The position numbers and the translations under genes were made by a program. The notes beneath the pieces are model-generated. The model saw nothing but the letters and a program-made list of their open reading frames with translations, was not told the DNA's origin and did no database searches. 64,000 nt of DNA from Negaprion brevirostris (Eukaryota): positions 91,994,641-92,058,640 of the forward strand of contig JARDVH010000025.1 of NCBI GenBank assembly GCA_030324005.1. Reading direction: 5' to 3'. The stretch's first letter is position 1. The number at the start of each line of letters is the position of its first letter. Positions 1 to 64,000 of the stretch are shown here, piece by piece.

Positions 1-567
1 ATTGTTATATGGAGTTAATAATTAGAGACTTATCAGGTTGTACAACTGGAGCTGCTACTCGAAGCATTGCAATCCTGGTGAGGATCGATATCCAGACATC
101 TCTGTTCCTGAGGCATTGGCAGAGATGGCCAGAGGCAAACTGCTACTTGTCCAGTAATCTGTTACCAGTGTTCACATGATTTCACATTTAAGCTGTACGT
201 TAAGTTGCCAGAACAAACATATAGCCCATAATTAGTAACCTGGTGTGCAAAGGTGGGGTGGCAGAGATCAAATAAAAACAAAATTAAAATGGTACACTGC
301 TATAATTCAAAGTGCTTCTTCCTGGAGCAATGGGATACAGCTGAAGTGGGGCCATATGATTTTCCAGCATATACGATATGAGCAGCATATCTTAGAAAGC
401 TCCTCTATCCGTCTTAATATATTTGAAACTTTACAAATTCGAGATGTCTTATCACTGTGGGAGCTTTGTGCCTGCTCTCAATATTCCTTGATTTGACGGA
501 TGCCTACCCAGTTATCAGAAAAGATGGAGTAGAGGAAGAACTGATCCTGGAGTTTTGTTTTAATTCT

Positions 568-928
568 TTCATGGGCGTTGCCGGCCAGGCCAGCATTTAT
601 TATCCATCTCTAATTGTCCTTGAGCTGAGTGGCTTGCATTTTGGAGGGCATTTTAACAGTCAACCACATTGCTGTGGATTTGGAATCATATGTAGGCCAG
701 GCCAAGTAAGGACAGCAGATTTCCTTCCCTAAAAGAAATTAGTGAACTAGATGGGTTTTTATAACAATCAGCAATGCTTTCATGATCATCATTGGACTTT
801 TAATTCCAGATTTCTTTCGTCAAATTCAAATTCCACCAACTATTGTGTTGGGATTCACACCCACAGCATAGCCTTGAGTTTCTGGATAATTAGTCCAGTG
901 ACAATATTCCTATGCCATTGCCTAGCCC
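568..928 (-). mobile_element. tRNA-derived SINE, Deu-domain/SacSINE1-like
   Basis: Minus strand has a tRNA-like head (gtcactggacta..atccaga..gggtgtgaatccc), a central ctagttcactaat..ttagggaaggaaatctgc block, and the tail ggataataaatgctggcctggcc shared with local CR1 3' ends. Related copies at 11075, 21470 and 32785. Confidence 0.7.
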
Positions 929-1624
929 TAAAGTATACAACAGTGTTTTACAAGATTTACTATTAAACTGATTACAATTAAATGTATCTATATAATTAAT
1001 TTTGTGAGCTGCCTTAAAGAATGGTCAACATTTTAATTATTTTCAGTATCTCTTTGCCCAACACCTTGTAAAGCCTTAAATCTGGGTGGTCCCAATTTAT
1101 CAAATTAGATATTTTCTCCAATTGATATATGAGTGGTTAACCTTATATTATGATTTAATCCTAAAGTACTCTGTCCAATATAATATTCCATGTTTTAATT
1201 GTAATAATTCTGTACATGCACTTCACAAGAATGCATTTATAGCCTGGTAGCACATGGAAGGAACCAACAGGACATGAGTAATGCTTTTAATAATCTGTTA
1301 GCTGATAGCAAAGTGGGCTTATTGGGCGATATGCGTGTTCCCAAATTCTCCCAAAAAAATTCTAAGAATTCATGTACAAACTGGATTCATTCACACTGTC
1401 TTTTTCAGCAGGAGTTCAGAAAAGAATCTTCCACACACACTCTGTGCACTGCAGAGGCCATCAGCATGGATATCAGTAAATTTCAGGAGACGGGGCTGAT
1501 TGCCACTGGAGAGGCTAGAAACCAGCACGCTGAGCGGGCTACTGCGCACGTGCCTGTCAGTGCTGAGATCGGCACATAGGCAGTGGCCCTGTATTGATGG
1601 CCTCTCACAACCCCCTCAATGCTG

Positions 1625-1778
1625 GAGTTAGGTTGGTTGGCCATGCTAAATTGACCCTAATGTCAGGGGGTTAGCAGGGTGAATATGCGCTGTTGCGGGA
1701 AACAGGCCCTGGGTGGAATTGGGGTCAGTGCAGACTTGATGGGCCAAATGGCTTCCTCCTGCACGATAGAGATTCTAT
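1625..1778 (+). mobile_element. HE1/V-SINE, 3' half
   Basis: gttaggttggttggccatgctaaattgaccc ... gatgggccaaatggcttcctcctgcac..gattctat. Confidence 0.75.
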
Positions 1779-2544
1779 AAAATTCCCGCTGTGGCCCGAT
1801 CACTGGCCCCCAACCATTCTCCGGCCCAACCCTGACTCCAGCCCCAACTCCCCCTCATCCTCCTCCCAGTTTGCCGTGATCTCCAGCATGCCCCACTTTG
1901 ATTCCCACTGCCTCCCAGACAGTAAACCCCCTGCCACAGTGCCGACCCCACCCCATCAGGCTGACTGTCCCCTCAGCTTTCCCTCCTCCCCAACCCCCAG
2001 CCCATCCCAATCGCTGGTTTCCACACTGATCCCTGTACAAAGTGGCAGCGGGACCCCCGCCCCCCCAATCCTACTGATGGGCCCTAGGCCCTGCCCTACA
2101 TCATGTTCCCACATCCCTAAATCCACCTCACATCATGCCCCACCCCTAGGCCCCATCCACTTGGCATTGCCTCATTCCCAATGAGCAGTGCCAATGTGCC
2201 TTCTGGGATTGGCATCTTGCCCTTGGGCAGTGCCAAGAGCACAGACTGGCACTACCAGGATGACATCCCCTGCCACCCAGCCCTCTGGGGAATGGGCTCC
2301 AATTGCCCTCCCTTCAATTCCAGCGGGATTGGTTTCCTCAAAAGTGGGGAGCCATTGTAATCCCCGCTGGAGTGAAATACTCTGGCAGGGTGGGAGATGC
2401 TAGTGGGTCCAGAGACCTAAGTCCTGGACCCGCTAATCATATACAAATTATACTAAAATGACCACGTAAATGGATTTTGCACCTCCCTGCCAATTTCTCA
2501 AGCGGAGAAGACGCAAATAGAATTTCAGAATTTTTATAGAATTT

Positions 2545-2842
2545 TATAGAATCCCTACTGTGCGGAAGGAGGCCATTTGGTCTGTCAAGTCTGCATCGAC
2601 CATGATTCCACACAGGCCCTACTCCTGCAACTCCACATATTCATCCTGCCATGAGGGTCAATTTAGCATGGCCAACCAATCTAACCCACACATCTTTGGT
2701 CTGTGGGAGGAAACAGGAGCACCCGGAGGAAACCCACACAGACATGGGGAGAATGTGCAAACTTCACAGACAGTGATCTGAAGTCGGAATTAAACCCAGG
2801 TTCCTGGCACTTTGGGGCAGCAGTGCTAACCACAGTGCCACC
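2545..2842 (-). mobile_element. HE1/V-SINE, near full length
   Basis: Minus strand: gtggcactgtggttagcactgctgccc A-box, gggtttaattcc B-box, V-domain gggtttcctccgggtgctcc, and CR1-type tail (agaatcccta on plus). Confidence 0.85.
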
Positions 2843-3424
2843 TCTTGCAAACCCCATGAATTGGCCGACATGAGAAGCTCCGAGCCCACTGCGCTGATTT
2901 TTTAGTGCAACAGGATGGGAGAATCACAGCCACTGTTTCCATATGGCAGAGATTAACATAGATCACCAGAAGCTGATTAAGACCTATTTAACTGAGGTTC
3001 ACACTTCTAAGTGTTCTGTAAATTATGATTTATTGGGAGTCTAAATAGATATTGCAAACAAAACACTTTTTATCCAAATAACCTGCCTCATAGCTGCCAC
3101 CCATCCATGAAACATAACTGTGTATAAATGTGTTTAAAATCTCCTGTCACAATGAAGTGCTCATTAATTGATTTCACCGCAATGAAATAAAACTTTCTAA
3201 CTCATATTGCTTACAGTAGATAAATCCAATAGACTACATTAGAAACAAGCTCAACAATACAAATAAATCAAAGCACGCCACACAGTATATCAAAAATGAA
3301 CAAAAATGATTGGGAGTAAATAAACCTACTGGGGTATAAAGACCACATCAAAACCCAGGAAAATAGTCACTCATTTTCCCAGCATTTCCAAGTCAGGAGA
3401 TGAGATGTGATTTTTTTTAAAAAT

Positions 3425-3725
3425 ATTTGTGCTCCATGGGCATTGCTGGCTGGCCAGCATTTATTACCCATCCCTAGTTACCCTTGAGAAGGTGATAGTG
3501 AGATACCTACTTGAAATGTTGCAGTCCTCTCACTAATGGCAGTGACTCACAATGCCGTAAGGGAAGGAATTCTAGGATTTTGACCAGCGACTATGAAGGA
3601 ACAGCGATAAATTCCCAAGTCAGGATGGTGAGTGGCTTGGAGGGGAACTTGCTCCCATACCTCTGTTGCCCATGTCCTTCTAACTGGAATGGGTCATGGG
3701 TTTGGGAGATGCTGTCTAAGAAATT
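3425..3725 (-). mobile_element. CR1-clade LINE 3' fragment
   Basis: ggccagcatttattacccatccctagttacccttgagaaggtg matches the 3' end of the long LINE at 36262-39340. Confidence 0.7.
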
Positions 3726-4499
3726 GCAAGCCGCCAAGAGATGCAGTAGTACAAATCAGTGGTAAGAGGGAAGAGCCTTCTCGTTTACTGGTCCCAATTT
3801 TAACATATCCTAGGACAGAAATGGTATTATTCATTTGAACCCTGAAACATGCAACAAACTCCGGAAATCCCGAGATAATGCTGATCTTGAACCTAATTCC
3901 CATAAAACTCATCAGAATCCAGCTTAAAAACCATATAGGTTTACTAGCCGGCCAGCAAACAAAAGCAGAGGATCACAGTCAAGAACGGTAGAAATCACTG
4001 AAAGAGGGAGATCGAATTAGCACTGATTACTTCTCACAGTGTTCACTGACAAAATCAAGCTGAAGCCTGGAATCTATTGAGATGCTTACAGGGGAAAAAC
4101 AGAAAACTCAAAGCAGAGAATCTGTCCAAAACACTACTTGCAATAATGGTTCACTGATCTTAAAGGTTTTGTAAAGGTGCCCTACCAGGTCAAACCTGTG
4201 TGTGGAACCTTTTAGCATTAAAATAGGTTAGATATTTAATTATTGCATATAATGCCAAACACTAACATCTCCCGTGCTTACAAGAGCTGGCAAGCATAGC
4301 AGGTTGTAAAACTATTCATATGGTGACAGAGATGACATGCAAGAAGTATTGCTCTTACAGAAGACAGTTAATGGAACTGAGAACAAGAATTCATAGTGTA
4401 TGCTCTAAGTTAATTAATTCCTAAAAGTGCTTTTCTCTTGAGTGTAACAATTAATATTATTTAATAAAGAAATGAAAATTTAGGCAATAGCCAGCCCCA

Positions 4500-6330
4500 T
4501 GAAAATTTGTCTGATCTGTTCTGGGGAAGTCATGGAGGGTGAGGGTTGGGAAAGCTGCTCAGGGCCCTCATCCTCCTCCTCAGCCTCATCAGCCCTGGGT
4601 AGGCATTCAGGCAGCCTAGGGAAAGTCCACTGTTGGGGCATAGCCGGCAACCCAACCAGCTACTGTTGCTCCTGTTGTGATTATGCAGCTCCTCGTGTAC
4701 TTTAAGAATGTGGTTGCACTAGAAAGGGTGTAGACGAGATTCCCCAGGATGTTGCCCAGGCTGGAGAGTTTCAGCTATGAAGAGAGGCTAGTTAGGCTGA
4801 GGTTGTTCTCCTTAGAGCTGAGAAGACTGAAGTTTGGTGGGGAGGGGAGGGGAGAAGGGATGATTGACACGTACAAAATTATGAAGGACATGGTTAGGAA
4901 GAAATCTTTCCCCTCAGCAGAGAGGTCAATAATCAGGGGGCATAAATTTAAGGTCAGGGCAGGAGACTTAGAGGGGATGTAAGGAGAGTGGTGGGAATCT
5001 GTGACTCGTTGCCTGAAATGGTGGTAGAGGTGGGAATGCTCACATCATTTAAGAAGCTTTTAGATGAAGCTAAAAACAGCATGGTATACAAGGCTACGGA
5101 CCAAGTGCTGGAAAATGCAATTAGAATAAATAGGTGTTTGATGATCGGCATGGAGACGGTGGGCTGAAGGACCTCTTTCTGTGCTGTCTGGTTCTATGAA
5201 ATCAATGCACATGTTATGAATGTGTTGGTCCAGGCTATTGAGTGTGCCTTGTGCAGAATCTTTTGCTGCTCATGCATGGACTCATATTGACAGAATCCCC
5301 ATGGGACTGGCCATTCTCTCCTGACAAGGATTCATGCATTCAAGCACCTGGCCAGTCCAATGGTAGTGGGTTATTGTTGATATTTGCTTACAAAGTCAAG
5401 CCCCTGAGATATGAATGAGCTCACCCCTGCCAGAGATACTCCACACACAGCATGAGCTTGCATTGCCTCCATGATCTCTGCCAGATGTCCACCCATCTAC
5501 AGTACTGTTCCAAAAGCTGAGCCCCAAACACTGACTCCTTGGGCAGCTGGAGCATCAATGTGACTTCTCTCCTTCACCCAAGGGGAGCTGTCCATGAATA
5601 CCTCTTACGTTGACACCTCCTCTTCCACTCTAGTGTTGTGTGCCTCACTCAGTGACCCCAACTCTAATTGTACACGAGAACGCACCAATATGCAAGTATC
5701 TGTGGTGAGGGATGGAGCACTCGTCGGATGTGATGTTGCACCCTCGGACATCTCTTGTGCCTCCTGATGCCTGAGGAAGGACCCAGCTCATGGATGTGGT
5801 CGCAGGCCTCTGGTACCTGTGTGAGACACAAGAGATGGTAAAGAGATTTAAGCTTTGTCATCCGGTTGGCTATCACCATCCACACCGGTGCTCAGCATTT
5901 AATGATGTGATGCTCGCCACAAGACCATTCCCTCCAGTCATACTTGCATACACCTCCCATTGGCCCCCAATCCACATCCTCCTCTTGTCATCTTCAGTAG
6001 ACTCTCCCCCCACCTCCCCACCCCAGCACTTAACACCATTATCCTCACGAATGAAAACATGTTGTTGTATGACTTGTCCACAACTAATTGCACCTGGAAT
6101 CAGAGATTCTCCGTCTCCAAAGTGCATGTGCCCTGTAACTTCTTAATGACCAGGAGGAGAAAGACTGCTTTCCCAGATCCCTCATGGTCAATTTGGCTGC
6201 CTCCAGCCCTTAAAACCATAGGCCTTTCCTCAACTTTTATTGAGTTTGAAGAGACCCATGATCTCCAGAGTTTGGGTCTCAGGTCTCATTAAAACCGAGG
6301 TGGCCTGGTGACTTTAGCTGATGTTGTGGT
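4500..6330. mobile_element. Highly decayed Harbinger-like transposon relic, interrupted by a CR1
   Basis: Composition and motifs resemble the other Harbinger relics in the window. No intact domain is readable. Confidence 0.3.
4705..5197 (+). mobile_element. CR1 LINE (HER1-like) ORF2 C-terminus and 3' tail
   Basis: MLPRLESFSYEERLVRLRLFSLELRRL..MIDTYKIMK..GHKFKV is a CR1 ORF2 C-terminal signature. Tail gggctgaaggacctctttctgtgctg. Confidence 0.9.
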
Positions 6331-8329
6331 ATTTACCAGCTTTTGGAGTATGCAGAGGAGTTTAATTGGCCTCCTGCCTGATTGGGTTTCATAATACATT
6401 TAAAGAACAATTATTAGTTCAGTGAATAGGTTTCAATTTATGGAGAATTAGATCCGCTAACGGAAGCCTAGGGCTGAAAATTCATACCCTTTACCCAAGA
6501 TCGCAGTACGCTGGATGGGTTGCCTTCCCTTGGGGATTGTGGAGGACCTTGTGAGATATACAACTTCTAGCTATTCAATAAGATGCAGTGACATAGAAGA
6601 CGGTGGGATGCAAATTTCTAGGACTGAGATCTGCTGGGTGCAAATTAAATAGTCAGTATACAGGGTCAAATCAGGCCTGCAGCCTTCCAACAGGTGACGT
6701 GGCTTGGATTGCGAAAAGCCTTTTCAGGAAGTAATGATTCTTTTAGCCTCTTTATAAAGGAGACTGATGGGCAGGTAGAAGTATTCTTCATGGAAACACA
6801 ACACTTTCTAAACTCACAATCCAAAAACAGACAGATATCTACCAAGATTCTCAGCCTGCTAGACAAGCACAAGATGCTCCCCTGGAGATGTAAGGACTTG
6901 CCATTGTCATGTAAATGCAAGGATTACCCTCTGATTCTGGGAATAACAAGGTCAGAAACATAAGGTCCTGGGTGGGCATGCTCCAATGCATATGATACCA
7001 ACAATATAGACGTTTGCCCCCCACCACCTTTTCCTTCACTGAACAAATTAAAAAGGTTGGTTGAAAACCTGAACTGTAATACCTCGTACCATCCCAAAAA
7101 TGGAAACTGACCACCTATTCCTAGTTACATATGGCGGAGGAGGGGATGGTAACACAGAAACGCTTAGATCGGAGGCTATGTTACAGTAGGCAATAACTGT
7201 AATACATCAATGTTGTCATGCCTCAGGAAAAGGAGGTCTTTGGTTTTCCCACAGGAAATCAGCCGATCAGGAACAGCAACCATCATGCAACTGTAACAAA
7301 GATTCTCAAACAATTTCCAAACCTCATTTATTGCTTTGTTGTGAAGGACACAGTTTTGCATACTTAATTCAACAGAGAATCCACCACAGAAAGATTTGAG
7401 AGGCTTAATTGATCTGTAAATTCATGTGACTTATAACTAACATTATGCTATTCAAAAATTAATCAAATCTAAAGGTTCTAATTCAAATCAGCCCTGACAG
7501 AAACATTGCTAGGCAAGGAAGTGTTCACTGATGCTTTGTTTTGTCTGTATTTCTGCAATCTCTAAGACACTGGAGTGTACAACAAAAGCCTTCTCGTTAT
7601 TCACAAAGTTCATTAAACTGTGACAAAGAAGAAGGTTACACTGATTAGATATTTGAAACGTAATACTTTATTCTTTTCAATGTAATCAATTTAATTCATC
7701 TCCCGAGAGTGTAATTTTTTTTTTGCAAACGCAATTATATTAAACAGTTAGCCTGCTGATTAGGCAAAAACAGAAATAATTAATCAGAAAATTACAAAAA
7801 AGAATTAATCACCACCATACATAGTGAAAACTTATTCTCGTCTGTTATACAATAATGAAAATTCTACTAACAAATATATTAGCCAAGGTGCATCAGAAGT
7901 ACACAAACTGCTTGATTTTTTAAAAAAATATTAATATATTTAAAATAATCATATTGAAAGCTGCAACTTCATCTAAATGCACATCGATGGCTTTACAGGA
8001 TGATTGCCCACCAATGCTGAAAATGTCTCTTCAAGATGTTACTTTGCTTTTCGTTCACAGACTTCTTTATAGAATGTTTAATCCTACAAATAAACAAAGC
8101 AAGAACTATTACGGGAATGTAGTTCTGTACCATTAGAAGCCATAATTGTGCCTCCACACAGGGCCAGGAAGAGAAACCATGGGCCCTAGCGCTTCTCCTG
8201 TTTCCAGACCCCTTTCCACTTGTTGAATATTATTAATTTGACAGGAAACTATCCTATTGACGATTTATAATGTTGTGCAGATGATTACACTGTCTCATTA
8301 ATATGTCCTATACATTGCAATATACATAA

Positions 8330-8460
8330 AGCAATACAACATGGAGACAGGCCCAATCGGTCCATTGTGTCCTCCCAGATAGTCCCAATTGCCCGCCTTT
8401 GGCCCATATCGCTCTCATCCTTTCCCATCCAAGTACTTATCCAAATGCTGCCATTGTATC
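8330..8460 (-). mobile_element. CR1 3' tail fragment
   Basis: acatggagacaggcccaatcggtccattgtgtcc..cccaattgcccgcctttggcccatatc is the reverse complement of a CR1 3' UTR. Confidence 0.6.
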
Positions 8461-8479
8461 GTGACAGTAAATTCACAAA

Positions 8480-8570
8480 ATATTGAGATGCTGGAAATAC
8501 TCAGCATATCAGGCAACATCTTTGATGAGGTACAGAGTTAAAGTTTCTTGTTGATGACATTCATCAGAAC
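8480..8570 (-). mobile_element. Short Penelope-associated repeat (family 2) with decayed hammerhead motif
   Basis: gatgctggaaatactcagc..tcaggcaacatc..gttaaagtttc..tcatcagaac. Minus strand reads gtt-CTGATGA..GAAA-ct-tt-aac. Similar to 44270 and 52563. Confidence 0.6.
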
Positions 8571-9034
8571 AGTAAAATGTATACTTTGGAGTAAGATTCA
8601 ACACTTGCAACTCAGATTTAACGAAAGCCATCAGATTTTGTTTATCTGTGCTGCATCAGAACAAAGGATCACTTCCATGCTGCAGCTCAGTGTTTTGTTG
8701 GAGAGTTGTAGAAGGAAAATAGAGAAGGAGCGCAGGAGAGGAGGGAAGGAGAGGGGATGGTCCCATTCATTTGTTTCTGCCTGAGCTCCCTCTTCCCTCC
8801 AATGAAGCAACTCACTCCCTTACCTCTCCCTACTAGACCTGCTATATGGCTGATGGCATTAGAGAGAGCTTCCCCCTCACAGCTCCCCATCTCACAGGGA
8901 CCAGGAACAGTAAGAAGTCTCACAACAACAGGTTAAAGTCCAACAGATTTAATTGGTAGCATGAGCTTTTGGAGTGCTGCCCCTTTGTTAGGTGAGTGGA
9001 GAGTTGGGTTCATGAACAGGTATATATAGACAGA

Positions 9035-9148
9035 AGGCGGAATTTTACCAACATGTCTGCCCAAGTTTCACACGATCCTGCCCAAAGCCAATGGAGAATG
9101 CCATTCTGCAAGCTGAGCCCGCCTCCTGGTAAAGTTAAAACTCCGCCC
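9035..9148. mobile_element. Harbinger-type MITE nested in the Penelope left arm
   Basis: TIRs ggcggaattttac and gttaaaactccgcc. Absent from the mirrored right arm. Confidence 0.75.
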
Positions 9149-9385
9149 ACAGACTCAATTACAAGATAATGGTTAGAATGCGAATCTTAATAGGTAATAA
9201 CCATCTTTGTAGAAACTTGATGTCTGTGTTGATATGCGCGGTCTTTTTGGAGATCCTCACCACTTTGAGCCGACAGTTTGCTGTGTCAGTGGAGCCATGA
9301 TGTGGAGATGCTGGCATTGAAATGGGGTAAGCACAGTAAGGTGTCTCATAACACCAGGTTAAAGTCCAACAGGTTTATCTGATAG

Positions 9386-9420
9386 CATGAGCTTTTGGAG
9401 CGTTGCTCCTTCATCAGGTG
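9386..9420 (-). ncRNA. Minimal type I hammerhead ribozyme motif, G12 mutated
   Basis: Minus strand: cac-CTGATGA-a-ggag-caacg-ctcc-AAAA-gc-TC-atg. Stem II is perfect; GAAA has become AAAA. Confidence 0.65.
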
Positions 9421-9708
9421 AGTGGAGAATNNNNNNNNNNNNNNNNNNNNNNNNNNNNNNNNNNNNNNNNNNNNNNNNNNNNNNNNNNNNNNNNNNNNNN
9501 NNNNNNNNNNNNNNNNCCACATCATGGCTACCACCAACATGCATACTGCCGGCTCAAAGTGGAGAGGATCTCCAAGAAGATCGCGCGTATTGACACAGAC
9601 ATCAAGTTTCTACAAAGATGATTACCTATTAAGACTCACATTCCAACCATTACCTTACAGTTGCATTTGTGCCTAAATATGCCCTCTTTGGAAACCCAAC
9701 TCTCCACT

Positions 9709-9743
9709 CACCTGATGAAGGGGCAGTTCTCCGAAAGCTCCTG
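9709..9743 (+). ncRNA. Minimal type I hammerhead ribozyme motif, core intact
   Basis: cac-CTGATGA(9712-9718)-a-gggg-cagtt-ctcc-GAAA(9733-9736)-gc-TC-ctg. Stem III is the palindrome AGCU. One mismatch in stem I. Confidence 0.7.
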
Positions 9744-9854
9744 CTACCAAATAAACCTCTTGTACTTTAACCTAGTGCGGAGAGACTTCTTACTGTGCCC
9801 ACCCCAGTCCAATGCCGGCATCTCCACACCACGGGACCAGGAAGTTAGTGGATT

Positions 9855-10485
9855 GGCTCCCAGCAGCAGAGGGCCAGGCAGTGACCATCTCTAACAAGAG
9901 GGAATCTAACCATCTCCTCTTGATACTCAATGGCATTAACATTACTAGTGGGGAAGTCAGCAACATCCTGGAGATTACCACTGAACAGAAACTGAACTCG
10001 GCTAGCCACAAATACTGTGGTGACAAGAGCAGGTCAGAGACTGGGAATTCTGCACTAAATACCTTATCTCCTGAATTCCCAAAGCCTGTTCACCACCTAT
10101 AAGGCATTAGTCAGGAGTGTGATGGAATACCCTTCACTTATCTGAAGCTCCAAAAACACTCAAGAGGCTCGACAACATTCAGGACAAAGCAGCCCACTTG
10201 ATTGGCATCCCATCTATCACCTTACACATTCACTCCCTCCACCAGTGACGCACAGTGGTATCAGTGTGTACCATCTACAATATGCACAGCAACAATTCAC
10301 CAATAGTCCTCTGATGGCATCAACCAAAACTGTGATCTTTGACACCTGTAAGACACATGAGAACCCCAGCAAGTCATCTCCAAGCTACACAGCATCCTAT
10401 CTTGGAACTATCTTGCCACTCCTTCACTATCATTGGGTCAAAGTCCTGAGACTCCCTGCCTAACAACACTGTGGGTGCACTTTCA
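9855..10485 (+). mobile_element. CR1-clade LINE fragment, ORF2 3' region
   Basis: ISNKRESNHLLLILNGINIT..VNILEITTEQKLN followed by gtcaggagtgtgatggaatac. Same family as 36262-39340. Confidence 0.8.
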
Positions 10486-10486
10486 C

Positions 10487-10616
10487 AGTGTAGAGATACC
10501 AGTGTTGGACTGGGGTAAACACAGCAAGAAGTCTCACAACACCACGTTAAAGTCCAACCAGTTTATTTGATAGTAATCCCACTAGCTTTCCGCACCATTC
10601 ACACACCTGACGAAGG
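10487..10616. mobile_element. Penelope pseudo-LTR fragment with head-to-head hammerhead halves
   Basis: ggactggggtaaacacagcaagaagtctcacaacaccacgttaaagtccaac. Minus-strand GAAAGCTAGTG at 10580-10590, then plus-strand cacCTGACGAagg at 10604-10616, running into a gap. Confidence 0.7.
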
Positions 10617-10716
10617 NNNNNNNNNNNNNNNNNNNNNNNNNNNNNNNNNNNNNNNNNNNNNNNNNNNNNNNNNNNNNNNNNNNNNNNNNNNNNNNNNNNN
10701 NNNNNNNNNNNNNNNN

Positions 10717-10786
10717 GTTTGGAGGTGGGTTTGGAGGTGGGTTTGGAGGTGGGTTTGAAGGTGGGTTTGAAGGTGGATTTGGAGGG
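10717..10786. repeat. 12-bp tandem repeat (GTTTGGAGGTGG)n
   Basis: About 5.5 visible units next to an N gap. Confidence 0.9.
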
Positions 10787-10803
10787 TGAGAATATTTGTT
10801 CTT

Positions 10804-11623
10804 GTGGTGAGAGGCGTGTGACCCCTATGAACAACTTCTACGAACTGTCCTCTGACATTCTAGCGTCGCTGTATGAATTCAGTTGTTGCCCAGAGAGGAT
10901 AAAAGCAACAGCTGTAAAATAAAGAGTTAATAGTTATAGTAGTGAGATAATGATGTGTATCATGATGGAACAGTGGCCACCATGTGCAAGAGAAGGGAAA
11001 ATGAAATTGTCTCAGCAAGAGAGATGCCTAGAATGTACTACAGTGTAAATAAAGGAGTTTTTGAAGAAATTTCTATCCATTTGTGGACATGGGTGTCTCC
11101 AGCTGGCCAGCATTTATTGCTCATCCCTCATTGCACTTGAAATTGAGTGACTTACTAGGCCATTTTGGAGTGTTGTTGACAGTCAACTACATTGCTATGG
11201 CTCTGGAGTCATATGTAGGCCAGACCAAGTAAGGACAGCAGATTTTCTTTCCTAAGGATACTAGTGAACCAGGTGGGTTTTCCTGGCAATGGCTTCATGG
11301 TCGTCAGTAGATTCTTAATTTGAATTAAATAAAAGCATTATCTGGAATTACTGAATGCAAATTTCTGCCTTGGCAGGATTCGAATCCAGGACCCAGAACA
11401 TTAGCTGTGTTTCTGGATTATTAGTTTAATGATAATACCAATAGGCCATCGCCTCGTCTAAAAATAAATATACTGGGGTTAGACCCAAGTTACTCGTAAC
11501 TAGTGGGAAACCTTCCCAATCCCAGAACAACTCTCAAATTATCTGAGGAGAGATTCAAATAATATCTAAAGTGGAAACCAAACCATAAACCATGGTGGCA
11601 GCAGCAGTGACACCAATCTAACA
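10804..11623 (+). mobile_element. LTR-like repeat copy A, interrupted by a SINE
   Basis: Blocks at 10920-11057 and 11495-11590 align with 13170-13280 and 13845-13985. Contains an aataaa signal; TG..CA ends are plausible. Confidence 0.4.
11075..11455 (-). mobile_element. tRNA-derived SINE, Deu-domain/SacSINE1-like
   Basis: Collinear with 568-928. B-box ggattcgaatcc. Confidence 0.7.
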
Positions 11624-11651
11624 ATGATCTGAAGCAATCAACAGAACACCC

Positions 11652-12496
11652 AGTGGCAGAAATCGGAAGGTTTTTTCAAAGAATGAATCAGAAGACTTAC
11701 CTTGGTGTGAAGTGCGCTAAGAATCAGTGTAGTCACACAATATATGCCCCATCAACAGCCATTAAAAAAACAACAGAGAACTATAGACAGACCAGTGTTG
11801 GAAGTTGTAGAGAAAGCAGAAGACCCCGCCAGAATTAAGGGGGGAGTGGAAATCGGGGACCCTGAAGTGGTCGGATGGCAGAAGGGGCTGGTGCCCCCTG
11901 GGCATGGACACCCTGGCAGTATCAGCTTGTGCCCCCAGCACTGCCCAAGGGTTAACGTGACCATGCCCAGGGGCACCTTGGCACGGCCACTGGGCAGTGC
12001 CAAGGGGTGGGACCAATTGTGGGCAGAGCCTAGGGACGATTAGGGGGGGTGGTGGATCCCACTGCTACTCTGCATTGGGATTGGTCTGGGCTGGAGGGAG
12101 GCCAACGATTGGGGCGGGCTGGGAGGTTTGCACATTGGAGTGCTCCGGAGCGGGGAGGTGGGGGGGGGGGGTCAGTGCTGGCCCAGGAATTGTTGTGGGG
12201 GCCACGATCTGGCCATGGGGGAGGGGGGCAGAGGTGCAGCACTGCAGGGGCCACAGGTTGACCAGCAATTGAGCTGGCCAGCAAATAGGGAGACTGCCAG
12301 ATTGGGACAACAGCGCATGTGCAGAGTTCTGAAACTGTCAGACTCCAGTGCGAATAGGGACCCCCACCTCCGCCGGGTTTTTAATGAGATTCCCGATTGT
12401 GACCTCTGCATTGCACAGAGTGGGGAGATTTGGGTCTGACGTTGCACCGACAAAACAGTCATGATCTAGAACAGTCTTCCCATCAATTCCGCCCCG
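11652..12496. mobile_element. Non-autonomous Harbinger-type DNA transposon
   Basis: Termini gtggcagaaat and aattccgcccc. GC-rich ggcagtgcc interior related to 1323-2932. Confidence 0.55.
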
Positions 12497-13087
12497 AGTC
12501 TTTCATTGAAAAAGTTTCATGAAACCAGTTTGTTGTCATGGAGATCACAGCCCAGTTACCAGCAGTCATAGAAAGCTGCTTTCACACTCTGCAAATGTAT
12601 TTGTCTTCCATGGAAAGGGCGAGCGACCACGTATGTCCACAATGTTCTCCCAGAATACGGAGAACACTGTGGGATATTAACACCTTTATGAGATTGACTT
12701 GGAAGGGAGTAAGGGAAAAAATTGGATAGAATTTCTAACAGTGCAGGATGCTTATTGAAAGCGTAACATAAATGTTAATTCCAATAATTGTATGTTGAGG
12801 AAGAATAAATCTGAAGCTATCCTGTACTTTAAAAGAGGTTTATTCCCAAAACAGCACAAAGACATCACAGACTCTCCCAGTTCCCGATAACTCAGTGTTC
12901 CACCTATCATTACTTATGACCTTTTGAGCTTTTTTTTTATCTTTTAGGGAAAAGAGCTTTTTTTATATAGTTAGATCAATACCCATCACCTTTCTAACAA
13001 TACAATTGCCTTAACAATGTAATTACTATCAAACGTCTACAATGTAATTGCCATTTCACAAAATGATTGCTATTGGACCTTAACAAT

Positions 13088-13990
13088 GTAATTAATAAGA
13101 CAATGGCAGTAAATAGTTTAAGATTGTTATTTTAAAAAGTTAAGATTATATGAGGGGGAGGGTGTAGGATAATGGGTTAATAGTTATGGTAACAAGACAG
13201 TAATGTGTATCATGGTGGAATAGAGACATCAACAGTGATGTGCAAGAGGTTGAGAAAAAAAGATGAAATAGTTTATACAAGGGAAAGTTTCTTCCTCACT
13301 GCCCTGGACCTACTTCATATTAATTTCTCTACACCCTAGCTATGACTGTAACACTACATTCTGCATCCTCTCCTTTCCTTCTCTACGTATGGTATGTTTT
13401 GTCTGCGCAAGAAATAATTCTTTTCACTATATACTAATACATGTGACAATAATAAATCAATTTAAAGTTGTCATTGGATGTTAACATGTAGATGAGGAAA
13501 AAGCACGTTCAGGCGTAGTTCAGTGGGTTAATTCAGGGATAACAGCTGGAGCAGGTGAGAAGTCGAGGCATTCCTGAAAATTAGCTGTCTAGAATTAAAT
13601 TGGGATGGGTCAAATTAAGGAATATCAATCTCATTGTGTTAGTCATTGACATTGATTATTTTGTTGACTATGTTGAAAAATGCAAATTGGTCACAGGATG
13701 AGAAATGATTACTCCCCAGGACCAGTCAAAGATAGCATGCTCTTATTTTTCAAATTCCCATATGGGATGTGAACGATACCGGCTAGGCCAGCATTGATCA
13801 TCCCTTCTTGCCCTTGGGAAGGCGATGCTGATTCTAGATACACTCGCCTAGAAGCCTGTAGTAAATAAAGGAGACCTAATCACTCATAAGTAGTGGAAAA
13901 CCTTCTCAATCCGGGATAGGCCACAAGTTACCCAAGAAGAGATCCAAATCGTATTTAAAGTGGGAACCAAACCACCAACCACTGTTCACA
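13088..13990 (+). mobile_element. LTR-like repeat copy B, interrupted
   Basis: Diverged direct copy of blocks in 10804-11623. Confidence 0.4.
13288..13460 (+). mobile_element. LINE 3' end, Rex1/Babar-like
   Basis: gtaacactacattctgca..cttttcactatatactaatacatgtgacaataataaatcaa resembles a Rex1-type 3' terminus. Confidence 0.55.
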
Positions 13991-14732
13991 ATAAATATCA
14001 TCAGGATGAAATGAATCATCTCAAATTGTGTGACAGAAGGCATGCAAAAAATTGAGCTTTTCTTAATAGATCCTTTTGACCTATGAAGGTTATATCACCA
14101 CCCAGAGGGAAAACAGGGGAATTTTATTTGTTTCTCTACATGTCTACTAGAGGCATTGCGTGTATCAAAGGCTTGTTCAAGAACAATGAGTGAAATACAT
14201 TGCTGTTAAACTCCAGCAGTAACACTTGAGCGTTCTTAAGCCTGATCTTTGCCAACCTGCATCTGTGTGTTCTGGGATTTTGAAGAATTGGTGTTGCCCC
14301 ATTAGCTATGATGATATTTACAAAGAGCACAATGAATTTTGTATGTGCATTATCCAATTATATTTGTTCATGACACTATCGATCCTCATTCTATATTTCA
14401 GAAGAATCACACTCAATCTGGATAATTTAGCTTTGTGAACATTGCTCATTTATCTGCCCGTGGATATATAGGTTGTTAAGCCAATTCTATTTGTCACATA
14501 CAAAATTATCCACACCCTGAAAGCAGCAATCTATTTCCCCATTCTCTACATAATGCTGGCTTAATTCCTGCCAGTAATCAGCACCTCTATGTCAAACATG
14601 GAGAGCTGAATGTTACTTAAGTTTATTATTATTGTCACAGGTAGGCTTACATTAACACTGCAGTAAACCCATGTTACTTCCAGCTTTTAATTTCAAGTTA
14701 TGAAAGATCATCCCGAAACCATGTACACTTAC

Positions 14733-14783
14733 CACATCCTTCATCTAGGGGATGCTCTCGTCATTTGTTATCTTTATAACCAT
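14733..14783 (-). other. Candidate exon of the minus-strand gene, stop-containing or 3' UTR
   Basis: Strong acceptor tatcttttttag and donor gtg|gtaagt. 51 nt, with stops in all three frames. Confidence 0.55.
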
Positions 14784-15430
14784 CTAAAAAAGATATAAGA
14801 GCACAAAGTCATTTCAATAAACATGCACGAAGAAGCATGACACAAATTAATACATGAGCTTTACAATTAATGAATTCATCTCTTTTCAGCGAGTGCCCAA
14901 TCCACTCAAATTCTGCTAAAAAAAAATCACTAACACTAATGTCCACTAATTCTATGTAACTTATGGTGACCAAAATCTGGTGGTGTTATTGAAGAAGCTG
15001 TGGTGGTCAGGTGTTTAAATTTCAGAAGAATCGTATTCAACCTCGATAACTTTGTTAACATTGCGTGAGTTGCTCATTTATAGTCGTGTAAAAGCTCAGA
15101 AAGAATAGTGCACAGCAGAAGCACAGTAAGTAGCTGACACACTTTTGAATCATCACGCTTCTCGATCCGGTCCATGTGCTGAATCAGCCTTTTGCAGACG
15201 GTTACTCAAATACAACATTTTCATTTAGAACTAATTTCATGGGAAATTGAGAGCGCGTTTTAAACTGATGAATGTGTATCAATGAGGTCAACAAACTGAT
15301 GCAAATTAATGGCAGGCTTCTACAGGATGAGGAGTTCATTTTACATGTCTGCATTTTATCTGCTGAATCTCCGATGAAATCTGAATAAACTGCCATCTTG
15401 TTTTTATTCTTATAAATTACTAAATCTTAC

Positions 15431-15526
15431 CAGGTCTGTGCACCTGAAAGACCTACCCTTGGTCTTTGCTGACCTCCTGAAATGAAATCCAAACAGTTTT
15501 CTGAATTTCTCTTGTCCCCTTGGTGC
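15431..15526 (-). CDS. Candidate exon of the minus-strand gene (HQGDKRNSENCLDFISGGQQRPRVGLSGAQT)
   Basis: Acceptor ttacattccag, donor ctg|gtaaga. 96 nt; phase 2-2 fits exon 15756-15796. The phase-0 reading is also open, and there is an internal gtaggt donor. Confidence 0.55.
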
Positions 15527-15755
15527 CTGGAATGTAAACCATGGTCTTTCAGCCAGTTCTTCTCATTTGCTTAACGTATAGCACAACTAGAGCGACTGCT
15601 AACTCGCCCAGCCACTGAATGGGAATGCTCTGACAATCAAACTATGCGGAGGTGTTATGCCTCATCAGAGCGACCTCTGGGACATTCTGAACCAGTCTAT
15701 CAACGGCCAGCTCCAGCAATAGTGTTTTTCACTAAGAGACAACATTTTTACTTAC

Positions 15756-15796
15756 ATTGAACATTTTTCACACTGTTCTTCGTTCAGAAAGCAAGT
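15756..15796 (-). CDS. Candidate exon of the minus-strand gene (TCFLNEEQCEKCS)
   Basis: Acceptor tttctcttctccccag, donor at|gtaagt. 41 nt, phase 0-2, fits after exon 27814-27858. Confidence 0.6.
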
Positions 15797-16989
15797 CTGG
15801 GGAGAAGAGAAACTGCCTGAAGATTTTTACATTTGGTAAATTGTGTACCTCAGGCCTAGGGACAGCAATAAAATACATGGCTTCAAAGGAAAGTAGGAAC
15901 GAGCTGCAGGGCTACTTGGTGTGGAAATCAGGATGACAGCAGGTTTAGCTGTCGTGCCCCAGTTCTCATGGTAAGGAATCACACATGTAAATTGGCTACT
16001 TAGATGAGGTACTGGTTAATGGTATTGGATTCGTAGCCCAACATAAATCACGACTTGCAGAAGAGCGATGAGTAAATTGACTAAAAAGCCATTTCTAAGT
16101 AACAAAAAGTGTTACATGGTCACATATAGCTATAAATAATTTACATGCATAGTACTTAGGATATAGGATTACCTTAGCCTTAAGAACATAGTGTGGCAGT
16201 TTAATAGAATGCATTGAAAGAAAGGAGAGTATTCAAAAATTACATTAACATTTGTCATGATTATTAACTGAAAATTATGTCCATTCTATCTTTTTATATG
16301 CCAACTGTGAATTCCTCACATTCTCCCTTCGATGTGAAGGTGAGATCGACTTTTCAGTTAAGGTGAGATAGGTAAGACTAATTTTAATAGTATAGAATTG
16401 GACCACTGACAACTTCTCTTGCATTGCCCCCACCCTAAGCACTCTGTCTTCACCAATGTCTCTATCTTGAACTGCAAATAAATATTACACATGCAGGCCT
16501 GAGAGCTTAAAGTTTTAAATATTATCTGGTCACTGGACCTCACTTTATGATGGGAATTTGCTGCTGAAAATCACTGGGCATATTTTGTGGTTTTCTTACA
16601 TGCACCCCTTTTTGAAAGTTATTCTCATACAAATAACATTAACTTTCCAAAGGATTAATCTCTCACATTTAGAAATGCTTGGAGTTAGAGAAACTCACAT
16701 GTGCTTTGCCTCACAACAAAATTCTGCAATTAATTTTAGGGAACATGTACATGTTTGAACAGTTGAAGACAACAGTGAACAAAAGTTGGCTCAGAATCAA
16801 ATTGCACCAATTGTGCTAGTCATAAGATCACCAAAATGTAATTGTTTTTGAAAATTTTGTACAATTAAACAGAGTAAGTATGGAAAGCTATCTCCTTCAA
16901 CCTCCTATCCATGCAAATTCCATCTTTATCTTTGATGCAAAGACTTCATGGATTTCCTTAATTCCCAAAATTGAGATTACTAATCTGCT

Positions 16990-18865
16990 GTCCCACTTGC
17001 TTGCCAGCTTCTTCCTAACTGCACTCTGCAATTTCCTTCATCACCCCTCCCACAGCTGGACACATCATTAAACAGCACAAAGCCCCCTATTTAAAGAGAT
17101 CATCTTCTGTTGACAGGTTAGTTGCTGGATTATTCGTCCTCGCTGTTTTCTATAGTTGGTTAAAGTTTCAGAAATGTACAGGAAGGGGGGGGGGGTGCGG
17201 CAGGTTCTGAACAACTTAGCTATTTGAAAATCAATAACTCTCAGNNNNNNNNNNCATTGAGTGTTCTCTTGGCATTGAGCATGAATGGAAGGATGAGCAA
17301 GAACTATGCAGCACAGACCAAACTGACTGAAGAGGAAAAGGGAGAGAAGGACTGTCAGCAGGAGGCTATATCCGCAAGAGAGTATTTAGGGAGTGAATCT
17401 GTTGGAGAATGGATTGTTGGAGTGCTATCATGGAAGGCCCTTTACACACTTCTATCCAGAGCCATGATGGCAGCAGTCTGAGCTTTCACAACCATAAGAT
17501 GAGGTTGCATGGCACCAGTCTGAGGTTCAACTCCAGCGCTCCGGCATTGACTGGATGTTCCTCCTGCTGCAATGGAAGCTCAGGCATTGGCCATCAGATA
17601 GTATAGCACAGCTGTATCCACAACTGCTGGAGGTGACCACCCTTCAACACTGGAAAGAGATGTCTAGCAAATTGGTGCTAGGCATCTCCATGCTCTTTGA
17701 CANNNNNNNNNNNNNNNNNNNNNNNNNNNNNNNNNNNNNNNNGGCTTCCCTGCAGGTTTCCCAGTGCAGCAAGTATTTGGATATGTGCATCCACCAGGCT
17801 TCCTCAGTAACCCGGACCATGAGAGCGCTCATTAGAGGCCACTGAAGCAGAACTTCACCCTCGAGAAAGCCGGCTCATCTCCCTGCCTCTCTGGCTCCTA
17901 CATACTTGTGACTGGTTTCTCAACATGTGGAAATATCCCTTTAGCCTCTCTTCTAAATCATCCTCAATGTCTGCCTCTGAGCTTGTGGCTGCAACTGTGA
18001 AATCAAGAGGCTTGGCTCTTCATCTTCCACTGTTTTCTTGTTCTTCCCCCATTGTCTGGTGAGGTTGTAACTCCTGAGTATTTGAATGGATAAACAGACA
18101 CGTGGAGAATTGAAGTAAGGGTCAGGAAAAGTAAGTAGAAGTAATGTTTGATTACACTTTTGGCAACCTTTTAGTCAGGAGAGATTGTGGGATGAGGAAA
18201 GTGAAGAATGAGGTCTGAGGATGCCCTCATCTCAAATAGCTCCATTTTTACCAGTGGCCACTTCAGTAATAGGCCTACCCGTAATTGCCAACAGCATATC
18301 TTCCATGAGGATCAGAACATATAGGTTCCTCTGTGGTTCATTCCTGCTGGCACCAGTTATGTCTCAATTTCTCCTGCATGAAAGAGGCAGTGTCAACAAG
18401 TGTTGTGTAATCTGTTTGGGTGATGTGCCCATTATGGTTGAAACTTCCGACTGCATTGCATCTATAACTCTGGAGCTATGCTCGTAACATTGACATCCTT
18501 CACTATCTTCTGAGGGCCTCCACAGAGGCACAAGACATCCCTCCTGCATTGAATCTCTTCCATGAAAATCTGCAGCGCAGTGCTTGTAAACCTTAGTGCT
18601 CGATCTCTGCTATGGTCAGCCCATCATTGATTATTACATAATACAATATTGCCAAGGTGCTCATCACCTCCATAATTTGCATTTTCCCTTTAAGAGGCAA
18701 TGAAATAACTGTAACGGGCAATCTGCTGTTGCATGCAATTAACTCCGGTTGTATCTGGAGACCATGAAAATGGGCAGGCAGCACGAATATGGCACATTGC
18801 CTGCATTCCATCAAACAGGCACAAGCTCATAGAACCTCAGAGTCACCACACTCAATTTTACGGGC
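16990..18865. mobile_element. Decayed Harbinger transposon (Myb/SANT gene on minus, transposase N-terminal remnant on plus)
   Basis: Minus 18425-18595 reads RFTSTALQIFMEEIQCRRDVL..IVKDVNVTSIAPEL*MQCSRKF, a Myb/SANT-like pattern. Plus ~17355-17395 reads SRRLYPQ/RVFRE, like a HARBI1-type N-terminus. Confidence 0.65.
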
Positions 18866-18959
18866 TTACAGTTTTAAACCCAGAGACTCAAATCATCAAC
18901 AGTTAGTGACTTCAGCAAATTAAAACAACCATTCTAGCATTAGTGATACTGCCATATTA

Positions 18960-20560
18960 CCCAGCCAACGTGAACAGGTTCAGCATCTCCTACATCTAAA
19001 GAGCTGTGGGGATCCAAACAGTAGAAGCTGACCAGAGACTGCACTTCACTGTCTCTAGGACAAAGAGGAGAAGGAAGAGGTGGAGGTTACTAACTTTGAG
19101 GAAGCTAATATTCAGGCAGGCTAGTAGACTGAGCCACATTGGAGGTAACTTTGGCTTTGATTTATAATGTAAAACAGATGATATCAATACATCTCTCCCA
19201 GAAATTTGATCTGACACTGTCCAGACTCCTGGAACTGGATACCCATGTCTCAGTCACAGCACAGGGAAATCTGTGCCATGCATTGTCCCTCACGATGGGG
19301 CTTCTTCACAGATGGTCAGAGAAATATTACTTTCTTCAAAGAACTCTATTTCAATAAATTCTCCTGTAAAACTGTAGTAATGTCTAAGGTGCATCCCCCC
19401 CACACTTTTTACCAGGTGCTGAAGGCTGCTGAGAGCGTGTTCAAAGGATGCTCTGAAAGTCTCTGCTCCTGTACCAATTCCTGACAGCAGGATCTGAAGG
19501 AGATCCATCCCTTGTCCATGTTGGTAACAGCTAGTTGATGCTGATGAACTGGGTCGGTTGGTTAATTTTCCCTTTTCCCACTACCACTTGTTGCTCTTAT
19601 CTGTACGCTATATTTCACCGAGTGTCCCTCTATTCAACTCACTAACTATATTTTCCAGGATTCTTGTATCTGTGCTGATGTGAATGGCAGGTGAGGTGCT
19701 TGTGATAACGTTCTAGTGCTGGTATTGGGCGCTATTCCCTTTTCTTCATGGGAAGGAGAAACAGAGGCACAATTTTCAATGCATCCCTTAGACAACAGCT
19801 TCCAAGACAGGTGAGGTGATAAAAATTGAATGCTTCATGCAGGTGTAATTCCTGTTGTGAGTGACAATATGGATGGCATTATCAAATGGAGGATACTTGG
19901 TGAGTAGTGTCACGTTAACTCTAAAGTTGTCAGCTGCTCTTTTCAACAAGTTTGTCTTTTGTTGTCACCCACTCCTTAAGATTATGGTAACCAAGACCTG
20001 GAAAGAGAGCATCATGGTCAGTACTTTAGTTTCTGAATGACTAACAGAAGTGGGATCCTTTTACCTTGAGCACTTCCCTCCCTAGCCCAAAACCTCTCAG
20101 TAATCTGTTTTTCCTGCTAGTTATCTCTTTGAGGTGGTAGTTTCTATAGAGTGACTGTGTGTAGCACCAAGGGTACAATACAATGCGGAACCCTTATGTG
20201 AGCCCACAGGATTGCATTGGGACGGTACTTTGCATTGGTGAATGAGAATGCATGCATGTTTCAGTCAGCACACCTACCTTGGCATTTCCTCTGACACATT
20301 GAACTTCTGCCTTTGTTAGTAGATTCTTCTGACCTGATTCACAGTAATTGTTTGTTGAGGTATTTTCCTCCAAACGTCAGCCTTTGCTTCTTTGTGGGGA
20401 GTTGGGCCTCTTGTCCTGTAGATTGCAATCTTGCATTCCTGTATCTCCTGAATCACCACTTCCAAGGCTTTAGTACCGAGTACAGACATCTTCCTCATGA
20501 TCATCTCCTCTTCAGTTCCAACCAGTGTGCTCACCTGAACCTAAGTGGCTCCACTTTATT
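18960..20560. mobile_element. Decayed Harbinger transposon (Myb/SANT gene on minus, transposase remnant on plus)
   Basis: Minus 20278-20534 reads KALEVVIQEIQECKIAIY..KADVWRKIPQQTITVNQVRRIY*QRQKFN, followed by a gtaggt donor. Plus 19139-19335 gives EVTLALIY..MSQS..ICHAL, resembling HARBI1 KVTxAL/GISQS motifs. Confidence 0.65.
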
Positions 20561-21469
20561 GACTCTTTGAGCTGACTAGTTCAATTATCTTATTGACAGT
20601 CAACTTCATTCACAATGCACATGTTTTACATGTTATACCCTTTTCTAATAAAAGCCCATAGCTTATCTTGGAAAACCTGACTAGAAAAACTCTTTGCATA
20701 ATACGTGGGTGTAGAAACTAATGGCTACTGCTCTCAAAGTAAGCTCCCATTGAAATCATTTGGTCTGAATCACTATCAAACATGTGGGTTGGATTTTCAC
20801 TGAGATGAGTTGACTTGGGAATCCCCTAAAAAGACAGTACTCTCCACCACAATTAAAGGCTGTGCCAAAGGGAGTGTCTTTAAAGGGTGCTGGTTTGTTC
20901 CTGTCAAAAGCCTGCACCCAGCACTCTGGTCAGCTCCATGGCAGAGATAGGAATCTCCTATTCCTCCACAATATTTGAGAAGCCAAGCCAGATTTTGAAG
21001 GAGTTGTAATTCACAGTCACTGACTCTGCAGAAGGGAACCTTTTAAAAGGCAAGTTTGAAAGATCCTTTTCCTACCCCCTTTCACCCTTCGTGGACTCTC
21101 ATGCCCCCATGTCAAGCACTGCCCTTCACTGATGCCCTAAGCATCTCTGTGAAGTACTTCCATTCCCAATAACACACTGAACACAGTGTAAAGTTAAATG
21201 TCTAAAAAAAACCATGAAAATGTCATTCATTGTGAAACTTCTCTGACTTAAAAAAAAGTCCAAGTACAAGCTATCAAAAGTGACAATCAACCAGACCCTT
21301 TTAATTTCAAAAAGCACACATCACAAACTTTTGAAAGCACTTAATATCGTAAAATTGACAGCAGAGATCAGAGAGCATGAGTGTCAATCGGACAATCTTT
21401 CCTCAGGGGACTAGGTGTTCCACTATTATAATAGCCATCTGGCTATGCCTTAATGTATATAATGTGCAG

Positions 21470-21890
21470 CAATGGTGGCACAGTGCTTATGTTATAGGTT
21501 TAACAACACAGACACCCGGACTAATGACTTCAGAGACATGAGTTCATATCCCACTTTGACAAATGGATAATTTAAATTCAGTTAGTTAAATTAATCTGGA
21601 ATTAAAAGATAGTATCAGTAATGCTGACTATGAAACTACAGGTTTATTGTATATATCCACCTGGTTCACTAATGTAAGCTGAGACAAAAAATTTGCCATC
21701 CTTACCCAGTCCAAGCTGCACTTGACCCCAGACCCACATTAATATAGTTGGCTCTTAACTGTTCTCTGAAGTGACCTAGAAAACTATCTACTACATTGAA
21801 GAAGCTAGCTTATTACCACCTTATTAATGACAGTTAAGCATGGGAATAAATGCCAGCTGGCCTTATTAGTAACAGCCAGATTCCAAGAAT
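21470..21890 (+). mobile_element. tRNA-derived SINE, Deu-domain/SacSINE1-like, old copy
   Basis: gagttcatatccc B-box, ctggttcactaatg, tail gggaataaatgccagc. Confidence 0.65.
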
Positions 21891-21989
21891 GTATAATAAT
21901 TAAGACAAAGTGTAACAGTTACTTTCCAGAAGATGATCAACTATGTTCAAACTAGCATGTTATGATATTCAACCACACAGCCCTGGAAG

Positions 21990-22500
21990 CAGGCTTTTCA
22001 ACCCATCTTGCCAGCTCTTTAAAAGAATTATCCAATTAGACCCATTCTCCTACTCTTTGCGCACAGTTCTACACTTTTTTTTCCTTTTCAAATGTTCACC
22101 CAACTTCCGTTTGAAAGGTACAGTTGAATCTTGTTTCATTATCTTTACAGGTCATGCATTCCAGATCATAAAAACTTGCAAAGTTAAAAATTAATTCTAT
22201 CTTTTTTCCTTCTTGAGTTTTTTTTTTCCATTATCTTAAATCTATACTTTTGGTTGCCAACCTTTCTGCCACTTCTTCCCTTTACTTTGTCAAAACCCCT
22301 CATAATTTTGAACAACGCTACCAAAAATCCTCTTAACCCTCTTTACATTAAAGAAAATGATCCTAGTCTCTGTATATAAATGAAGTCTCTCCTCCCTAGC
22401 ACAATTCTAGTAAATACCCTATACACCCTTGGTAAGGGTTGACATTCTTGAAGTGTGGTGAATACAATTCTCCTGCTAAAGTGTAATCTATGTACCACAG
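21990..22500 (-). mobile_element. Decayed CR1 3' region
   Basis: aaacccctcataattttgaacaac..aaatcctcttaacc..attctagtaaatacc is the reverse complement of the CR1 ORF2 end. Probably continues at ~23480-23800. Confidence 0.6.
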
Positions 22501-22522
22501 AGAGATTTTGGTTTCTTACTAG

Positions 22523-23328
22523 CTGTGATCAAGGTGATTCGTGTATGTGGGGCATGAGTATTTTCATCCTTGGAGTGGATGTCCCAATTTAAATAATCGC
22601 AGAAATAAGTCATTTCATGAATTCTAAAATAAAGTTTATTTATTATCACACACACTTTCCCTGGAGATTTAAAAACGCAACATCTCACACATACCACCAC
22701 TCACTCAAAGACTAAGCACAAATGAAGAAAAGACAATGTAATCATAACATATAATTGTCTCAGTCTTTTTTTTGTGGAAGGCCTGTTGTTTTTTAGATGT
22801 GTTCGTGCTTTGGTTGAAATAAAGATCGTGTAAGCCAAGAGTCCTTGTAGTTCAATTTCCAGGAGGTTGGTTCTCAGGTAAATTCCAAGTCAAAACAGGT
22901 TGGAGAGTTGTTCTCTCACTTTCAAGGTGTTGTTGTTTATTACCTTGGCAGCTTAGTTGGCTACTGCTGATTCAATGGCTTTCTGCTGGTGCTTTTGTCT
23001 GAAAACAGCTTGGGCTGTTACTTTGAAAGCGAGCAACAAACATGGCTGTTTTACCCATGTGACCTACTTACAAGTCCAAAGTCCAGGTAGTGTATTAGGC
23101 TGATAAATATCCTGTGTTGTGGCTTTTCACACTTTGAGAGTTTGAGATAGCCCAGGCTTTTGTGTTTGGATGAGAGGCCAATACAAATATAATACAATAC
23201 AATAGGAGGTCAATGGGATCCATCTTACATTTGTTTAGCACCCATTGAATTTTAATGTCTCTGGTGAAACATGGAAACATGTTTTCTGCAAACCTCATTG
23301 CCTGTAGGTTTTGCTCCATCCTTGAACA
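22523..23328. mobile_element. Putative solo LTR
   Basis: TG..CA ends (tgtgatcaagg / ccttgaaca, a short inverted match). Interrupts a CR1 fragment. No clear TSD. Confidence 0.4.
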
Positions 23329-24787
23329 ATGAGATGTGTAAATTTCATAAGTGGTTGTGAGGTTGTTCTTTCATTCAGGTCCATTTTTAATCAGATATTG
23401 GCCACAGATTTTTCTGCCTGTAGTTCAAATGCCAAAAGACACACGATATGCAGCAGCCAACTCTGGTGTTCGATTTGGGAGTATAGCTTTGAGCCAAGGA
23501 TCCCATATGTTTTTTTTCATATGGGATCTTTTCCTGCTACCTTCAAAGATATGTGTGTGTGAGTGTATAATTCCAGGCCCCTCTGTTCCTATGCTTCACT
23601 CAGAATTGTACAAAATGTTTATACTGCCCTCCCTCATCCTTATTTCCAAAATGTATTCCTTCACACTTGCCAATACTATATTTAGTTTATCATGTGCCTG
23701 CCCATTTCACCAGTCTATGTGCTCCTGAAGTCTGCTACTATCTTCCTCAGTATTTATTACATTTGAAACTTCTGTGTCATCTGCAAACATAATTTTAATT
23801 GAACATTTTTATGACTGTTAGCGTGACAGAGAACAGTACTAAATATTGAAGAATGAAATATCTGTTGCATCATGCAAATAGCAAGCTGACAGTACTCTAG
23901 GTATTCCTGTGGCCGAAGATACTTTGTCCTGGAAATATGAACTGCATTTAGAAAACAGAAGTTTGCAAAAACAAATAGAGAAGCTAAAAAAGATTTATTG
24001 AAAATTAAAAACAAAATAGAGGCTAACAATCATTCAACAATCTTCACGATCATTTCCCAAACTTATCCTCATCTCAGCCATCCCCAAATTAAACTCATTT
24101 TTTTCCCGAGAAAGGACTCTAGCTAACTCCTCAGGGTTGTTTAATGAGACCCAACGTACGATTTTAAAACTTAAATCTAGAAAAGGCCAGTATCCTGTGG
24201 GTTTTTCCACATCATTTTATTCAGTGTGCTCCTTGTTAAAACTTGTCCATTGATTTCTAAACAGTTTTGCCCTTCCAGACGTCATCATGGCGGGCACAAT
24301 CACGCCAAGATTTTATATAACATACAGACATGAAAGGGTAGAATTTCCTGCCAAACTGTCTAAAATCAGACGTTATAGGAGTCATGGAGCAAGGAAAATG
24401 TCTTTGAGAGGCTTCTATCTGCTCCTCACCCCTGAATGTAACAAATTGGGATTTCCTTCTCCGTTCTCTGCAACAGGATTTTAACTATTCAACCCTTCAC
24501 AGCCTTGGCACATTTAGATGATGGCATGGAATAAGGAAACCAACAATTTCCTCAACTTTCTTGTCACTTTGCTGCAAACCCTTAGGAAATTCAGAAGTGG
24601 TGGTAAATGCCGCAGCAGTTATGAGAGGATACCTTACAGAGGGGTTAGAAAATCAGATACTGCCCACATCGCTAGCTGGTCTGCTCCCTCCACCCCCAGT
24701 GCCAGGATCCTTGAGGTAGGGTCTCTTGGGGAAGATTTCAGCACAGACTTAGGGGCTCTGGTTCCCCCCAAAGCAAATGCAATAGAA

Positions 24788-25630
24788 GCATAGATACATA
24801 GAAACTGGAAGCAGGTGTAGGCCATTCAGCCCTTCAAGCCTGCTCTGCCATTCATTTTGATCATGGCTGATGATCAAATTTAAAATCCTGATCTCCCCTT
24901 CTCCCCTGATCCTTTTAGCCCCAGGAGCAAACTCTAATTTATTCTTGAAGTCAGACAATGTTTTGGTCTCAAGTACATTCTGGGTAGTGAATTCCACACA
25001 TTCNNNNNNNNNNNNNNNNNNNNNNNNNNNNNNNNNNNNNNNNNNNNNNNNNNNNNNNNNNNNNNNNNNNNNNNNNNNNNNNNNNNNNNNNNNNNNNNNN
25101 NNNCTCAGCCCTAAAAGGTTTACCCTTTATCTTCTTAACTATGACCCTTGGTTCTGGACGCCCCACCATTCTTTCTGAATCTACTCTGTTTAACCCTGTT
25201 TTAAATTTATAGGTTTCTATGAGATCCCCGATCACTCTTCTAAACTCCAGTGAATATAATCCTAACCAAGCTAATCTCTCTTCATATGACAGACCTGCCA
25301 TCCCAGGAATCAGCCTGGTAAACCTTCGCTGTGCTCCAAAGAGCAAGGACATCCTTCTTCAGAAAAGGCCACCAAAACTGCACACAACAGTCTAGGTGTG
25401 GCCTCACCAGCACCCTCTACAATTGCAGCAAAACATCCCTATCCCAATACTCAAATCTTCTCACTATGAAGGCCAACATACCATTTGCTTTCTTTACTGC
25501 CTGCCGTACCTGGACACTGATGCACGAAGACACCAAGGTCTCGCTGAATATCCATCTCTCAATTTACATACATTCAAGTAATAATCTGTCTTCCTATTAT
25601 TACTACCGAAGTGGCTAACCTCACATTTAT
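24788..25630 (-). mobile_element. CR1 LINE ORF2 C-terminus and 3' tail
   Basis: QRRFTRLIPGMAGLSYEERLAWLGLYSLEFRRVIGDLIETYK. Tail gaatggcctacacctgcttccagtttctatg. Confidence 0.92.
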
Positions 25631-25739
25631 AAGACCCAAATCAAGGGAGTGGGTCAAAGCAGTCAGCGAACGTCCCACCCTCTGCTACCTTCTCCAAAAG
25701 AAACTTGATCCCCTCATCTTTTGTTACATTTCAGCTTCT

Positions 25740-26020
25740 TTCTTAAAGACCTGACCTAGAAATCCATCAGTGCCCAGTCCATAAAATTATCCTCAATGTT
25801 TTAAAATCCTTCCATACCTCTTATATCTCTGTAACCTCCTTCAGTTGTACAACCAGCCACAACATATCTGCGTTCCTACAATTGTGATCATTTGCATATG
25901 CCTAATGTTAATCGCTCCACCACTGGCGGCCGTGCTTTCATCTGTGTAGGTTCTGAAATTCACTCTTTAAACCTCCCTCTCTCTTTATCACTCTTTTCTC
26001 CTTTAAGACACTCCTTGATA
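25740..26020 (+). mobile_element. L2 LINE 3' region
   Basis: tttaaaatcct..tatctctgtaacctccttcag..cgctccaccactggcggccgtgctttc..cctttaagacactcct resembles an L2 ORF2 end. Confidence 0.6.
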
Positions 26021-26126
26021 CTTACCTTAGTAAAATATCCCAAAGGGCTTAACAGGAGTGCTACCAAATAACATCTGGCACAAAATCACATCGGGAGATA
26101 TTCACCAAAAACCTTACCCTCATCAG

Positions 26127-26238
26127 TGGCTGGGATTCTCTGTTGCTGCTGCAGTAAATGGTGTTCTGGCTGAGTGGCAAGTTCTCCATTCTTGCTTGCA
26201 ATGGGGCAGCCATGGGCAGAATCAGAGAATCCCGTCCA
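26127..26238. mobile_element. Harbinger-type MITE
   Basis: 16-bp TIR tggctgggattctctg / cagagaatcccgtcca, 14 of 16 matching. Confidence 0.8.
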
Positions 26239-26949
26239 TGATATCAAATTTTGTTTGATAATACTCCTGAGAAGCACCGCAGATGTTTTACAGAGTCGAA
26301 GATGTTACATAAATGCAAGTTGTTGTTGTTTTGCAAGCCTAAAATAGAGGCCTAAGCAGCCATATTAGCAAAGGCTAAATAGGCATCCAGAACTTGTGCC
26401 TGAAAACACCTGGAACAGCTACATTTGGAACAATCAAGTGTATGTCTGACCTAAGCAATCACCATTCAGAGGCCAAAATCAAACAGCCCAGTTTTAACGA
26501 CGGGGAATAAAATTAAAATATTGATCCGAATGTGAAGCTGCGAGGAGCAGAAGATTCTTGTGAACAATTAGCAGGTCTGGCAGTTTACTGGTCCATCTGC
26601 CCTTTTACTACGAGGCCAATAAGAGTTAAAATCAGCCCATCCTTCCTGAAGGTTTAGCTTTCCATGATAACTAAAATTAACTGATTTTCAATCAAAAGCC
26701 TTTTGCTAATCCAAACCATGATTCATACTGTACAAATGGCATATTCACAGAGTATATTGTAAGATGGTGAGAAGTGACAGGACGAAGTGAAAAGTTTAAA
26801 TCTTAAGATTGTGGGGGAGAGATGTGGTTACAGAGAGCTGCTTTTAGTGGTGCTATTCATATTTAACCTAGAATCCCCAAGGCAAGGCCATGTTAAGGGC
26901 TGCTACTTGTGTGGCCAATGTGGCTGTCTTCATTGATATAACCACAGTC

Positions 26950-27248
26950 AACACTGTGGTACAGTGGTTAGCACTGCTGTCTCACAGTGCCAGGGACCTG
27001 GGTTCAATTCTGGTCTCGGGTGACTATGTGGAGTTTACATCTTCTCCCTGTGTCTGCGTCAGTTTTCTTCAGGTGCTCTGGTTTCCTCCAACAGTGCAAA
27101 GATGTGTGGGTTAGGTGGATTGGTCATGGTAAATTGCCCCTCAGTGTCAGGGGGATTAGCAGGGTGGAATACCTGGGTGGGATTGTCGTCGGTGCAGGCT
27201 CAATGGGTCGAATAGCCTCCTCTCCACAGTGGGGATTCTAGGATTCTA
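26950..27248 (+). mobile_element. HE1/V-SINE
   Basis: gtggtacagtggttagcactgctg A-box, gggttcaattc B-box, V-domain, and ggattcta tail repeats. Confidence 0.85.
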
Positions 27249-27543
27249 ACTGAAGAATGATACATTTTGTGTACAGGTCGAGGCAAGTGGCATGGTCTGC
27301 CTGCCCTCTGGGAATTAACATGATCTGCACAACATATACAAACTAATCTCTCCATTAGAAATATGCATTATAAAATTAATCAGTCATTTTGATATGTGCA
27401 GAATAAAAACTCTCAGTTGTAGTGGTAAAAATTGGTTGTGTACTGTTTATAATGCTACAGTCATCATTTTGTAACCATACCAAATATTCCATCCTATAAC
27501 ACAGGGACAAAAGATTCCAGCATCTTTTGACATTCCAATTCAA

Positions 27544-27683
27544 AGGGCAGGATTCTCCGACTGGGTGAGCCCTAGGATCGAAAATTCCCGCCCAAGCTCA
27601 ATGGATCTTTGAATGGTCTGCTGGATTTTTGGTCTCACCTGCTATGAGTCCCTCGACAGCTGAGACAGGAATATTTCGGCCCT
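27544..27683. mobile_element. Harbinger-type MITE
   Basis: Termini agggcaggattctcc and ggaatatttcggccct. Interior cccgcccaagctcaatgga is shared with the MITEs at 9035, 38950 and 45105. Confidence 0.7.
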
Positions 27684-27813
27684 TGTCTCATTCAAAGTGG
27701 GGGGTACGAGATTGGAGAATTCAACCCCAGTGAGTAACAAATAACAAACCTGCCAAATTGTATACTTTTATTCTCATAAAGTTATGACAGGTTACACAAC
27801 ATCGCTGCAATAC

Positions 27814-27858
27814 CTGAGGTTTTGCTCCTTGGGGTTTAGCAGAATCTGCCATCTTCAA
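27814..27858 (-). CDS. Exon of an uncharacterised acidic protein (LKMADSAKPQGAKPQ)
   Basis: Acceptor ttgtttgaacag, donor cag|gtattg. 45 nt, phase 0-0, after a 110-nt intron. Confidence 0.8.
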
Positions 27859-27968
27859 CTGTTCAAACAATATAAAACAAACCTAACTGTACATTCTTAA
27901 TGCACACTCCACCACAACAATTAGCCATTGCATATTACAGCTCATGACAGTTTCTTTTTATTGCTAAC

Positions 27969-28439
27969 CTTTTCTAACTCTGAGACTTCATCAACGTGCT
28001 CTTGTTTCTCTGCCAGCTCCTGCCATGTTGCTGATTCACGAGACATTGAATCTTTCTGAGCAGATTGTAAGCTTTTTTGTTCTGAAGTCACACCTGCGAC
28101 GTTGCCATCATGAGCTGGGCTTGAATCTTCTTTCTCTGGATCCTCCTGTTCGCTGCGAAGCCCCCCATCTGTTGCTGAGGGCAGTGCATTGGAATTTCCA
28201 AGTATTAGAGTATTTCGATCAACATTATTGGGCAGGCTATCCTCTTTAGATTTACTATATTCTTGTACATTCTCAACTAGTCCATCCTCGTCTCCTGTCC
28301 ATCCATTTGGGTCGTTCCACTGCTCTCTTCTATTCTCATAATCGTCCACTTCATAATGGAGATCTTCCTTGTGGTTAGTTGTAGGTGTAATATCATCATA
28401 AGATGGTATTTCTTCCTCATAAACAATTTCAGCAGGGAC
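27969..28439 (-). CDS. Large acidic exon of an uncharacterised protein (VPAEIVYEEEIPSYDD...DEVSELEK)
   Basis: 471-nt open frame rich in D/E/S. Acceptor gtctcttacag, donor aag|gttagc, phase 0-0. Confidence 0.88.
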
Positions 28440-28899
28440 CTGTAAGAGACAACACATTGGTTTTTGCTGGGCTACAAATTGCATTTCCACCATCCTAGTA
28501 TCCAAGTGGAGATCCTTACAAGCATTCTAGTTAATTAAGTGTTCAATAACCTTCCGCTTGGACATATGAGACTAACAGGCTGCAACTGTGCAGGAAAGAA
28601 CTAGTTTAGGTACTAATGGGCAATCTCTCTCTCTTTCACTCCAATCCTGTACCATACTGTAATCTTCTTCCATTATTAGTCCTATGGTCACTGTTCCACT
28701 AAACTTTACTTCCTTGCACCTCAGCAGGCTTAACTGTGTCATTTTCCTCTTCCTGTGTTCTTACTGCTTGTAAATCACAATCCCTCACTGTCAAATAGGA
28801 ACTGTGCTCACAGCAAGCAGCCAGAGTTAGGGTTGCAGCATTAAAAGGACAACTAACTCCTGACCCTGGTCAATACAACTCTCTGCAGAGAGTGCAGGA

Positions 28900-29623
28900 T
28901 TGCAGAACTGCTCCTGCTGTATTGAAATTCGCGCACCTCATAATGTCTTAGACTCAAAATCGTTAATTAACCCACCGTTCATCCTGCTCGCAGATTCAAA
29001 ATCGGTGTAAAGCCTGACCTGCTCCATGCCACCAATTCCCATTGCCTTATGGTGCTGCAAGGCAGATTAATGAGGGCCAAGTGGCATTTCCATCCCTCTG
29101 GAGCTTTTGGCCAATCGATTGGCTGCAGCTCCATCAATCCCAGCAGTGCCGGGGGGGGCAGCTACAGAAGACCCACCAACCCCTGGAGCTGCTAAGTCCA
29201 GGATCTTGGGATGGGGAGGTTAGGAAGAGGGGCAGCAGAGGTAATGGGAGGGATTGAGTTTAAGAGACAGAGTGGGTAGGAAGGGAGTTCGACCTTAGGG
29301 GTGGCAAGGCTGCCCCATGATCAGCAAATGGCCAGTCCCAAAGACTAATCCTTCCCCCATCCCCTTTCTTCCTGCCCTTTAAACAGATAGGTGAAAAGTG
29401 AAAAATCCAGGCTGCATATTACCACCCACATCAAACATTTCATGTGCTATGTATTATGAGGGTGAACTAGCTTGATAACAAACCTCATTGACCATTGATT
29501 CTTCATTTAAATATGATGGGCAGCCTGCCAATTTCAACATACACCCATCCCCTCTATTGTAAGGTTGGGGATCGACAGGAATATGCCCACCTGCGGGAAA
29601 CAGGGCACATAAAATTCAGCCCT
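28900..29623. mobile_element. Decayed non-autonomous Harbinger-type element
   Basis: Right end cataaaattcagccct matches the family TIR. Left end is uncertain. Confidence 0.4.
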
Positions 29624-30761
29624 ATGATTTCAGGTCTATTGTTAGGACCTTTCTATGGGAACAGAACCTGACCTGTACCTATAGGAGATACAGACCAGAC
29701 AGAAACTAAAGGGGTGGAGAAATATGTTCCCAATCTTCTGGATATAGTGCTGAGTATGATGTTTGCTGAGTGCCCATACACAGGAGTGTCCTAACACAGG
29801 AGTTCCCTGAAAAAGTTAGCATGTTGACATGGCCTACCCTCCTGAGACCCTCCAGGAGCAGGCTAAATATCTGAGGGTTTGCCAGGCATTTCATTATTTT
29901 AAACTGCTCCCCCGAGAATTATAATGGTCAATTGAGACCTGACAGCAGCCAAATCTCCATAAATCCCAATTTCCAAGGCCATTTAGGGGCAACTATGTGC
30001 CTGAAAAGATGGCAGTGGCTCCAGACGTAAGAACTAAATGATGAAGGAACCTAGATACACAAAACGTGCTTTGAGTGCATTGTTCCTGTTTAAGCGCAAA
30101 GAGCCCAAAACAATCAGCCCAGTTAATGTCCTGGAGTACGGCCCTAAGCTGTTCAACTAAATGTTTTGCTTGTGAATCGACCTTTTATTCATCCAACCAG
30201 CTAATCAGTTCACCATGTGCAAGCAATAGGAGTCAAAAAAACCTCTTTAGTCAATGCCACCCAATGTGCATTTTCTTTCAACCCACAAAATATACAGTTT
30301 TGTTTGATATTTTATACATTGTTTAAAATATCTCAGTCGCAAAGTCATATTGCAAAATAATCTTTTAGACCAACAAAATATGGCATAATGAAGTGATTGT
30401 GCTGAAAAATGTGTTTTCGCATGGTGTTTCTCAAATTAATTTAGAGAGGTGCTTACAATTTAAACATTGCTTCATAAGATACAGTGTAATTTTTGAGAGA
30501 CACATAGCTTCCAACAGTTGCCCTATCAATTTGCTGCACATAAAAATTCAATTAAATTTGCTCATGACTCCAGTGTGAATTAATTATTAGACCATGGTAT
30601 ATATTTCACATCAATCACAGTCAATGCTGAGTAATATGATAGAGTGCAGAAAGCCATTTACATTCACTGTTACTAGACTACTTCATCTTTGGAACAGGGC
30701 AGATAAATTATTTTGCAGCAAACTGAAGGGCATTTTGTCCTGGTCTAAAATAAATAAATAA

Positions 30762-31050
30762 GAATGTAAGAAATAGGAGCAAAAATAGGTCATGCACCCC
30801 TTTGAGCCTGCTCTGCCATTCAATATGATCATGCCTGATCTTCTCTCTCAATNNNNNNNNNNCCCAGCCAGGAGAAGCAATCTCTGTATCTGTCAAGTCC
30901 CTTCAGAATCGTGTATGTTTCAGTGAGATCACCTCTCATTCTTCTAAACTCCAGTTACAATTGGCTTCATTTAGTCAGCGTCTCATCATAGGCAATCCTC
31001 TCAGCCCCATCAGCAACCGATCTAGTGAACCTTTGTTATACTACATCCTT
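30762..31050 (-). mobile_element. CR1 3' fragment
   Basis: taagaaataggagc..cctgctctgccattcaatatgatcatg..gagatcacctctcattcttctaaactcc. Same family as 24788-25630. Confidence 0.8.
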
Positions 31051-32044
31051 CCTTAAAAAGTCATGAATCAAATGGACAATTAATGATTTGGAGAGCTTTT
31101 CCGATGTATTTCAGACACTTATGTTGCCTGAAAACTATGGAAATATGTGTCAGATCTATTTCTACATTTCATGGAAGAGATGAATATTTGCCCACCAGGC
31201 ACCTGCGCAGAAACTGAGGATGTTCTTGAACATTGTTCTATCAGTTTGGGTTGTTTTACAACAACAGGATGTGACTTACATATACTGCTGAAGTAACAGA
31301 GGTGTCTATCTTGCTATACATTGGCTGATAATTTGGGAAATATACACTTTGCTACACACACTAATAGATCCCAAATTTACATTGACTTCAAGCGTCATTG
31401 ATTAAGTTGAGCCAAATTAGTACCTTGAATCACTTCCAGAAAAATGCGGGAACTTGAAATAGCAGTTAGATCACACTTGGAGAGAAGTGAGAGGAAGCTC
31501 AGATGTCATACTGAATCATCTACTGTGGTATTAGTCAGTAAAATATTTTACAAAAATGAATCAACTAGAAATAAACACAAAACTACCACCAGGATGTGCC
31601 ATAAAATACAATAAAATATGAATGTCAGTGCCCACTAAAGACACAGATCATAATCTGCTTATGGAAGTGATATCAAAATTCACTGTAACATATTCTTCAT
31701 CCACATTACCACAACTGTAAGCTACATTTGTGTACATTTTTGGAAAAATGAAAACTCACACATTCGTGTAACAAAAATTCATTCAGAATATAAGATTTGA
31801 TTAATTGCTTAACTGATAATATGTGAATTCTGAAGAAATGTCAGGATTATATAACTATAATTATACTTAACTATACTTAACCTAACTATACGTAACCATA
31901 TCTGGAGTTGTAGGGAGGGATGAACAAAGGGTGGGCACTAGAATTTCAATTCAAAGAACCTTTTCATAGTCATGACTTGATTTTTTTTAACTCATCCTCA
32001 CAATCTGGATTTGCTGCAGGCCAGCATTTATTTCTTGGTTGTTC

Positions 32045-32640
32045 AAAGGATGTGGGCATTACTGGCAAGTCCAGTATTTATTGCCCATCCCTAATTGCCC
32101 TTGAGAAGGTGGTGGTGAGCCACTTGAAGTCTAAGCAGAGTGCACATGCTTGCAGTTCTGTTAGGGAGGGAGTTTCAAGATATTGGCCCAGCAATAGTGA
32201 AAGGACAGCAATATATTTGAAAGTTGGGATGATGATGATGTGGAGGGTAATTTGCAGGTGATGGTGCTCCCATGCAATTGCTGCCCTTGTCCTTGTAGGC
32301 AGTAGGCCATAGGTTTCAAAGATGCACTGAGGCTTGGAGAATTTTTGCAGTGCATCTTGAAGATGATATATACTGTTGCCACTGCATTGGTGGTGGAGGG
32401 GTTGCTTCTTTTGGGGTAGTGGAAATGGTGCCAATCAAGTGGGCTGCTTTGTCCAGGATGGTGTTGGGCTTCTTAAGTGTTGCTGGAGCTGCATTCATCC
32501 AGGCAAATGGAAAGTGTTCCATCACATTCCTTACTTGTGCTTTGTAGAGGTAGACAGACTCAGAATTCGGGAAATGAGTTACTTGCCACAAGTAATACAG
32601 TCTCTGTCCTGCTGTTGTAGGCATAATATTTATGAGGTTC
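32045..32640 (-). mobile_element. CR1-clade LINE 3' region
   Basis: YKAQVRNVMEHFPFAWMNAAPATLKK..ILDKAAHLIGT. Confidence 0.85.
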
Positions 32641-32784
32641 ATCCCTTACTGCCGTTAAGAGGGTGGAGTTGGGCTTTCTGCTGAAACCATTGTAGTCTAT
32701 GTGGTAAAAGACTTCCAGAAGTGTTATTAGGCATAAGTTCCATAATTCCGTTAAGCAGTGATGAAGGAAAGGCAATATATGTCA

Positions 32785-33085
32785 AAGTGGCAGTCATGTA
32801 ATAGTATTGTTGCTGCACTCGTAATCCAGCAACTCTGGGGACCTGCATTTAAATCCCACCACAGCAGATGGTGAAGTAAAAAAAATGAAATTAAGAATTT
32901 ATTAATTATCATTAAAACACAGCTGGTTCACTATTCCCTTTTAGGGGAGGAAATCTGCCATCCTTACTTCCAGATCCACAACAATGAGGCTGACTCTTAA
33001 ATGGCTTCACAGGCAATTAGTTCAAAGGCAATTAGGGATGGGCAATAAATACTGATGCCCAACAACACCCACATCCAATGCATAA
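32785..33085 (+). mobile_element. tRNA-derived SINE, Deu-domain/SacSINE1-like
   Basis: gtaatccag..aaatcccaccacagcag..ctggttcacta..ggaaatctgccatcctta..gggcaataaat. Confidence 0.65.
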
Positions 33086-34016
33086 AAAGAAAATGCCATG
33101 GTACATCCATGGTTCCAGTTGAGCAACTTGAGGGTTGTTGCTTTAGTACCCATCTATGGGGAGTATTCCATCATACTTCTGACTTGTGCCTTGAATGTGG
33201 TGGAAATTAATTGGATAGTCAAGACTGTCCTACAGAGTACTACTACAGAGTACTAGAAGATTTTTCAGTAGTCATGACATTTATGTGTATGATTCAGTTG
33301 AGTTTCTGAGTAAGGGTGACCTCCCAATGTTTTAGGAGGGATAGGGGGTCAAACAATGACTATGCTATTAAAAGTCAATGGAGGTGGTAATCCTTGTTTG
33401 GAAGCAGCAGTCTCCAGTTTTTTTGGATTTATTTACCAATATTAACACACAATTTGTGTGCACTAGCCAAACAAACATACAATTTATTTGCTGACAAATG
33501 GACTTATTCATTTTTTAATTTTGCAGAAGGGGCAATGAGCTTCCAATTTAACAGGACATTGATCTCTACATCTGCCACTCACCACAGAAAGATAGTGAAT
33601 TCTCAGGACTAAACAGAGCAGAGGTTAGTAAATGACCTTTGTTAGGGAAAGCTCAGACCCCATTCAAACATTAGGTTATTCTGATACAGGACCCTTATGT
33701 GACTGTCAGGTATTATGGAAGGAATAACCATCAAGGGAACAAGGATATGGATTCCTCAAACACACTGTTTTGAAAAATAACTTTGGTTAAATGGGTAATC
33801 AAATGTATGAACAAGCTATTAAAGAGGATTTTTAAAAAATTAAAAAATGCTTTGAAATAATTTATTGACAGGCCCAACACCATCTTCTGAGACACAGGAA
33901 ATTGTTATCTTTTTGTGCATCTTCTAACCTTCATATGCTGCATCTACAAAGTATGAAAAAAGACTTCTGTACATATCAAAGAATGGCAAAAGCTACAGTA
34001 TTGCTTACATTCTAAC

Positions 34017-34120
34017 CTGATCAATAGGTAGATCCACCCTCATATCTGCATCTTCTCTCACCTCAGCAGCACCTTGAGTTTCTTTCCGAGTGTCTTGAGC
34101 TTTAAACACACCATTGTCTT
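34017..34120 (-). CDS. Exon of an uncharacterised acidic protein ((E)DNGVFKAQDTRKETQGAAEVREDADMRVDLPIDQ)
   Basis: Acceptor tttatttgatgtag, donor cag|gttaga. 104 nt, phase 1-0, in frame with both neighbouring exons. Confidence 0.82.
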
Positions 34121-34460
34121 CTACATCAAATAAACATAATGGTCATCTTGTCGTATATGCACTTACATAAACCTTTGCATAATGTAAGTATACTATTTGT
34201 TACATGAAAGACAAAAGTGTCAGAAAAATTAATGTCCCTTTAAATGTAGGCCATCGAAATGTTGATGTTTATCAGATAAATTTTCCAAAGTAAAATCACC
34301 CTTTCAATACCTGCAACAACTCATCACCAAAATGAATCTCACCCCCCATAGTTCTGAGTTCATGTTGACTTCTTTGATAAAATGTTCCAACAAAATTAGA
34401 TTACATAATAATGGGATGAATTCTACTGAAGAAAGTACCAGCCTCTGTATCCTAAGAAAG

Positions 34461-35241
34461 TGTGACGGTACTGTGCCTTTAAGAAATGGAATTTAAGCAT
34501 GTTTCTCTGCAGGATGTTTCCAGCAGGCCCTGGAATTTGTCAGCACCACGTTGTCTGCAGCCAGTGTCTTTTATTGTTACTGAAGCAGTGCAATTGACAA
34601 CACGTTTATTTTTAATCTGGACAAATGCAGTGTTCTGTGGTCTTAATGTATCCCTTGGAATTGCTGAGTGGAGTTTGACTGAGGTTAATTGACAGGTCAT
34701 GTCATGTAGCTAGGGACATCTATGCTTTGCAGAAAAGTCCATGTTTTAGTTTTATTTCTCAATTGCTAGTAGAAACTGGTGGGAGAAAGCAGTGTCTGTC
34801 TCCCCTCTCTACCTCTGGTGGCTTTCTGAAAGTTCCAAGGCTGGGAAGCCTCAGAGATTTGATCCAACATTCAAAGGACCAATTCACATTGGTGTTAAGA
34901 ACTGCAAATTGCTTTAGTGCTAACTAAATCTGAAGAAGGGAGTACATTTATGGGGTTGCTTTACATTGGAACAACATAGATAGCTACATGTTAAGGACTA
35001 TACTGTGTCAAGTTAAGTCTATCAATTAAGTAATTGGTAAAAGTTATGCTCATTCTTTCTATTATATTTTAACTGTGTCATTTTTAAATTAGCTTTGTTT
35101 GATAAAAGCTCCCTAATGGGTCACTTGAATGATACTTGGAGTGAAACACCTTCTGCTTACCCATGCCAAAATCAAATGTAAAACTTAGGGTCCAGGCTAA
35201 CTTCACAAACCACCTTGGAGTGTCTGGCCTGGGTCTTAACA
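34461..35241 (+). mobile_element. Putative solo LTR
   Basis: Begins tgtgac and ends gtcttaaca. An ataaaa signal lies near 35102. TSD is not clean. Confidence 0.4.
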
Positions 35242-35979
35242 GAGATTGAAAAGAATACTATTCAAGTAACCTGTCCCTTGAGTACATTATTACTTGACCG
35301 TAAACAATGCAGACTTGCAGTCCATGTTCCAAAATATGCACCATGTGCTTGGGTAACAGGACAACTGTTGTTTCCAGAAGGATCACAGTTTGTTTGTGTC
35401 AGTAAATATCCAGAAATTTTGGGAAAGAATTTCCAACTGCTGTACCCATGATTATTGGATCATTTCTATTCAGTGAATACAGGAAAATTAGGCAGGGAGG
35501 ATACCATTCCCCTATTAAATCGAATGGATGGAAAATTGGGTAGACTTCATACCGTGCTTGCATTCCTCCCAGCCTTTTCTTGTATTCGCCATGCACAGGC
35601 AATCCAACATTCTCAGATGCAGGAAATAGAAAACTTCCCTCTGTCTTTTGAATCCATGGAAATACAGATATTTTAGTTGCCGATGTAACTATAACCAAAA
35701 CTCTACAAAAATGCAAAATATGTCGATCCTGTATTTCCTCCTCACACTTCTTCTCAGCATAATTTGGCCAAGTACCTTCCCTAATTTGACCTTTGCTTAA
35801 CCCAGCAGCTTCTTTAGATTCAACAGTTTGAAATGTGTTGTTGAGACCAGATCCACCAGATAAGAATCAGTGTTCCAATCCAAACTATTGTGCGCAGTGC
35901 TGTGGAGCCTTAACCATCTGTAGAACAGTTAAGAGGCAGTGGAATTGAGGAGATGAACAGGACTTTTTTTTTTACTCAT

Positions 35980-36260
35980 TCATAGAATCCCTACAGCGCA
36001 GTGGGAGACCAATCAGCCCAACAACAATGCCACCCAAAGCCCTATCCCCATAACCCCACGTATTTATCCTACTAATCTCCTTGACACTAAGGGACAATTT
36101 TAGCATGGCCAATCAACCCAACTGCATACCTTTGGAGTGTGGGAGGAAACCGGAGCACCCAGAGGAAACCTACACAAATACAGTGAGAATGTGCAACCTC
36201 CACACAGTCACNNNNNNNNNNCGGGTCCCTGGCACTATGAAGCAGCAGAATTAACACTGT
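35980..36260 (-). mobile_element. HE1/V-SINE
   Basis: catagaatccctacag tail and gggaggaaaccggagcaccc V-domain. Confidence 0.85.
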
Positions 36261-36261
36261 G

Positions 36262-39200
36262 CATGGGATGTGGGCTTTGTTGGTTAGGCCAGCATTTATT
36301 GCCCTCCCTAATTGCCCTCAAGAAGGTGGTGCTGAGCTGCCTTCATGACCCACTGCAGTCCATGTGGGGTAAGAACACCCACGGTGCTGGTAGGGAGAGA
36401 GTTCCAGGATTTTGGCCCAGTGACAATGAAGGAACATTGAAATATATTTCCAAGTCAGGATCTTGAGTGGCTAGGGTGGATCTTCCAGGTGGTTGTGTTC
36501 CCATGTATTGACTGTCCTATCCTTCAAGATAATAGTGGTTGTGTGTTTGAGAGATGCAAATTAGTGAGCCCTGGTGAATTTCTGCAGTGCATATTGTAAA
36601 CAATACACAGGGATGCAACTATGCATCAGTGGTGGAGGGAGTGAATGTTTGTGAATAGGATGTCAACCAAGTGTGCTGCTGTGTCCTGGATGGTGTCAAG
36701 GTTCTCAAGTGTGGGTGGAGCTGCACTCATCTAAGCAAGTGGGGAGTATTCATCACACTTCTGGGCCTTGTATATTGTGGGCAGGTTTTGAAGAGTCAGG
36801 AGGTGAGTTACTCAGCACAAGATTCCTAGTCTCTGACTTCCATTTTTATAGCCATTGTATTTATATGGCTAGTCCAGTTCAGTTACTAGTCAATAGGAAT
36901 CTCCGGGATGTTGATAATAGGGGATCCAGCAAAGATAATGCCATTGAATGTCAAGATGTGATGGTTTGATTCATTTTTGTTGGAGATGGTTATTGCCTGA
37001 CACTTATATGGCACGAATGTTACTTGCCACTTGTCAGCCTAAGCCTGTCCAGATCTTTTTGCATTTGGACCTGGACTGCTTCAGTATCTGAGGAGTTACT
37101 AATAGTGCTGAACATTATGCAGTCATCGGCAAACATCCGCCCTTCTGATTCTACGATGGAAGGAAGGCCATTGATGAAGCGGCTGAAGATGGTGGGGCCA
37201 AGGACACTACCCTGATGGACTACTGCATTGAAGAGCTGGAGTTGAAATGACTGACCTCCAACAACTACAACACCTTCCACTGCCCTTTGTCCCAACCAGC
37301 AGAGAAATTTTGCCGATTCCCATTGACTCCAGTTTTGCTAGGTTTCCTTGACGCCATACTTGGTTAAGTGCTGCCTTGATATCAAAGGCAGTCACTCTCA
37401 CCTCACGTCTTTTGCCCATGTTTGAACCAAGGCTGTAATGAGGTCAGGAGCTGAGTGATCCTGGTGGAACCTAAACTGAGCATCAATGAGCAGATTATTG
37501 CTAAGCAGGTGCCACTTAATAGCACTGTTGATGACCCTTTCCACCACTTTACTGATAATCAAAAATAGATTAACGGATGGTATTTGGCTTGGTTGGATTT
37601 GTCCTGTTTCCTATATAAGGACATACCTGGGCAATTATCTACATTGCTGGGTAGATGCCAGTGTTATAGCTGTACTGGAACATCTTGGCTAGGAATGCAT
37701 CAAGTTCTGAAGCACAAATCTTTAGTACTATTACCAGAATATTGTCAGGTCCCATAGCCTTTGCAGTGTCCCGTATCTTCAGCCATTTCTTGATATAATG
37801 TGGAATGAATCAAATTAGTTGAAGACTGACATTTTAAATGCTGGGGATCTCCTGAGGATGCTGAGATGGATCATCCACTTGATATCCTCTGGCTGAAGAT
37901 TATAGTAAATGCTTCAGCCTTATCTTTTGCACACATTTGCTGGGCTCCTCTGTCATTGGGAATGGGGGTATTTGCGGATCCCCCTCCTCCTCCGAGTCAG
38001 TTAATTGTCCACCACCATTCACGGCTGATGTAGCAGGACTGCAGAACTTAGATCTAATCCAGTAGTTGTGGAATCACTTAGCTCCACATATAATTTGCTG
38101 CTTACGCTGTTTAGCAAACAAGGAATCAGTGTTGTGGCTTCACCAGATTGGCATCTCATTTTTAGGTATGCCTGGTGCTGCTCCTGATATGCCCTCCTTC
38201 ATTCTTTATTAAACCAGGGTTGATCCCCTGGCTCAGTGCTAATGGTAGAGTGGAGGATATGCCGGACCAAGAGATTACAGATTGTGACTGAGCACAATTC
38301 TACTGCTGATGATGACCCCCAGGGCCTCATGGATACCAAGTCTTGAATTGCGAGATCTGTTTGAAATCTATCCTATTTAGCATGATAGTGCCACACAGCA
38401 TGCTGGAGGGTATCCTCAATGTGAAGACAGGTCTTTGTCTGCACAGCGACTGTGTGCTGGTCACTGATACTGCCATGGACAGATGCATCTGTGGCAGGCA
38501 GATTGGTGAGGGTGAAGTCAAGTTTTTCCCTTTTGATTGTTCCATCATCATCTGCTATAGACCCAGTCTCGCAGCTTTGTCTTTTAATAATCAACTTGCC
38601 TGCTCTGTGGTGTTATTAGCGAGCCACTCTTGATGATGGACATAGCAGAGTAAATTCTGTGCCCTTGGCATCTTCAGTGCTTCCTCCAAGTGGTGTTCAG
38701 CATGGCAGGCACTGATTCATTAGCTGGAATGGGGGAAGCGGAGGGGGGAATGGAGGGTGCTACATGGTAATCAACAGGAGGTTTCCATGCATGTTTGACC
38801 ATGAGATTTCATAGTGTACAGAGTCAATGTTGAGGATTCCCAGGGCAATTCCCTCCTGACTATATAAGCACTGCGCCACTTGCCACCATTGCTGGGTCTG
38901 TCTTGCCAGTGGGACAGGACATACAAACGGATAGCAGTGTCTGGGACATAGGGCAGGCTTTTATGGCCTCACTCACCCCAAAACTGTAAAATCCTGCCTG
39001 AGATCAATGGACATTCCTATGCCCCTCACCCACTCCAATTCCCATGGCAGGCATAACATAAAATTCTGGCTATTGTCTGTGAGGAATGAGTCTGTGAGTA
39101 TGAGTATGTCAGGCGGTTACTTGACTAGTCTGTGAGTCAGCTCTCCTAATTTTGGCACAAACACCCAGATGTTAGCATGGAGGACTTCACAGGATTGACA

Positions 39201-39340
39201 GGGCTGGGTTTGCAGCTGTTGATTCTGGTGCTGGGATTGATGCTGGGTGGTCCAACTGGTTTCATTCCTTTGAGACTTTTTAGTAGTTTTGATACAGCTG
39301 AGTGGCTTGCCATGTTAGAGGGCATTTAACAGCCTACCAT
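36262..39340 (-). mobile_element. CR1-clade LINE, ~3 kb, decayed (endonuclease, RT and 3' end)
   Basis: RT motifs REVRVTAFDIKAA..VW and VHQGSVLGPTIFSRFINGLPSIVESEGRMFADDCIMFSTI at 37020-37419. Multiple stops and frameshifts. Confidence 0.92.
38950..39070. mobile_element. Harbinger-type MITE nested in the CR1
   Basis: Termini gggcaggcttttatg and cataaaattctggc. Confidence 0.65.
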
Positions 39341-40256
39341 GTTGCCATGTCAGGTGGAATTAAGTCACAGTCCTTTTTCTGCCAATTCTCCAAAAGTTAG
39401 GCCACACTGGGGGGCATTAAACTGAGGGACATCAGCCCCTTTATCTCACAGAATGAAAAGTTTGTAACCTCTGTAGTAAGTCTTGTGAAATCTTGTGTGT
39501 TTTCTCTCTCCCAATGTATTGTGACCCACTGAATTTCTGGATTTGGTAGCTATTAGGAAAAGCGTACCAGTGCTACTGAGTGCTTCTCTGTTTCTATTGA
39601 CTGAATAAGGAAATTTTTGTTAACTTTCAGAGATAAATACAGTTCACCAAAGCTTCACGTTGATGTCCAGCTTTCAACATAGGAATTTTAAAATCACCTA
39701 AAACAGGTGAGGGATCGATAGAAAGCCTGTATTTCTGAAATTAGCTCCTGAACGACTTATTAGTTTATGCAGAAAAGGATTCAAGAATTAAGGCCAACGG
39801 TTCGAGACATCAAAATTTAATTCCAATCATGTCATGATTTCTGATTTCTTCCTCACATCAAATGAATGAGTTTAATCAAATCTATCCTGTGCTTCAAATT
39901 AGACAGCCACCCAATAGAGTATTATTTCACCTCCAGGGACAAATAATAACTTAACACTTGTTGTCTCTTCCTTTCTCTTTATTTGAACAACACCTGTATT
40001 GAATATGGCATTGATCGTGGATATGGAGAAGGCTGGTGTCAGGAACATACCTCCATCTTTGTCTATTTTTTCCACTTTCCCCTCCTCTGATGAAGATGTA
40101 TATATGCCTGACTTATAAATCAATGGGTTCGGATTATGTGTTATTGCGCAGCTAGCCGTTAAACCTTGACAATTAAGGGTTGCCCCTTGGTAACATCAAG
40201 GGCCTGCCCAAGTGGGACTCATCGCCTGAGCCCTTTATAAGGCAGGAAAGGGTCTA

Positions 40257-40587
40257 CAGAACGATCATTGAATCATCGAATCCCTACAGTGCAGAAGGAG
40301 GCAATTTGCCCATTCAGTCTGCACCAACCACTATATCACCCATCTTTGATCCCTGTAGCCCACTTATTTACCCTGCTAGTCTCCCAATACTAAGGGGCAA
40401 TTTATCATGGCCAATTCACCTAACCCGCATATCTTTTGCACTGTGGGAAGAAACTGGAGCAACAGGAGGAAACCACACAGACACATGGAGAATGTGCAAA
40501 CTCCACACAGACAGTGACCCAAGCCTGGAATTGAACCTGGGTCCTTGGCACTGCAATGCAGCAGTGCTAACCACTGTGCCACCATGC
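40257..40587 (-). mobile_element. HE1/V-SINE
   Basis: Minus strand: gcatggtggcacagtggttagcactgctgc, ggttcaattcc, V-domain and tail. Confidence 0.88.
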
Positions 40588-41889
40588 TGATGTTGGAACT
40601 TATGTACGTAGGTCATGAAGTAGTGACTTTACTTTATGTTTAACAATAAGTCCTGTCCCTTTCCAGTCAGGCTTCCTGAGTTATTACACAGAGATTGCCT
40701 TTCCAATTTAAAATATCACAATCTCATTTTATTGCTCAAGGCCCAAGAAATATGCAAGTGCTCCTTCAATCTCTATAAGGATGCCTGCCCCAGGCTTCCT
40801 TTTTTTCTCCCTGGTTCAATAACTTCTTGATTTTTACGGCTGTGTAGGCACTTACTCACCACCCTCCCAGCAGTTGTGCTCACGAGGTCCACAAGCAGTA
40901 TACTAATGAGGCCCGGCCATTAAAACCTAGCCAGTAAAACCTAATGCCTACTTTGCCACTTTCTGGCCCTTGAGCTGAAATTGAATCTAAAAGCTTCTTA
41001 AGGGTAAGTCTATGGGCTGCCTTTAATATAAAAGTTGAGAGTTTCAGAGCAGGAGACAGCATAACCAGTTCTGCTCAAAGTTCATAAAACAAAGTCACCA
41101 GAAGTTGGAAGCCAGAGTGGAGGCTAAATTCATGCTATCCATATGTGGAAATTTATTTCCCCTGATTAGTACAAATAGGGGCACAATAAAGCCACCCTGT
41201 CAATCAGGAATAGTCTCCCTGTTGAAGAAGACTTGCATTAATGATCCAAATACAAAATACATATTCTTTGGTCAAGTTCCAACCTCATCATTTCCTGAAC
41301 CCATAGGAAATGGACAAATTAGTAAGCCAGCAGCCTGGTCTGTTTGCAGCGTGATTCTTTTTGTGAAGAACATTAAAAACATGTGTTTGTCTTGGAATTT
41401 TGTTGTAAATGCTGGCTGCTTTACGTTATTTTCACGTGCAGGTTGCCCTTTTTGCATCATCGCAGCCTATCCTACAGTATTGATGATTGCAGTGATTAGC
41501 AGCCAATGTCCATCTGATAATTAATGAGAAGTGCTGGCTTCTTAATTTTCAATGTGGCTATGTCCTTCCCACTGTTGTCCCATCCATAAAATTAGCAAGA
41601 AAATTTCAGGGCTCAGCATCATGAAAATCATATAAAATTGCAGCTATCTGCCATGATTTAAAACACAAAGGGTAGTGCAAGATAAAATTGTGGGCAATTT
41701 TTTCCCCCTTTTTATATTTATCACAGGTTAGTGAGGAGTGAATGTTTCTGAAATAGTGGAGTCGACCTTGACCCTTTCAAAATCCATTCACTAATGCAGA
41801 GTTACAAGCGTGCAACGTTCCAGGAAACAAAACACTTGAAGAAATAAAATGTGCTTACATTTGTTTTCAAGAGACACAGTGCAACTTAC

Positions 41890-42073
41890 CATATTCTGCC
41901 AAAGGACCAGTTGCATGTTTGTGGTGTTTGACCTTCATGGGTTTTGCACGGAAAATAGAGTTTTTCTCCCTAGATGGCTTTACTTCCAGATCTTTTGATT
42001 GTCCTTGGAGCGTTTGTGGAAGTCCCACAAGCACTTGTCCATCTGTTGTAGAATGGGAGCTATCACCTTCAGA
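41890..42073 (-). CDS. Exon of an uncharacterised protein (SEGDSSHSTTDGQVLVGLPQ...HATGPLAEY)
   Basis: Acceptor tctcttctgtcatttctag, donor g|gtaagt. 184 nt open, phase 0-1. Confidence 0.85.
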
Positions 42074-43154
42074 CTAGAAATGACAGAAGAGAAACATTTC
42101 CCATGTTCTTAAAATGGTTTTTATTTCTGTACATAAGATAGATAAAATGGGTTGCATAATGAATATGCACAGCAAATTCATCTTTCATTAATCCGCTTTT
42201 AATGATGCATAAACTCACGGGAACAGTCAGTCATTGATTTTCCCTTAATTCCTGTACTGTTTCACCAAATAGTTTATCAATCACAGAGCTGGACAACCTC
42301 ATGATTTACTGACTGATCGTGGGAGCATAGCTTTTGCAAAAATAAAAGCTCGTCAGTAAATTTGTGAGCACCAGGGAATCTGCACCGCACGACCAAAGTT
42401 GTAAAATACCGTCTGCAGAAAATGATCCATTTAATTTCTTCATTTTCCCCATTTATACAAATAGTCACTATAACTGAATCTGAGATGGGGAGGGAGAACT
42501 GGATGTACAGACTTGGTATACAGCCCAGTTCAGAAAAATAACATTCCTTAAGTTGGGTTTTGCATTGCCTGGAAATTTTCCCTCCTGTGACTTTTTAAAA
42601 AGTTATTTCCCTCAACGTCAAGGAGTTCACAAAGGTTACATGCCTCTTCTCAAAATATAAACATTTCTCACCACTTTCCTGAGAAAATATTGCTATTCTC
42701 AGCTTTTTCTTGTGCTCAGCAGCATGAGGTTCTGTCAGCCCCCTGGAATGGAATGCTTTTCCATTTTAGGCACTGTTTTGTGGCCAAATCTGTTATGTCA
42801 GTCAAGTGCAGACTAAAAAAAAAATCAATGATTTGCATTTATATAGCACCTTAGAAGTAGAAATATGTCCCAAGGTGCTTCGTAGATACATAATCAGAGA
42901 AGAGGAAAGGTTACTTCTTTCTGCCCTAAGTCTTCAACTCATCTCCAAAGAAGACTCTAAATATATCAGTACAAGTTCTATATCTTTCTAACCAGCTATT
43001 CTCATGACTCTTTGGAACTGGGAAAAAAAAATACGTGACATTATTATCCTTAAATTTAACAAAGAGGATATTTTCAGTTCATCTGCCTTGACTGAAATTA
43101 AAGTCATGTTAATGGCTGTTACTTGGGGGCATAACTTTAAAATTCATGGTGGGA

Positions 43155-43400
43155 GATATAGGAGGAATGTCCAAGGTAGATTCTTTACTCAGAGAGTGGT
43201 TGGGGCGTGGAATGCACGGCCTGCTGTGATGGTGGAGTCAGACACCTCAGGAACTTTCAAGCAGTTATTGGATAGGCACATGAAGCACTCCAAAATGATA
43301 GGGAGTGGGATAGCTTGATCTTGGGTTTGGACATAGCACGGCACAACATTGAAGGCCAAAGAGCCTGTACTGTGCTGTACTGTTCTATGTTTCTATGTTC
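43155..43400 (+). mobile_element. CR1 3' end
   Basis: GHNFKIHGGRYRRNVQGRFFTQRVVGAWN followed by a ttctatgt tail. Highly similar to 57600-57875. Confidence 0.9.
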
Positions 43401-44269
43401 TAGAAATGTAAAAAAAGACAATGATAGCATATTGGAGGATGGAAATATACTCAGTGTCATCTCAAAACATGATAGCTTTGCTATAACAAGGAGGAAGTGT
43501 ACAGTGAAACTGCCTCTGTATAGTCTCACAAAATGTATCTGAACACCAGTGTCAAAAGATTGCTCCCCTCCTGTACTAATGTAAGATTTTCCATGTGTCA
43601 CCAACCAATGCATGGCTACTCTGAAAGAAATTGATAAATCCTGCCTATTGTGCTCACATTCATGTTAGGTTGGGTTAACAATTTCATAACTCACTTTAAA
43701 CAGGAAAAGGGGAAATATTAGCTCCGTCAGTCTGAGCTGGGTTCAAACTCTGGCCCACGAGAAAGAATTGCACACCAATCTGACCGTTAGGCAAATTTAC
43801 CATAAACAACAATCAGTTTAATTAGAAGTCGGAGCAGATCGATCGCTGACTGGAGGAAAGCATCATCACTGCAAAGGTAATATTTTGCTTGAAGGTGATT
43901 GCACAAGACTCTTCATTTTATCACTTTAAGGATGAAATTGGTGCCTGAATCTCAAAAGTAGCTGATGGTGAATTGGTGTTCTTCCATATACATTTAAGGC
44001 TACTGTGGAAAATGGGCTGCCAACTTACTGTGAGCCCGTGTCGTCCCAGTGGCGCAGACCAATTCACCCTCAAATCTGAATCTTTATTCAACTGATTCTG
44101 GACTGTTGGTTCTGTGTCAACGTGAACCAAATCATGCTGTGCAGCATTAACATGCAAATGCTTAACTTATCATACGAAATTCCATTGTCTATTATTCTGA
44201 AGCAGTGAGCCCATTTAAGTAGCAAAGGAAGAAATTTCACACAGGCCCATAAAGCATTCAGAGAAATCA

Positions 44270-44370
44270 ACTCTGAGGAAGAGTCACACGGACTCAAAAT
44301 GTTAACTTCACAGATGCTGCCAGACCTGATGAGTTTATCCAACATTTATTTCAGATTTCCAGCATCCTCA
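44270..44370 (+). mobile_element. Short Penelope-associated repeat (family 2) with hammerhead motif
   Basis: CTGAGGA(44273-44279)-a-gagtc-acacg-gactc-AAAA-tg-tt-aac, then cacagatgctgccagacctg. Confidence 0.65.
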
Positions 44371-45104
44371 ATATTTTAATTTTCCTTAAACATTCAGAGA
44401 ATTTCAGTCCATTGGTCTCCTAGGGTTGGCAGAAAACAGAAGAGGGGGTTTGTAAGGGACATGAGAAATAAAGGGATTTTTCAGAGGGATTGCTGATATT
44501 TTAATTATAACAATCCACTCCATGAAGGTAATGAGTCAATGCCAAGCAATAATTAATAATCAAAATGAACGTGCCTCAGAATAAAGAGAGTAATTAATGA
44601 ACACATTAAGTTTGGGAGATTGGTCCATTCTATACTGTTGAAATCAGTTGTAATGTAAAAGGGGCTGGTAATTCACCTCTAGCCTATTTCACACAATGCT
44701 GTTGCTTTCAGCCCTCAGGATTCCAACACACAGCACTTTCTGTTCCACAAATTACAATTTTGGTATGATAATAGCAAGAGAATCATCGTGCGATTGCCAT
44801 TTTGCAAACTGAGCCACTGGTGGTCAACAACCAGTTTACCTGCTGGGGAGAGGCCAACAATCCAGAATCACTTGATCCACCATGAGAAACGTGCTGTAGC
44901 TCAAACTGAAGAAACAAAAACTCAGATCAACAGTCATTCAGCAAAATTACAAGGCAAAGATTTTGGGCATGGAACAGAACAAGTTTTAAAAACCGAAACA
45001 GAAAATACAAATGGCTGCATTAGTTCAAAATAAGCACAAGTACTTTGCTGCTTAACAGTGAACGTCATTGATATACTTTGGCTTTTACTTAAAAGGAAGA
45101 ACTA

Positions 45105-45234
45105 AGGGTGGAATTCTCTGGCCGCGCTGGTCTAAAAGCTGGAAATTCCCACCCGACCGTCAATGATGTTTCACTTTCTCCGCAACCTCCCCGCCAAAAT
45201 TCCAGTGGCGGTCGTGATGGAAGAAGTCCAGCCT
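45105..45234. mobile_element. Harbinger-type MITE
   Basis: Termini agggtggaattctc and gaagaagtccagcct. Confidence 0.65.
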
Positions 45235-45369
45235 GAATGTCCAATATTACCCCGATAAAGTCTTCAGCAATGTTCTCTCCCTCTGTTGAACATATTGGAA
45301 TCTTGAGCCCAGACTCTCCGTGTACGAGAATGGCGACATGCATTCAAAATCCAGAGAGTTTAGAAAAAG

Positions 45370-48205
45370 GGGATTCTTGCTGGTGAGGTCACATTTTGTA
45401 ATTTTGGACCAGGCCAGCTGGCAGAGTGATGAGGAACACACCATAGAACAATCAGGAACCTCTTTTCAATACATTTTCAAGCACTCACTCTGGATATGGA
45501 GCCTGCACCGAATATTCAGGAGGAATTGGTGTGACATCACACCAGCGCAATTTACAACAGCTCTACATAAGTGGGAATCTGGCAACTTCATCTCCGAGGG
45601 GGATATTGGAGTTGGGTGCTCAGCCCGTCCAATACTTAAAGGACACCAGAGAGGTGCAGCTCAGAGTCAGGGGTGGGGTTCACTTCCGCCATATAAGTAA
45701 AGAGGGGAATGGGTGGGACAGATGTCATGAGGAAATGGAGGCTCAATGCTATTCGCCACAGTGGTTTACAGGGGAAGTAATGTGGCTGTTGTGTCAGACG
45801 GGATGTCAGGAGGGACAGCAGTGAATGGGAAGTATGTGGGTGAAAGTTACAGAGACATGGAGGGATGAGGGTTAGGGTTCTGATAGGACTCCTTATAGCT
45901 CATTCTGGTGTTCTTAATCTTTCAGTGCATGACTCAGGAGAATCATGGAGCCTTTGGAGTTGACCTTTCTGCTAATCGCAATTGACCAGCAAGAGAAACA
46001 CAAGCTTGTTGCTGCATATGCCCAGGACCAGAGGCCTGCAGCCGTCCAGGGAGTACCATGCAGGTGTGTGCCCATTTCCTGGGGAGTGCCGATGATAATT
46101 ATATCTTGGATCACTCACAAAAGCTAGTCGTCTTTGACAGAGAGCAGTGGCTGGAGAGATGGCTCCTTGAGGACAAGCTGTACTCATTCAGGAAGTGGTG
46201 GGGTAGTGGTATTGTCACTGGACAAGTAATGCAGAGACCCAGCATAATGCTCTGGGAACCNNNNNNNNNNNNNNNNNNNNNNNNNNNNNNNNNNNNNNNN
46301 NNNNNNNNNNNNNNNNNNNNNNNNNNNNNNNNNNNNNNNNNNNNNNNNNNNNNNNNNNNNCACATGGATGAGGAGGATGTTGAGGAGGGAGGTGGGCATG
46401 ATGAGCTGAGGAGAAAGAAGGCAGGTCAATGTACAGGTCCACAATGGGCTATCAAACGAGGGAGGTCCTCATAAGAGCGGGAGTAACCCCCTTGTTAAGT
46501 CCTTGCCCTATGGGTAAAAGAAAGAATGTGGTGCCAGCATCACCAAACCATAACGTTGCAGGTCGCCATGGATGGGGAGGCGGGACTGAAGCCATTGGCC
46601 GGACTCTGTGGGAGAATGATGATGACTTGCTGTGAGGACAGAGCGATGCTCCTCTCATCTTCTGTGATATGTCTGACTCCTGGCTAACAGAGAGCTGAAT
46701 GTACCCTGCCAATGAACGGGTACATGGGGGGCATCGTAATTGGTTTAAGATGAGCATCAGGTATCACTGGCCCCTTTGAGGTAAGTGCTCAACTGTTAAG
46801 TTTCAGTTTTCAGCTGAGGTGAACAGGCTGTCAGCGTTTCGACAGCCCTTCAGCCTCTGGCTCACAGGTGTAATGCTGCACTTTTGAAATGCTCTAAACT
46901 TGATGGTGGGAGTGGAGGCGGTGGAAGGGATGTCCTTTCCAATGAATGGGGATGTGGAAAGGGTTTCCACAGTTTGGGGAGGGGTTGCTTATAGCTGAGT
47001 GTCTGTAGTTTCTTCAGTGTGGAAGAGACATAGCACAGCCATTCTCACACTCACCAGGGATGAAGCACTGTATGTGTGCAGGGGTTCACAGCTTTCAGCA
47101 CCAAATGACATGGTGGAAGCTCTGTGGGTGAACAAAGTGAATATTTATTCTAGAACTATATACAGTGGTGACTGTTCTACACTTGTAACTGCCTTCACCC
47201 ATGCTAACTAGGTGCCAAGAACCTCCTACCCTTCCTTACCCNNNNNNNNNNCTCCGGGGCTGAGGTTGAGGAGACCTACTGACTTCCACACTCTGTTGCC
47301 TGAGATAACCTTGGTGGGCTTCCCCTAGTGGACCTGGACCTTATAGCTCCTAGTATAAGGCAGCACAGGTGTTGCAACACTGCCCTCCTCAGTGTGAGGG
47401 GCTGAAGATGTGTGGCTCAAAGGGAGGGGGAATTGGGATGGAATGAACACCCACGGGGTGTCCGAGCTGTCTACCAAATGATCCTCATCCTTTTGGGTAC
47501 TTGATGGCCCCAGTGTTTCTCCATGTGATGGAGGGCAGCTGGAATGAGGTCCAAAAGCCCCACCATCCTCTTACACAGACGCACACAGAGTCCTGCTAGT
47601 GCTGTACCATGGTTTCCTCCCACATGCTAAAGATATGTGGGTTGAGCGGATTGGCCATGCTAAATTGACCCAAGTGTCAGGGGGATCAGCAGGATAAGTA
47701 TGTGGGGTCAAGGGGNNNNNNNNNNNNNNNNNNNNNNNNNNNNNNNNNNNNNNNNNNNNNNNNNNNNNNNNNNNNNNNNNNNTCTGCACTGTAGGGATTC
47801 TATGATTCTATGCAGTTGACACCCTGTACCATGGAGCTCATACCCTCAGACATGGACTGCACATCCTGTGCCAAGGTCTCCACCATGGACTCCACCCTTG
47901 CAGTGTTGGCCTCGTTGTTCTGTAGTAACAGTACCATCTCTTCGAATAAAAGCGATGGGAGTCCTCCAGTAACTCTGGAATGACCGGACCCAGAGTCACG
48001 TGATCTGCTCAGGGCCCAGCACAGTCCCATCAGCAGGATGCAACTGAGGATCGTGCTGGCCTCTGGCAGGTTTTCCAGTAGGAATCAGCGAAAGGTCTCA
48101 CTGTAAATTCACTCTGGCATGAAAGCCATTTCTGGGTCTCCTGTCATATTCTCCCCTCACACCCAGCATTGAATCTGCCAGCGAGAGCTAGGGAGAATCC
48201 CACCA
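45370..48205. mobile_element. Decayed Harbinger transposon with nested SINEs
   Basis: Plus strand has an acidic transposase-like C-terminus (MDEEDVEE..REVLIRA, 46361-46480). Minus strand has a coiled-coil tail (ARVESMVETLAQDVQSMSEGMSSMVQ, 47815-47950). Terminal gggagaatcccacc. Confidence 0.5.
47575..47812 (+). mobile_element. HE1/V-SINE, partial
   Basis: ggtttcctcccaca..ggattggccatgctaaattgaccc..tctgcactgtagggattctatgattcta. Confidence 0.8.
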
Positions 48206-48571
48206 AGAGTATTTAGTGCTCAAGCAGGAGAGTTTTATTTATGTTATTCAGCTTAACCTTGCAGGTTTCTTCATCGTTAATAAAGGGCCCATTTGCAAAG
48301 AATGCAGGGGGGATCGAGATGGATTTTCTTCAGTAGTCTTGTTGGAAATGATGGGGGATGAGTCAATGACAGGCAATGATGATACCATCATGCCATCACC
48401 TAATCACCCAAACCCAATTTTCCTTCCTCCATCAACCTCAAAGGGGCAGCAATTCTCCACTGTGCGCGCATGAAATGCAAAGTACGGTGAGCCCAGGATC
48501 CCTGTCCATTTCCCATCCACTTGCTGCAGTAAATGTCTCTCTCTGAAACACTCCCAGGAAAGTCGCATGAG

Positions 48572-48881
48572 TTTTTTTTACTCTTTTATTAGTGTCACAA
48601 GTTGGCTTACCCTAACACTACAATGCAGTTACTGTGACAATCCCCAAGTCACCACACTCTGGTGCCTGTTCGGGTTCACTGAGAGAGAATTTAGCACGGC
48701 CAATACATCTAACCAGCGTGTCTTTCAGACTTTAGGAGGAAACCAGGGCACCTGGAGGGAACGCACACAGACATGGAGAGAACATGCAAACTCCGCACAG
48801 ATAGTGAACAAAGCCAAGAATTGAACCTGGGTCCCTGGCGCTGTGAGGCAGCAGTGCCAACCACTCTACCACCATGCTGCC
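48572..48881 (-). mobile_element. V-SINE with an alternative (non-CR1) 3' tail
   Basis: Head gggcagcatggtggtagagtggttggcactgctgcctcacagcgccagggacccaggttcaattc and V-domain, but the tail ends cttgtgacactaataaa. Tail-only copies at ~14620-14665, 55925-56003 and 57225-57320. Confidence 0.85.
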
Positions 48882-49274
48882 CAGCTCTGGAGAGGCAGTG
48901 ACAGAGCCACCATCTCATTGTTCTTCTCCCATCATCTCTGTGCCCTCCCTCTTGTCTTTTCCCACCCACCCAGAAGCCAACTAATACCAATCCCATTTCT
49001 CCATTCTCCGATTTCTTCGTTCCTGTTCACCGTAATGGTTACTTTACCATCCACCCCACCACCCCGTCATGTTTCCTGTCCCGTCCTCCCCTCCTCCCTT
49101 GCTTTGTCAGGTTTCCTGCCAAAATGTTAGCAGCAAAGGTCCTCTGCTTGTGCCCTGTTACAGCAGTGTGATTGGCGTCTACCTCCTGTGCAATAATATG
49201 ATACTGGATTTTTAAATCAGTCAGGATCTGAATCAGAGGTGGGTGAACACACAGTATAATGCTTCAGGATCAGA

Positions 49275-49510
49275 TTAGCTGCTGTGAGTAACCCACCTCC
49301 TGACTTCCCAAATCCCATCCACAATCTATAAGAAACAAGTCTGGAGTGTGATGGAATACTCTCCACTTGCCTGGATGGGTGCAGCTCCAACAACACTCAA
49401 GAAGTTTGACGCCATCCAGGATAAAGCAGCCTGCTTGTTTGGCACCACCTCCAACATTTATTCCTCCACCACGGACGCATACCATCTACAAGATGCATTG
49501 AAGCAACTCG
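49275..49510 (+). mobile_element. CR1-clade LINE fragment
   Basis: MEYSPLAWMGAAPTTLKKFDAIQDKAACLFGT. Confidence 0.85.
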
Positions 49511-49529
49511 CCACCGTGCCACCCCAGCT

Positions 49530-49830
49530 TGTCATCTGGGGATCCAACAATCCTTTAAATGCCCGGCTACATTTCCTGGGGCCGCACTGGTGATAATGCT
49601 GTGGCACCCACTGGGGAAATTGTGCCCAAGCATTGGCAGGCTCCATCTTGCCAGGTGGGAATCTTGCCAACAGCTCTGTATGCGTGCACTATTACCTTTG
49701 CCTGCCACCGTTCTCTTCCAGCTTCCAGGGAAAGTTGGCAGGGTCATGGCGCAGTCAGAGAGATGGGCATAATTCCCACTCTGCTGCCACACATACCACA
49801 AAGAGGAGGATCTCCTACATCTGTTTCCTG
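49530..49830 (-). pseudogene. Decayed Harbinger Myb/SANT gene fragment
   Basis: NAWAQFPQWV..GPRKCSRAFKGLL loosely fits the W..IA..V..R..QC.K.F.DL pattern. Confidence 0.4.
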
Positions 49831-50090
49831 TTCCACTATCTGTCTGCAGCTACTTAGCATCATGCTGTAGTTCACATGCTGAGTGTTGCTGTTCACAACA
49901 TGACTGCCAATGTTGCTGAATGAAGTCATTTGTAATTGTGCCAATTGGCAGTATGTACACAGTTTTCTCTTACACGCCTTAGACTTCATCTGCAGCGAGA
50001 TAAATTACTCAGTGCTTTTCCCTCAGAACAAATTAATCAGACTCTGAATAAACCTTTCCAGACAGTTAAGAGTAAAAGCTCCTTAATTAC

Positions 50091-50152
50091 CTTTCTTCTT
50101 TGAGGATTATCTTCCCTTGTCCCAAGAATGGAAATATTTAACTGATTTGGTG
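50091..50152 (-). CDS. Candidate exon of the minus-strand gene (PNQLNISILGTREDNPQRRK)
   Basis: Donor aag|gtaatt, phase 0, fits 42073. The acceptor is either ttctgaatag (start 50152, phase 1, fits the 57049 donor) or aaatcag (start 50141, phase 0). Confidence 0.6.
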
Positions 50153-50516
50153 CTATTCAGAAGTTAAAATCTTAACTAGCACCACAGCTTAATATTAAAC
50201 TGACCTTGTAAAAAAGTCTTCTTTATTATAATATTTCTGCAGACATACACATCTCTTCAAAGAATCTGCTTTTTCACTTGTCAAGGAAACAATAACACAA
50301 AGTTTGGAATCTCCGATTCTCAACTGGGTGAAAGGCTCCTCTGCCCATCAGCAATAAGAGTGCTAAGTGAAGAAATGGATGTAACTTCATAACACAAGAC
50401 TGACTAAACGTCAACACTGGTTAGAATCAAATGTCATTTTAGCTCAGAAAGACAGTTTCATTGCAGGAGAAATGAAAGTGTTACCTCAGTTCTGAGATTA
50501 AGCATTGAGGCACAAA

Positions 50517-51150
50517 GACTGGGATGTTCTACCCTCATTTCATGGCAAGGGGGGGGGGGGAATGGGTGTAGTGGGGGAATGCGGAGAATCAAACAAGAGT
50601 CACAAATAGCTTTTACGAGATTTCCCTGCTTAATTGCTTCTGCCCGCTGCCAATGACGTTTCCCAACTTAAAAAAATCAAATTCCTATTTACATCAATTT
50701 CAATCTCAAGATCAAGCCTTTAGATCTGATTGTTTCCCCCCATCATTGCATTGTCCATTCACTGACATGAAGCATGACAGCAGGTCCCCCACAAGGTGTA
50801 CCTGAACCAACCAGAGGCATATAGATGTGTCCAGCCCCCAAGGGGGAGAAAATCATGCCCAGACAAGGCTCTAGCGTGGCCCTTGAGAATTTTTTTTACA
50901 TGGGCGGGGAGTTCTGTGGGCCGTTTGTTTTTCTATTTTTTTTTCAAAGGTAGTCCTGATCTTTCGGAAAAATAACTTATTTGTGGGGCTCGCTCAACCA
51001 GAATCTGCCCCACCAGGGACCCAATCCTTCGGTGTTTTTTGGTAAAGTATTTGAAAAATCGGTGGAAAAGCCCGGCTTGGCACCAGCTGGTCGCCCGCCG
51101 CTTCTCCCGCCAGAAACAACACTTTGAAGAAATTCGGAAAATTCCGGCCA
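50517..51150. mobile_element. Non-autonomous Harbinger-type element
   Basis: Termini gactgggatgttct and cggaaaattccggcc. CpG-rich right portion. Confidence 0.45.
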
Positions 51151-51879
51151 CAGTTCATGCAGAACGGCAGGAGCTTTGATATGCATCCAGTCTATGTTAT
51201 ACCTGGTATCTGATCCCAAAATAAAAGGCTATTTAATTCTTTGGCACATCTAAGTGCAAGTTCATGGGCCCAAGTTAATATTCTCATATACAAATAAACA
51301 TATCGTAAAGAAGGAATTTTGGAGTAATTGTTCTGAATTAGCTCTCCTGGTATCGAGCTGCATGTGCTGAGTGGAAGGTTTAGGAACATGGGTGCAGAAA
51401 TCAACACATTCCACCCGATTTCTATCGACTAAAACCAATGATGTCTTTTGCAAATCTATTTTGCAAGCTGTGTTTTGCACTTACAATGGCACGCACACAT
51501 GTAATGGTCACTTTATTTGCATATGGCCACATTTTTATTTGAAACTGTGTGTTCAGGGCTACTAAAATTAGTTTGTTCTGTTATTCAAGTGCGGGAGGTC
51601 ATTTTTCACAAACTGCCCACACTGGTTCCAGTGGAGGTTGACAGCAAACACAATAAATTCTGTGCTGCTGTCTTATTTAACTGACTGCAGCATATGGCAC
51701 AGCAGCGTCCATGATGCTGGCTACTTCTACATTCGACAGGGACCTAGTAAACATCATTGTGCTGATAGCTCGTGGTAGAGCCAGCCTTCTGTTCCTAAAG
51801 GCAATCTTAACGGGAAGCACTGAGATATAGGAGGCTGTTGCTGAGTGTTACTGATGCAATTCAAAATCAGGAAAAAGAA

Positions 51880-52065
51880 ATACCAGGGCAGAAAGGGAGC
51901 TCAAGGGTCAGGGATGTGACACTGAAGGCCATAATGGGGGATTGGGACAGCATGGTTTCAAGTGGTTGTCAAGGACCACCTCAGGATGGAATGGGTGCAA
52001 GGGAGCAAGTGACCTAGGACCAGGCAACAATGCTATGAGAAGCCCAATAATCATAAATGGTGAGT
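51880..52065 (+). pseudogene. Decayed Harbinger Myb/SANT exon
   Basis: SSRVRDVTLKAIM..RTRQQCYEKPNN followed by a gtgagt donor, the same layout as 58595-58828. Confidence 0.5.
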
Positions 52066-52562
52066 GAATGCATCTTACACACAACAGCAACCTCTGACAC
52101 TGCTCAATGCACCAGATTCCATCAATCACCCTGCAGCACCTCCTAGCACTCAGGACTCACGCCAAACATCCAGATACTCCACCTGACCCTCACACAATGA
52201 TTCCAGCCTCACTCTCACCTCTTCCTGCTTTTTACACACTTCTAGATGTTCAACTGTGGCAAATACCACTTCCATTTCTCTGAATTCTGCTGTTTTCTAA
52301 CCTGCATAAATATCATTTATATTACTACTCACATTGAATCAATTAGCTGTTTTAGTTTCTGAACATAAATATAAAACCATCTAGTAATCACCATGTCAAT
52401 TCAAACTTCTAAGAATTTGATAAGCAACAACCTTAAGAGACAAGTTTATCTCCAGAGAAAGACAGAAGCAAGCATTAAGAAACTGTGACCAGGTCTCGGT
52501 CTACCTATAAGCAATACCGTGAAAAAAGAATCAACCTTAATATACTTAAAGATATAAGAGAT

Positions 52563-52640
52563 AAAAACAGAAAATACTGAAAACACTCAGCAGGTCAGGC
52601 AGTATCTGTGGAGAGACAGACTGAATTAACATTTCAGATC
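52563..52640 (-). mobile_element. Short Penelope-associated repeat (family 2) with decayed hammerhead motif
   Basis: aaaacagaaaatactg..ctcagcaggtcaggcagtatctgtggagaga..ttaacatttc..ttcatcag. Minus strand reads CTGATGA..GAAA-tg-tt-aat. Confidence 0.6.
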
Positions 52641-52748
52641 AATGTTATTTCATCAGTGCAGGAAATGAAATACATTTCAAGCAAGTGAAAGGCTGGGAGG
52701 GGAACAAAGAACAAAAACTATGGCGGAAAACAGAAGAGGTGAAATGAC

Positions 52749-53008
52749 TATAATAACTCCAGGAGTTGGCTGTAAAGGAACAGTGCTTTATTGCACAAAA
52801 TAAAGCAAAAACCCCAACCGTGTGGTGAACACAAAGAGGTCCCAGCCAGGACTACGGAATAATGGACCCACTCAGGACCTGCTTTATACAAGGCTGGATA
52901 TCTGAGCTCCTGGTTCATTAATTACCAACCTGCAGGGACCTCGTATTGAACAAGTCCTACAGGGAGGTCAACTAATAGTTCCCCATGCAAGTCCTGGGGG
53001 TTATCACA
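52749..53008 (-). mobile_element. Solo LTR-like element with 5-bp TSD
   Basis: ATGAC at 52744-52748 and 53009-53013. Inverted termini tataataactccagga / tcctgggggttatcaca. AATAAA on minus near 52790. Confidence 0.7.
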
Positions 53009-53559
53009 ATGACAAAAGAGTTGATGGTACAAGGACAAATGGACTGGTAATGGAGCACATAAAGAAACCATAGATATGCTGAGGTAAAGTGTGATTGGCA
53101 GATTTGTGAACAGCAGTCATCTGAAAATAAAAGCAAGGAAATAAAGAATAAGATCAAATTCTGCCGAATAAACAGAAACAAAATGAGGATCTGAAAATTT
53201 TGAATACAATGTTTAATTCGAAAGGCTTTAAAATGCCTAAACAAAGGACTGGAAAAATATATCAAATGAGAAATATAAGGCCTAGGAAATACAATAGACC
53301 AAATAGAGGGGGATTTGGATAAATTGAAAGTGGAACTGAAATAATTTTAGTTTGTATGGTTTACTGTGGATTCGTATTAAGTCTGCAAAATGGAAATAAA
53401 ATGATAACGTCAGCTGGACAGTATGTTCTATTAGGGAATAATATAGCAGATTTTGGAAGATTGATCCTGGGTAAGTCACTGAAATCATGACAGTATCAGC
53501 AGCAAGAAAACAAATGTTGACTGGCATTTCCTGGAATGTTTTCTCTTTCTATCTTCACA

Positions 53560-53830
53560 TGATTACCTCTGCTGGGACCTCTTGAACTCTTCTATTCCTT
53601 GCCTAAATACTGTCTCTCAACAACATTACCGAAGAACTGGGGGATCAGTTTTCATATGTATGCGGGTAACATCCCTGGTACCCACCCTCAACTCCACATC
53701 TCCTATGGTGTTATTAAACTTTCTGCCTTTAAGTTATGGATGAGGCAGAATTTTTTCCACCTTCTCGAAACTGAAGCCATCCTTCTAGGCTTCCAAAGGT
53801 TCTGTCGTTCCTGATTCCAATTGCCCCACA
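53560..53830 (+). mobile_element. L2 LINE RT fragment
   Basis: GISFHMYAG..KLWMRQNFFHL.ETEAILLG matches the L2 pattern FHxYADD..WMxxNFLxLN..TEAI. Confidence 0.7.
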
Positions 53831-55309
53831 TGAGGCAAATCACTACTGCTTTTCAAGAACAAGGATCAGCCATGATGACCAAGCCTGAGGCACAGAGGTA
53901 TATATAGCTGCTGGGTGGCGAGGGATATGACTGGGCAGTGCCACCCTGGCAGTGCCATTCAGGCAATGCCAGGTGCACTCTCTGAGGAGCCCCATTGGTG
54001 GGGTTTCCCATTTTGTATGATGGAGAGGAGAGAGCCGTGATGCCTGTGGGGGGAGGGATGGTGGGAGATAGGAGAGCCGCAATGCCTGCACAGGAGGGCT
54101 GGCTGTTGTCTCTTATTCCCAAGTTTCCCAGAGATCCCTCATAGTTTGATTGGCCCTCGATACATCTCTGGACTGAAGTCTCACTCTATTTCCCTGAGTT
54201 GATTTCTTCCACTTCAAGTGCCAAAACTAGCTCATGCCCATTAACAATGATGCTATTATATGGATGAATGATGTAAGGTTATTATCACATAATTTCTTAT
54301 GCTAAGTTTTGAAAAGCAGGACAATTGAACACAAAATAATCATATTTAATAAGAAGGCATCCATTGCAATTGTTTAAAATGCAGATGTATCAGGAGCTAC
54401 AAAGAGATCATAAGGAAAAACAAAGGATGAGTCAGATCAGAAAAAATGCAAAATGGATATTATTGAGATGACAGAAGATCCTGAGAGGCTCAATCATTGT
54501 TTCAGATTTGAAAAAGTTGGAATCTTTTGCTATACTTGTAAACTTACACTGATCTGACCCTTTGTTTTATAACCTGGTCTAATATCATACGGCTGTTCTG
54601 ATATTGCTAATTCTCCCCAATAAAGAGCAGACATTTTGTTCCCCCCCCCACATTCTTCTGTTTTGTCTTACTTGTTACTTTATACATATAAACATACACT
54701 GATATGAATTAAAGTACCATGGAAATGTTAAAAATCTTAACATATCTTGATCTCTGGTGAAAACATTGATAAAAAATGCTGTTAATTTATTATTTCCCAC
54801 TCCTGCCGCCAAATTTCACACCTATTCCAGCTGGTGCTGTGTGTGCAAGACAACTTCATACTTTTGATAAATGCTGCTTTGAAGCCAACAACCAACAGGA
54901 GTTTTCTTCCCAATCTCTTGCTATCTTCCCCCACCCTCAATTTTCATTTCTTTCTGTCTGTCTATCCTTCTGGTCCAGAAGTTTATCTTTTTTTGTCTGT
55001 TTTTAATTGTGTTCCTCTTTTCAGCACCTCAGCCAATGGTCAAAAAGACTGAGATGCATTACAATGTCTGAAGAAGTACCTTATTTGGGAGGATCTATTT
55101 GAAAATAGATTTCAAGATACTTAGGGTCGTGCTATGGACAATCAGGGAGAGCCCATCGAGGCGAAACGTTACTACTATCGTGGAACAGTTATTAAGAAAG
55201 AAGACAGGAAATGTGGATATCTGTAAAGCACATTATTATATCGCCACACACAACAAATGATCTTGAAATGCAGTCGCTATTATGCAAGCAGGTCCCACAG
55301 GCATTTTCA

Positions 55310-55628
55310 CAGAATCCTACAGTGCAGAAGGAGGCCATTTGGTCCATCGAGTCTGCATCGACCGCAATCCAATCCAGGCATCATCCCCATAGCTCTATAT
55401 ATTTAACCTAGTTAGTCCTCCTGACACTAAGCTGCAATTTATCATGGCCATTTTTCATAACCCGCACTTCTTTGGACTGTGGGAGGAAACTAGAGCACAC
55501 AGACGAAACCCATGCAGGCATGGGGACAATACACAAACTCCACTCAGACAGTGACCCGAGGCTGGCACTGAACCCGGGTACTGGTGCTGTTAGGCAGCAG
55601 TGCTAACCACTGTGCCAGTGTGTCGCCC
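55310..55628 (-). mobile_element. HE1/V-SINE
   Basis: Minus strand: gggcgacacactggcacagtggttagcactgctgcc, V-domain, and tail (agaatcctacag on plus). Confidence 0.85.
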
Positions 55629-57048
55629 AATGCAAACTCCACACAGACAGTAATCCGAGGCCGGAACTGAAGCCGGGTCAATGCACCTGGCATTGCCCAC
55701 ATGGCACTGCTAGGGCGGCACTGCCTAGTCTGTTCCTTGCCACCTGGGGGCTATACGTATCTCAGGATCGGTCATCACAGCTGATTCTCGTGTACATAGA
55801 AATCAAATTTATCAACCTGTAAATAACTAAAACTGATGGATAATCAATGCATTTTACTGTCTGGCTTACTGTCCGTGAGAATACTTCATTAAGATGGCCT
55901 ATTTACGCTGGTTGATGACATCACTTTTTTTTTATTAGTGTCACAAGTAGGCTTATATTAACACTGCAATGAAGTTACTGTGAAAATCCCCTAGTCACCA
56001 CACNNNNNNNNNNNNNNNNNNNNNNNNNNNNNNNNNNNNNNNNNNNNNNNNNNNNNNNNNNNNNNNNNNNNNNNNNNNNNNNNNNNNNNNNNNNNNNNNN
56101 NNNNNNNNNNNNNNNNNNNNNNNNNNNNNNNNNNNNNNNNNNNNNNNNNNNNNNNNNNNNNNNNNNNNNNNNNNNNNNNNNNNNNNNNNNNNNNNNNNNN
56201 NNNNNNNNNNNNNNNNNNNNNNNNNNNNNNNNNNNNNNNNNNNNNNNNNNNNNNNNNNNNNNNNNNNNNNNNNNNNNNNNNNNNNNNNNNNNNNNNNNNN
56301 NNNNNNNNNNNNNNNNNNNNNNNNNNNNNNNNNNNNNNNNNNNNNNNNNNNNNNNNNNNNNNNNNNNNNNNNNNNNNNNNNNNNNNNNNNNNNNNNNNNN
56401 NNNNNNNNNNNNNNNNNNNNNNNNNNNNNNNNNNNNNNNNNNNNNNNNNNNNNNNNNNNNNNNNNNNNNNNNNNNNNNNNNNNNNNNNNNNNNNNNNNNN
56501 NNNNNNNNNNNNNNNNNNNNNNNNNNNNNNNNNNNNNNNNNNNNNNNNNNNNNNNNNNNNNNNNNNNNNNNNNNNNNNNNNNNNNNNNNNNNNNNNNNNN
56601 NNNNNNNNNNNNNNNNNNNNNNNNNNNNNNNNNNNNNNNNNNNNNNNAATGACCACTGCCGCCCCAAAGACATGAGATTTTATTCTTGAGTAGATCAATT
56701 CCCTCCTCGGAGGCACTACACACTTGATTATTCTGCTCAAGTCTCATCTAATCATTTATTAAGGTGGAACGGAAGGTAATGTTTAAACTGTGATACATTT
56801 CCTTGCTGTCGTTGATTGATGATATAACTTTTTAAGCATTGATTGTGAAATATTGGCTATCTGCAGCATCAATTATGTTTAGTGGGAAGCAACGGCAATT
56901 ATAAAATGTCAAGGCATATCCATCATTCAGTAGTTTCTGTGTTTGATTCTTTTTATACCTATAGATTAACTTAATAAAATTCAAGAAACCAGGCAGATTC
57001 CAAATAAAAGGAATAAAATGATAACTTACCAAAAGCTAAGAACCTTAC

Positions 57049-57204
57049 GATGAAACATGACAGAATGTGTATGTTTTAGCACTGAACCGGACTTGACAAT
57101 TGGACTTGGCAAACTTGAAATTCTTATTTTACCAATTTCTCTGTTCAATTCAAATAACTTGCCCGGTGATTCAAGGTTTTTTGCTCTTTTTATATTTTGG
57201 GTAG
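57049..57204 (-). CDS. Candidate exon of the minus-strand gene (TQNIKRAKNLESPGKLFELNREIGKIRISSLPSPIVKSGSVLKHTHSVMFH)
   Basis: Acceptor tttactcttttaag. 156 nt open, phase 1-1, to donor c|gtaagg. An alternative donor tg|gtaagt ends the exon at 57030. Confidence 0.65.
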
Positions 57205-57420
57205 CTTAAAAGAGTAAAGTTTAAAGTTAAATCTATTTCTTAGTCACATGTAAGGCTTACATTAACACTGCAACAAAGTTACTGTGAAATTCCCCTAGTC
57301 GCCACAGTCCGGCGCCCGTTNNNNNNNNNNNNNNNNNNNNNNNNNNNNNNNNNNNNNNNNNNNNNNNNNNNNNNNNNNNNNNNNNNNNNNNNNNNNNNNN
57401 NNNNNNNNNNNNNNNNNNNN

Positions 57421-57875
57421 AGATTTACCAGGATGCTGCCTGGTTTGGAGGGTAGGTCTTATGAGGAAAGGTTGAGGGAGCTGGGGCTTTTCTCTTTCGA
57501 GCGGAGGAGGATGAGAGGCAACTTAATAGAGGTTTATAAGATGATAAGGGGATAGATAAAGTGGACGTGCGAGTCTACTTCTTCGGGTCAATGTAGCTGT
57601 TACTAGGGGGCATAACTTTAAGGTTCATGGTGGAAGATACAGGAGGAATGTCCGAGGTAGATTCTTTACTCAGAGAGTGGTTGGGGAATGCACTGCGTGC
57701 TATGTTAGTGGAGTTGGACACTTTAGGAACTTTCAAGCAGTTATTGGATAGGCACATGGAACACACCAGAATGATAGCGAGTGGGATAGCTTGATCTTGA
57801 GTTTGAACATAGCTCGGCACAACATCGAGGGCCAAAGGGCCTGCACTGTGCTGTACTGTTCTATATTTTATGTTC
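57421..57875 (+). mobile_element. CR1 ORF2 C-terminus and 3' tail
   Basis: RFTRMLPGLEGRSYEERLRELGLFSFERRRMRGNLIEVYKMIRG. Confidence 0.92.
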
Positions 57876-57879
57876 TGAA

Positions 57880-59690
57880 AGCTCGGAGGGGTGGGGTCTA
57901 TTCGCGCCAAAGAGCCTGAAATCGGCAGGATGAGCAAGAATCCGCGTATGCGCATATCGCTGGCAGATCACGGAAAAGACCTTCCCAGCTTCCAGATCAC
58001 TGCCATCCAAACCCCACACACATCACTGGCCTCATCGCTGGCCCCCACAGCAACCCCCCCCCCCCCTCCCCACTCATAGATATCGCTGGCCTCATCGCTG
58101 GTCCCTACAACCCTCCCCACGGACATCAGTAGCCTCATTGCTGGCCTGCACAACCCCGCACCGACATCACTGGCCCCCCCCTCCCCTGTACAAACATCGC
58201 TGCCCCCTCCTCCCCCATCCAGACAGTGCTGCCCCCCTCCCGTCTCCTCCCACATACAGACATGGCTGCCTGCTCCCATGGATTTGGATAATGCGGGAAT
58301 GCAATCTCTCCATCCCTTGAATATACTGTCCTCACTGCTGCCCTGCAGAGGACTAGCATTGTGCTGACATGCACAATTCCAGCTTGTCATCACTCCGTCT
58401 CTTTAATGGGAGCCTTAACTATTGCATCCCCCTGAACACAGTGGCCTATTGAATGGCAGCTTGAGGGATGAATGAATGCAGCCTTCAAAATCTTTCACAA
58501 GAGNNNNNNNNNNTGTTGCCAATGGGCCCTTGATTGGCTGCATTCACTGTATATAAGTTGGAGCAATGTACACACAGCCAATCACACCACAAAGATGTCT
58601 GCTTGTAAACTGGCTCCCAGATTTTCAGAGGCAGACCAGGAGCACCTAGCAGTTGCTGTAGAGGAGAAGCGTGATCACTTATTCCCCGGCCAGGGCCCCA
58701 ACCCAAGAGGTGCATCTGCCCCAGAATTGTGGGAGGAGGTGGCAGAAGTGGTGAATGCCAGGAGCCTGACACCACGCTCCGGCCAGCAGAGTCAGAAAAA
58801 TATGTACAACCTTCTGCGAGCAGCAAGGGTGAGTGAGCATTCCTCTTGGAATCACGCTCACGCTTGGCATGGATTTCAAACACTGCTTTGACACCTGAAG
58901 AGCATGAACCAAGTTACCCTTCCCCTAGGGACAGAATCTAACCCCTTCGCCTCACCCCTTATGAGCACTCTTCAGTGGTGACTGCTTCCCCCAAAACTGC
59001 CAGCACATCGCCCAAGACACAGACATGCATTGCGCACCATGCACTGCAATATGTTAATGCTTGCTATCCACCTTACGCTCCCACAGGAAAAGAAAATCCA
59101 CAACGAGACAACACAGACTGGTGGTGGTGTGCCTGACCTGCGGCAGCTGAGTAGCATGGAGGAATATGCCATGGAGCTGGCAAGGGGTGATGGGCCATCC
59201 TGAATGGTCACCGACAACCAGGTCGACATCCAGCATGCAAGTGAGCAGAAGCTCACCCTCAACCTTGGTCATCGCACTTGGTAAGTGCGATGTTGCATGG
59301 AATGTTTTGCCTCCCTTCCTCTAATGTGTGTTATTTTTTTCTATCTCTGAACCCAGAGGAACCTGGCCCTTCAGGTGTTGCCACCATCCCTGCTGCTCTG
59401 GAGCAAACTGCCCACGACTCCCGGATGATACCTCGGAGGGAGGCAATGAGGAATCCTCCAAGGACAGCACCACTGAAGCATCACCGGCATGTACCACACA
59501 GCCCGCTAACGCAGAGACTATCACCATGGTGGGTACCTTGATTAAGGACGCTTCTGGGTCATGAATTGGTGAGTACATCGCAGCCGCTGATGCACATCCG
59601 AGGGCTCGGACATGCTGAAGTCTGCCAGAGGCCAGGATTCAGCTGTCCCCAAGCCAGCTGCTGGGTATGTTCCTCCCAAGGCGGAATGAC
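57880..59690 (+). mobile_element. Harbinger transposon fragment carrying the Myb/SANT gene
   Basis: GC-rich subterminal region with imperfect tandem units (57955-58250), followed by a spliced Myb/SANT ORF. Confidence 0.75.
58595..59240 (+). pseudogene. Harbinger Myb/SANT-like DNA-binding protein gene (NAIF1/MSANTD-like), exons 58595-58828 and 59087-59240
   Basis: MSACKLAPRFSEADQEHLAVAVEEKRDHLF..LWEEVAEVVNARSLTPRSGQQSQKNMYNLLRAAR|EKKIHN..QTGGGVPDLRQLSSMEE. GT-AG intron in phase; premature TGA at 59201. Confidence 0.85.
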
Positions 59691-59814
59691 CAACAGCTTG
59701 GTCAGAGAATCTTATTGAGAATCATAAGGGAGAGGACGATGAAGAGGCATATTCATTTTGGGAGGGAACTTTAAATGTAGACGCCTGAAAGAATAACTGT
59801 CACTGATGAGACAA

Positions 59815-60240
59815 AGGCTGGGATTTTACCAACACATTCACCTGTTTTTGAGCACAACGCAATCATAAACTGGGGCGTAAAGCTACTAGCACGATTGGAG
59901 CTAGTTTTTGCGGCCATTTTACAAGCATCGGATTTCCGACACAGTCAGTGTCTTGCCGGAAATGGTGACAGGCAGGTTAATATATTCAAATTTATTTAAA
60001 TAAGCATTTACATGTCATTAGCAGCATGAGAGACCTGCACATGCGCACAATGTCCCTCTGCAGACTTTCGGGCACGTTAAGCTCCACCCACAGGCTTCTG
60101 CGGTGATTAACAGGCTCGGTTATAATTTTGCAGCTAGACTGTGTATAGGAGGGCCAAAACATGCCCAGAAGACAGATCTGAAAGTCTCCCGGTTTCAAGT
60201 TCGCCCAGCACTGAGACAAAAAAATGGTAAAATACTGCCC
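59815..60240. mobile_element. Harbinger-type MITE
   Basis: TIRs ggctgggattttacca and tggtaaaatactgcc. Confidence 0.7.
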
Positions 60241-60269
60241 ATAGAGAGAAGATAAGTACAAATAATCAG

Positions 60270-60890
60270 GGTTGGAACATTGCAGAGTTTGTGGATGATT
60301 GTAAGGTTGAAAGTGTTTTGAGAGAATGGGAGGGATAAGGATATCATTACGTTTAAATCAGAGTTTTAATTTAGAAGAATATAGGCAGGCAAATAAAAGA
60401 TTGGTGAGTGATTGGGGTGGGGTATTTTGTATTGAGGTTTTTATGTGAGGTGAAGTTTGTGGCGGGTGGGCAATGGGAGGTTGTGCAGGAGAACTTCAAA
60501 ATAGTTAATAACAAAAGCCAGATGAAGTTTTTGACAACAGATGAACTGACTCAAGAGAAGATGAGGGTGAAACTGTAGAGGTGGACATAGGCATTCTTTG
60601 TGACAGTGAGGATATAAGGTTGGAAGCTCACCTCCGGGTCAAGGTTGTGAGGTTCGCTCCAACCTGAGGCAGCAGCCACAAATCGGGATGGATTCAGCGG
60701 CAACAATACTGAGTCTGTGGTCAAAACTGAAGATGACGGCTTTTATCTTCCCAAAGTTGAACTAGAGAAAATCACGACAAATCTGGAAGTCATACAAGCC
60801 AGTTGAACAGCACCAAAGTGGCAGAGCGATTAAGAGAGGTGCTGAAGATACAGAGCACGGTATTATTAATGTGCATGTGAAGGCTGGCAC
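60270..60890 (-). mobile_element. Decayed L2 LINE ORF2 fragment
   Basis: Minus ~60735-60780 reads CRDFL*FNFGKIKAV, resembling the L2 pattern xxNFLQLNxxKTEAI. Confidence 0.55.
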
Positions 60891-61097
60891 CAGTCAGAAA
60901 ATCTGAGTTTATCTAAACATGGATGCAGTGAATGATCCCAATATTCAAAAAATGAATGTAGGTAGCTAACTCTGCAGAAAACTTGAGTGCAATAGTAGGA
61001 GGCAGAATTTAATGCCCTCCTCCAAGATAATTTTTCTGATTCATGGCAGCTCTCAGGGAGCAGGATTTATGCCCACTGAGTGTGATAGAATCCTTTC

Positions 61098-61540
61098 TAC
61101 TTGCCTGGACAAGCACAGCTCCAACAATACAAAAGAAGATCAAAGCAGCCTAAGCACCAACTTAAACATTCACTCCCTCCACCACTAACACTAGCAACAG
61201 CATGTACCATATCCCAGGTACTTTCCGGCAACTCACCAAGCCTCCTTCCGAATATGCGACCTCTACCACCATCTAGAAGACGAGGGCAGCAGACACATGG
61301 GAATACCATCTCCTGCAAGTTCCCTTCTAAGCTGCACACCATCCTGACTTGGAACTATATCAACATTGCTTCACTGTTGCTGGATCAAAATCCTGGAACT
61401 CCCTTCCAAACAGCACCATAGGTGTATCTACNNNNNNNNNNCTGCAGATGGGTTGCAGTGGTTCTAGAAAGTGACTCATCTCAAGGTAAATTAGAAATGC
61501 TGGCCTCACCAGCAATGCTCACATCCCACAAAAGAATAAA
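61098..61540 (+). mobile_element. CR1-clade LINE 3' region
   Basis: cacatgggaataccatctcctgcaagttcccttctaagctgcacaccatcctgacttggaactatat, and tail aaatgctggcctcaccagcaatgctcacatccca. Confidence 0.8.
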
Positions 61541-61629
61541 TAAATATGGAAGAATGTGCAGCATTAATTAACAGGAATGACTCTTATTTCTCCTATGCAG
61601 CAAAAGGTTTCTCCTGAACACAACGTGTT

Positions 61630-61950
61630 CATAGAATCCTAGAATCCCTATAGTACAGAAGAAGGCTATTTCGTCCATCATGTCTGCAGCAACCACAATA
61701 CCAACCAGGCCCTAATCCTGTAACCCCACATATTTACCCTGCTAATTCCCGACACTAGGGTCAATTTAGAATGGCCAATCAACCAAACCCGCACATTTCT
61801 GGACCATGGGAGGAAACTGGAGGACACAGAAGAAACCCACGCAGACACAGGGAGAATATGCAAACACCACACAGTAACCAAGGCTGGAATTGAACCCAGA
61901 TCCCTGCCACTATGAGGCAGCAGTGCTAACCACTGTGCCATCGTCCTGCC
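61630..61950 (-). mobile_element. HE1/V-SINE
   Basis: Minus strand: gggcaggacgatggcacagtggttagcactgctgcctca, V-domain, and tail (tagaatcc repeats on plus). Confidence 0.88.
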
Positions 61951-62208
61951 CATGTTACTGCTGCAATTCCTCCTACACAGTAGGTACATGGGAAATGCTG
62001 CTTCATGCCTGACACTGATCTGATTGTGGATTTGATGGTTCCAAAGTTTGATTTTGGGAAGACATGAATGCTCCATATTGAAACAAAGCACAGGTGTCAG
62101 CGAGGTAACTAATGTGAATGAAGGGATTAAGAACATTTCAGCAGAGGCCTGTAATTAGGAACTGAAGTTGGTTGACCACCTTTTCAAGTCACCCATCACA
62201 TCACTTAC

Positions 62209-62298
62209 ATTCACCTGAAATACTATAGGGACCAATATCATCTTTTACTGGGGATGGATGTGGTTGTAAACTCATGCCAGTTACAAGTGTGGTATAAA
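62209..62298 (-). CDS. Candidate exon of the minus-strand gene (YTTLVTGMSLQPHPSPVKDDIGPYSISGE)
   Basis: Acceptor gtttcttcag. Donor t|gtaagt (or g|gtgaat at 62215). Both give phase 1-1, fitting the 57204 acceptor. Confidence 0.55.
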
Positions 62299-63689
62299 CT
62301 GAAGAAACTTCCACATACATGAACAATAAAGCCACACTATGGAGAGCCTTAAGAGGTTTGAGCAGGCACATTATGCAGACAATTAAAAATAAATTGAGAA
62401 CATTTATATTTTGACAGGAACTGTAGACAGGTAAATGTTCTCCATGCTTTTGGCACACTCACCATATAACAATGATGTTAGTGCCGAAAGCAATGAGGAA
62501 ACTCAGGGTACACAAAACTGTCTGAGATGAAATTGAATACATATTTAACAAGGATGAAGTTGATTGCTGTCAGAGAAGCCCATTCTAACTTCCAAGTTTA
62601 GTCACCAGGTGAAGTGAACAAAAAGACCAGAAGGATAACCAGGGTACACAGATGCATTTAAGATCATACATTCTGGTTTTAGTTTTTTTTTAATATTTGA
62701 TTTGAGAACATTATTAATTATATTAAAAATGATAACTCTGCAGATAATTCCTGTCTACATTTTCATTATTAATTCCTATGGTCACTGGCATGTAAATAAA
62801 GCATGACAAGCTTACATAGGTAGTTTCCATTATATATGTGAACAAAATAATTCATCATCACGAAAGTTTAATACATTAAGCATCAGTCTCCAGTGATGTT
62901 ACACAGGAGGGAGAAGTCCAGCAGATTTCGGTGAAGAAAATGCTTCATCGAACCAGGATAATGGAACCAGGTATGTTGATGTAATTAAGTTCTTATAATA
63001 AAGACATACATTGTGTCTATTTTTTATTTTGTTACAAACCAGGATGTGAGAGAGCTGAAACTCCTATTCTCAAACACACACACATGCCATAAAAGAAAAT
63101 AAAAAAAAAATGCACTTTTATAAGTCATAAGCAAAATGATAATTTGTAAAGAAGGATATCATTGCAGAGCACGATCCTGGACAGCATCTTAGTCACTTTT
63201 CAAATCATAGAATCCATATAATGAAGATAGAGGCCATTCAGCCCATGAAACCTGCACCAAGGCCCTATCTCTTTAATCTACTTTTAGAAGAGATAACAGC
63301 TGCACAAAATTCTACACCGGGCACAGTCCATGTTCAAGGTTATTAATAACATGCCTTTACTGGCATGACACTATCTTTCCATTATGTATTTGCCATCACA
63401 ATTGAAGCTGCTTTCAAATGTGGCAGCTTTCAAAAGCAGCACCTCATGCTGAGCCAGTCCATTGCTAAGAGGGATGGCAGTGTTGGTGCTTTAAGCTAAA
63501 CCCTGGCAGGACCCCTGCACCTTAAAACGGTCAGCTGTTGGCCTGGCAGACAGTTAACAAAGCTATGTTGTTGTTTGGGAATTTGTTCGTTCAAACAAAT
63601 ATGCCAGATCTGCATTTAAAAATGAGTAAATCAAAACAAAACAAATACTTCGAGCTGAATAAAACGGGGAAGGCAGACTTGTGCTCCAG

Positions 63690-63990
63690 AACTAGCCACA
63701 TTCCTAATCACGCTGTTCCAGTACTGCGACAACACCGGCATCAACCCAGCAATATGGAAAATTGGCCAGGCATATCTGTACACAAAAGCAAGACAAATCC
63801 AATCTTGCCAATTTCCACCCCATCAGTCTACTCTCAATTGCCAAAATGATGGTAGATGTTGCCAACAGTGCTATCAAGCAGCACTTACTCAGCAATAACC
63901 TGCTCACTGACATTCAGTTTGGGCTCCACCAAGGCCACTCAGCTCTCATCCTCATTACACCTTGGTTCAAACATGGACAAAAGAGACAAG
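63690..63990 (+). mobile_element. CR1-clade LINE RT N-terminal fragment
   Basis: VHKSKTNP..accccatcagtctactctca..cagtttgggctccaccaaggccactcagct. Inverse copy of 37420-37700. Confidence 0.8.
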
Positions 63991-64000
63991 CATTAAAAGA

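Follow-up and report, generated by a model that had tools for sequence, protein, structure and literature searches.

The window, the whole stretch of 64,000 nucleotides of Negaprion brevirostris DNA that was analyzed, carries two inverted arms bracketed by a perfect 11-nt target-site duplication (left copy 8897-8907, right copy 9833-9843; family D13, copies 100% identical), as an earlier note on this DNA had proposed. Positions within the inserted element are given relative to the start codon of its ORF (ATG = +1). The left arm, on the minus strand, is made up of an outer piece at 8908-9201 that consists of 3′ UTR and pseudo-LTR (about -220 to -36) and forms the tail-less short end, an ORF head (+1 to +98) at 9202-9298 that has a 1-nt deletion as well as a stop in frame and is joined to the 3′ UTR at 9202/9201, and an inner pseudo-LTR at 9299-9430 (about -135 to -1) that is cut by an assembly gap of 86 N (9431-9516), where the inversion centre is hidden. 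The right arm, on the plus strand, opens at 9517-9620 with the final 7 nt of a pseudo-LTR followed by the ORF head (+1 to +98, ATG at 9524), also with a 1-nt deletion and with its join at 9620/9621, and continues in an outer piece of 3′ UTR and pseudo-LTR at 9621-9832 (about -217 to +2, or -219 to +2 when the locus is read as a whole) that ends in a tail of about 37 nt (9796-9832, plus strand) found at the right end only. The order across the locus is duplication; minus strand -135 to +98, join, -220 to -36; gap; plus strand -7 to +98, join, -219 to +2; duplication. One end is accordingly short (-36) and the other tailed (+2), and the left arm holds two direct pseudo-LTR copies while the right arm supplies the inverted one.

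The arms had been described as inverted copies making up a palindrome, which holds in so far as they are 80-89% complementary in blocks; the left arm, placed earlier as ending at 9300, runs to the gap at 9430, and "palindromic" is a loose term for arms that differ at 35 of 171 UTR columns (20%). In both arms the head of the Penelope-like ORF is fused to 3′ UTR at ORF base +98, so that the junction is shared as claimed except for 3 extra letters (GTT) in the left-arm join. The fused coding piece, put at about 35 codons in the earlier note, is 97 nt or about 33 codons long, and owing to the 1-nt deletion in each arm neither copy is in frame from its ATG.

Hammerhead motifs are present at all three places noticed earlier, with a full core at only one of them. 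The minimal motif at 9709-9743 (plus strand) is the one of three with intact CUGAnGA and GAAA boxes, and in it the stem I pair at the cut is broken and stem II has one mismatch; the motif at 8960-8994 (minus strand) is a remnant with both core boxes mutated, and that at 9386-9420 (minus strand) a remnant in which GAAA has become AAAA and the stem I pair at the cut is lost. The form is minimal, with a visible 3-bp stem I and a palindromic stem III stub in place of a canonical type I fold with loop 1-loop 2 contacts. In fold prediction the motif at 9709-9743 does not fold as a hammerhead monomer, and folding the motifs alone was uninformative (z 0.65, -1.79 and -0.21). An Rfam search of 8000-11000 returned no hammerhead at E<=10 and only five chance-level matches to other models. 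In element coordinates, -126 is the first position of the hammerhead core, with the predicted cut at -98/-97 and the ORF stop at -339. The intact 35-nt minimal pattern has 1420 exact matches genome-wide; these belong to two or three pseudo-LTR subfamilies at the least, distinguished by stem II and by a 7-nt block after the cut. According to the available text of PMC4209133, minimal hammerheads of metazoan Penelope-like elements (PLEs) occur on opposite strands, 100-700 bp apart. The motifs described here resemble these minimal type I hammerheads in their core boxes, the extra base before stem II, the palindromic stem III stub and the occurrence of pairs on opposite strands, and differ from them in that two of the three lack core bases and that they are known from sequence alone.

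The left arm is interrupted at 9035-9148 by a later insertion that is absent from the earlier note, a 114-bp MITE. It is a shortened member of a 127-bp family characterized by terminal inverted repeats and by duplications of 3 bp (AGA/ACA at this site). A search of the genome for this MITE gave 1107 candidates, the best 40 of which were scored; among 14 relatives (L178-L191) the length between the terminal repeats is 127 bp in 13 and the 3-bp flanking repeats are exact in six, the family duplications lying in a C-WNW-G context. A 5-bp duplication was dropped as a candidate, the family having 3-bp repeats. We take the MITE to be of PIF/Harbinger type, which its terminal inverted repeats, short non-coding body and 3-bp duplication fit. 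Once it is removed, the two same-strand hammerhead motifs of the left arm are about 310 nt apart. Further along the window, a separate pseudo-LTR copy of the same PLE family (-105 to -3) lies at 10488-10616 on the minus strand and is cut by a gap at 10617-10716, after which about six copies of a 12-nt tandem unit follow at 10717-10785.

The parent is a very common Neptune-type PLE of about 2.97 kb. Its single ORF has a reverse transcriptase followed, at the C terminus, by a GIY-YIG endonuclease with CCHH, the feature that defines endonuclease-bearing PLEs, and a CX4CxxC linker is seen upstream of the endonuclease. A CX2-5CxxC linker at this position marks Neptune and is absent in Penelope and Poseidon, according to the available text of PMC8557442, and by these linker criteria the translated parent is placed, as a predicted protein, in the Neptune-type clade. 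A Pfam search with eight parent fragments gave nothing above the cut-off, with just a weak RVT_1 match on one fragment. The pseudo-LTRs come from partial tandems, as at L071, where the 3′ end is repeated about 2.94 kb upstream. Many of the 30 loci that were chosen by an intact hammerhead (L147-L176) begin at -129 to -136, just before the hammerhead, which is possibly the transcription start of a predicted pseudo-LTR promoter.

The divergence of the arms bears on both age and assembly. The ORF heads of the two arms differ at 11 of 96 positions, and the right arm lies at a median distance of 19.5% from 60 unrelated copies of its subfamily, the same as the distance between the arms; derived letters common to both arms number 3 in 171 columns, which is within background. 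Since a mis-assembled duplicate would be near identical, the 20% difference between the arms indicates that the structure is old and not a mis-assembly, and the concern, raised at the outset, that the inverted arm might be an assembly artefact is further allayed by the duplication that brackets the arms. Public contigs were compared using a bridging rule of 31 letters. By this rule only one contig was counted as a bridge, an X5 contig (record 18, with an organism label other than that of X1) that runs across the left-arm MITE and shows 11 differences, so that the structure is likely older than that split; an X1 flank contig shows zero differences from the window. Flank contigs of X2, X5 and X6 fall below the rule, extending 26-29 nt from the left flank into the arm, and one X5 contig reaches 29 nt into the right arm. 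Among the public contigs, no listed piece spans the 9431-9516 gap and none covers 9431-9508. No RNA data set is among those listed as carrying the sequence.

We then compared the locus with other copies of the family, which were fetched via ORF-head or hammerhead anchors, with boundaries set by BLAST against one reference and duplicates removed. The fetched loci contain 39 outward-facing inverted clusters, and in 35 of the 39 an end of the -38 type is paired with an end of the +1 type. A duplication scoring at least 7 flanks 21 of the 39 clusters, in comparison to 1 of 156 shifted controls, and the combination of an inverted 5′-truncated copy, a 30-40-nt tail at one end and a target duplication is present here and in 35 of the 39. 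Two direct pseudo-LTRs, one inverted pseudo-LTR and a one-end tail are thus the family norm and the published Penelope pattern. In the available text of PMC3846280, two direct pseudo-LTRs stand next to an inverted one, a 31-bp tail is found at one end and the duplications measure 9-10 bp; a deleted derivative is also described, internally deleted derivatives flanked by inverted pseudo-LTRs being reported there for Adineta vaga PLEs, and PMC8557442 gives the same Penelope layout as a general scheme. The Pen2a_Av/Pen2_Av elements of A. vaga (PMC3846280; scheme in PMC8557442) have in common with the locus the direct pseudo-LTR pair plus an inverted one, the 30-40-nt one-end tail and a duplication of 9-13 bp. 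Unlike what the available account of Pen2a_Av/Pen2_Av describes (PMC3846280), the locus skips nearly the whole ORF and has the same private join in both arms; no published account of a private join common to both arms was found in titles or abstract openings, Repbase and Dfam lying outside the scope of that survey. The Penelope origin, the minimal hammerheads in the pseudo-LTR and the inverted mode of insertion proposed in the earlier note are all borne out, and the layout is the one published for PLEs. The locus belongs among the complex PLE insertions, a class already known, and is a dead, ordinary copy of a high-copy family.

The earlier note had gone further, to a retrozyme-like family, and had itself set uniqueness of the junction against this claim; largely unique is what the junction proved to be. 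The exact join pattern has two matches genome-wide, both at this locus, while the undeleted ORF head has 154. With 2 mismatches allowed, six matches were obtained, two here, two true joins elsewhere (L003 and L146, both carrying another subfamily's UTR) and two false; L143, with no PLE sequence, and L145, with ordinary UTR, were dropped as joins. A subfamily-matched pattern had 0 matches in the genome, and a wider pattern found six loci with six different joins. A DNA search centred on the join (best 40 of 513 candidates) found both sides spanned only by this locus, L015, L003, L008 and L146, with no ORF-head join in the 15 other mapped candidates. The fetched loci together yielded 48 refined joins whose ORF ends lie at +50 to +160; these are spread over 44 loci, nearly all of them differ from one another, and a single pair, the right arm here and L003, was identical between loci. 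Exact searches miss diverged copies; a handful of sister joins is possible, and a family is excluded. Splicing was rejected as the origin of the join, the ORF side having no GT and the breakpoints being variable. Same-strand pairs of the core 13-mer spaced 298-328 nt apart occur at six places in the genome; one of these is an ORF-head unit, namely a dimer whose join differs from the present one, and tandem arrays are absent from all six.

By the definitions in the available texts of PMC7229834 and bioRxiv 10.64898/2026.07.22.740005, the locus is not a non-LTR retrozyme. The latter asks for at least two consecutive tandem units that each carry a complete hammerhead; here both left-arm motifs lack core bases, and the single fixed unit of a retrozyme family is likewise missing. 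The same preprint derives retrozymes from PLE pseudo-LTRs and reports them from one cartilaginous fish, with a mean consensus of 363 bp. Animal non-LTR retrozymes, as far as those two sources describe them, are like the locus in their hammerhead spacing of about 300 nt, their origin from a PLE pseudo-LTR and their non-coding nature, and unlike it in that the locus has no tandem array, no fixed-unit family and no complete ribozyme in consecutive units, is inverted overall and is known from DNA alone. In genomes of this kind a 300-nt hammerhead-to-hammerhead spacing can arise accidentally at insertion and is insufficient alone for a retrozyme call. The ribozyme-to-ribozyme RNA of about 320 nt that had been suggested as the mobilized unit did not hold up, since the copies end at about -38, +1 and +100 to +150 and not at the predicted cut at -98, and two of the three hammerheads lack core bases. 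At two other loci, L048 (1521-1530) and L083 (1060-1068), the ORF head is fused precisely at the predicted hammerhead cut (-97), which may be a trace left by cleavage in vivo; at L048 the opposite arm also begins at -97, and microhomology is present at the join. Joins at the cut were rejected as a recurring class, the exact genome-wide pattern for further such joins having 0 matches.

Among 99 anchored ORF heads (from 100 matches listed, of 154), 82 are uncut by N or by the end of the locus; 40 of these 82 end within +100 to +150, and 27 of those 40 join UTR. Joins with 0-1 nt of microhomology number 36 of 48, where chance would give 39, and those with at least 4 nt number 4 of 48 (1.0 expected). 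Six loci have a join in both arms: the two joins are identical in L013, L034, L080 and L174, lie 3 nt apart here, and are mixed in L154, where the UTR site is the same in both arms and the ORF-side sites differ. The centre is without a gap in L034, L080 and L174. In a test restricted to loci with no start in the common cluster around -133 (-143 to -122), 8 of 23 loci have opposite arms whose starts lie no more than 5 nt apart, where permutation gives a mean of 0.58 (p=1e-5), and 7 of 22 do so when this locus is set aside; in 4 further inverted clusters from the join-centred search a shared start was found in 0. At the 21 loci with one join, the other arm stops at the 3′ partner site of the join in nine, five of which belong to the common cluster, falls short of it in seven and extends further upstream in five (L004, L008, L037, L069 and L128). 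Several single loci are of note in their own right. Pieces of one insertion begin three times at -419/-417 in L165 (1449-2493) and twice at -187 in L051 (1281-1789), private positions far from the common start. In L084 (923-1039) the ORF head ends at +117 directly against a duplication-like repeat, and in L096 (975-1113) and L135 (990-1097) the ORF heads reach the duplication via just 5-9 nt of pseudo-LTR-like sequence, so that all three look as if the enzyme had jumped almost at once.

The locus is almost certainly an old, decayed head-to-head insertion of a Neptune-type PLE. The occurrence of opposite arms with a private 5′ start and join suggests that a single RNA served two reverse transcriptases, which made template jumps while copying it, and for this locus we lean towards a join that was likely made during the insertion itself, by two reverse transcriptases copying the same short RNA. 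Two reverse transcriptases would be primed on opposite strands of the cut target, one starting at about -38 and the other at about +1 on one RNA; each would run to the RNA 5′ end near -219, jump from there to the RNA 3′ end at +98, either of the same RNA or of a 5′ fragment of the same transcript, and continue copying; and the two cDNAs would meet head to head in what is now the gap. The hammerheads would be passengers of the pseudo-LTR in this scheme. Of the original proposal, a short RNA copied more than once survives, with its ends set by breakage or trimming and not by a ribozyme. A template jump is supported by join microhomology near chance, as in template jumping; in the available text of PMC8857657, non-LTR enzymes jump between templates with little pairing, while LINE-1 chimeras come from RNA pre-ligation. 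The arms that stop at the 3′ partner site of the join (9/21) fit a linear RNA end. The five of 21 loci with a longer other arm, at which either the jump was not at the RNA end or two RNAs were used, speak against one RNA whose 5′ end was fixed; on the same side stand the 4 further inverted clusters with no shared start and the 4 of 48 joins that have at least 4 nt of microhomology. A ligated RNA would predict just as well that four loci have the same join in both arms.

Taken by itself, this locus is also compatible with a template transcribed from a source copy in which the deletion already existed. Such a low-copy source, mobilized in trans and providing the template for both arms, is the strongest of the competing explanations, though we consider it unlikely. 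One linear RNA running from -135 to +98, join, -219 to +2 contains the sequence of both arms, and a complete unit of that shape, with its start at -135, exists at L041. The start of the left arm is close to the -133 cluster, and the outer two hammerheads have a stem II letter that is absent from the inner one; this difference at one polymorphic site is what separate pseudo-LTR copies might show. Elements of this kind are also known for R2, where, according to the available text of PMC3414825, short internally deleted elements (SIDEs) join a 5′ ribozyme region to the 3′ end of the parent, as here. R2 SIDEs, however, propagate as families, and for the locus no daughter copies were found: the genome yielded no sister copy, the sole identical join (L003) having another subfamily's UTR and the subfamily-matched pattern having no match, and the derived letters that the arms have in common remain within background. 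Deleted sources would moreover be required by the dozen, each with about one daughter, and would leave unexplained why, in nine of 21 loci, an arm ends right at the join site.

Somewhat less probable again is a one-off circular RNA of about 310 nt, with its ends at -219 and +98 ligated, around which both enzymes rolled. Circular PLE intermediates have been proposed (PMC4209133, in its available text), both arms exceed one unit, the joins show little microhomology, and the joins of L013, L034, L080 and L174 are the same in both arms. A circle, however, gives the opposite arm no reason to stop at the join, as it does in those nine loci, nor does it account for L154, which jumps from one start to two different sites; its ends are not the ribozyme cut; and the two joins at the present locus are 3 nt apart, which a later 3-nt duplication could produce.

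We regard as improbable that the first cDNA folded back and primed its own copying into DNA to give the second arm, or that this arm is an artefact of assembly around the gap. Self-priming has been proposed for head-to-head Penelope copies (PMC3846280, in its available text), L136 has a short reverse copy of the hammerhead core at its join (near 1345-1356), that is, a small fold-back, and the right arm here could contain all of the left if the gap were longer than 86 nt. In the ungapped L034 and L080, however, each arm has sequence missing from the other, so that neither contains the other and copying of one arm from the other is excluded there; the artefact is opposed by the divergence of the arms, the bracketing duplication and the X5 contig across the MITE. 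A fixed ribozyme-to-ribozyme RNA that is a parasite of the autonomous element is very improbable. In its favour are the roughly 310-nt same-strand spacing in the left arm, the pseudo-LTR ancestry and cartilaginous-fish occurrence of retrozymes (bioRxiv 10.64898/2026.07.22.740005, in its available text) and the cut-site joins of L048 and L083; against it are an essentially private join, the absence of an array among the core pairs, arms of which none ends at -98 here, the core bases missing from both left-arm motifs, a minimal fold and the empty genome-wide search for cut-site joins.

Returning to two reverse transcriptases on one short RNA, the closest biochemical system is PAc, a Poseidon element of Anolis carolinensis (PMC11167929). 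In the available text of that work, the purified PLE protein, modelled as a dimer, acts on both strands, cutting as well as extending them, and begins synthesis at two internal sites delimiting the tail; the protein needs the ORF head for activity, and hammerhead cleavage is dispensable for insertion. PAc resembles the locus in that two internal start sites downstream of the hammerhead bound the tail and that both strands are cut and extended; it differs in belonging to another clade and in that its ORF begins inside the hammerhead, and the available account reports neither a jump to the RNA 3′ end nor a pairing of the two start sites. As a tentative generalization, which we hold with less confidence than the reading of this single locus, PLE insertion may proceed by a protein dimer that, working from both cut strands at the same time, copies one short RNA extending over pseudo-LTR and ORF head, with one subunit for each internal start site and with a jump, or the crossing of a ligated circle, from a private 5′ end to the 3′ end. 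For the origin of PLE inverted ends and one-sided tails, PMC8557442 and PMC3846280 offer differing proposals in their available texts. If the generalization is true, one model would account for the inverted pseudo-LTR, the one-sided tail and the partial tandems, and old genomic copies would record the ends of individual template RNAs. The value of the locus is that it is one of several copies whose arms have private breakpoints in common, and these private breakpoints make the origin of the inverted ends a concrete in vitro question for a system such as that described in the available text of PMC11167929.
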